DNA of 60,769 bases, counting the filler, from Platydemus manokwari (taxonomy: Eukaryota): the NCBI GenBank assembly GCA_037951405.1. It is 6 parts of 6 records of this genome, joined end to end, with 100 filler letters (N's around TTAATTAATTAA, not from the genome) between each part and the next. Parts side by side here need not be neighbours in the genome. Positions count along the whole stretch, not along the records: positions 29,448 to 40,829 come from JBBMOY010715539.1; 5 more parts are not named here. One strand, given 5' to 3'. Positions 1 to 60,769 of the stretch are shown piece by piece (within the stretch, counting starts at the first letter, position 1; each line of letters opens with the position of its first letter). The notes below the pieces were generated by a model. The model did no database searches and was not told where the DNA came from. It worked only from the letters and a program-made list of their open reading frames with translations. Both the position numbers and the translations under genes were made by a program.

Positions 1-972
1 ATACTGGTATTAATAGAAAACGGAGAACACTTTCGTATCATCTGATTTTACATTTAGTCGTATATCATTAAAGTTAGATATAGTGCACCTACTGTTTGAG
101 TTTTAGTCTTCTTATAAGTTGTTCATTTATATTTTGAACTTCTCATTTTCACAATTTAATTAAGGTTCATTAATTGAGGTATATTTTAGCTAACACATTA
201 AAATATAGGTAATCAAATCCTCACAATACCAATTATCGTTTGTGATATTCAGTTAAAAATGTTTAAAATGTCAATTTAATCTGACCTTCAATAAAGTACT
301 TAAAGGTAAAATGGTGATCATTGTTTTCAATCATACAAGAGTTCACTTCACCTTATCAGTACTAAGCATGTGGATTCGTAGAAATAATGATAAAGACAGT
401 AAAAGATATACTAGCTTGAGTATTGAAATCTGAGAATCGTCATTCGATTTGAAATAACTTGATATCTCTAATATAATTTATTCTTGATAGAACATATTAA
501 AGTGCTAACTCCATTCAACCTTTGAAAATTTTTAAACGAAACACATTGTTTACTGCATAGATAAAAATTAAACGAATCAATCAATGATGATCAAATCAAT
601 AAATATAGAAAAAATTTTGGTGTTGAAAAAATGGAGTTTATTAAATCTGAGTTAAAGGCCTTTTCGAATAAGATTTTAAATCAGTTAAACAATATTATTT
701 GATATTCCAGGTGAACCAGTATCTAAAAGAATGCCTGAAAAAGACCAAAGAAAATAGTTTAAAAAAATTATTGTACAGCTGTGTTCTTGGTTGTGATATT
801 TGTGATCACATTTGCTGGATTGTAAAAATTTCAATTTATGATATTGCATCACTTAAATTTAATTAATCATTTCCGAAGATAAATGATAGCAAAGACAAAA
901 TCAAAAACTTTTATAAATTCCGTAAATCAAAGGTCGTGCACAATAATCAGAACCAAAATGCATTTGAACTGA

Positions 973-1599
973 CTATAGGATAGTTAAGACCTTTTGTTCT
1001 CTCAGTGATTTGAGCTCAAATAGTAATGTTGAAGATATTTGTAATTTTAAAATGGATCTCCACAGAAGTCCAACCCTGATATTGGTATCAAAGTCATCTT
1101 TGTTTTCTAGCCACAAGCAAAGTTTTTGATCATTCACATTATCAGTGTACATCATTCCACAAACGCCAATGTTTTTCAAAGATTGCTTGTCCATACCAAG
1201 CAACCATTTTCCGGTTTTTATCCAGAGGCTTTTAAATGAAAATGATTTAATTTCGTTGTAATACTTCCAATCAGAATGCTGAGTATTTAAGCTTTTCAAA
1301 TTGTCTCTCGGACGCAAGATCCATCGGCAACCATTACGAAAATGGGTGAAATCCCAATCGGGATAGTATTCCTTCAGAAACATGGAACAATGACAATAAA
1401 AACTTCGGCCATTTTTAAATGTATCCAAAAGAGTAGCTTTTAAAAACTGCCTTTCATTATTTACTGAACCACAAAAATTAGTATTCCATTTATTCGAATC
1501 GGAAAGTTCATGAATATACAATCGCCAACGTCGATCATGATAGGAAGATAAACTTTCATTTGTATCATCACAATATGTCTCTACCAGAGCATCGTCCAT
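973..1599 (-). CDS. Divergent eIF4E-family (cap-binding fold) protein, intronless, 208 aa
   Basis: Motif order matches eIF4E: RWRLY (W43, W46>Y), KWNTN (W56), SMFLKEYYPDWD (FKxGIxPxWE), NGCRWIL (GGRW), SLWIKTGKWLLG (W130..LIG), VCG, KLCLW (K162/W166). Confidence 0.8.
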   Translation of the reverse strand: MDDALVETYCDDTNESLSSYHDRRWRLYIHELSDSNKWNTNFCGSVNNERQFLKATLLDTFKNGRSFYCHCSMFLKEYYPDWDFTHFRNGCRWILRPRDNLKSLNTQHSDWKYYNEIKSFSFKSLWIKTGKWLLGMDKQSLKNIGVCGMMYTDNVNDQKLCLWLENKDDFDTNIRVGLLWRSILKLQISSTLLFELKSLREQKVLTIL

Positions 1600-3307
1600 A
1601 TTTCAGATATTGTAAAATTTATATCATGTCAAAGTCCAATCGACGAAATGCGTAAAGTCTGATAAAAAAAAGCAAACGAACTCAATACAAACACAATTTT
1701 TGCTAATCGACGAAACACACTGATTTAGCCAATAGATTTCTAATATAAGCGAATAAATTCACACAACATGTTGCCATAGCAGTTTTGAACTTGTAATTTA
1801 AGTAATTTGAAATATTGAATTACTTTCATCGGGCCATAAATTTCAAGATTTATAATATTAATATCGAAATTATATATTTATCAATTTGAAAATTTCGGAA
1901 TATTATAGCACTTAAAATACAATTTTAATATAAAATCAATTAAACACAATTTTATGAATAATTTTCAAACTTTTCTAAAGTAAAGACTTTAGGTTTAATA
2001 ATTATTATATTACGTCAACCATTTTTATTTAAATAATATATAATGTAAGCAACAAAAAATACTTGACTAAATAAATTCCCGCACAAATTGTTTTATTCGG
2101 TAAAATTTAAAAAGTTTGAAATTGAATTAATAATATTGTGTTGAAAAAATATTTTAAAAATATTCATGAGCTTTGATTTTCGAATTGGTAATTGATTTGA
2201 AAAGGATAAAATGAAATTTCAAACTAAGAGTAAAAATTTTTAAATCTAGAAATCACAAGGAAACATGATAAAGGATTCTTCATTTCTTTCTAAATTTCAA
2301 ATTGTCAGACATAATAAGAAAAATTATTCAATTGCCTAATTTTTCTTCTATAATTGAACAGTTTAAATCGCAATTGAATACCTCGATAACCAATGAAGCA
2401 TTTTAAAATTTTAATAAAACCTTAAAATGCTTATTAATAAAATTACATAAATAAATAACCGAAGGATGTAATCACATATTATTCCTTAGCAAACCTCCGT
2501 CCAAATTTATATTAATATAATGTGAAGCGGAGATGCACAAAGGAGTTAATTATGATTAGTGATTTGGTAAACAACCGAACGTCGATTAGAATAAAAGAAT
2601 TAAAAATTGATCATACTAAATTCATAGTTTCAATATTATTCTTTTATATGCAAATTGGTAACAGGAAATAATATCAATAAAAAGTTGATAACAACTGATA
2701 AATATTGTATTCATCTGTTCAGCTGGACAAATAATTTTCAACTAATGAAATTATATGAATCTTTAATATCAATTTCATTATATAATTTTTGGATTATTAT
2801 TTAACCTATCGTAATATCGTGAAGAAATTAACAAACTCGAAATATAGCTTTAATAATTCAAACTCAACTGACTTTAATGTCTAAATTATAGTTTTAAGAA
2901 GGAAAAATAATTTCACTATATTACAAATTTACAAATCATATTTAATCCAATCGTTAAAATTTAAAAATAACTTCTCTTAAGAATAAATAAAATTTGTGCA
3001 ATTAACAATTCATTTTATCACTACCAGAGACAGAATCAGTTAGTAATTCGAATCTACTGATTTTCATAGATGGTATTTAAAAATGATAATTTAATCTTAC
3101 TCAAACCACCTCACAAGGTATAACGAAAGATTATTTAGTGTGTCCAGTTCATTAAAAAATCTACAAATACTAAACCTTAAGAATCTGAAGTATAATCTCA
3201 CTGATTTATTTCTATAAGAATTTTGCTTATTTTAAAAATTATCATATCTAAAATCAATATTAATACTTTTTTCAATGATAATGACACAACACCAATGATT
3301 TTTGTTA

Positions 3308-4012
3308 GAGAAATGGTTCCAAACAACCAAAGATTTCGCGACCTGTAATCAAATTGAACTATCATTTGCATTTTACATGCTTTTGAGAGATCACGCCAAA
3401 CAGCTATGGCATGAATTCAGCAGTTTCAAAGAGGCTGTTTCAAATGAAGAAATTGAGAAATGGTTTTTAGAAACATTTTCACGTGCCTACACAATGTACG
3501 ACAAAGTTCAGGATTTGGCAACAATGCAACAAAGACCAGATGAAAAATATCGCAGTTTTGAACTTCGAGTAAAGAAGCTAGTTTCGGAGATATTTGATAA
3601 GAAAAACACTCTTGAAGAAATTTCAAGACTATTTATTCTGCAAAGTCTAAATAGCAAAAAATTGAAAGTCTTTTACTTTCGACCCTGCAATCGTCCAACG
3701 ATAGAAAAAGAGACCTAGCTGTCAATTTGAGAAGTTAACTCCGATGAAGGAGACTTTCAGAAGGAGACTTCGTTCAAAAAGTCTAGTACAATCGTACAGA
3801 AAAGAGATTTTGGTGTAAAGGAATATCATCGACTACCAGTTAATCGCATTGAATTTCCAAACATTAAGAGACCAACAAGATCAATGAAGGCTACTGCCTC
3901 TAAATTTTACAACGATTGTAGATGAAAACCAACACCACGTGATGATTATTTGAAACCAGGAGCTTGTTTTTGCTGTGGTGAGCTTGGACAATGAAGTTTG
4001 AATGTTCACTGT
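3308..4012 (+). pseudogene. Gypsy gag (capsid region plus degenerate CCHC knuckle)
   Basis: ORF 3302-3718 resembles retrotransposon gag; a CFCCGELG knuckle remnant starts at 3965. Confidence 0.75.
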
Positions 4013-4299
4013 GGAATAAATGTTTGTTAGCCAGGAAGCCTAGTTACAATAGTCAAAGGAGAATATTGTGCATCCATGACGAATAAAATGAAATCGATAT
4101 TCAAACGGAAAGTGAAACAAGTGACTATGTTAGCTCACTCACCATGGAAGACAAAAAAACTGGCGTTAACCTCCTGTGCCTATCTCGTCAGTGGGGTTGA
4201 GTCAATAGAACACATATCAACTACAGATGGAATAGAAGTAAAGAAGAAAGTAGGCAAGAGGAAGAGGAAGCATTCACAGATGTATCAGAAAGCAGATGG

Positions 4300-4620
4300 T
4301 AGTCAGTGGAGTAAAATTGAGTGCAACGATGCACATATTGAAATGTTATGGGATTCTGGTGCATCAATAACATTAATGAACGAGAGTAATTGGAGGCGCA
4401 TTGGAGAGTCGCAGATTAAAAATTCTGAAGTTCGATTGGCTGGTGTATTTTCCAATACACACAAATCGTGTCTAGGGAAAATAAGGATCCCAATAGTTTG
4501 GAACAACAAAATTCTAGAAAAGGAAATCATTGTAGTAAAAGAAATATCACCAGGATTTATAGAAGGAGTTGATATGGTGTAGACTTGTGGAATATTCCTT
4601 GCAGGGATAAAATCAATTGA
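4300..4620 (+). pseudogene. Gypsy aspartic protease
   Basis: Active-site motif LWDSGASITLM at 4346; C-terminal FIEGVD resembles ILGxD. Confidence 0.85.
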
Positions 4621-4769
4621 TGCCAAAGACGTGGGAAATACAGTGACCAAGACATAATCGAAACGGAACTAAAGAGTATTGATGATAAGAACGATATTTG
4701 TTGAATAGGTATATAAAAGATAATGGCTCAATTTTTATGGCTTCTCGGTTCGATTTGTGACTATCAGAT

Positions 4770-5740
4770 TTGGTGAAGCACGAAAACTGTACAAAAGGGG
4801 AACCTATTGGTCAAAATCCCAGAATGCAGCCAATAAATTTAAAAACCAAAATTCAAGAATTGATAGAAAATCTTCTCGAAAGTAATGTCATAACGCCGTG
4901 CAAAAGCCCTTGGAACTCACTTTTGGTAGTGGTTCCAATGAAAGATGGATCAATCAGGGTGTGTTTAGACTTTAGAAAGTTAAACGAACAGACTGAGAAG
5001 TTTTCTTTTCCGGGACATGATATCCAAACGTTATTGGACTCTGTGTATGGAGTGACGGTTTTTTCCACGATAGATTTTGGCCAAGCATATTATCAGGTTG
5101 AACTTGAGGAAGATTCTAAAATGATAACGGTGTTCAGAACTAGAACTGGGCAGTTTTAACAGACTACCTTTTGGAGTATTTAACGTGCCAACAACGTTTC
5201 AGAGTCTAATGAATACTATATTCATGGACTTGATTTACAAAGGCGTTTTTGTTTATCTGGACGATATTTTAGTGTATGGAATAACAGTAGAGGAACGCAA
5301 TGAGAAACTGAACAAAGTATTCAGGTTGATTAAATTATCAGGTTTGAAAATCAATCCCAAGGGATGTGCTTTTTGCACTGGAAAATTAAATTTTCTCGGT
5401 TATACGCTTAGTGCATAAGGTTTAGAAACTAATAACGGCAAAGTGAAGATTAAAGAAGCAATTAAACCTGGTTGCATCCCGAGAAATGCACTTTTGGCAC
5501 TAGAAAATTGAATTTCTTGGGTCATACGGTCAGTACAGAAGGTATAGAAACTAATGACGACAAAGTAAAGATTAAGGAAGCAATTAAACCTGGTTGCATA
5601 ATTCAGTTGAGATCGTTCCTAGGATTATGTAATTATTACAGAAGATTTATCAAGGACTACGAACTATTTACGGCTTCGTTATATGCGATGATGACTGGAA
5701 GTGACAAGAAATTTGAGTGGAGTACAGAGTGTGAGTAAAG
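4770..5740 (+). pseudogene. Gypsy reverse transcriptase (frameshifted)
   Basis: SPWNS, KDGSIRVCLDFRKLN, FSTIDFGQAYYQV, RLPFG, YLDD (5254-5265), FLGH, LRSFLGLCNYYRRFI. Confidence 0.95.
5354..5597 (+). repeat. 122-bp tandem duplication inside RT
   Basis: 5354-5475 and 5476-5597 both run from ATCCC to AATTAAACCTGGTTGC; about 21 mismatches by hand count. Confidence 0.9.
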
Positions 5741-5780
5741 CTTTGAAAATCTTAAGGAACAATTATGTACAGCTCCGATT

Positions 5781-6170
5781 TTGTCCTTTCCAGATCGAAA
5801 CAAAGAGATTATATTAGACACCGATTCTAGTTTCGGAGTGATTGAAGGCGTTCTAAGGCAGCTGGATGACAATGGAAAAGAAAGAGTAGTGGCCTATGGT
5901 TCTAGAACTCTTAACAGTTATGAAAAAGGTTATTGCGTTACAAGGAAAGAGCTTTTGGCAATCCACGAGTTTACTATGCATTTTAAACATTATCTGTTGG
6001 GAAAGAAATTTGTGACTCGCACCGATCACAAAGTCTTGACATACATGAAGAAAACTAGCAAACCAATTATCCATTAGTTTCAGAAATGGTTTGCAAACTT
6101 ATCCGGATTCAGTTTCGAACTTCACTATCAGAAACGATCAGATCATAGAAATGCAGATGGACTCTCAAGG
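5781..6170 (+). pseudogene. Gypsy RNase H
   Basis: LDTDSS, VVAYGSRTL, YCVTRKELLAI, RTDHK, NADGLSR. Confidence 0.9.
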
Positions 6171-6479
6171 ATAGGCGAAGTATTTTGTTTACAATGCTTA
6201 ACCCAGCACCAGGGAGCTCAAGAAGGTAAACCAAAAGACCGGGTTATTGATGTTGTCGAGCATTCAATTGCAAATAATGACGAACTAAGAAAGATTCAAC
6301 AAAAAGATGCAGTCGTTGATTCCATTCGAAAATGGATAAGGAAAACAGAAGCAGAAGTCAATTCAACGGTCAAGAAACGCAAATATTTTAACAGTTTAGA
6401 GAAATATGAATTGTTTGAAGATATGGTGGCGTATAATGAAAATATAAAGAAACGCAGAAACTTAAGAGATATCTTCAGG

Positions 6480-7060
6480 AGGAGTTGTACCATATTGGTA
6501 ATAAGAAATTGGTCAATTATATTCAAAAAATTTAATTCTGGTCAAATATGTCACGAAGCATAGAACACGAAGTGCGGAATTGTGATATCTGTGCTAAACG
6601 GAAGATATACACTGGACGGACTAAAAAGATTATGATTCCCAGGGAAGAGTTTGGTCCTCTGGAACGAATCGTTGTTGAAGTTGCGCACTTTGGGGAATTT
6701 ATGACTAAAACCAGGTATTTGTTGGTTGTTATCGATAGATTCAGTAAGTTAGTAAGCTTTGAGCCAAAATTCATCATCGATAAATGGATTTATAGGTATG
6801 GTGCCCCAAAATCAATGCTCACTGATCAGAGTAGAGTCTTCGAAGGAAGGGAAATGAAACAATTAGCGACACCTTTTGGAATAAAACAAAAATTTATCTC
6901 CCCATACCAACATCAGGCAAATGGCTTAGCCGAAAGGATGATTAGGACGGGCCGAGACATGTTGGTAACAACGATGGCATCAGAGAAATAGGCTTGGGAG
7001 TTCAGAGTTCAATTCAACATTCTCCTTTTGAAATATTGTTTGGTCAGAGAATTAATATGC
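6480..7060 (+). pseudogene. Gypsy integrase
   Basis: HIG and CDIC zinc-finger residues, IDRFSK, YGAPKSMLTDQ, SPYQHQANGLAER. Confidence 0.9.
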
Positions 7061-8385
7061 ATGGGTCAAGACTATGAACCAAGCCGGCATGACCAGGTCA
7101 TCAAAGAAAAGGAAAATCAGCTAAAATCAGTAGTCACAAACTTAAAGAAATTGGATGCTAAAAAAAGTTGTAGAATTTTCAGTTGAAGAAGTTTTAGTGA
7201 AGAAAGAACTACATAAGATAAAGAACGGAGATCGTTATGAAGGTCCTCACATAATTCTTAAATTTTTATACCCACATCAAGTACTTTTTGATTTCCAGAG
7301 ACAACCAAAACTTGAATTGTATGGATTGATGATGATGGATATTTTCTCTTCTTTGGTACACTATCTGTTTCATGGTTGTCTGAATAGAATTATGTTCTTC
7401 TTAGCATGTTACTGAATTGAATCCAACCGATTGATCCAGTCCCCATAATTGGATTAGTCTAGACTTTAGACTCCCTATTCATTCGGTGATTGAAATTCTG
7501 TAATACAACTCCATTTCGTTTGGGTTTAATTTTGACATCTGACTTATTTGCTGCTTTACAAATTCTTTCTCTATATCATATTTGCCTAGTCCCAAAGTTA
7601 TTTTTATTTTTATCTGTTGACTCTTTCAATTGTTGCCTTCGCTCATTAGTTTGTATATTTTCTGGGGAGGGGGGGTAAAAATCATCTTCACCGATAATCA
7701 TTATCGCTGTTAATAAACATTTTATTATCTTCCTTTTTATCTAAATATATAAGATTATTTTTAAATATTTTATTCTCCCTTTAAATATAGATCATTTCCG
7801 CTAATAATATTGATATTTTATTTTTGGAATCTCTTTTCCCCATTCTGATCTTTTAAGAGTTCACTGACCTGTTTATGGTGCAACATCGCTTTCTTTCGTG
7901 AACTATAATTTCCACATTTAAAATTTGTGGGTCTGCCCAGGTGAGTACACTGAGGGCTTTGCCTAGCAATTCCCGCTCATAAATCTTTATCTTCCTGACT
8001 ATAATCGAATACTGGTTATCATATTAATGACAAATTCATTGAGCCTTCGTTTTCTCTATAAGTTTCAATAACTATCTATATCATCTGAAATGTTCTTTTT
8101 AAGCATCCTTATTTATCATCTAGATTCACCTCCCAACATTTTTTACTTTAATTTAAATAAGACCCTTATAAACAATTTCTGAGATTGATAGTATAGTGTA
8201 ATATTAAATGTTGTGACATTACAAACAAATATTCATAATAATAAACTATTTTATAAGTTAACCATGAATTTCTAAAATTTCAGATGTTTAACTTGATTTT
8301 CTTCAAGTGTTACTCATTAAGAAACTTATCATTATTATTTTATTCAGATATAATTATAATCTCAGAAAAGAAATATTGGGTAACG

Positions 8386-8572
8386 AGGTATGACGTAATG
8401 GTTGCGGGTTTGAATATGCCACCGAAGGAGTTATTAATCGAGTATATCTAACGTTGGAAGATAGAAAGACTACGAAAAGAAACCAATTTGTGGGCTAGTT
8501 TTGGCATTAGTCAATGGTTCAATTAGTAAGCAGAGCTAGCTAACAATTTCGGCACACACACACACATATATA
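8386..8572 (+). mobile_element. Possible tRNA-derived SINE relic
   Basis: A-box-like TGACGTAATGG, degenerate B-box-like TAATCGAGT, ending in a (CA)n/(TA)n tail. Confidence 0.25.
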
Positions 8573-10065
8573 TAAGCACTTTATATAAAATATAACCACA
8601 AGAATATATACCCAAATTGATCATATTGAAGTAAAATTTCAAGTAAATCACGAAATTATCATTTAAGGAAATTATGATAACCGGACAATTTAATAACAAT
8701 CGATGTTGTGTACACGGTATAAGATAATATTATTTAATCAATTAATATAATTTTAATTTAAGCAATTATAAAAATTAAATGAAAAACAATATTGAAATTG
8801 ATAATAATAATTACAAAAATCTAAAATGTATTAAATTGATAACGAGAAATCATGAAACCCACGAATCAACATTAAAACAGTATTATTAATATCCAATCAG
8901 AATCCAAGCAAGAATATATTTACATTTGATGACTTTATAGCAGATTTTTGCTTGCTAAAATATTTTTGAATTGATTCAATCTGAAAATTAATTTCGCAAC
9001 AAAATTAATTAAATATATATATAATTCATGTTATCAAGATTTGTGAATTATCGACAAATTTTCAAGTTATAAATAAATATTTTTATTCATTTATTCAAAC
9101 TCGAAAAATTCATTTTCACACACTTTTATCATAATCGATAAACAGTGCAATAAGAAATGCAATGTGAAAAATTTAAAAACGTAAATGTTGAGAATGTAGA
9201 AAAACAAAGAATTTTCTAAATATTAAATTATTTATCTATTTTGACAGATTTTTTCATGTATGATAAAATAAAATTATTATCATTGATTGAGTTATTCCAA
9301 ATTTGACATATGTTGCCTAAAAATAGCCTACATTCTTTTATTTTCTACTTTTTTTCTGGATTATTTATAATCCCACACAAAAGGTCTTTATTTGGTAGAT
9401 TAATGTTTGCAAAATTGTCATATTGAATTTGAATATTTCAGGCACTAATAACACTATCAATATAAATAGAATAGATCATTCATAACAACCAATATTGCCG
9501 CTTATGCTTCATATAAACTGTCTATTGTATACGAAAAGCGCAAATTCATTAATGCAATTTTATTGATTTTCTACTAGTTGTCTTGAAATAAATTTGATAA
9601 AAATAATATAATAACTAAAAACTAATCTATTAATATCATAAAGTAATTTTATAACTATAACTTCTGATTTAAAAATTTAAAATAAATTGAATTTTAATAA
9701 TATATAAAAATAAAATAAAATTTAAAAAATAAATTAAATATTGTACGTGACATAGTGATGGCTTATCGATTTAAAGTTTACGTTAAATAGTATAAAAGAA
9801 AATATTAGATTATCTATCCAATTAAACTCAATCAAAATTAGAGAAAATCAATAATTTTCCATGATTGATTTCCGAATATCTTCACCCAAAAATCAGTTGT
9901 TTGATTGTTTTAAAGCCGAAATTTTATTTCAAACTTCCTAGCTTGAATAAAAACTTAAAAATTTATATACATATATGATTCTAGAGCAAGCATATTGTCG
10001 ACTTCAATATAAAAATCAAAATATGGAATATATTATGAAACAAAAATATCCGAAATTAAACTCAC

Positions 10066-10598
10066 TGTGTATTCAATGAAGCTTGTAAACTCTAGAAAAC
10101 GATAAATAATTAATAATTGAAAACGATTGATATGGCGAATAAATTTCCAATAAATTTATTTAAATGATGCACGAAATCACCTTTAAATGATCAATATCCG
10201 ATTCGAAATAATTTACGATATTCCTCAACGAAGAAGTGCTAGAAACCACTCTAAGATATACAAAACGTTTATTTTATAGAGAATTCGTTAAAGAGATCTA
10301 CTCGTCCCCCAATCGTGTCGGTGATTTATCGGATTTATAAGACAGAAAACTTTTGCGTATTGGTATTCTAGGAGAACTGTCACTGAAATTATCGTATATC
10401 TCTGAAAATTTTGAAAAGCGTTGACGTTTAGGTTTGCTCTTGCGTGTTTTCAGCTTCCTTTTTTGAATAAATTGTGGTGTAAAGCAGAACAATTCATCAT
10501 TTTCATGATCTGGAGAGCCTCTGGCTTTTTCGATTGGCTGGTTATATTTATCTGGTTCGGAATAATCAATTATTATTTGATCCATCTGCTCTTTTTTA
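10066..10598 (-). CDS. Exons of an unidentified spliced host gene (Ser/Lys/Arg-rich)
   Basis: Acceptor TTGCAG near 10599; ORF 10585-10302; 51-bp GT-AG intron (10301-10251) continuing in frame as EVVSSTSSLRNIVNYFESDIDHLK; a further small exon SLQASLNT ends in GTGAGT. Confidence 0.45.
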
Positions 10599-10784
10599 CT
10601 GCAATAATAATAATAATATCATGATATCAAAGATCAATAAAATTATGCAAAAATATAACATGGCAGGTACAAAGAGATAATGGAAAATAGAGAAAATTGC
10701 TTTATGAGCCAATAGAAAACAATAAAATTTATGCAAAATGAATTTCAAAAATTTCAATTATTAATATATATATATATATATATA

Positions 10785-10848
10785 TACCAGGTTGAGTCAA
10801 AAGTTATTCATGTTTTTATGCAGGTATTTTATTAACACAAATTGTTAT
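10785..10848 (+). mobile_element. Possible Tc1/mariner terminus at contig end, inserted in (TA)n
   Basis: TA followed by CCAGGTTGAGTCAAAAGTT resembles mariner TIR starts; the partner end is not visible. Confidence 0.3.
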
Positions 10849-10948
10849 NNNNNNNNNNNNNNNNNNNNNNNNNNNNNNNNNNNNNNNNNNNNTTAATTAA
10901 TTAANNNNNNNNNNNNNNNNNNNNNNNNNNNNNNNNNNNNNNNNNNNN
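10849..10948. other. Artificial contig spacer
   Basis: N44-TTAATTAATTAA-N44, giving stops in all six frames. Confidence 0.98.
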
Positions 10949-12363
10949 ATGATTCTTAACAACATTCAGGGTATCACAAAGATAATCTTAATACGTTTTG
11001 AGTTCATTTGATAATGGGAAAACAACAGGAAAATTCATAACTAAAACGGTAAAATTAAACATATGTTTGTTATGTTAATACTCTATTTTCCAGCTAAAAT
11101 GAATCCAATGTATTATTTTAATCGATGTAACTCATTGGTGTCTATTACACTTGCATTATTTTATTGACTTTTAAAAGTCTAGTATCATGAAATTTATAAA
11201 ATATATATTATATCATATTAAGAATTTACTGTTGCTAATGTTTACATCAATCATACTTCCTGTTTTGAATATTTAAATTTAAATGTACACTTTTCCATTG
11301 TTTACATATTTACATAAACACAAAATACATATTAATGGAAAGCGAAAACACCTTTTTGATTATAAATCGTTTTAGGATAGATCTTCAAAATGACATTCTT
11401 CAGTTGATTGTCAAAGCAAATCTTTAAAAAAATGAGATAAGAAACTCTTAACAGTAATTGGTTACCAAATTTCTCTATGAGATTGAAATATTAAAGAGAA
11501 CACACACACACAATGATCGATAATATTTTATGGCTAAGTTGTCGATTAATGTGTTCTGATGAAATTTGATGTTGTATAACAATCTTCGATAGTTCTCAAA
11601 ATGGTACAAAAACAAATAAATCAGTCATTAGAATCGTTCAAAACCATTTACTTGAATCCATAACGTGTACATATATAATCAATCAACTCGGAACCAGTTG
11701 ATAGAACAGTATTATTGAACCAAACTTATTACAATTACAAGTATACAGAATAATCCAACCCAATACTGCACATCATCGAAATTCGTCCAACCGAAGAACA
11801 CAACAATAAAACTTTGAGGACTGCAAATATATTGTCATTGAACCTAATATCGAATAAAATTCCAGATACGTGTAATTTAAAACGTAAATTGGACAAAAAT
11901 TTTGCGGGTTTGTCAGTTACCAGTCACCCGTGTATCAATTGTTTCATTTTAATTATTTTCTTAGACAAGTTGTGCTTTATTTAACTGAAAAAAAGTTCCC
12001 ATTTGTTATTTAGATTTCATTCCAACAATATTTAAAACGATTAAATTATCATCAAACGTAGATTGGACGAAAAAGACTTTGACAAGATTGGTCAAACAGA
12101 AAATTATTAAAGATTTTCAAACTATAAATGAAAATTGTTTGAAGAATAAAAAGTTTATTCATGAATAAAATGAATTTTCGATTATTTGTATTTGAAATTA
12201 ATTATTTTAAGAAGTTTATTTGTTAAAATCAATAGTGTATTATTATTGGTTGAATTAGGTTAGGGTAAGGGTTAAATAGTGACTTTCAAACTGGAATGCA
12301 TTGAACAAATGTTTAAGAATGGACCATTTTAAAATTGCTTTAAATTATTGGTTAACTATTTTC

Positions 12364-12365
<2 letters not shown>

Positions 12366-12421
<56 letters not shown>

Positions 12422-12434
12422 GTTATTATTATTA
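12366..12434. repeat. (TTA)n microsatellite
   Basis: About 23 TTA units; source of the poly-Leu ORF. Confidence 0.95.
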
Positions 12435-14571
12435 CTGTTGAACTCGATAGAAATCAGATTTGTGAAATTGTTGTACCTTCGACAAAACTTTGGACTGAAT
12501 AAAAACATTAAAGATATTCAGCAAATTAAAATATTCGGAGCCTATTTGTTCTCCAAACAAGAAATATAAAATAAAAATAATTTAAAATATTTTGATTTTT
12601 GAAATTTTAATGTCACTTTAACAAATGTGTTTCAAGGCAGTGTTTCAAATTAATATCAGGCCCTCGTAACAAATAAATAAAACTGATAAAAAGACACATC
12701 ATACCGTCAAACCCACTAATTATGTTGCCCAATTGACTAAATTAGGTCCAATAAATGAGAGATTATTTATTCAGATATAAATAATAGTGGTTTCGGTCAC
12801 CAGTGTCACATCTAGAAGAAATTAATTTTCCAATCTATCTTTAGATATTTGTTTTATAAATTTTATAATATAATCATACATATAATTAATAATTATCTTT
12901 TATAAATTAATGTGAGATACACTAATTTATAATCGTCTATTACTTTCTTCCAAGTGATGATAATATCCACTGCCTAATTACCTTTTATACAAAAACAAAA
13001 TGAAGCAGTTACCTTGACTATCATTTCAATATTCATTTTGATTTTTAATTCATAAAATAGCAAATATCACCGTTTGTTCTCTTCACACATGTGCTGTATG
13101 TACCTTACATATTATTCCAAAATATAGCTTTAAACGATTTATTCATCAACATCAATCATTATAATGCATTCATGTATTTATTTTCTAATTAGTATCTCCT
13201 CTTTTTCATTTCACAAATTCGTAAAATCATTATACTATCTAATCATAAGAAAATTTTCGGTTTGAGACTTGAATCAATTGAATCATTTTTAGCTGACCTA
13301 GGAGGACTTACCGTCATATCCAACTGGTAAGTACAGTTGATGAGTTCTTTTAATTTCATCTTATTTAAGCAACAATCTTTGAATTGATTATTGTAATGGT
13401 TAATATTTTACTCTAAACAATAAATTTAATGATAAATTTAACAATAAATTTAACTAATGGAAAAGCGAATATTTGCTCCTAATTGACCGGGCTTCATAAT
13501 ACGTTTTCTCTATATTAGCTTATTATTATATGACATTGTTACCAAGTTGGTAGAACATAGGTGTTGAAAAAGTTTTCTTATCAGCGTCATCACATAAAAT
13601 CACATAAAAAAGAACATTGCGAAAAATAGATAAAATTGTATACGAAAACGAATATGAGACCAGTTGGTCAGTGACTATTTCTTATCAGTCACGGTTTTTT
13701 ATCACGAAAAACTTTTTTTAGCTACTTACAACATATTCATAGTTATAAACATTTTTAATAAACGTATAACCTCTTGAGTAGCAACTGAAACCATTGCATA
13801 ATAAGTCACCCTTATATTTTTCAAACCTGACCAAATAGAAATGAATAAGAATACTTACTCTATATTATAGCTCTTTGTCTTAGACTTGTTTCAGCGGTTT
13901 CGACCCAATATGACGAGGAGGGTTTATTAGTTATGAACTTTCGAAGAGATTAAGATAAGGTGTTAAATAGTTGTATTTTTTAAAACTTAGTATAGTTCAA
14001 AATGACTGTTATTGTAAGTTCCGATGCTTTTTATTGTATTTTTGTTGCTAATAAACATATTGCAACTCAGTAAGACTTGGTTATGGATCGTAACCTAATT
14101 ATTTTAATAAAGTAATCTTCGATTGCTAAATCACCACAGATTATTGAGAACAGAGTCAATTTTAATAAGAAATAAGCCCCGAGTGAGGCGAGTTATCAAG
14201 GAAACTCAAATTGTGATAAGGTTCATATTCCCACTAAAATCATCGGCTACACTTTTCCTCTTGTTTCTCTACAAGTTGTTGAACGCCAAGATTAATTAGA
14301 ACTCAAGATACGCATATAAGTTGTAGATAGTGATTGAAGGCCAAAATGGAACTAGCAAATACAGAAATTGTTATAATAAAAATTAAAACAGACATCAAAA
14401 GTAATAAAATCATTTCAACTAATTTGTTAAAGTCTACACAATTAAAGATAATTGGCTCTAAAAGTTCAAATAAGTTGACCGTTGACAACAATCTTTAATG
14501 GTTACAGGTCAATCTAAGATATATCATTGGTTGAAATTAGTTTTAAAAATTGATTTTTATTTTTTAAAAAA

Positions 14572-14602
<31 letters not shown>

Positions 14603-17124
14603 TTTGAGGTAGTCTTTATTCTTGATTAATGTCATTTTTTACAATCATAATGATTAGAATATTTAAAAATAAAAATAATCCCAGACTCGTTTTAAAATTT
14701 GTAAAAAAAATAATATAATTTGATTTAAATTCTTCATAGAAATAAAATTTCAACAACAATTCCATCATAAACAACACAAATAACGTCGATTTCTATGCCA
14801 CAAATACAATTTTGATGAACTTATCCGATAATGATAATTCAGCTCTGTTTTAGTTCGTGCTCTGCTTTTTAAACTAGATTTGTTCACGTAATTTTGAAAA
14901 CATCGTTTCATATTACTAGATAATAAGTGAAAATTAATTGAAGACACGCATTGTGAACAAGTGTTTAGTCATCCATGCGACAAATAAACATCTATAAAAG
15001 AAAAATCGATTATTAAGATTGATAGAAAAAAATTCATCAATTTGTAAAGTTGTGCTACATTACTCTATATGAATGGATGAAGAAAATTCTAAATGCTTGG
15101 AAAGACGAAAAAGCTATTTCAACAAGAAAAAACGGTATTATTTTGACATTATTAATTCAGTATTAAATATTAAATTTAACGTTTATTTATAATTTTCTGA
15201 ATACCATAAAAAGATGAATAGACAACTCGTAAATATATCAAAAATATTAAGTCATTAAATATATAAACAGTATATCTTGCAATAATTTGATACTTTAATC
15301 TCAATTTTATATTTAATTTTGGTTGCATTAAGCACTTTTCATATCTTTAACCGATCTGAAAATGTGCTTTCATCCATTTCGTCTATATCAGCATCTGCAA
15401 TGATGGAATTTGATGATTATTATTATCCAGAATAATGTTATCGGAATACCACTCTGTTAAAATCCATTGATAAGAACTTTTAATTATAAGTTCTTACGAT
15501 TAATTTAATGCTCTGATAGATTCTAATTTTAGAGTTATTTCATGCTATGATCTCATCGACGTTTTTATTAGTTGTAATAAGTTGTTTAGATTTAATATGT
15601 ATGAGAAAAGGTGCTTGTAAAAAATTATCTCAAGATGTTTGAAAATGATAAAACATAATAAAATGACATAACAAATGGTATTATCAATGGTGCAGTTATT
15701 TAAAAAATCTATTTGAGAACAACCAATATTTTTCTGCGTTCTTTAACAGGTTTGTCTGAATTTAAATTCTCGTTTCAATAGATTAGTGCGACCATGACGA
15801 TAATAAAATTACAATAATGAAGAATCATATTAAATGTTCTCAATGAAATTCAGATTTTTGTGTTCATTTCATCCAGTTTGTTTTGACCTATATAAAAAAG
15901 CGAGTTCATCAAGGAACACCATGTCACTCATCTTAATCTTAAAATTGCACGCGAATTATGTGAAATGTTAAATATCTTGAAAAATATTGGAATTCTCATT
16001 TTTTATTTTATTTCTATTGAAATAATAATGTTCCGTGATTGACAATAACATGAATGGCAACAATCATTTCAAGGTTTGGTTTAGTTTTCCATTTTATCGG
16101 ACATAAGACAAGCAATCTCAAATGCTTTTTTGAAGGTATAGTGTAAAGGATGTTATTGTGTACAAAATGGTTGAAGATACATTCTCTGTTTTGTTCTTTA
16201 AATAATAAGCGGTTTACAGACTCCTTATTCTATCCTCACAGAGCTCGTGGTTCCTTGGAACATAGGTTGAAAACCACCGGAGTATCATTACTATTTTTGT
16301 TATATAATAACACTATTGAAGCTACCACATATTTATTTTATATTATACTTTTCTTAAATATATTTATTTATTATTATTAGTTAAAATATTATTATTAAAT
16401 AAATCTATTTAAAATTTGAGTACAATAAAAACCTTCCTAACAAATAACAAAGTGTCAATAATATAATAAGATATCAATAAATCATTTAGTGCTGACTCGG
16501 AAAATTTGTTTGATTGTATTAAAATAAGACATTGTTCAAAATTGTTAATCAGTTTTCGTTTTTATTTTGTAGGAGTCACAATGTAGCTTTTGCTGATTTC
16601 GAAATCAATGATCCAAGGTGATTTATTTTTAATTATAACAGCTATTTAAGATTTTTTAATATTAAACTTTTTCATTAAATTCCTTTTGGAAAATTTTTAT
16701 TTTCAAAGTTTTTTATGATTTCATCAGAATTCGTTGAAGAGTATTTTAAAATTGCATTTAATAAAATCTTTTGCTGAAAAATTGAAGATAAACTTTGTAC
16801 AGAGGGTTTCACATTTATCAATTATTTCAACAATAATTTGAAAAAATCAACTACATCTAGGGACATTCTTTATAAATAAAACTTTTGTTGCTCGTAGTTG
16901 GTCGATATGTTTTAATGGATGATTATTGGATTTCAACATTGTTATTCATAAAGAAATGTTGTAAACATTTATCTATCGCATCACAAAATATAATAAAATG
17001 AATCCATCTTTTTTATTGTTAATATTAATGCTAGTATGGATTATATTATTGATCAATTGATTATATTTAATTTATATGAATTATAAACGTATCTTGATAT
17101 TAAAGTATGTTTTTATCATTGAAT

Positions 17125-18207
17125 AAAGGGGTTTCCAAACTATGCATTGAGATCCAATAAAACTTTACTGTGATCTCCTTTTTTTGATAAACGATCATCA
17201 ATAAAATTCATTAGTGATTATTTATTTTTCAATGTTTAAAATTATAAATCATTCAAACAGAATGTTTGTAAATATTGAAAAATTCTTTTACTAAGTAAAT
17301 GAAAATCAAACAATATATTGTATAGGGCTTACTGTGACAAAGAATAGACCGATAAAATATGTTATTTATGCAGTGATTATAATACAAAAATTAAAATTAA
17401 TTACTTGATTTGATTTGTAACAAAAATTTATTCTCATTACAATTGTCATGAGATCGTCTAAGAAAGTATTTAATCTCGTTACACTTCTTGATAAGTTTCA
17501 CCTTTTTCAAGACTTTGTTTTTTCAACAACCATTTATCCGTGTTCAATACACTGCACAAAATTCGAGACAGATCAGTATATTATTAACAATTAATATATC
17601 AGTATTACTTTGATTGCAGACACCATCGGTTGATTAATCATTCGAGTCACCCATCAATATTTGATATATAAATAGCCATTTATTAAGCATGTTTTTTGTT
17701 CATCCACTCGAAATTGTGATGTCTCAAGTGCTAATTTTAAATGATCATATTTTGAAATGAGAAGCCTGCAGAATATGATCATGATTTGTTATTTGATAAT
17801 TATGTAAATATCACATTTTTCTCCATGGATAATAGTATAATATATCATGAAATGGGTTTAATTCTTCTATACGCATTGCATGAAATGACAACGAAATGAA
17901 AGAAAACCAAAGGATAATTTTATTCGATGATTTTTTTAAAATATTTTTCATTAAATTAATTTTATAAAATTTGATAACAGTGATTTAAAACAATTTATAA
18001 TTATTGATGTCAACATAATGACTCATCATCATAACAGTTATTCATATAAATTCAAAATTCAGTAGAAACTCATTTTGTCAATGACATCAAGTTCAAATTA
18101 TCACTATTCAGAGCCACTAAACGTTTTTGAAAATATATTAATGTTTATTATTTAAAATATATTTTGTACAACTAATAGAGCACGTGACTTAGTTTGGAAA
18201 CTCCTTG
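17125..18207. mobile_element. Possible non-autonomous hAT-type element
   Basis: Inverted ends AAAGGGGTTTCCAAACT (17125-17141) and AGTTTGGAAACTCCTTG (18191-18207) match 15/17; no 8-bp TSD seen. Another hAT-like end, AGGTTGAAAACCACCG, lies at 16264-16279. Confidence 0.4.
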
Positions 18208-20118
18208 ATGTAGTGTGTAATCGAAATATAAAATCATTTATTTCAGGAGTTCATTTCTCGTAACATGTACTCTTCTGTTTACCATGAGTCATTTATTTTG
18301 TGGAATCGTTATTCCACTTTCAGATTCCTTTATCACCAATAGTGGCACCAATATTGGCCATTCATATTATTTAGAGGTATTTTTTTCATATTTGTCTTAT
18401 TTATTCTTTATTTAAACAAATAATTATCAATTGATATCAAAAAACATCAAACAGCAGTAGCAATTTACGATGTCTGTTTTCTGTTGGTCAACTGAATCAT
18501 TAAATAACAAAGTATTCTTTCTATAAAAAATATCATCAATTGTTTTGATAATTTTACAAATTAACCAATTAAATCAAAATATCGTAATTGATATCTTGTA
18601 CAAAGAAAATTTAATAGACTTTACAAAGCTAATTTAGGAAAAAGGTTTGTTTATCATTGATGTGATATGATGAAGTGGTTTGTCCGATAACCTCCATACT
18701 TAACGATGTATTTATAGAACCTGATTCTATCAACCGTCCATGTCAATATTTTTTAACTCTTCATCACTATGAACCATTCAATATGTTCTTGAATTTTTTA
18801 AATGTTTTTTACACTATTTATGCGAATATCATATTTTATACCTGTTATTACATTACCATTATTTTGGAGTTATTATTAAAATATATTATGCTAAAATTTC
18901 ACCATGTCCTGAAGTATTGAATATATGCATTAAACAATAGGATGATGATGGCAGTGAGAAATAGATAAACTAGATTACACATAAGACTCCAATAATATTT
19001 ACAAAGTTTTGTCCTTTGACTTATCTGCTACTGAAAATTATTGATAGCTATTCAGCTTATCTTCAAACAATATTGTCAAAAGTGACTCTCTAATATCAAG
19101 TCGCAGTTTAATTGTCTAGTATTACATCACAGTCGGTTGATTAAATGGGCCCTTTAATTAGTATGTCATTAAATGTAAAACTTAAATTCTATTTATACCA
19201 ATAGATGTATCTTAACAAAATAATGGTTTAGATTTTATAATATTAAATGTGTGACGTAAATTTGTTCATTTGTGATATTATTTTCCTGCAAAAATATATC
19301 AACAAATAAATTCGAATAAATCATTTGCAAAAATAATACAAAAGACAATTTAATGTGGGATATTGTGGAAATCAACTGATATATTGTACATATCACTAAT
19401 CCAATGAATTCAATTTGCAATGATTTATAGAATGGGACTAGACGGTTGTTGAAGATCCACATAAATGAACGGATCAATTCAGGAACTACTTTTTCTATTA
19501 TGAAATATTTAAGAAAAACGATTGACGAAACTTGTAGATGAAAAATAACTCTTCTAGAGTATTAATATTGATTATTTAATTGTCAGAACTTGTTTTAATG
19601 AGGTGGTCGTTCATAATGAAAAATCAATTACTTAAGCATTGTTATAAAATACTCAAAAAATAATTTACAATTCAAAAACAAATACGATATCCATATTTTT
19701 TTAGTTTTTCAAAAAAATTTTAAAAATTAAATTGATAAACCCTATTTTATTTTAACATATTCGAAAAAAATAACTCAGCTTTGTAAGTTTATCAGCGATT
19801 TTGGTTAACACATTCACTGGCTCTACAATAACAAGAAAACGAGATATGCATACGAGCATTACCGTTAAATAAACTGATGAAGACTTAGTGCCGCAGGACA
19901 CACTTAAACTACAATTATTCGGTACCAATATTAGAAATTTGTTTTATTCATGTGTAATAAAAATTGTTAAATCAATAAATGAGGTTAGTTTTTCATGGCA
20001 TAAACAAAGAAAAATTATGTAAAAGATCTGTTAAGATAGAAAGAAACTATATTTATTATAATAATAAAAATATGCAACTTTCCTTAGTAATTTATCTAAA
20101 TAAGAAATTTGGGTGATT

Positions 20119-20218
20119 NNNNNNNNNNNNNNNNNNNNNNNNNNNNNNNNNNNNNNNNNNNNTTAATTAATTAANNNNNNNNNNNNNNNNNNNNNNNNNN
20201 NNNNNNNNNNNNNNNNNN
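20119..20218. other. Artificial contig spacer
   Basis: N44-TTAATTAATTAA-N44. Confidence 0.98.
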
Positions 20219-23200
20219 CTAATACTACTATTTAAAAAATCCAATGAGTCAAAAATAATTACAAATAATAATATATTCATAATAATAAAGTTTAATGTCT
20301 TATCATAATGTTATAATAAGTATAAATTTATTAATTATTTTTTTATCATTTTTTTTTGCTTATCTGTTCTTTACTTATTTTTTGACCATAATTATTTGAT
20401 TTGTAAATAATAATATATATTTTATTGAAATATTTTTCAATGTCAATAAAAATAATTCAATTTTTTACAATGAAAAATAATCAGATGTTTATAGGTTCAA
20501 TCAAAAATTATAATCGATTGTCAAGTTTGTACATTTACAAAAGTTATAAGGTCAGATATCAAGAGTTTAAATAAATTATCATTAATGTTTGATTATTAAA
20601 ACATGCACAAAGATTATTATCACAGTTTTTTTCTCTTTATTGACGAATGAATGAATAGGCTATCTGAGCAGTCCCTTAGAATTCTTGCTGACTCCTAGAC
20701 ATCCAGTTTCACATCCCAGTTTCTCATCCCCTATGTCTCCTATTTCGAGTTTGGTTCAATTGGATTTGGTTTAACTGATGCGGTCGATTTTTAAGCTCTT
20801 TGGCTGTGAATGATTGGGGTAGTGACGTTGGGTGTGATGTTGATGATTGGGATAGTGCTGTGAGGCTTGATGTGAATAATGTGTTTGTTTCTTTTGTTGC
20901 TTGGCGTTTCTCCCTGAATATTCTGTTCTTCCATTCACTGTATAAGCTGATAGTAACGGGAGCTTTTTCTTCATTTTTCTCCTCACTGTCTGAGTAGAGC
21001 ACTAGTCGGTCAATTGTTTCCCAACACACTTAATAAAAATAAGGCTTTAGAACTACTTTTATAAAACATAAACGTAGAATATTTTATAAACAATTCCAGA
21101 AATGCCTAACGATTAATAAATATTTTAAACAGGCAATACAATATTATTTTTGATATAACCATTTAATATATTTTATTGAGTTTGTTTTGTTTCATTCCTT
21201 TCATTATTTCTATGTACGATATCTGTAAATATAAATTGTTGAGTTTTACTTTAGTTTGTAGCAAGTTTGTAGGATGTGATAATTATTTGAGTATTAAAAC
21301 CCTATGAAGTCTTTGAGCTCTAAATACTTTAATTATAACATTTAATTAGTACACCTGTTTATGTATGTAATTATGAATAATATAGAATTAATTATAGAAT
21401 AATAATAGAATAAATAGCTTGATCTAATTGATATTACAGTAAGTACAACTCAGTAATAACTGTAAGAATCAAATAAAAATACAATAAAATCACAACATGA
21501 CATATTATTATAACAATGGTAATAGAATAAACGAGGTATCAGGAACTTTCATTTTTAATTCTCTGACTATTGCGAGGCTCTAATATGATAGAACTGTAAA
21601 AAAAATTTATGTCTCTCATCCCCGTAAGAGTCTTCAAATGATTTTATCGGTTTTTAGTCCCAATGGCACTGTGATTATTACTATAAATTTGTTGATATTT
21701 TAATTATTTATTCAGTTTAGTCTATAATCGTAATAGAATATGAGTTATTTAATAATTTACAGATTTGAATTATATGATAATTAATTGTTTAGAAAGTCAC
21801 TTAAATAAAATAGAATTGAACTTACAAAGTTGCTAGAATTTTCCAAAGAAATAATTGAAAATTACACTCAAGTACAATATATCACTTTTCATCGATAAAT
21901 TCACTGGTTTTTTAATGAATAATATAACCTTTGTGGATTTCGCTTTACGAAGTCTTTCTATATTAAATATGATTCTTAAGTTGTTTGATAAAATCCGGTT
22001 TTAATTTCAAAGGTCTGAATAAATTTGGTACTGTTGGTTCAAATAAGTTAATATATTAAATGCAATGTTGTAGTCTTGAGTAAATAAATAGACTTATTTA
22101 ATTAATTCAATAGTCATGTTAAGTCACAGTAAACTTCTTTGTAGGTAATTTTTCGGGTGGCTTTATGGAGTATTTACTTTTATTTATGGTCGTAAATTTT
22201 CTTTGTTGTATCTTTATCATGTTTATGGATATTATCTATACTATTTTTATCCATCCATTCTTGTTGTTAATATTTTTAGATAACAATACTCTTTAATTTA
22301 TTATGATTTCGATAAGGGCAATAATTTTCAATGTAAGATGAGTCATATCTTTTGAAAATTTTTAAGTTTTGAGTTAATTTCATTATAAAATTTAGATTGA
22401 TTACCCGTACACCTTAATATATTTTAAAAAAAATTCGGAGTACTAAAAATTTCATATTAACTCTTTGATTTTGTTGGGATAAAAATATGTGAGATTTTAA
22501 TTTTAATAACGAATATATAAATGTCAAAATCTAATAATATTGTGTAATATCTTTTATATCTATTGAATCAAGAGATAACCATAATTATACATCCAGTGTA
22601 GCTAAATATTATCAAAATACAACTTCAAAATTAAATTATAAAAAATCGTTGAAATATTCTAGATAAATATTTTGTCTATCTTGTTTGTTTACTTGGAAAA
22701 ATTATAAATGTTGGATCCATTTCAAAAACATTATATGAAGTTTGCTGAAAAAACTAATGAATCGCGGTTTTTTAAATTCAAGGCATTGCAGTCCAGAGCA
22801 AATAGAACTGGTATCGGATTAATTTTTGGTGTCATTGCAATTTGTTAGGATTTTTAAATTATTTGAATCAATTGATGAATATAATTTCAGATACATATAC
22901 TATCATTAATATGAAGCAAGAAAAGTTTGATGATTTAGAATAATTTTATAGAAAATATACTTTTAGCCTAATTTAAATTTTTGTACTATATGTAGTAAAC
23001 ATTTTAATATTAATATAGTAGTATCTTAAGTTTTGTATTTTACTCGATTTGAATTGAATTAAACAATTAATTTAAATTTTCATTAACATTCAGCTTATGT
23101 TTCTCCTCAACTCATGAATGTATTTTCCTTACCGTCTTAGTCTCATCGAACAGATTTCACATTTATAGTATTAGAATACATTCGAATATTAACCCAAAGA

Positions 23201-23307
23201 TTTTAGTTAATTTTAATAAATTTAAATCTAAATAATTTTTAAAAAAATATAACATTTATTGAATTAAACTGAAAAATGATGATAATCGTTATATGTTCTT
23301 CTTCGCA

Positions 23308-26300
23308 TTACGACTTGTCTCCGGTACGAGAAAGTGCTTCTGGAGAAATCTTGTTCCCGGTCAAATCATTGATTAATTTTGCTATACTTTGCAGTCTATT
23401 TATTTCAGTTATTTTTTCTTTTAACGTCTCTTCCGATTTCGCTAACAAATTCCTCAATTTATCACTACATTCCTCGGCATTTGCGCGTCTTTCTGTTTCT
23501 TTCTCATATTTCTGTTCAACTTCCATCAATTTCGAATACTGATTCGCTAATTCCTCTCTTTTCATTGAAAGTTCTCTGTCTTTCATTTCCAGTTCTCGTT
23601 TGTATCTATCAGAAAAAATCAATTTCAATAATAGACATATCCACCCACTTATCCAATTGCTCGCTATGATCAACAATAATCTGTTTCTGTTGATCTACGG
23701 TTCGTTGGATGTCAACATGATGTAACATGAGTTTGCGAAATTTGCTCTCATTATTCATTGATTTAATTTGATATTCATTAGCCAGATTTTTACTATGGCG
23801 AATATAATCATCTTTGACGGCGATAAAATTCTCCAATTTTGCTTGATGATCCTAGGGGAAGAAATATTTTAATCCTCCCTCATATACTGCCAATAGATAA
23901 TTATCTCACTCGTAAATTTTTAATTTCATCCGCAAATAATAAAGTGATCTCTGAATCGGTAAATTGTTTCTTAATAAAACAAACAAATGAATAACAATTC
24001 CATTGATATAATGATTTACATTTTCATTGTTCATCCAGGAATTGATGATATTTTGTACAGATTTCTGATATTTTAATGAAACATCATCAATAATGGGTGA
24101 TATTTTGTTCAATGAATATGAATGATTATGATGATGATTACTATTGTGTTTTAAATGATTCTGACAATTATTATGAAATCGTTTCGTATTTGTACTCATC
24201 AGTTGACCTAATCTGAAATGTAAATAAATATTGATATCATTTTGTTTTAATCATTTGATTATAATTCTAAAAGAAAGGCGGCAATTTAATCAGATATCAT
24301 TATATCAATTATTAATGACCAAATATATAACAAAATCGATATCACAAGCCCCTCTGTTTTTAGTTAAGATAATTTTAGGTCTTATTATGCTGATCTGATA
24401 CAATTATCGATATTTATTCTCACTGATCCATTTGATTTGCTATTAATCAACAGGATCGTTGCCATGACATAAAGTGGTTTCATTGTCTCGAGGAGTCCAT
24501 GTCTCATTGAAGCAAAATGATTCTTAGATGTCAATGCAAAATTGGCCATCAAATTTTAATTTTTTTCTTATTTTTATTAAAAAAAAATAAAATGATAACA
24601 AATATTAAAGAATTATATATTAAATGACATAATATAATCTCAATATAATTAATAATGATAATATATAAAATATTGATTTATTATTGAGCATGTGTGCTGA
24701 TCGAATACCATTCAATAAATGAAGAAATCCACCTCCCCCCATATCCCATGAACTCAATAACTTACCGTGTTACATCATAATCCGGTAATTGCGATGATAT
24801 TGTCATCAAAACAATGGCCCGCTCAATATAAACATGATCAATGCTATACGTGAAACAAGTGACGAGAATGTCCATGAATGAATTCTTCATCAGAATGCCA
24901 TTGAATGTTTTCCGGCATATCAATGATGGGTGTGTGAATGACATGCTAATACCGAAATAAACCAGTGAAACAGCCAATCTCGATCCAATAATGCTACAGA
25001 TATAAAATCGATATTATCGAAAATCAATATTAATCTCTACACACATACAACCAGTTATTTGATTGGCAGAACGTGTTATTTATTTCATTGATAGCACCTC
25101 TCTCCTCCGCCAATAATGAATTGAGTTTATCATCAATCAGATTCGTCACAAATGATTCCACAAACGGTACTAATTGAATTGTTGCCGCAATATTGGCAAT
25201 ATAACCACTGAAATCGGCATGTTTTGTCATTGTTATCAACATATTTAATGTTGCAAGTGCTTGCATGGCCGAATGGAGATAATTCCTGGTTGATATCGAG
25301 TTGGATTTAACATTGAGACCAGCACGGGCTGCTTGTAAACTGGTCTTGACTGAATTAGTGATTATGTAGCAATAATCCCCAGTGAGACTGATGTCGATTC
25401 TGATTGGCTGATTGAATTCATATGTTTAATTACACACACACACACACAATCACAAAACACAACTTGGAAATAATTCTGCAAAACACGCCAAGCCATTATG
25501 ACAACTCGATCGCATTTTGCACTCGTCAATGAATTGAGATATTCGAAAAATTTCGAATTGGGTTGAATCAAATAATTCTCAATGACACTACCCCATTCGG
25601 GAATGATATCTTTGACAGAACAAAACAATTGGAGCATCTAAACTGTGATTAATCAATAACAATATTCCATAAATTGTGTGAAACCTTTTCCACATATATC
25701 AATGGACATTCGAATATGAGTGACTTACAAATGGATTTGTAATGTTTCACTGTCCATTCTCTGGAACATTTCGTTCATCAATTGAGTATTAATAATCGAT
25801 TTTACCTTCGAATAAAGTCGACAAGCACTTGATTATTGAGAATGTCGTTGAGTAACAATGTTCCATAGAGATAAACGACTGATTGGCCGTTGGAATTCGA
25901 TTCTGTTATTGATTTATAAATCACCTCAAACAAAATTTCCGAATTTCTCAACGCAAAACTCTATGAAAAAACCAAACCAAATATTTAAAAACCCCTTTAA
26001 AAAAAGATCTCAAATTTCTCACAGATTTATCATCACAAGTCTGACAAAAACACGACAGTGCATACAGAGGACTAACTGGTGAAAATTTATCCGATTCACA
26101 AATGTTTACCATTAGTTTCTTAAAAGATTTGAAAACATCCTGCCACAGAAAATGACAAATTAATCAAATAAATCATTCCGATATAGTAAACGAACAATTT
26201 CAACGAAAGAATTTATCGATAATTCACCGACATAACGACGACAAATCAAGCTCAATGTGGATAAATAACTATCAAATAAATCACCGAAGGTATTCGAATT

Positions 26301-26975
26301 ATTCATTGAAATCAATGATTCGACAATAGATCGAAATGTATTTATGATTTTGCTATGCTCAATTAATCGTTTCGATCCTAAATTGCAACAAAAATCTTGG
26401 CATTCAATGAAGATTTTATTTTCAAATTCTTCAAATAGTAAATATGTTTCGAAACATTTCAACATCTGAAATATAAAACTTATTCGTAAGTCTTTATCGT
26501 CTCGGTTTACCGTTTATATAGAAAATGAATAGATATAATAATAATTTACCTTGCTTCTGACGAAAGTATTAGTTTCGTTATAAAATTCATTAAATAAAAT
26601 GGATAAAATCCCAAAATTCTCAACCAAATACCATGCTAAGTCATCAAATTTAGCTAAAAAGTCAAAATATTTACATACTTTTTAAATAAAGCATATTAAA
26701 TACCTGAAATAACAAAGATGTCTAGGATTGATGTTTTTAAAATAACAACTTCTGAATTTGTTTCCTTATAAGAAAACAATTTAAATAATATATTAAACAT
26801 GTCATCCAAATCATCTATCATGCATCTGGGATTTTGGATAATTGTCTAAATTTGACATTTAATTAGCTTAAATAAATTCATGAATATACCTCTATCAAGT
26901 TTTGAAGTTCTGCTGTATTATAATAAGCCCGAAAATCAGGGCCTAACTCTTTAAGTTTTTGATAAATTGACATCT
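23308..26975 (-). CDS. CIP2A: CIP2A-like protein (armadillo-type N-terminus plus C-terminal coiled coil), multi-exon; 5' end uncertain
   Basis: Exons are split by short GT-AG introns. Segments are collinear with human CIP2A as I recall it: LQLFCSV (LLAFCSV), LITMTKHADFSGYIANI (LLTLCGDDTLKMHIAKI), SSQLPDY (AAPLPDF), terminal IAKLINDLTGNKISPE (IAMIHSLSGGKINPE). Some splice phases are unresolved. Confidence 0.75.
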
Positions 26976-29347
26976 AGATATAATAAAAATTATATTTAAA
27001 ATAAGATAAAGTGAAGTAATTTTTTAAACAAAATTTTAAAACAAAAAAAAACAAATTCTTTTATACTATTTTATGTTCATTCTTGTTTTGTTAACAAATG
27101 ATTGTCAAAATATTTAATGATATGAAAGATTTTGTTTGGCCTTTGTAGAATAACAATAATTTAATGTTTATTTTAAATTTCTCATTTACTGTATTGCAAT
27201 TTTATCGTTAATATCAAACTTCTATTTTTATTTATTTGTAAATCTGATGATGTTTTATTCGCTTCAATTGTTTCACTACTTTATTATTATTAAATATCAT
27301 TATTGTAATTCTATTTCATATACTATTTGTTTAATACTGCACTTATTTATTTTATATTTATTTATTATTTTATTTTACTTTAAATATTATTTAATATTTT
27401 AATTATTTTAATTCAATCTTCGTCGTCTGTTTTAGTTTTCTAATTTGACAATGTAATAAGATAACACGTAATTCAACATATTCATGTATTAAGAGAAATA
27501 GCTATTCTAGAAATATTTTTATCGAATAAAGAATGATAATTATTGACAAAATATTATTAAGTCGCATCATACCAATATATTCGTTAACAATAAAAAGAAA
27601 AGCTTATCAATAAAATTGTTATTTGAAATGTTAGATTTGGTTGAGTTGGAATTTGTAGTATAGTTATCAAATATTTGGAATCCGACTAGGATCAAATTTG
27701 ATAATTTGCTTGCTTTTGGGTTAATATTTTAGTTATTATATTTAATATTTATGATGTTTGGTTTGTTGATGTTGAGTTATATGTATCTTTTAACATCACC
27801 ATGAGGACCTCACAAATGTCACCACTGTTATAAGAATTTAAAATTTGTGGTACTCCTAGAATCCGCTTCTTGACTGAGCTTCATTCACTGACTGTTCAAA
27901 TCAATAACTAAGGTTACAATTAGGCATTAGTAAATTTTTCAATTTGTGTTGATATCATTGAAATTCTGTTCCCATGTACCTATATCGGGCATAAGAAATT
28001 AACTTTGTTTAGGTCATACATCTGCTACTACTGGAGAACATTGCACAGGTGAAGTTTCCTCGTTTTTCAAACAGTCATTATATTCATGGAGGGAGTATTC
28101 TAATTTAACACAACTATATATTAATCGTTTTCTTGCTGGACATTCCATTTTTCTGCATTTTCCTGTTCATTATTTCGGTTCCTTTATGTAGTCATCTGCA
28201 TTAGCAGTTTCAATTTGATAGCTTGTTATTCCAATGTGGTTTGCTATGATTAAGTTGTCTACCATTGACTTTGATTTTCTTGATACAATTCTTTTTCAAA
28301 TCTTATATATTCTATTTACTGAAATGTTGAGTGATCATATAATCCATGATCTCTTGGCATCTATCAATTTTTAATTCTTTTGTTCGTCTTCCAGCCTAGT
28401 GAGCATCTTAATTTTTGGTTTACCATGCTCCTTGATTAAAGGTCTTTGCAAATGTGGTAATCGAATCTAACCAATATATAACTGCAGCTGCTATCCTTAA
28501 TTAGTGCATCTGATCTCTTCAAACTTTCCTTCTCCCCTTTTTGTTGATTTGAGTTTTAATTTGTTGTAATATCACGTACTAAATCTAATGCGGAGATCTC
28601 TTAGTTTTGAAATTCATGTCACATTCGATTTATTCATGATACTAAAAGCAAAATGAGCATTTACAACTTGGTTCACTTTCAGGACTACAGAATTTTGAAT
28701 ATCCTTATTTCTAATGGTTTCATTTTTTTGAAGATTATGACATATGATAATTATTCTTCTTAACAGCGTCATTAAATGTATGTTAATCCTTTAGACATCC
28801 GATAGAATTTTTAATTTTTAATTTCTTAATTCACTTAGAAATGTATTGGATTATTCCAGCTCTTGGATACATATTTGGACCGCAGAAAATTTTTCTTTCG
28901 TAATATACGAATTCCACCCAGAAAGGGATTATATCCGCCATAGAATTCAGATGTTTTTTAGGGTCTAAAAATTATATTTTTTGTTTCTCTTCTTATTCGA
29001 TTAGATTTATTTGTGTTTTTTTACTTATTCTATTTTATAAATTTTATTACAACTAAATTTATTTTATTTTATTTTACTTCAACTAAACTAGTTTTACAAA
29101 TTTTATTCCTATTTTACAAAAAAATATCATAACTTCAAAAACAACAAAATAATAACAAAGAAACTAATATTGAACAATAATAAATAATGAAGAACTAAAT
29201 AATAGATTAATTAAACTATAATCAACTGCACATAGATATTGAAAGATCAATAGCCAAAACAATCAGATGATGCGTTTTGGGGTCACTCTCTTTTCTTGTT
29301 ATTATTATTTGTTTGTTTTAATTGATTGAATCGATTCTACGACTTAA

Positions 29348-29447
29348 NNNNNNNNNNNNNNNNNNNNNNNNNNNNNNNNNNNNNNNNNNNNTTAATTAAT
29401 TAANNNNNNNNNNNNNNNNNNNNNNNNNNNNNNNNNNNNNNNNNNNN
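29348..29447. other. Artificial contig spacer
   Basis: N44-TTAATTAATTAA-N44. Confidence 0.98.
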
Positions 29448-29563
29448 TTCTATGGCGCATATTTTATAAGGCTAATACATATGGGAATCCTAACTGGGTT
29501 ATATAGCAAAAGGAATTTTTACAACATATTTTTACAATTTGGTTTTGATTTTGATTAACTTAC

Positions 29564-29737
29564 AATTTATATTTTTGGAATGTTTGTACAATTTTTTGGT
29601 TATATTTTGAAATGCGAACTAAATGGGAATTTATATTTTTGGGATGTTTGTACAACTTTTTGGTTATATTTCGAGATGCAAACTAAATGGAGATTATGTG
29701 CTAGGTGGGTTAAATGGGGATTATGTGCTAGGTGGGG
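29564..29737. repeat. Adjacent tandem duplications (2x64 bp and 2x27 bp)
   Basis: 29564-29627 vs 29628-29691; TAAATGGRGATTATGTGCTAGGTGGG at 29684 and 29711. Confidence 0.9.
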
Positions 29738-29746
29738 ATCCCAACA

Positions 29747-30700
29747 CTACTTTGGGGTTTGAAAAGCCTCGTCCTCGTGGCTCTGGAACAGCTTACGGGG
29801 CTTGCCACGGACTTCTGCTTTTTTGTTATTTATCTTAAGGATGATGGGTGGAATGTGGGCCCATGGGATGCTGCTGTCTATGTCTACATCTGGGATGGCA
29901 TCCCATATCTCCATCGACGGCGTTTCCTTTTCTTCTGGTGATGGCGGCGGTGTCCCCATTTCCAGCTTTATCTCGAAGTCCTCTTCCTCATCTATTTCCA
30001 GGACTTCATCTGCGTCTACTTCCGGGGCTTCCTCCTTGTTTATCTCTAGGGCTTCATCCTCTTCTTCCTCCGGAGCTTCCTTTTCTTCCTTATCTGCTAG
30101 CCACTCTTTATAGCTTTTTATCGTGGCATCTATTTCCTGTGTTTCTTTATGTATTCTTCTCATTTCCTTCTGATCTTGTTTTAACTCCTTCATTTTTCCT
30201 TGTAGGGCATCCATAAGGTCCCACTTGTTCGTTATTTCCTTTGCCTTTTCCTCAAACTTTTCCATTCTTGCCTTCATCTCTTCTAACTTTTTCTGCATCT
30301 CCTTCTTTTCGTCCTTTGCCCTTTTTTCCCACTCAGATTCCTCTTCTTCTCTCTGCATTGCTTCTTCATACTCACAACTCCATCTTAGCAGCTCCTCCAA
30401 CTCTTCCTCCTCATTCCAACTACTAATATCGACATCCATGTCCTCTATTCCCAGGTCCATGTCCACCGTTTGCTCTACCAGCATCTGTTCCATTCCGCTA
30501 TGACTTGTTCCTGGCTCATCTTCTTCTCTGGGTTTCTTTCTTGGGCATTTCTCTATGGGGAACTGTTCTTCCCCCAAATGCTGTCGTATCATATGTTCGT
30601 ACGACCTCTTTGCCGCCATTGATTCCTTATCCCTCACTTCTTCATCCAATGGAATCAATCTCCAAGCTCGTTGCGGCGGCTCCCGCTCTTTTATTATCAT
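29747..30700 (-). CDS. Unknown acidic coiled-coil protein, 317 aa, intronless; probably viral or TE origin
   Basis: Long intact ORF, GC-richer than its flanks, E/K-rich heptads, internal 16-aa repeat (EAPEEEEDEALEI / EAPEVDADEVLEI). Confidence 0.65.
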   Translation of the reverse strand: MIIKEREPPQRAWRLIPLDEEVRDKESMAAKRSYEHMIRQHLGEEQFPIEKCPRKKPREEDEPGTSHSGMEQMLVEQTVDMDLGIEDMDVDISSWNEEEELEELLRWSCEYEEAMQREEEESEWEKRAKDEKKEMQKKLEEMKARMEKFEEKAKEITNKWDLMDALQGKMKELKQDQKEMRRIHKETQEIDATIKSYKEWLADKEEKEAPEEEEDEALEINKEEAPEVDADEVLEIDEEEDFEIKLEMGTPPPSPEEKETPSMEIWDAIPDVDIDSSIPWAHIPPIILKINNKKAEVRGKPRKLFQSHEDEAFQTPK

Positions 30701-31075
30701 TCATGGTTTGATGGGTGCGGGATCTACCCATTCTAAAACCTCTTTTGTCTTTTCCGTTTCTTCCTCTTCGTATCTCCGGACCTTCTCTTTCCAGCGGTTG
30801 TCCTGATTATCATCTTCATGGTCCTTCCATTCCTTTTCAACCGCTTTATATACTGCCTGGACTCCTGCTATTATGTCCAGCAGTTCCCCCTGTCTCATCC
30901 TCCGTCCTAAGATCCGATGATAAATATCTTGCAACCGATATGTTGTTGCAATCCTCTGCCGATGTCCCTCTCTCTGCATCCGGTCTTCATCAGCTGCTTT
31001 TTGATTAATTATTGGTGATCCATCCAAGTCTCGGATGCCAAGCACCTCTTCCAATCTTACTCCTATGGCCGTCAT
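30701..31075 (-). CDS. Unknown 124-aa protein directly upstream of the 317-aa ORF
   Basis: Intact ORF; its TGA abuts the next ATG (TGAATG); same elevated GC. Confidence 0.6.
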   Translation of the reverse strand: MTAIGVRLEEVLGIRDLDGSPIINQKAADEDRMQREGHRQRIATTYRLQDIYHRILGRRMRQGELLDIIAGVQAVYKAVEKEWKDHEDDNQDNRWKEKVRRYEEEETEKTKEVLEWVDPAPIKP

Positions 31076-31252
31076 TTTAATTCATTTATTAACATTATTT
31101 ATTGATTTTGAATCCATTTATCAATATCGTTTAATGATTTTGAATCAATTTATTAATATAATTTATTGATTTTGAATCCATTTATTAATATTATTTATTG
31201 ATTTTGAATTCATTTATTAACATTATTTATTGATTTTGAATTCATTTATTCA
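31075..31252. repeat. 32-bp AT-rich minisatellite, about 5.5 copies
   Basis: Unit TTTTGAATYCATTTATTAAYATTATTTATTGA at 31106, 31138, 31170, 31202 and 31234, plus a first copy overlapping the ATG. Confidence 0.92.
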
Positions 31253-32489
31253 TTTTTTAAATCAGGTTAATTTTTATTTATAAATTTATCGGTTTTACTT
31301 TTTAGTCATAACTTATCTAGTTCGACAGTTTTTCTATCACTTCAATAACGCTGATTACATAAACCTATGTTATCACAGAATTTCATATATTAATCTTTAT
31401 TATCAACATCAGGTCTAATTTTATTTGGATTCATTTTTGTTTTATTATTTTTTGTCTTTTCATCAGTCTCCGTGTGATATTGAGGCATATACAGGATATG
31501 GCTTTAAAAATTGATTATCACCAACTACTAATTTATTATAATCTTTCAGTGAGCGATCATTGAATTCGTTGCACTTTTATGATTTTCTTACGTTTATAAT
31601 TTTATATTATTTCCATATCAGTTTTGTATATTTTCAAAAACTCAATCCCTTGTCACGTTGCAAAATTTAAGTGAAATATTTTAATTGATTTTCTGTATAA
31701 TTTTTCATTTTTCTTTAAAGTAGTTCTTGATCACTCACTATACAGTAAAGTCCCATGATATAATATTGATTAAATGAGAAGATTAAAATCGCAATTATCT
31801 TCAAGATAAATATTTAGCCACCAACGCACCTGACTACTAATGTCATGATAGTTAGCTTTAAGATTTACTCGAGGCTCCATAATTTCACCTGTATATTATT
31901 TCAGTTAAACATCAATAGTTTTTGACATCATACGAGATTATCAAAGCCTTTTCAAAACCAACACACAGAATCAGGTTAACAACCAGCTCAGTCTAAAATT
32001 GATAAACCCTAGATAATGAGTTGTGCTCATTATCTCATATTTAATTTAAAACTGACACGCTGAAACTAAAAGATATAAAATTAAAAATATAAATATACAA
32101 CCTGTTTATATAAAATATACAACAAGAATATAAAGCATGAATATAATTACATAAAATATAAATATAATTAAAAAAAACGATAATAAATATAATAATAAAA
32201 ATTATAAATAAATATTGATTGAAAGTAAAGGAAAAATAAATAGTAATATTTTAGTAAAAATTAGAAAAAATATTAATTTATTATAATAAATTATAGTAGT
32301 TATGGTAGTTATGACAACGCGACATGTGTTTGATATTGAATTTGTAATAATTTTGGTAACGTGTTAAAAACATTCCATTTGCCTTTAAGATTCTCAGACT
32401 TTGGTTTTTGAATTGGAAACAGAAATGTTATACAGAACTCTTTTAATAGTTCATTTTCTCGAATGTAGAAAAGGTAGTGCAAGCCGCTA

Positions 32490-32645
32490 CTGTTTTATAA
32501 AACATGCCTTAAAAACGAGTTGCTCAGTCACGACACTAAATTATCAATTGAAAAAACATCATTTAAACAAATTTATGTCTTTCAATGTTAATTTAAACAA
32601 ATAATTTTAAATTTAAATTGTTAAATCCCCACAGGGAGAAAACAT
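32490..32645 (+). repeat. Dispersed repeat, related to 45195-45345
   Basis: Shared blocks TTTTATAAAACA, AAAACGA, GTCACGACACYAAATTAT and AAATYCYCACAG on two different contigs. Confidence 0.55.
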
Positions 32646-33900
32646 GACTTTTCATTCCTATTCCAATCACAAATCTTAATAGGATTTGGTAAATTTCAAT
32701 TTATTTTAATTCGTAATCGACCAAATAAACTCTTCACATCTAATAATATCATTTGTTTTCACAAAATATTTGTTTGAAAATCCAACCGTTTGCTTATGAT
32801 GTTAAAATCAAGGTCATTGAAATTTTCGAATAAATTGCAATTTGACCACTATCTCCAATAATCGATTTTTAAGAGGTTTTAAAGCTGTAGACTATTTGGC
32901 TTGAGTTAAGAAAATAGGTCTTTGACCTACTTTCGTAATAATGAGAGATAATTTTATAATTTAAGTTTACTCATACTCGTGATGTTTGATTTATTTGTAT
33001 AATTTAGTTAATATCTCACCATTTAGCATGTCCAATAAGGACAAAATATAGTTTTAATAACAAGTTCTCATTCTAATCAAAGCACCTCTTTACGATCATT
33101 TGAGTTTTCAAAAGTTAAATTTTTATAATTATAAATCGAGCTAGTTAATTAAAGGCATGTTTAATAATATCATTGTTTATTTTTATAAAATAATTCTAAA
33201 ACTAAAAATTGACAGCTTCCAATGTTAAAATAAATGGTTCTCGCTGATTTTCAAAAAATTGCAATACGACCTATTTTGATCCCTTTTTCAAATAATCAAA
33301 TTCTAGGACATTTTAAAGTTCTAGTTTATTTAATATTTGATTTCGAACAAATAAAATTTTTCTTAAGCGCTGAAATGAAAAATTCGACATGTTTTTAAAG
33401 AATATAATTAAATAAACTATATAGATTCTTGCAATACACTAAACTAATTTTAAAATTTACCTTAGGACATCTTCTTAACTTTAGCTGACTATTGGATGTC
33501 AAACAACTAAATTCATCTTAAATCAAAACTCGATGTGCTTTTAAAAAAGATTTGATTCGATTAATTTAAAGCTAAATATGAAGTCGGTGTAGACAAACCT
33601 GATATATTTTTAAATATCATTATATGTAAAGAATAGCAATAAAATACAGTATTTGCTAATTATGACATTAATCAGCTTCATTACTTAACAACGCATTACG
33701 GCTCTATGTCATTTAACTACGCACACACGTTGCAAGACAACTCCAGACAGAAAGCAGCATAAAAATCATTAAATTTATTAAAACATTGTATAAATATATT
33801 TCCAAAGGGTATTTCGACCAAACAAGCGAATAACATTAAGGATGGAAATCAAATCAAATCAAATTAATCGAGAATAAAATTCTCCAATATTATAAATTGA

Positions 33901-35840
33901 TCACGATTTCATATGATGAACTATAAACTTGTGCTCAAGTAATTCATTAACCGATGCTCTGACTTTAGAATTTCCTATCAAACACCTATCGATGAAATCT
34001 TTTAAATCTTTTGATCTGGTTTCGTGTAAGTCATAACTTATCTTTTCATATTTACCTATTTCAATCATTGCTTTCATTTCACTTTTACCATGGAAAGGTG
34101 AAAGGCCTGCAAATACAAATCGTTATACCGTTATGATATTAACAATAAATAAAATACCTGTAGCCATTTCTATTAATGTTGCCCCAAATGACCACACATC
34201 GGCTTGAATACCGTAAGGCTGGTTATTGCAGACCTCAGGAGCCATGTATCGATATGATCCAAGTTTTGATTGTTCAAACCCAGTTTGAAGAAATTTTTGA
34301 TCGCCACCATGAACATATTTAGCAACACCAAAGCTAGACAATTTGATATTTTCATTTCCATCCACCATAATGTTGGACGCTGTACAATATGAATAAATTT
34401 CATGAATATTTCTTTTATTTTACTTAAATATTACGTTTGACGTTTCTGTGAATGATTTTGTTCTTGTGAAGATGTTTTAGAGCTTCTAAGATTTGCTTTG
34501 CCCATTTTGCGATTGTATTTTCAGTTAAAAGTTTATCTTTATCCAAAAATTGCTTGATAGATCCCTACAAAGAATGGGTCAAATGATCACAATTACTGAT
34601 AACACATTTTAATTTACGTTCATCTTTTCCATGCCAATATAAAAATAGTCTTTGTCTTTAAAAACTCCTTTTAATTGGACAAACCTTGGATGTGATTTTG
34701 TTACTTGAAAGGTCACTATTTCGTTCAAAAACGCCTTGTTTTCTTTCAAATTTTTCATAGGTTCCAATGGGTATTTCTTTAAGATTATCTGTTCAGTTGT
34801 CCATGGATTTTGAACCTCTAAAATTTCGGAAATTTCGCCTGATTTAATGTTTTGACTTGAAATCTGTATGTTATTTATGCTAGAATAAAAAATGAGAAAT
34901 AATCTAATAATGTGTCATTGGTTACCTCATCAGACGGCAAAACGCCAGCTTAAAATCACTTTCGGTATCGATTTCAAAAATATATTCAGAATCTTTCAAA
35001 TTTCTTCTATTGTGGAACAGAATTAGATCATGAGCGTCTGATCCTAATTTGGCACCTAATTTCTGCTTGATTTGTAAAACGGATTCCATATTTAAATATT
35101 CAAATTCCATTGGTTCTACACCACCAAATATTGATTTAATTTTTACTTTTCCATTTTTCCTGAAAATTTAATTATGAAAATAAAATCAATAATCAGTTTA
35201 ATGCACTCTGCAATAATTTTCAGCCAATCATAATCTTCAAATGTTTTCAATTCTTTTGACTCATCCAACAATTCATCTGATTCTCGGAAAATGTGTGTTT
35301 TAGCATCGCTAACCAATCCGGAAATAATCAATCGTAAATCTGCAATTGATTGATTTTTGGTTATTTGAATCATTTCTGGAAGTCTGACATTTCCTCGCAA
35401 TTGTAATATAACAATGTCACTATTATCAACAAGATTTATCGATTATCTTTAATCAATATTCAATGAAACAAAACCTGGGATCCAAATTCTCATCCACTAT
35501 TCTGCAATGAACAACATTACGAGAAGAGGAAACATAATCGCACAAATATCGATTATCATCAAGATCTTTATCATCTAATTGCAATTTCATCAATTTGAAA
35601 TCGTATGAGTTAGAATTGAGCCATTTCGCGCAGATTTTCATTTTCACCTTTACTATATTATCGTCTTTATAGATTTCCAATTCTATCGACTTTTCCGAAA
35701 ATCCGATTCGAAATTCTATCAATAATCCATAAGGATCTAAACCAGATATGATTTTATTACTGACCAAACCAATTAATAAAATGAAGAGCAAAAGCTTATC
35801 TTGTACAACTGTCGTATTTTAACAATTTAAGCCATTCCAT
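33901..35840 (-). CDS. Three ubiquitin-like domains fused to an STE/MAP3K-like pseudokinase, at least 7 exons; start uncertain
   Basis: Splice phases are consistent from about 35736 to the TGA at 33901. Kinase subdomains: IILKK, FLNE, HPRFV, HRNVKPSNIM, KLSSFG, YMAPE, ADVWSFG, RASVNELLEHKF. Three upstream exons of about 75-85 aa show a UBL-like pattern (e.g. SVLQIKQKL..LILFHNRRNLKD). Confidence 0.85.
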
Positions 35841-38800
35841 ACCAACACAACCATACAGGCATGGCAATCAACCAATCACAGATGACTTAGATAGGAAATG
35901 ATAATTTGAAAAGGCGACGAGCCATACAATAACACACAGATAAGGGTTGACCAATCCCGAGATTACAAAAACCAACAGGTCCAATAGAAACATTAGAAAT
36001 GAAATGACAAATCAAAATTTGATAAGAACGTGATACAAAAATTGCACCCATGGTCTCGAGTATAAATAACCAATGTAAAGATGGTCAAGTTTTGGTTGCG
36101 TTTATGAGATATTGTATTGAGTTTTAGAGAATCGTACCGATTAGTACGTTTGACGATATAGATCTTGGAACTTTCTATTTTCGGTGTCTGCAGTTATTTG
36201 GTTATCGAGAATTTAGTACCAGCGGTTGTGTCGAATGATTGATTATATATACAGCATGTTAAGGTTCGATAATAACCCTGATCTTAAAGATGCTTCAGGC
36301 CACCAAATCGTGTTATTTAAAGAAGAAATTCATGCTTTTGAATTGATAGAGATAACCGGAAATTATAAATATCAAAATCATTAAAAACAATAATCGATCT
36401 AAATATATATATATTGCATCACAGTGCGTGTTGATAACTAATTGATGACAATAAAACCGAACCCAAGACTTGGTCGCTTAAGGAAATTAGGACAATATAT
36501 ATATAGAATTATAATAATGTACCTTTTCAGATTTTTTAATAAATCTATATCATGGAATTGATTTAATAATATGAAAATAAAACTTAAAGTTAAAAATTTT
36601 CACTAACATGAATTATTCGGCGGAAGAATAGGCCTATTCATTGTGTCATTTCCATCTATAGAAGAAAAGAAAAGTTTATTGATTATGCATATATCCGCAA
36701 ATATTGATTATCATTAAACTAACCTATATTCAACTTATTGCAAATGTTGTCAACCTTACAATCTAAATCAGTGTCAAAGATATATCGATAATAAAATAGA
36801 ATAACTTATTTCTACAAGTAATTTATCCAACAGCACATGATCTATGATTTTGTGATCTATAATAATAATAATCGATAAATACTGAAATATTTATTGATTT
36901 GGAATGATGATAATGAGAAAAACAAACCACATAATCACCGTTTAATATATAAGCATGTGATATATTGTTCCTAAGCTATTAGAATTATTTATTTCGTCAA
37001 ATATTTTCCGATAATCAATATCAAATTGTCAATAAATATTTTTAAATTCACTGATCTAAATCGATTTGAAGTGTTAAAAAATCATGTTATGAATCATTTT
37101 GAAAATGATTCACGTAAACGATTGTGAATCATGTAGACAAAATAGGTGATATTTTAGTATTAAAACCAATACCACAAATATAAAGGAATAATGTCATGGC
37201 AGGAAAATATTGAAATGGTTCGAGAAATTATCAACATCATCCAATAAAACAGGTAGATAAAATCGATGAATAAGAACGGTGTCATGAAGTACAATTCAAA
37301 TGACATTCAAAATGAAAAATAATGCCATGTTTACTGACTGATTAATATACACGATCAATATATACGATAAATGATGAATTAAGTAAGAAAGAAGATAGAT
37401 ATAATCAAGTCATTTCAAATGTCTTTTAGTTTGATTCTAAAGATTTAGAATCCATTCATTGATCTCTAAGATCGATTCTATGAAATAATCAATGACAAAC
37501 AAATTACACTTATCGATTATTTATCTTTAATCATAATATTAAAATAAACAGGTGAAATACTTTCATATTGGAGTAGATCGACGTTCTCATAATCTTGATT
37601 ATTTTCTGAATGAAACAAGAATTAAAAAAATATCGATTATAAAAAATCAATTGTGTGTAATATATGGTAACTGCTCATAAAAACGGAAATGAAATCACAG
37701 ATTTTAAATGGAGGGAAATGGTAAATTTGAGTACAAAAACTGAACAGATTTTATAGGCAACAAATCTTATTTGTTGTATTTTTGTAAATCTGAATTGCAC
37801 ATTGCAAAATCAAAGGATCAAGTAGAAGAAACTTACAATATATGGATGAATATAAAGCGAAAAATTATCGATTGAATTGTTTAATCTAAAAAAATATGAA
37901 AATATTGTCAAATAATTTTATTAAAATTTAAGTTTTTTCATTACAAGATAAATGAAGGTAAATCAATAAAATATCTCGATTGATTTCAGAAAATCGATCG
38001 AAGAAGACATAAATGAGAATTTTGAATAAAACATTGAGTATTAATTAAATCTTTATTTTCAAATCAATACAGGCTCGGGTGAATTCAGAATTGATTTTCC
38101 AAGCTCGACAATGAGGTATTATGTTTTTATCATCACAACTTATTGTTATTAATGGAAGGCATGGAAAGCATTCCTTGATTTCACATATTTCTGTAATTTC
38201 GAACATCTATGATTTTATTGAGATTTCAACACACATAAATTCGTACGACGGCAATTTCTCCAGCATTGAGATTCTTGTGACCCTTACTTACAGACGAATA
38301 TCAGCTGATAGACAGGTCTTATGATATGGATATGCCTTCTGCACCTTTCCCCATTGTGTGCTGATTTTATTCATAAATTCCGATAAACATTATTAAAGAT
38401 ATTTTTAATTCACTTCTTATTGATCTATTTTTGAAAAAATATTTTTCATATGAACTGAGTTCGATAAAAATTGCTGATCATCTAACAAATTGTATCTCGA
38501 ATATTAATTTGAAATACTCCAGTTCAAGAAACGCAATTCTAATAATCAACTTCTTGTTTACACAAATCAAAGAGGTCGGTCTGATCGGTATAATCTTTTC
38601 CTGATTCAAGGGAACTGATCACAGTATTCCTAGGAAACTAGAAATTGAACAAAGAAGATCAAAGGTATTACAGAATCAGCAAAGGCCAACAGTTCCATTT
38701 CAAGTTCAATGCTTATACCAGCACCAAATCTGATCGGATGCCGCATGTGAACCGCTCTTGACTGACCATAGCAGAAAAGTGAAGAAATAATGAGTAAACA

Positions 38801-39198
38801 AGAGCCGCATTATCATTACCAGTGATGTCTGCACCAATATTCAGGTAAGATCAATTTCAGGTATCCATTTTATTGAATTAAAAGTAATTTTTATATTATT
38901 GTCCTTCAGAAGGAGAAATTTAATTCACATTTATCGGGAAGAAATGGGTATTCTCATGATATTGCTAGGATAAATAGAGCCAATAATAGAAATGAGTAAC
39001 AAGAAGAGTGAATGTCGGATACACATCCATATAAGGAGTAAGTTCTGCCCCAATAGGTACTTGTCCTTTAGAAGTTATCTCAGAATGGTTTCGTCAGCTC
39101 TTAGTTTAAAAACTCTCAGGAATAATGATATTTCGGGCCTAACAAGCTGTTTTATAGAGAACAGAATCATATAAAATTATCTATGGATACAAACTTAC

Positions 39199-39228
39199 GT
39201 GACCCAGTGGCCCGACCCTTGCGTTTGC
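39199..39228 (-). other. Candidate 30-nt micro-exon
   Basis: TTTTTTTAG|GCAAACGCAAGGGTCGGGCCACTGGGTCAC|GTAAGT: GC-rich with consensus splice sites. Confidence 0.5.
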
Positions 39229-39861
39229 CTAAAAAAATAATCATGGCTTGATAAAATTTTAACAAAACATATATAAAATTCTAAATAAAAATAAAAGCTC
39301 AAGGCATTACGGGATAGATTTATTGGTTACCAGATCGAAATATTATTGGAAAATATATTGATGTATTGAATAATATTGTGAATATAAAACCAGCATATTA
39401 TTTTATTTAAAGATTTCTCTTTACAATGGATATCTTAATGAAAATCATATTTCTGGATATTCCCAGCAATTATATTATCACTTGATTGATGACATAATCT
39501 CATTTTTAAAAATTACATCATCAAAATTTATTATTATCATCGTGCAATTCATTGTTATAGATGGGACTCACACGTTTATCACACCTACACCCACCCAAAC
39601 CCCCACACCAACACATATATATATATATAAAACAATTCAATAAATCAAATCAAATAACAATGCAATTAACGAACATTTAAAAATCCTCCTAAAGGATTGC
39701 CATATGATTTCAATAAACAAGAAAATCAGCAGCAACAGCACCAAAAGAACTAAAATGATATCAATGATATCTCACATAAGATTGAATAGATAATACAATC
39801 TCACATAAACAGATCATCACTTTGAAATCTCGATCTGAAATACAATCATAGCAATAAGATA

Positions 39862-39908
39862 TTGATTATTATTATTATTATTATTATTGTTATTATTATT
39901 ATTATTAT
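39862..39908. repeat. (ATT)n microsatellite
   Basis: Seen directly; similar tracts at about 14572-14600, 40788-40812 and 41662-41705. Confidence 0.85.
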
Positions 39909-53304: not shown

Positions 53305-56300
53305 ATCTGGTAATGATTACAAATTTCGTAAACGATGTTTAAAACTAAATGTTTTCAAAATTTTTGCATAAACGTGACTGACAACTCCATGCAGTACTCC
53401 AAGTACATATACTGTTAGGGAAATACGCTAACTAACTCTTTCGATATTTATTAAATTCATTTTTCAATGGAGATTATTCCATGAAATTTATAATTTCAGT
53501 AAGAATATCGAATTAAACGAAATTTTGCATTAATGACGGAACAACTAGAAAATCGCTTCAATCAAATTATAGGTTATTTTGATATTTGTACACAGAAACA
53601 ATGGTAATATTTTCAACTTAATAATTATCATAAATATTATTTTTGTTTTATATAATTTACCAATTATAAACATCATTTTAATATTTTATGGCATCATATA
53701 ATAAATTGAGAATCACTTGCGATTCTGTACGTCGTGCATTTTGGTCCATCGACAATGATTACAAATATAGCTCTATCAAGTCGTATTGTAGCATAGTTCT
53801 GAATTGTTCATTTATCTATGAGCATTGTTTTGATATGAAAACGAATTAGATCATATTAAAATATATTAGGAATGTTGAAATAAAATAAATAAATAAACAA
53901 ATAAACTCCACTAACCTATTTCTAGTAAATGACATAATGTGATACCTAATAATGGCATCTACATCGAAGATAATTATAATTCAAAGTATTTTAGACGCAT
54001 TATATCATCTTTGTCTGTTACCTTAAAAGTTCTTCAGTTTATTGCTTGTAATTAAACCTATTACCAGTGATATGTGAAACAGATTATATCAAATAATCAG
54101 CAGTCGAGAAAACGAGATTGTATTGATAAGTGATTTGACAAGATTTCTGAGTTTGAAATATTATCATAATAAATAATGAAATTAGCAGTGGCAAAATGTT
54201 AGAAATGGGAAATAAATAGTGTGTTTTTAGGAAATTAGTAAAAGCTGATCGCAAAATAGTCATTTTATCTATAAAGATGACATAACAAAGGGATAAGACA
54301 AGACTTTCACACATTATTGGTTATAAGCTATTTTATATATGCCGCGATACGGAATCAATTCATTAAGCAGTATAATCAGAATCTACCAACTAGCAGAATC
54401 GTTACTTAATTCTCAACCAATAGTAATGTTACTAGTCAATAGTTCAGAGTGAAGACTAAATGATAACTAAAATTCAACATATCAGATAAACTGTCCATAT
54501 TATCACAATCAAGACTGAATCATTAGTCCAAAAAAAGATACAATTAAGATTGTGATTATCAAATGATTCTTATTATTTCTCTTCATTATTTATGACTGTA
54601 ATAATCCATAAATAATTTATAATCTATTTATATTATTTTTATCAATACGAGAAGATTACGATATTGATCGATATGATTTAAACTGTTTCAAACTTTATTC
54701 ATCGCATTCATAAATATCGTTACTATTTCTTACTAAAAAACGAAGAAGTGTGAGCAACTAACAGTTACTATTTTTATTTTTCAACTCTCATTCTCTCTAC
54801 AATGAAAATACATTTTAGTGTATTTTCAATAAACATAAAGGAAAACGTACATTTTGACGAAGTATTGACCGATCGACTGTCCCCGACAATTTAATTCAAT
54901 ATTTCTAATATTTAAGTTTTTCTTTCACCTTTAAATTCGTTTAACTCTTCAAATATCGATTCGCTTTTAATTTAGAAAACATATTTGACCTCCTTAACTC
55001 CATTTCCAATCATTATTTATCAAAATATGAATGAGAAACTCGTTTAAATTTTTTTTAAAAAATGTGATGCTCACTGGATTCGAACCTCTACTAATTTGTT
55101 CAATCACGTATTGAAAGTTTTAAAAAATCTGTCTCAACCAAAAAATAATTTAATGTAAGATTTAATTTATTAAAATTTTTAAATCCTTTCATCTTCAAAC
55201 TACTGTGTCAGATATCCTAGTTGATGGTGAATGATTGAATTGTTGAAATTCTTTGCAAGCTTTGATAATACACTAGTACACTATTGCATGGCTAACTATA
55301 AAAATATCTATTGGCAAGCGAAAATTTAACATCACTAGCTGCTTCAACAATATTGTAATAATGCAACTGATTAATAAGATTAAGATAAGAAATAAGAAAT
55401 AAAGCACATTGATCAGTGAATAATAATAATTATCAATGAGTTTTATTATGTGAGTATAAATTATATCATGTTTTGTTGTTTTATTTTTAGTTTTAGAGAC
55501 GAAGATTTATGAATCGAACGGGTTATTTTTTCTATATTATTAACTTAATAATTTTTATTTTACGAATCTTTATTTTTAGTAATATTTTAATAAAAAGTTG
55601 ATTCCGGTTTTTATATAACCTATGTTTCAATTATTTAAGACGAAATCATTAATGATTGATAAAAAATATTTTGTATTATTATTATTCTTATTATTATTTT
55701 TTTTAATTAATACTATTATAACTATTATTATTATCACTATAATAATAATATAAATAAGAAGAATAATGAAATAATATGATAAGAGAAACCATAAAATTAT
55801 AATTTGAAACAGAAAATCGATCAATAAATTCCACGTCATATACACGAAGTAAAAATGCTATGGAAACAAATCCGCTATATTTGATACTCGTCATACTGTC
55901 AATGCAATCTAAAAGAATAGTCAAAGAAGAATGGCATAAATAATCATTAAGTTATGGAAAGATAAACAAACAACAAGTACAATCAATACGGCCATTATCC
56001 TCATAATAATGTTTATAAAATTGTAAAATTAAATATTGTTATTTTTGGATCGATTGGATAACCACAGTCTAAACCATCTAAAGAGATGTGGTAAAAGAAA
56101 TCTTGATGCATACTCTTTCGAATATTCTTCTACCACTTATGCCACATCAGATCAGCCTATTTTCCTCTTTAGTTCGAAATCATTATTTCATCAACTCTTA
56201 GTATTACTAAAATTCAATTACATAAATCGAAATTCATATGGAAAATTTGTTTTAATAAATTCATTTTGATAAATATTTTCGAAATTTTCATTAATAATAC

Positions 56301-56534
56301 TCTGCAATAAATTATTATCCTATTCTTGATTTTTAAGATAATACTTTTTAAAGTTCTATAAATCATTCAGCTGAAATAGATTTCCCCTAATCTTCAGTAT
56401 GATAAAAAATTTACTTATCTTCAAACTATTTATAACTATCATTAGGAATTCTTTAATCCTCATCAAAATAACTTTAAAATGCTTCAATCAAAGTCTGTTA
56501 TTCATTCAATCAAAGATTGATTTATTATTAAAAA

Positions 56535-56895
56535 GGCTTTTATAGAAATGCTTGAATAAAATAAAGACTCAGCTAGCAAAGCAGCCATTACTGGTATGAC
56601 ATTATTCTTAGCTAGATATCTTGTCGGATTTGTTGTGAGTTATGGTAATTGCTCCTGGTTAGAAATGTATTAACTTATAAAAATATTTACAAAACGAATT
56701 TCAAGAACTTATCTCACCACAATGGTCCAACGTTGTTCCATAGATTTTATAAATGCATTGCTCGTAACCGTTTTATTTCCGAAGCGCGAAGGACATCCCG
56801 ATGAATTCACTCATTTAGTACAAATCATTATCGAGAATCCAATGTTGAATAGTGAGGTGATGAGAATTGATGCGTCACTGCGAATGAATCAATAA
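56535..56895 (+). pseudogene. HSD17B10: HSD17B10 (3-hydroxyacyl-CoA dehydrogenase type 2) 3' fragment, intron-containing pseudogene
   Basis: SASKAAITGMTLFLARYL, VMVIAPG, an intron of about 49 bp, then FPKREGHPDEFTHLVQIIIENPMLNSEVMRIDASLRMNQ*. Catalytic Tyr>Asp, an upstream stop and a frameshift. Confidence 0.85.
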
Positions 56896-57877
56896 TTCCT
56901 ACTTTTTAATTGTGATATGACCTCACTCAATATCGATTAACCCTAATAATGAACATTTGTGTTGTTTAATAATTTATTACTATTTTTTTAATTAGAAGTA
57001 TTATTGATTTGTTTATTTGTTGAGGTCACAAGTTTACAATTTAGAAAGAAGCCGGTGTTTTTTTGTTTAGTTTTACCGCTTCATGGACAGCGTGAATATT
57101 CAAAAATTCTTTATTTCAATTTAAATCAAGAGATCACTTTTAAAATATTAAACCATTAAATATAATCTTCAGCTTTATAATTGTGTTTTAATGCTTTTGG
57201 AATTTGAAACTCATTATAAAGAGTGAATTGAAAATCGCAGTGTATGTTTCCAGTGAAGATTGAACATAAGTGATTTGAAATGAAAAAGTGAATAAATGTC
57301 TTTGAATTTGAATACTCATTGGACATCTATCATTTAATCCCGTTTTTAATACCTGTTATGCAAAGCTTTTTAAACTTTCAAATAAAATGAAGCTCATATG
57401 TAAAAACCTATTATAAACTGACTGGTTTTGCAACAAGGCTGATGTCAAAATTATCAATTCAACACTAGGTGAAAAATTAGAAGACGGAAATCCAATAGGG
57501 AGATAATTATTCAAGTTATATTGATGGAGTATATCTTTAAGTCAATAAGGAATATTGATATAGTCGATAATTAGTTCTGACACAATAGTAACTGATAAAT
57601 AGGATGAGAAAATACGTTCAACTCAACATCTGACAAATCAAATATTATCCAATGCAGAACCGAGTCGAACGAAAGAAATACTGAAAAGAAAGTGATCACC
57701 CATAAAGAAAAATAAATGAGATACATTTAAACTGAGAATTTATGTGAAAGATATAAATTATGAATTTTATTTTATTAAATAATCTATTTGAATACGCGTC
57801 GTGCAATTAAACTTAAAAATAGGCTTTCAATGCATATCCTACAACATCGTAATATGTTAGAATAAGCATTCCTGCTT

Positions 57878-58285
57878 ATGAAATAAAACAGAAGTTAAAG
57901 GCGGATATAAAGTTCAACCTGTGCCAACTGCCCCACTTATTCAACTTGAACACAATAAAAAATATAAAGAAGGAATTAACAATCAGAATCTTAATTTTTT
58001 AGCACTAGGAAAAGCCATATCTGGAGATCCAATCATAAATGGAACTAATCATTTACCAAAGCCCCCAATCATTACAGGCATAACAAAAAAAATCATAACC
58101 AACCCATGACTTGTAATTAAATGATTATAAAAAATAGGATTTCCAAAAAACAATCCAGGAGCAGAAACTTCTAAACGAATCAACATTCTCATACAAGAAC
58201 CCATTAAACTACTTCTGACTCCCAAAATAAAATACAAAGTCCCTATATCCTTATGATTAGTAGACATAAACCAACGAGAATAAAA
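57878..58285 (-). pseudogene. cox1: NUMT: 5' third of mitochondrial cox1, code 9
   Basis: [40 protein letters not shown] (N W), LVPFMIGSPDMAFP, AAA AAA TTA AGA TTC TGA (NNLSFW), GTGWTLYPPL. Confidence 0.95.
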
Positions 58286-59883
58286 TCAGAACTGCCCGTT
58301 TCTAGTGCTGAACGCCGTTTTCATATTAGAATCTTCCTCAAGTTCAACCTGATTATATGCTTGGCCTAAATCTATCGTGGAGAAAACTGTCTCTCCATAA
58401 ACTGAGTCCAATAACGTTAGAATGTAAGGTACCGGGAAAGAAAACTTCTCAGTCTGTTCGTTTAATCTTCTGAAGTCTAAACACATCCTGATCGATCCAT
58501 CTTTCTTAGGAACCACGACTAATGGAGAGTTCCAAGGGCTTTTGCAGGGTGTTATGACATTACTTTAAAAAAGATTTTTTATTGATTATTGAATTTTGAT
58601 TTCTAAATTTATTGGTGCCTTCTAGGATTTCGAGTAATAGGTTCCATTTTTGTACTGATTGCGTGCTTCACCAAATTTAAATCCCAAATAAAACCAAGAA
58701 GCCATAAAAATTAAGCTATTTTCATTTATACACCTATTCAATGAAACGTCGTTCTGGTCAGCGAGACTCTTCAATGCCATTTCGATTCTGTCATGGTCAC
58801 TATACTTCTTTCCGACATCCTAGGGATCGATTGATTTTATCAATGCAAAGAATATTCTACAAGTCTTCATTATTTCAACTCCTCCGATAAATACTGTTGA
58901 ATTGTTTTTAATACAAATCTCCTTTACTGGAATTTCGTAGTTCCAAATTGTTGAGATCCTTATTTTTCCTAGACAAGAATTGCGTGTATTGGAAAATACG
59001 CGAGCCAATCGTAAATTCGAATTTTTAATCTGCGGCTCTCCAGTGCACATCCAATTGCTCTCGTTCAATACTGTTATTGATGCAGCAGAATTCTTTAACA
59101 ATTCAATATGTGTACCGTTGCACTCAGCGCTATTGCCTACGATCTGAGTATGCTTCCTGTTTCTCTTGCCGTCTTGCTTCTTTACTTCTATTTTATCTCT
59201 AGCTGATATATGTCCTATTGATGCTCGATGATATTCTTTTACACCAAAATCCCTTTCCTGCACAATTATACTTGGCCTTTTGAACGATCATCTTCTGAAA
59301 GGACTTTTTTGGATAACTTTGAAATATCGACTGAGCATATGTGTTCTTTATGGCTTTTATGGGCTTAGCCGGAGTTAAATTCTCAAAGATGACCGTTGGC
59401 TCTCTTCTTCTATCGTCGGACATTGCAGAGTCGAGAGTAAATGACTCTTTCAATTTCATGCTATTTAGAATGTGCAGAATAAATAATCTTGAAATTTCTT
59501 CAATATTGTTCTTCTTGTCAAACACCTCCAAAACTAGCTTCTTTACTCGAAGTTCATAACTGCGATATTTTTCATGTGATCTTTGTTGCATTGCTGCAAA
59601 ATCTTGAACCTTGTCGTATACTGCTTTGGCATGAGAAAATGTTTTTAAAAACAATTTCTCAAAATATTCATTTGAAACAGCCTCTTGCTACAGTTGTTTG
59701 GCGTCATCTCTCAAAAGTATGTCAAATGGAAATGATAGTTCCATTTGATTAAAAAGTCGCGAAATCTTTGGTTGTTTGGAACCATTTCTCAGCGTCTTGG
59801 ATTGATGAATCGAAGAATAATGGTTTTGAGATTAATAAATCCTGCGTTTTTGTGGCAGAGTGTTAATTTCGGCGTAGTCGCCA
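58286..59883 (-). mobile_element. Ty3/Gypsy copy 2 (same family as copy 1): PBS, gag, PR and 5' part of RT; 3'-truncated
   Basis: Collinear with 3308-5155, e.g. EKWFQTTKDFAT, YDKVQD, KDGSIRMCLDFRRLNEQTEKFSFP, TAFSTRNGQF. Confidence 0.95.
59870..59883 (-). promoter_or_regulatory. Putative primer binding site TGGCGACTACGCCG
   Basis: TGG-initiated GC-rich motif just upstream of gag, preceded by an AATAAA-containing LTR-like stretch; the priming tRNA is not determined. Confidence 0.55.
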
Positions 59884-60769
59884 GTAAAAAGATAACTTTT
59901 TTGCATAAATATTTTATTTTTTAATTCAAAATTACACCGTTTGTTTTATAATATTACAACAAATCTTATTTTTTATCTAACTGATCTAAAATATATTTTT
60001 TGACTTATTTTTATCTTTATTATGGCGTGATTGAGGTCTCGTTTAGTATTGAAAATATTTCAGAATTTTAAAACTTTGTAAATAATAGTTTTAAATAGAT
60101 TAGACAACAGGAATTTTATGAAGCACTAAATGAATTTTATCAATGTTATTAAGGGCTCTGTAGTAACGAGTTCAAAGTTGAAAATGTGATCACAATATCT
60201 GACGGATAGGAAAAGCACAAACATAATGTTCAAGCTGAACCTTTGGATTTTTAATTCACCCTGCCAATTGTGCCGAATGATAAAATAATGATTGCGTTTT
60301 AAATCTCTAAATTAATTTAGTTTTTGTTGGAATAAAATGAATTATTTGGCGTGCTGATGTGATTTTTTATTGAAAAAATTGAATTCATTTTTTAATTAAC
60401 GATAGAAACATTTTTTATTATCATTTTCAGTTTCAGGATTCACTACTTATAGAAAGAAATATTAAGATTTTTCATATGCCAATGTTTTATATAATTTTAA
60501 TATTTTTTCTTTTAATTTTCTTTTTAAACTGATGTTAGTAATTTTATGATAATTTTTAGAGGAATGTTAATGTTTTTTTGCTAGAATGGTTCATGGTAAA
60601 TGAAAATTAGAAGGAAAGATTTGTTATAATAAGTAACCTCTTGAATTTATCTGAAATTGATTTCAAGCTAATTCTGGTTTCGTAAAGAATGACAGTAAAT
60701 TATTCCAATGTGGAAATTATGCAAAACAATCTGTTTTGTGGTTGGTAAATAACTAAAATAGACTATTTT

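Follow-up and report, generated by a model that had tools for sequence, protein, structure and literature searches.

What is an island of two abutting, GC-rich open reading frames doing in the AT-rich, highly fragmented 911-Mb genome of Platydemus manokwari? The window, as the whole stretch of 60,769 nucleotides analysed here is called, joins six parts of assembly GCA_037951405.1; positions 29448-40829 are the start of one contig, 29448 being a genuine contig start. On the minus strand, a frame of 124 codons ('ORF1', 30701..31075) meets one of 317 codons ('ORF2', 29747..30700) stop to ATG, and TGTTGGG adjoins the last stop directly. GC content is 0.46 in this island and 0.28 across the remaining stretch, and tandem repeats of 32 bp (31074-31250), 64 bp (29564-29690) and 27 bp (29684-29736) lie on either side. 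An earlier reading, made from the sequence alone, recorded all of this correctly and saw in it an intact foreign module of two ORFs. The evidence presented here points elsewhere: the locus is almost certainly the truncated, stop-broken 3' end of one longer frame, termed ORF-X, together with the start of the 3' LTR, of a multi-copy giant gypsy element of gag-env-pol type. Of the origins that the sequence-only reading had offered, one is borne out: accessory ORFs belonging to a large LTR element.

A broken copy of a longer reading frame

Are the two frames two genes? A genome search returned at least 48 matches at 71-97%, the window itself included (40 of 304 candidates were scored), and in the other copies the ORF continues upstream for about another 840 bp. 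Full ORF-X has about 720 codons, of which the window copy lacks the first 280 or so; its similarity to the family stops at about 31074. This 5' truncation junction (31074..31075, minus strand) is where the apparent start codon of 'ORF1' sits, at the join with a neighbouring repeat, and the ATG of 'ORF2' is an internal methionine of the ORF-X family. The stop between the frames (30701..30703, minus strand) is premature: three natural frames, of 450, 465 and 296 aa, stay open across its site, and among 23 other copies that span it, 21 have a sense codon, one a gap and one a stop. There is thus one broken ORF, neither two nor an undamaged pair, and the stop-restart or readthrough translation once suggested for the junction finds no support. 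The single other copy with this stop, the 609-bp contig L019, is 88% like the window copy overall, and may owe it to a recurrent change or a shared tract.

The impression of an undamaged module arose because few copies have suffered as little over this span as the window copy, which has one stop and no frameshift, as against 2-17 lesions in each of 17 other copies. Only 8 of 1,323 sites are private to it, five of the eight at codon positions 1-2. Despite a dS of 0.2-0.35 to the nearest sampled copies, this pattern of change indicates that the copy is fairly young, as had been proposed, and is decaying neutrally; it appears to be dead. The youth of the module stands and its intactness does not. 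In the contig set of one sequencing run, possibly the source data, read depth is 10.6 in unique flank and mostly 200-2,400 across the element, a contrast in line with multi-copy host DNA. The high GC content is likewise a trait of ORF-X in other copies (0.45-0.46).

The tandem repeats do not bracket a unit. The 64-bp and 27-bp duplications (together 29564..29736) lie inside the LTR, in a region that aligns end to end with locus L028, and short duplications at the same place differ among other copies. The 32-bp array, of 5.6 copies, ends an AT-rich interspersed repeat (31075..31470; 46 matches, 71-88%) that is unrelated to the retroelement: at all seven loci of this repeat that were examined, there was no match to the ORF region. 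The repeat has inverted arms in L106 and L107, and with such long arms in some copies it is probably a non-autonomous DNA element.

Structure of the retroelement

Where does the element begin and end? Copy-number and flank comparisons, which had been proposed as a check, answer this for the LTR edge. Five loci (L028, L033, L074, L075, L076) share this exact TGTTGGG starting point while their flanks are unrelated, and the motif therefore marks the LTR start. The window holds the first 299 bp of the 3' LTR (29448..29746, minus strand; 97% to L028), cut by the contig end. In another family (L164, L179) the ORF stop likewise abuts TGTTGGG. LTRs of a sister subfamily run from TGTTG to TAATA, ending in TA and not CA, with short inverted ends; six of seven are 1.6-1.7 kb long, and a 4-bp target duplication is found in four of the seven with both ends. 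A site starting with TGG lies 5 nt past the LTR in three of four loci, and L192 and L193 connect LTR end, TGG-starting site and pre-gag leader. The best match for this putative primer site is 8 nt to a tRNA-Thr (20 tRNAs called from 30 loci). A motif 1.49 kb into the LTR was rejected as primer-binding site since its position falls within the LTR.

The gene order, assembled from overlapping copies 75-90% alike from ORF-X back to the CCHC region, as follows: an LTR precedes a gag-like region with CCHC and a long polyprotein; next come a gB-type fusion protein, then protease, RT, RNase H and integrase, and a membrane-type extension; after a spacer of about 450 bp stand ORF-X and the final LTR. 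Summed alignment offsets across copies give estimates of about 21-23 kb for the element and, summed by hand, about 15-16 kb for ORF1, the long frame upstream of ORF-X. Among the genome contigs walked, none carries a full-length element, and in the window's family no single open frame was found to run from gag to env. The closest approach is L162, from a sister family, in which a single contig holds an open frame of 2,309 aa from env through protease, RT, RNase H and integrase, in that order, and then an ORF-X homologue of 677 aa. L165 has RT, RNase H and integrase and, after them, a broken ORF of the active-site-intact type.

The fusion glycoprotein upstream of the protease is led by a signal peptide and matches Monjiviricetes_fusion at E 2e-30. 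The gag-like region has one CCHC in L088 and no Pfam gag match at E 0.01. In the long polyprotein upstream of env, two matches stay under the cut-off, ubiquitin at E 4e-4 and Rad60-SLD_2 at E 4e-3; the 15 broken frames searched, which cover part of ORF1, gave no match to dUTPase-like, BIR, BCL2, MATH or ankyrin domains. Rfam gave no match in five loci.

Several copies depart from the common plan or add to it. A long in-frame extension follows the integrase in L041 (771-3077), with several hydrophobic helices by eye and no Pfam match; similar tails occur in L162 and P0122, and P0240 has an Ig domain at that place. The extension is possibly a second membrane protein. In L169 (2826-7959) about three tandem broken beta-helix-exonuclease ORFs follow the integrase on one contig, and in L166, L167, L171 and L180 the exonuclease ORF is immediately preceded by env-like sequence; some lineages may have the order pol-env-exonuclease, or internal deletions. 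L085 (4400-6400) has ORF-X, a partial LTR and gag-side sequence in series, that is, a tandem or rearranged copy. A separate high-copy repeat of 1.25 kb precedes the gag region in L088 (8270-9520), and some of this repeat recurs after the LTR of L039.

The ORF-X protein and its active site

What does ORF-X encode? Pfam gave nothing over its cut-off for the window ORFs and six longer natural frames, and a word-index protein search with a natural frame of 450 aa confirmed none of 7,995 candidates. The view that no domain can be recognised was nonetheless superseded by profile and structure searches, which had also been proposed. In the PDB, one natural frame of 398 aa finds human ISG20L2 at E 1.2e-4 and ISG20 at E 0.023, and with a family profile the ISG20L2 match reaches E 3e-34. 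A profile of 12 copies finds 92 proteins at E <=0.001 among 1.84 billion, most of them with an N-terminal domain carrying an IPNxLK motif and then the exonuclease; 28 of 49 homologues scanned reach RNase_T at E 0.001. Among 30 looked up, 27 of which belong to the ORF-X family, none has a meaningful name beyond 'hypothetical protein'.

An AlphaFold model from the family alone was unusable (pLDDT 30), and a model with a pLDDT of 88.8 was obtained from an alignment that included distant homologues; the fold is for this reason partly set by the alignment. In the model, residues 202-374 have the predicted fold of ISG20, ISG20L2 and REX4 (ISG20 Z 16.6, rmsd 2.4 over 156), with lower scores for Exuperantia (Z 9.2) and Egalitarian (Z 8.8). 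Residues 5-158, modelled within the whole protein, resemble a double-stranded beta-helix (ALKBH6 Z 9.8, rmsd 3.3, 134 aligned), with similar scores for cupins. ORF-X is thus predicted to combine a beta-helix domain of AlkB/cupin-like type with a DEDDh exonuclease fold like that of ISG20 and an acidic tail, which is likely a coiled coil. Of the nuclease fold the window copy retains just the second half, along with the tail: by alignment, PDB matches and the range of the fold, 'ORF1' corresponds to the C-terminal half of the DEDDh domain (about model residues 289-374) and the following helix, and 'ORF2' to the linker and tail.

Of the five residues of the catalytic D-E-D-H-D set, the first Asp alone survives in 7 of 7 aligned copies, the other four being lost. 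The N-terminal domain lacks a conserved HxD...H iron triad; a 65-row alignment has one conserved His column (46 of 53 rows) and a conserved Glu (46 of 58 rows), and no conserved HxD/E. Median dN/dS, from non-independent copy pairs with dS >=0.5, is 0.09 in the N-terminal domain (117 pairs), 0.09 in the nuclease fold (173) and 0.10 in the tail (234), compared with 0.07 in RT (32). By this measure ORF-X is under purifying selection close to the level of RT, despite the catalytic loss.

Is the loss peculiar to this family? Among non-cellular database proteins with rows long enough to score, the catalytic set is complete in 35 and incomplete in 23. Both forms occur in the P. manokwari genome, where 116 matches to an active-site-intact relative were scored: sites are complete in L120, L124 and L132 (Glu at the third place) and incomplete in L162, L164, L172-L175, L177-L179 and L154. 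No replacement metal-ligand set is shared among the lineages that have lost the active site. In a tree of 78 exonuclease domains, one branch (SH-aLRT 91) gathers 27 of the 31 rows with a lost active site; the tree comes from a quick search, has long branches, and includes two 'lost' labels that are probably fragments and a cellular label set by eye. A single catalytic loss is therefore not established by it. Relatives are also encoded at seven metagenome loci of 2-3.5 kb, none with pol, the contigs being too short to show it. Env-pol fusions occur in metagenomes, one of them 3,735 aa long with a zinc knuckle. In IMG/VR, none of 38 pattern matches was confirmed.

Expression and proposed function

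How could an ORF at the far 3' end be translated? ORF-X needs a message of its own because it lies behind an ORF of 15 kb. The env of other retroelements is made from spliced subgenomic RNA. In 15 of 20 ORFs, and in 10 of 12 lineage representatives, the presumed start is preceded within 10 nt by an acceptor-like site of pyrimidine-AG type, compared with 165 of 2,245 background ATGs (7.3%), the pattern having been set after inspection of the sequences and the start codons picked by eye; a first, mis-specified pattern had given 4 of 20 against a background of 10%. The AG is kept in 16 of 17 copies of the window's family. We infer that ORF-X is likely made from a spliced subgenomic RNA.

For the function, an RNA-binding accessory protein is the reading somewhat favoured. 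An ISG20-like nuclease would have been captured, joined with a beta-helix domain and, in certain lineages, turned into a non-cutting RNA binder. The dead nuclease may bind RNA as in Exuperantia or Maelstrom and oligomerise through its tail. ORF-X might shield or handle the element's RNA by protecting its 3' end, or in particle assembly or transport. Neither Exuperantia nor Egalitarian is catalytic, and both bind RNA. Taken as a whole, an explanation in which the window holds the end of ORF-X and a 3' LTR, and working ORF-X likely comes from spliced RNA and serves as a non-cutting, RNA-binding accessory, is considered probable.

Animal retroelements must pass piRNA silencing and RNA decay, and to our knowledge few counter-defence genes have been described for them. 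ORF-X might act here as a suppressor or decoy that mimics host DEDD-fold factors, a reading which its conservation despite catalytic loss would suit; dead DEDD folds such as Maelstrom and EXD1 function in piRNA biogenesis (PMC5408684), and Burro elements are silenced by PIWI (PMC8532177). A dN/dS of about 0.1 in all parts of the protein carries no arms-race signal at this resolution, and the idea is regarded as doubtful. Somewhat less credit still goes to the idea that nuclease activity persists in ORF-X through rewiring of its active site, or that ORF-X is a structural protein of the particle and has nothing to do with nucleic acids: the kept first Asp, the conserved His and Glu of the N-terminal domain and the fold preserved in the model would fit, but the active-site-lost lineages have no new set of metal ligands in common, and their acids are often changed to Lys or Arg, which seems to suit binding over metal catalysis.

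The same weighing applies to the window copy. That a young two-ORF module is translated by stop-restart or readthrough is largely refuted and now scarcely credible; both frames are open and GC-rich with few private changes, and the stop recurs in L019, yet such a module would start at a truncation junction, lack half of a folded domain and carry a stop where nearly all other copies have a sense codon, and its GC content is that of ORF-X elsewhere. Co-option of the truncated copy by the host, with the coiled-coil tail made from the internal methionine, would draw on the 317 open codons of 'ORF2' and on the fewest lesions of the copies compared. The copy has neither the acceptor nor an upstream LTR, however, and its private changes look neutral (4-6 non-synonymous to 2-3 synonymous, small numbers), which makes co-option very improbable. 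A dead end fragment of the retroelement is the reading retained.

Relation to known elements

How new is the element? It appears to be of a known kind, with ORF-X as its new part. The planarian giant gypsy elements Burro/GYPSM1 (PMC6431247) have a mononegavirus-type fusion-protein gene between gag and pol, an ORF1 of 4,873 and 5,140 aa, a total length of >30 kb, accessory ORFs, and SUMO-like, dUTPase-like, BIR, BCL2, MATH and ankyrin domains. The present element likewise has its env after gag and before pol, with env and pol in one frame (as in the open frame of L162), and shares an ORF1 of an estimated 5,000 codons or so, an accessory ORF and a weak ubiquitin/SUMO-like signal upstream of env. 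Unlike Burro, it is by estimate well short of 30 kb, with LTRs of 1.3-1.7 kb, has no BIR, BCL2, MATH or ankyrin match in the frames searched, and ends in an exonuclease-like ORF that the available part of PMC6431247 does not name for Burro. Because it is smaller, and was likened by description and not by sequence, it is called Burro-like and not Burro.

The element also has the gene order and env type of the GAG-ENV-POL errantiviruses with an HSV/gB-type Env that PMC13524379 reports from Nematoda, Bryozoa and Platyhelminthes; the env row of Smed_errantivirus_1 resembles the present env by eye, unaligned. The word 'exonuclease' does not occur in the main text or the seven supplementary files of that paper, and no fourth ORF appears in the available part of its errantivirus descriptions. 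An exonuclease of the DEDD superfamily also stands as the last ORF in LTR elements of bdelloid rotifers: PMC5408684 describes a DEDDy ORF3, of untested function, for Vesta/Juno and for Athena/Terminons. These ORF3s are RNase D-like, with intact catalytic residues, and replace env; ORF-X, by contrast, is ISG20/REX4-like and DEDDh, is fused to a beta-helix, stands beside env and has a conserved active-site-lost form. From cellular exonucleases it differs in its identity of about 17%, its location in a mobile element and its additional N-terminal domain. In the literature searched, no gypsy element is described with an ORF that is DEDDh/ISG20-like or fused to a beta-helix, and a conserved dead form is not reported either; the original Burro description and Repbase may annotate a 3' ORF.

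A dead fragment has in this way exposed a gene family that was nameless in the database members looked up, and giant gag-env-pol elements are extended by a fourth, probably spliced ORF. The nuclease-intact and nuclease-dead forms, found in one genome and several metagenome collections, offer a built-in comparison for the function of the gene. A far bolder generalisation, held to be unlikely, would make these elements an undescribed and widespread class of giant enveloped invertebrate retroelements, with a spliced 3' gene joining a beta-helix to a captured ISG20-like nuclease and split into active and dead forms, the dead form antagonising the host's piRNA or RNA-decay defence.

Traces of other mobile elements were met along the way. 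The sequence-only reading had offered a Polinton-type origin as well, and this was rejected: Maverick/Polinton-type B polymerase-like fragments, recognised by eye, lie 3 kb away in L034 (5953-7882), are common to no other locus and are unlinked to the element. L036 (3676-4101) has a fragment like the superfamily 3 helicase of a rolling-circle Rep, again by eye. In the window itself, positions 3299-6991 and 58820-59687 look alike by eye and hold what decay has left of gag-pol from a smaller family of LTR elements.

Follow-up and report, generated by a model that had tools for sequence, protein, structure and literature searches.

The window analysed here is a 60,769-nucleotide stretch of joined DNA records from Platydemus manokwari, of which we examined the piece at 29448-40829. 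The minus strand of this piece carries, from 35736 to 33901, seven exons that have GT donors and AG acceptors throughout and are separated by introns of 46-55 nt. The features of the gene are as follows.

35810..35840, minus strand: candidate first coding exon, with an ATG at 35840 and a donor GT at 35809 or 35806 (unverified)
35475..35736, minus strand: exon e1, ubiquitin-like domain 1
35207..35419, minus strand: exon e2, ubiquitin-like domain 2
34926..35159, minus strand: exon e3, ubiquitin-like domain 3
34618..34879, minus strand: exon e4, kinase N-lobe with a degenerate glycine loop (KSGEISEI), the beta3 Lys and the alphaC Glu
34435..34564, minus strand: exon e5, hinge to catalytic loop, with HRN at 34450-34442
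34158..34379, minus strand: exon e6, activation segment, with SFG at 34335-34327, APE and DVWSFG
33901..34106, minus strand: exon e7, end of the kinase C-lobe, with the stop codon TGA at 33903-33901
33774..33779, minus strand: AATAAA, a likely polyadenylation signal 122 nt past the stop, found by pattern scan as a consensus match only

Sequence searches and folding were performed on single exons, and the joined frame was assessed by counting its codons and stops locally and by reading the residues at the junctions. With the proposed first exon included, this count gives 519 codons plus a stop across eight exons and zero internal stops, in DNA of approximately 70% A+T where chance stops should therefore be common. 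The introns at the three junctions of the ubiquitin-like exons, e1/e2, e2/e3 and e3/e4, are all in phase 2, as the preliminary description of this DNA had reported; e4/e5 is in phase 0, and e5/e6 and e6/e7 are in phase 1. At 46 nt, the intron between e3 and e4, where the ubiquitin-like part meets the kinase part, fits this phase and contains neither a stop nor a start. As to the beginning of the gene, e1 has no in-frame ATG upstream of the middle of its ubiquitin-like domain, and 19 upstream combinations of ATG and GT satisfy the required phase. The candidate listed above, when joined through the donor at 35809, leaves a 73-nt intron and enters e1 in phase 1 with the frame open, and its ATG is located at the margin of a short high-copy repeat (35816-35887) with approximately 90-fold excess depth. 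Scans of the piece against Rfam and for tRNAs found nothing, and there are no tandem paralogues within its 11.4 kb. Read from the sequence, then, the gene is intact and protein-coding, with approximately 519 codons, a predicted exon model and a candidate start codon.

The four downstream exons match the Pfam protein kinase profile PF00069 colinearly, e4 to e7 covering profile positions 5-81, 83-125, 127-192 and 212-263 (of 263). The profile's cut-off of 31.7 bits is passed individually by three of the four, and E-values are 4.6e-8 for e4 and 1e-16 for e6. The preliminary description had read HRD as changed to HRN and DFG as changed to SFG, and both substitutions can be read directly from the sequence at exactly the positions given for them. 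The catalytic loop as a whole is HRNVKPSN and spans the e5/e6 junction, while the glycine loop KSGEISEI retains only its central Gly, one of the three glycines of GxGxxG. The remaining motifs that had been described as retained were all found, namely the beta3 Lys (IILKKY), the alphaC Glu (FLNEI), APE (YMAPE) and DVWSFG, with the Lys and the Glu assigned from alignment and position; the catalytic-loop Asn and the alphaF Asp are retained as well. Pseudokinases are defined operationally as having a kinase fold that lacks at least one of the VAIK Lys, the HRD Asp and the DFG Asp. With the Asp of both HRD and DFG gone, and two of three glycine-loop glycines as well, the domain counts as a pseudokinase in the usual sense of the term. 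On the basis of these residues, its fold is predicted to be incapable of canonical phosphotransfer, the base Asp being replaced by Asn and the Mg-binding Asp by Ser.

The nearest relative that we found, L001, is a 2246-nt Logan contig from SRR33002330 that encodes the protein P0002 and has a GC content of 45% versus approximately 31% here, and so it probably comes from another genome. It contains exons resembling e2 to e7 in unchanged order, separated by GT..AG introns of approximately 47-64 nt, and these introns agree with ours in position and phase at all five junctions that the contig covers (e2/e3 to e6/e7). Identity is 55% for e4, 64% for e6 (measured against P0002) and 47% for e7, and the second ubiquitin-like domain of L001 is seemingly shorter by approximately 15 residues. 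The preliminary description had named orthologues with HRD and DFG intact as evidence that would speak against it; L001 instead has HRN (in IIHRNVK) and SFG (in SSFG), along with the glycine loop NRGDYSDI. Two of the three motifs that define an active kinase are thus lost in our gene and both losses are common to its relative, which bears out the original pseudokinase assignment. Between the two sequences pN is 0.29 and pS is 0.92, so that synonymous sites are saturated, and the sharing of these losses across such divergence indicates that the pseudokinase state is old and selected.

Several UniParc proteins with no name and accessions of the form UPI0006... resemble paralogues of the gene. 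P0031 (416 aa) has the order UBL1-UBL2-UBL3-kinase, UBL denoting a ubiquitin-like domain, and aligns in order with e1, e2 and e3. It has AFS in place of DFG and the glycine loop LGNYSEIL, its Pfam ubiquitin match of 29.4 bits over two stretches passes the cut-off, and its gene model appears to be missing the portion from alphaC to HRD. P0139 consists of UBL1-UBL2 and a kinase C-lobe in which DFG is retained, and its UBL1 passes the ubiquitin cut-off at 27.3 bits. P0077 has YRN, GFG and the glycine loop RGISSEIL. At the position of DFG, P0004 has SFS, and fragments of the family have SFS, SVS, GFD and NFH. The family therefore shows free variation at the former DFG position alongside conservation of both its glycine-loop replacement motif, xGxxS[ED]I[LF], and its beta3 motif, I[ILV]K[KR]Y; the beta3 Lys and the alphaC Glu are also kept in L001, P0077 and P0031. 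The claim that the UBL exons are joined to the kinase exons holds in these relatives, since P0031 and P0139 have the same order and L001 is colinear from e2 to e7 with matching phases.

An exhaustive HMMER search with e6 yielded 4821 proteins at E<=0.001, most of them generic or multi-kinase proteins, but a few close single-domain relatives are distinct among them. Word-index protein searches with P0031 and P0077 each found only the query itself and generic kinases, an exact-sequence look-up of P0031 gave no record, and the protein search matches included no close orthologue from another phylum. P0064 was set aside as an unrelated, intronless and active kinase from metagenome contigs. On our reading, the gene belongs to a small lineage-restricted family, and the AT-richness of the genome and its introns of approximately 50 nt give it a flatworm-like look.

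Each of the three upstream exons had been described as resembling one ubiquitin-like fold, and this stands for all three, e1 and e3 through Pfam and PDB sequence matches and e2 through homology to P0031 and an AlphaFold2 model. Exon e1 matches the Pfam ubiquitin profile PF00240 with E 4e-5 and 23.7 bits, below the cut-off of 25.4 bits, and nearly all of its PDB sequence matches are ubiquitin chains. It is 34% identical to residues 8-63 of P0031 (E 6e-8), and its Atlas feature matches include ubiquitin and Rad60-SLD clusters. Exon e3 scores 20.4 bits against the same profile (E 4.4e-4; cut-off 25.4), each of its six PDB matches is to ubiquitin, a ubiquitin variant or a ubiquitin-like protein, and it shares 36% identity over 75 residues with the corresponding exon of L001.

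Exon e2 has no Pfam or PDB sequence match of its own, nor does a four-sequence profile (A2) match ubiquitin in the PDB. Residues 83-135 of P0031 nevertheless align to it with 34% identity (E 1e-8), and this segment has weak Pfam ubiquitin (E 0.0086) and Rad60-SLD matches. Among the language-model neighbours of e2, ubiquitin and Rad60-SLD are the sole clusters that carry a name, and their scores of <0.9 make them a lead only. Folding was directed at the beta-grasp question for e2, e1 and e3 being assigned from their sequence matches. An AlphaFold2 prediction from the single e2 sequence was uninformative (pLDDT 51), and a prediction with A5, a nine-sequence alignment of UBL modules from the family, gave a beta-beta-alpha-beta-beta model with pLDDT 81.2 and pTM 0.65. 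Almost all of the best 50 Foldseek matches of this model in the PDB are ubiquitin-like (TMq 0.66-0.83, probability 1.00), and they include FAT10, ISG15, ubiquitin, elongin B and SUMO. A5 already included modules of the e1 and e3 types, so the model depends in part on the UBL hypothesis. Another alignment, A1, in which fragments and full proteins were mixed, was dropped as a profile because it was too poorly aligned.

The three modules end in DENLDPS, KIIAE and CRLMS, and each runs on into the next domain. As none has a C-terminal di-glycine, the UBLs are best regarded as built-in domains and not as conjugatable modifiers. Furthermore, UBL1 has Gln at the Ile44-patch position of ubiquitin, so that classical binding to ubiquitin receptors is not implied. 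A search of e1 to e3 for the PB1 domain (PF00564) gave no match at E up to 10.

The arrangement of one UBL per exon raises the question of how the array arose. The preliminary description suggested exon duplication, a proposal that has the pattern of intron phases in its favour, e2 and e3 being symmetric phase 2-2 exons of one domain each. Symmetric one-domain exons are the pattern expected from exon shuffling. When profiles of the three UBL positions (A2, A3 and A4) were compared with one another, however, they showed no significant similarity (hhalign probabilities 0.1-3%), so that recent exon duplication has no support from sequence. Moreover, each UBL is closer to the UBL at the same position in P0031 than to its own neighbours, so any triplication would be old and would predate the diversification of the family. 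Alternatively, the UBLs may have been acquired independently.

In regard to kinase group, the nearest named kinases of P0031 are MAP3K2/3/22, MAP3K4 and MAP2K7, with 30-33% identity to MAP3K2/3/22 over one third of P0031. Those of P0077 are GCN2, STK24 and PAK1, and those of e6 are EGFR, NEK2, RSK, MAP3K2/5, MEK1 and OSR1. The description of the domain as STE-like thus has loose support: STE11, STE7 and STE20 kinases are among the nearest named relatives, but kinases of other groups are mixed in with them. On these sequence comparisons, an STE-like affinity of the kinase domain is plausible. Kinase matches were also obtained from oomycetes, Dictyostelium, an alga and a snail.

Several known systems resemble parts of this architecture. 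By analogy, our gene may be likened to STRADalpha/beta, STE20-group pseudokinases that share with it an STE-like fold, the loss of catalytic residues, conservation and a presumed binding role, and whose partners include MO25 and LKB1; the STE20 kinases STK24 and PAK1 are, in addition, among the best solved relatives of P0077. STRAD nonetheless has no ubiquitin-like domains, and the likeness is drawn from established knowledge of STRAD and not by orthology. MAP3K2 and MAP3K3 (MEKK2/3) carry a beta-grasp module N-terminal to an STE11 kinase, and MAP3K22, MAP3K3 and MAP3K2, all with PF00564, are among the best named matches of P0031. However, these kinases are active and have one PB1 domain, whereas the gene described here has three domains that score with PF00240 and a dead kinase. 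TBK1/IKK likewise combine a non-conjugatable UBL with a kinase in one chain, where it serves intramolecular or partner contacts, but theirs is a single ULD placed C-terminal to an active kinase of another group, and ours are three UBLs placed N-terminal to a pseudokinase.

The scaffolding of a MAPK cascade by KSR1/2, which are impaired RAF-family kinases, may illustrate the mode of action that we propose below, although KSR belongs to the TKL group, contains CA1-CA5 regions and no UBL array, and showed no sequence relationship to our gene. FAT10 and ISG15 are head-to-tail UBL arrays and provide the best matches to the e2 model (7pyv_C and 6yva_C; TMq 0.77-0.82). Unlike the modules here, which number three, end without Gly-Gly and are fused to a kinase, they are free conjugatable proteins of two domains with a Gly-Gly terminus. 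Finally, DCLK1/2 and the plant PI4K-gamma4/7 proteins (UBDK) have two N-terminal ubiquitin-fold domains before a kinase domain. They differ from our gene in that DCLK has DCX domains and an active CAMK kinase, and PI4K-gamma4/7 has a PI3/4-kinase domain; both families were absent from all search results.

Taken together, we consider it probable that the gene encodes a conserved non-catalytic UBL-pseudokinase that serves as an adaptor in STE-type signalling, a function that we infer. Such a protein would be non-catalytic and would work as an allosteric partner or adaptor within STE-type kinase signalling that resembles a MAPK cascade. The kinase fold, preserved in its Lys-Glu pair, catalytic-loop Asn, APE and alphaF Asp, would serve to bind a substrate or a partner kinase, and the three UBLs would be protein-protein docking modules. 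The role of scaffold or decoy that the preliminary description suggested is likewise conjecture. Non-catalytic use of the kinase fold has analogies in the binding of LKB1 by STRAD and of MEK by KSR, and docking through a UBL has analogies in the MAP3K2/3 PB1 domain and the TBK1/IKK ULD. A bolder form of this reading, which we put forward only tentatively, is that the family constitutes a new class of pseudokinase adaptor, in which the UBL array would show the dead STE-type domain to ubiquitin- or UBL-binding machinery or to a partner kinase and would link MAPK-type signalling to ubiquitin-fold recognition, the inactive state having been fixed early in a lineage-restricted family.

A different account is that the gene is a silent or decaying copy, that is, a recent duplicate that is unexpressed and merely looks intact. 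The single run in which we found the sequence, X1, has contigs that span the introns and thus behaves as DNA, and it showed no splice joints for this gene, which is one point in favour of this account; others are that the start codon is ambiguous and that the proposed ATG borders on a high-copy repeat. X1 also contains variants 90-95% identical to the gene, with 25 nonsynonymous versus 6 synonymous differences among those listed, including a stop in e1, which suggests that some near-copies in the family are decaying or fast-evolving. These variants notwithstanding, 519 stop-free codons at approximately 70% A+T and seven GT..AG introns with their phases kept would be very unlikely after appreciable neutral decay, and the gene shows no damage in its structural kinase motifs or in the core positions of its UBLs. 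We therefore regard a silent copy as unlikely.

It is also conceivable, though we judge it decidedly improbable, that the protein is an atypical but active kinase with an unconventional mechanism, its Lys-Glu pair and Asn reflecting nucleotide use. There are precedents for departures from the canonical motifs: WNK kinases have compensating residues elsewhere, and CASK has reported Mg-independent activity. The beta3 Lys, the alphaC Glu, the catalytic-loop Asn, APE and the alphaF Asp are all kept in our gene, L001 and P0077, and the replacement motif of the glycine loop is conserved and not randomly degraded, both of which speak for this reading. Yet both catalytic Asp residues and two glycine-loop glycines are lost together and no compensating acidic residue was identified, and the variation of the DFG position among the paralogues (SFG, SFS, AFS, GFG, SVS, GFD, NFH) argues against a conserved metal-binding role. 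A mis-joined model, in which UBL and kinase exons come from two genes lying side by side or the open frames of the UBL-like exons arose by chance, might be entertained because the splicing was deduced from the DNA and e2 has no family match at the sequence level, but it is very improbable in view of the short, phase-matched e3/e4 intron free of stops and starts, the independent joining of UBLs to a kinase domain in P0031 and P0139, the colinear e2-e3-e4 of L001 with its phase-2 junctions, and the matches of e1 and e2 to UBL1 and UBL2 of P0031 at the E-values given above.

Pseudokinases are now regarded as allosteric regulators and scaffolds. The preliminary description knew of no family with tandem N-terminal UBLs on an STE-like pseudokinase, and we came to the same view, having found no description in the full-text literature of a three-UBL array ahead of an STE-like pseudokinase; ubiquitin domains also go unmentioned in a recent paper on the flatworm kinome. 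The family is apparently undescribed, with members present in databases only as unnamed predictions. For genome annotation, the locus indicates that short-intron genes of this kind can be modelled reliably, without RNA, from comparative conservation of their introns.

More generally, the gene extends a known theme, that of pseudokinase scaffolds with accessory beta-grasp domains, and new domain combinations such as this one reveal further uses of the dead kinase fold. If it is expressed, it would offer a compact and testable case whose parts are separable, with one UBL per exon, and it would allow one to ask what built-in ubiquitin-like domains do for a pseudokinase and which kinase cascade they regulate in these animals.

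The region of Platydemus manokwari DNA around the triple-UBL pseudokinase gene holds further features, one of which lies at the gene's proposed start:

29564-29736, tandem repeat flanking the GC-rich block
29750-31075, minus strand, GC-rich block; two long ORFs, of 124 aa and 317 aa, abut within it
31074-31250, tandem repeat (32-nt unit, 5.6 copies) flanking the GC-rich block
35816-35887, short high-copy repeat, from contig depth in run X1

The GC-rich block has a GC content of 43-46%, whereas its surroundings are at about 28%. Glu and Lys are abundant in both of its ORFs, and Pfam returned no match for either. An inserted or mobile element is one possible identity for the block; an unrelated gene is another. 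Across the high-copy repeat, summed contig depth in X1, the sequencing run that holds the gene and behaves as DNA, reaches about 3659, compared with about 40 in adjacent bins, and numerous contigs part ways on either side of its core (approximately 35845-35880). The edge of this repeat is also the site of the proposed start codon (35840).

Lower-depth contigs in the same run are 90-95% identical to the gene at 33900-35760. The listed differences between these variant contigs and the gene comprise 25 nonsynonymous and 6 synonymous changes. Among these differences are a stop at 35668 (codon 23 of exon 1) and, in intron 6, a deletion of 8 nt; the pattern suggests that at least one near-copy is decaying or fast-evolving.

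In a HMMER search with exon 6, which encodes the kinase activation segment, several top-scoring proteins, including P0001 and P0005, contain numerous tandem kinase-domain stretches (10 in the 2911 aa of P0001). These proteins derive from ENA metagenome contigs.

Two relatives come from run SRR33002330. In Logan contig L001, the second ubiquitin-like domain, UBL2 (630-773), apparently lacks about 15 residues relative to exon 2 of our gene, reading ESDKLQ-RIVAL as opposed to ESDELLDESKELKTFEDYDWLKIIAE, so UBL2 appears to be the least conserved module. A second family member from that run, the 1285-nt Logan contig L002, retains HRD (IIHRDLK) but has SFS at the DFG position, so the two aspartates were not lost simultaneously across the family.
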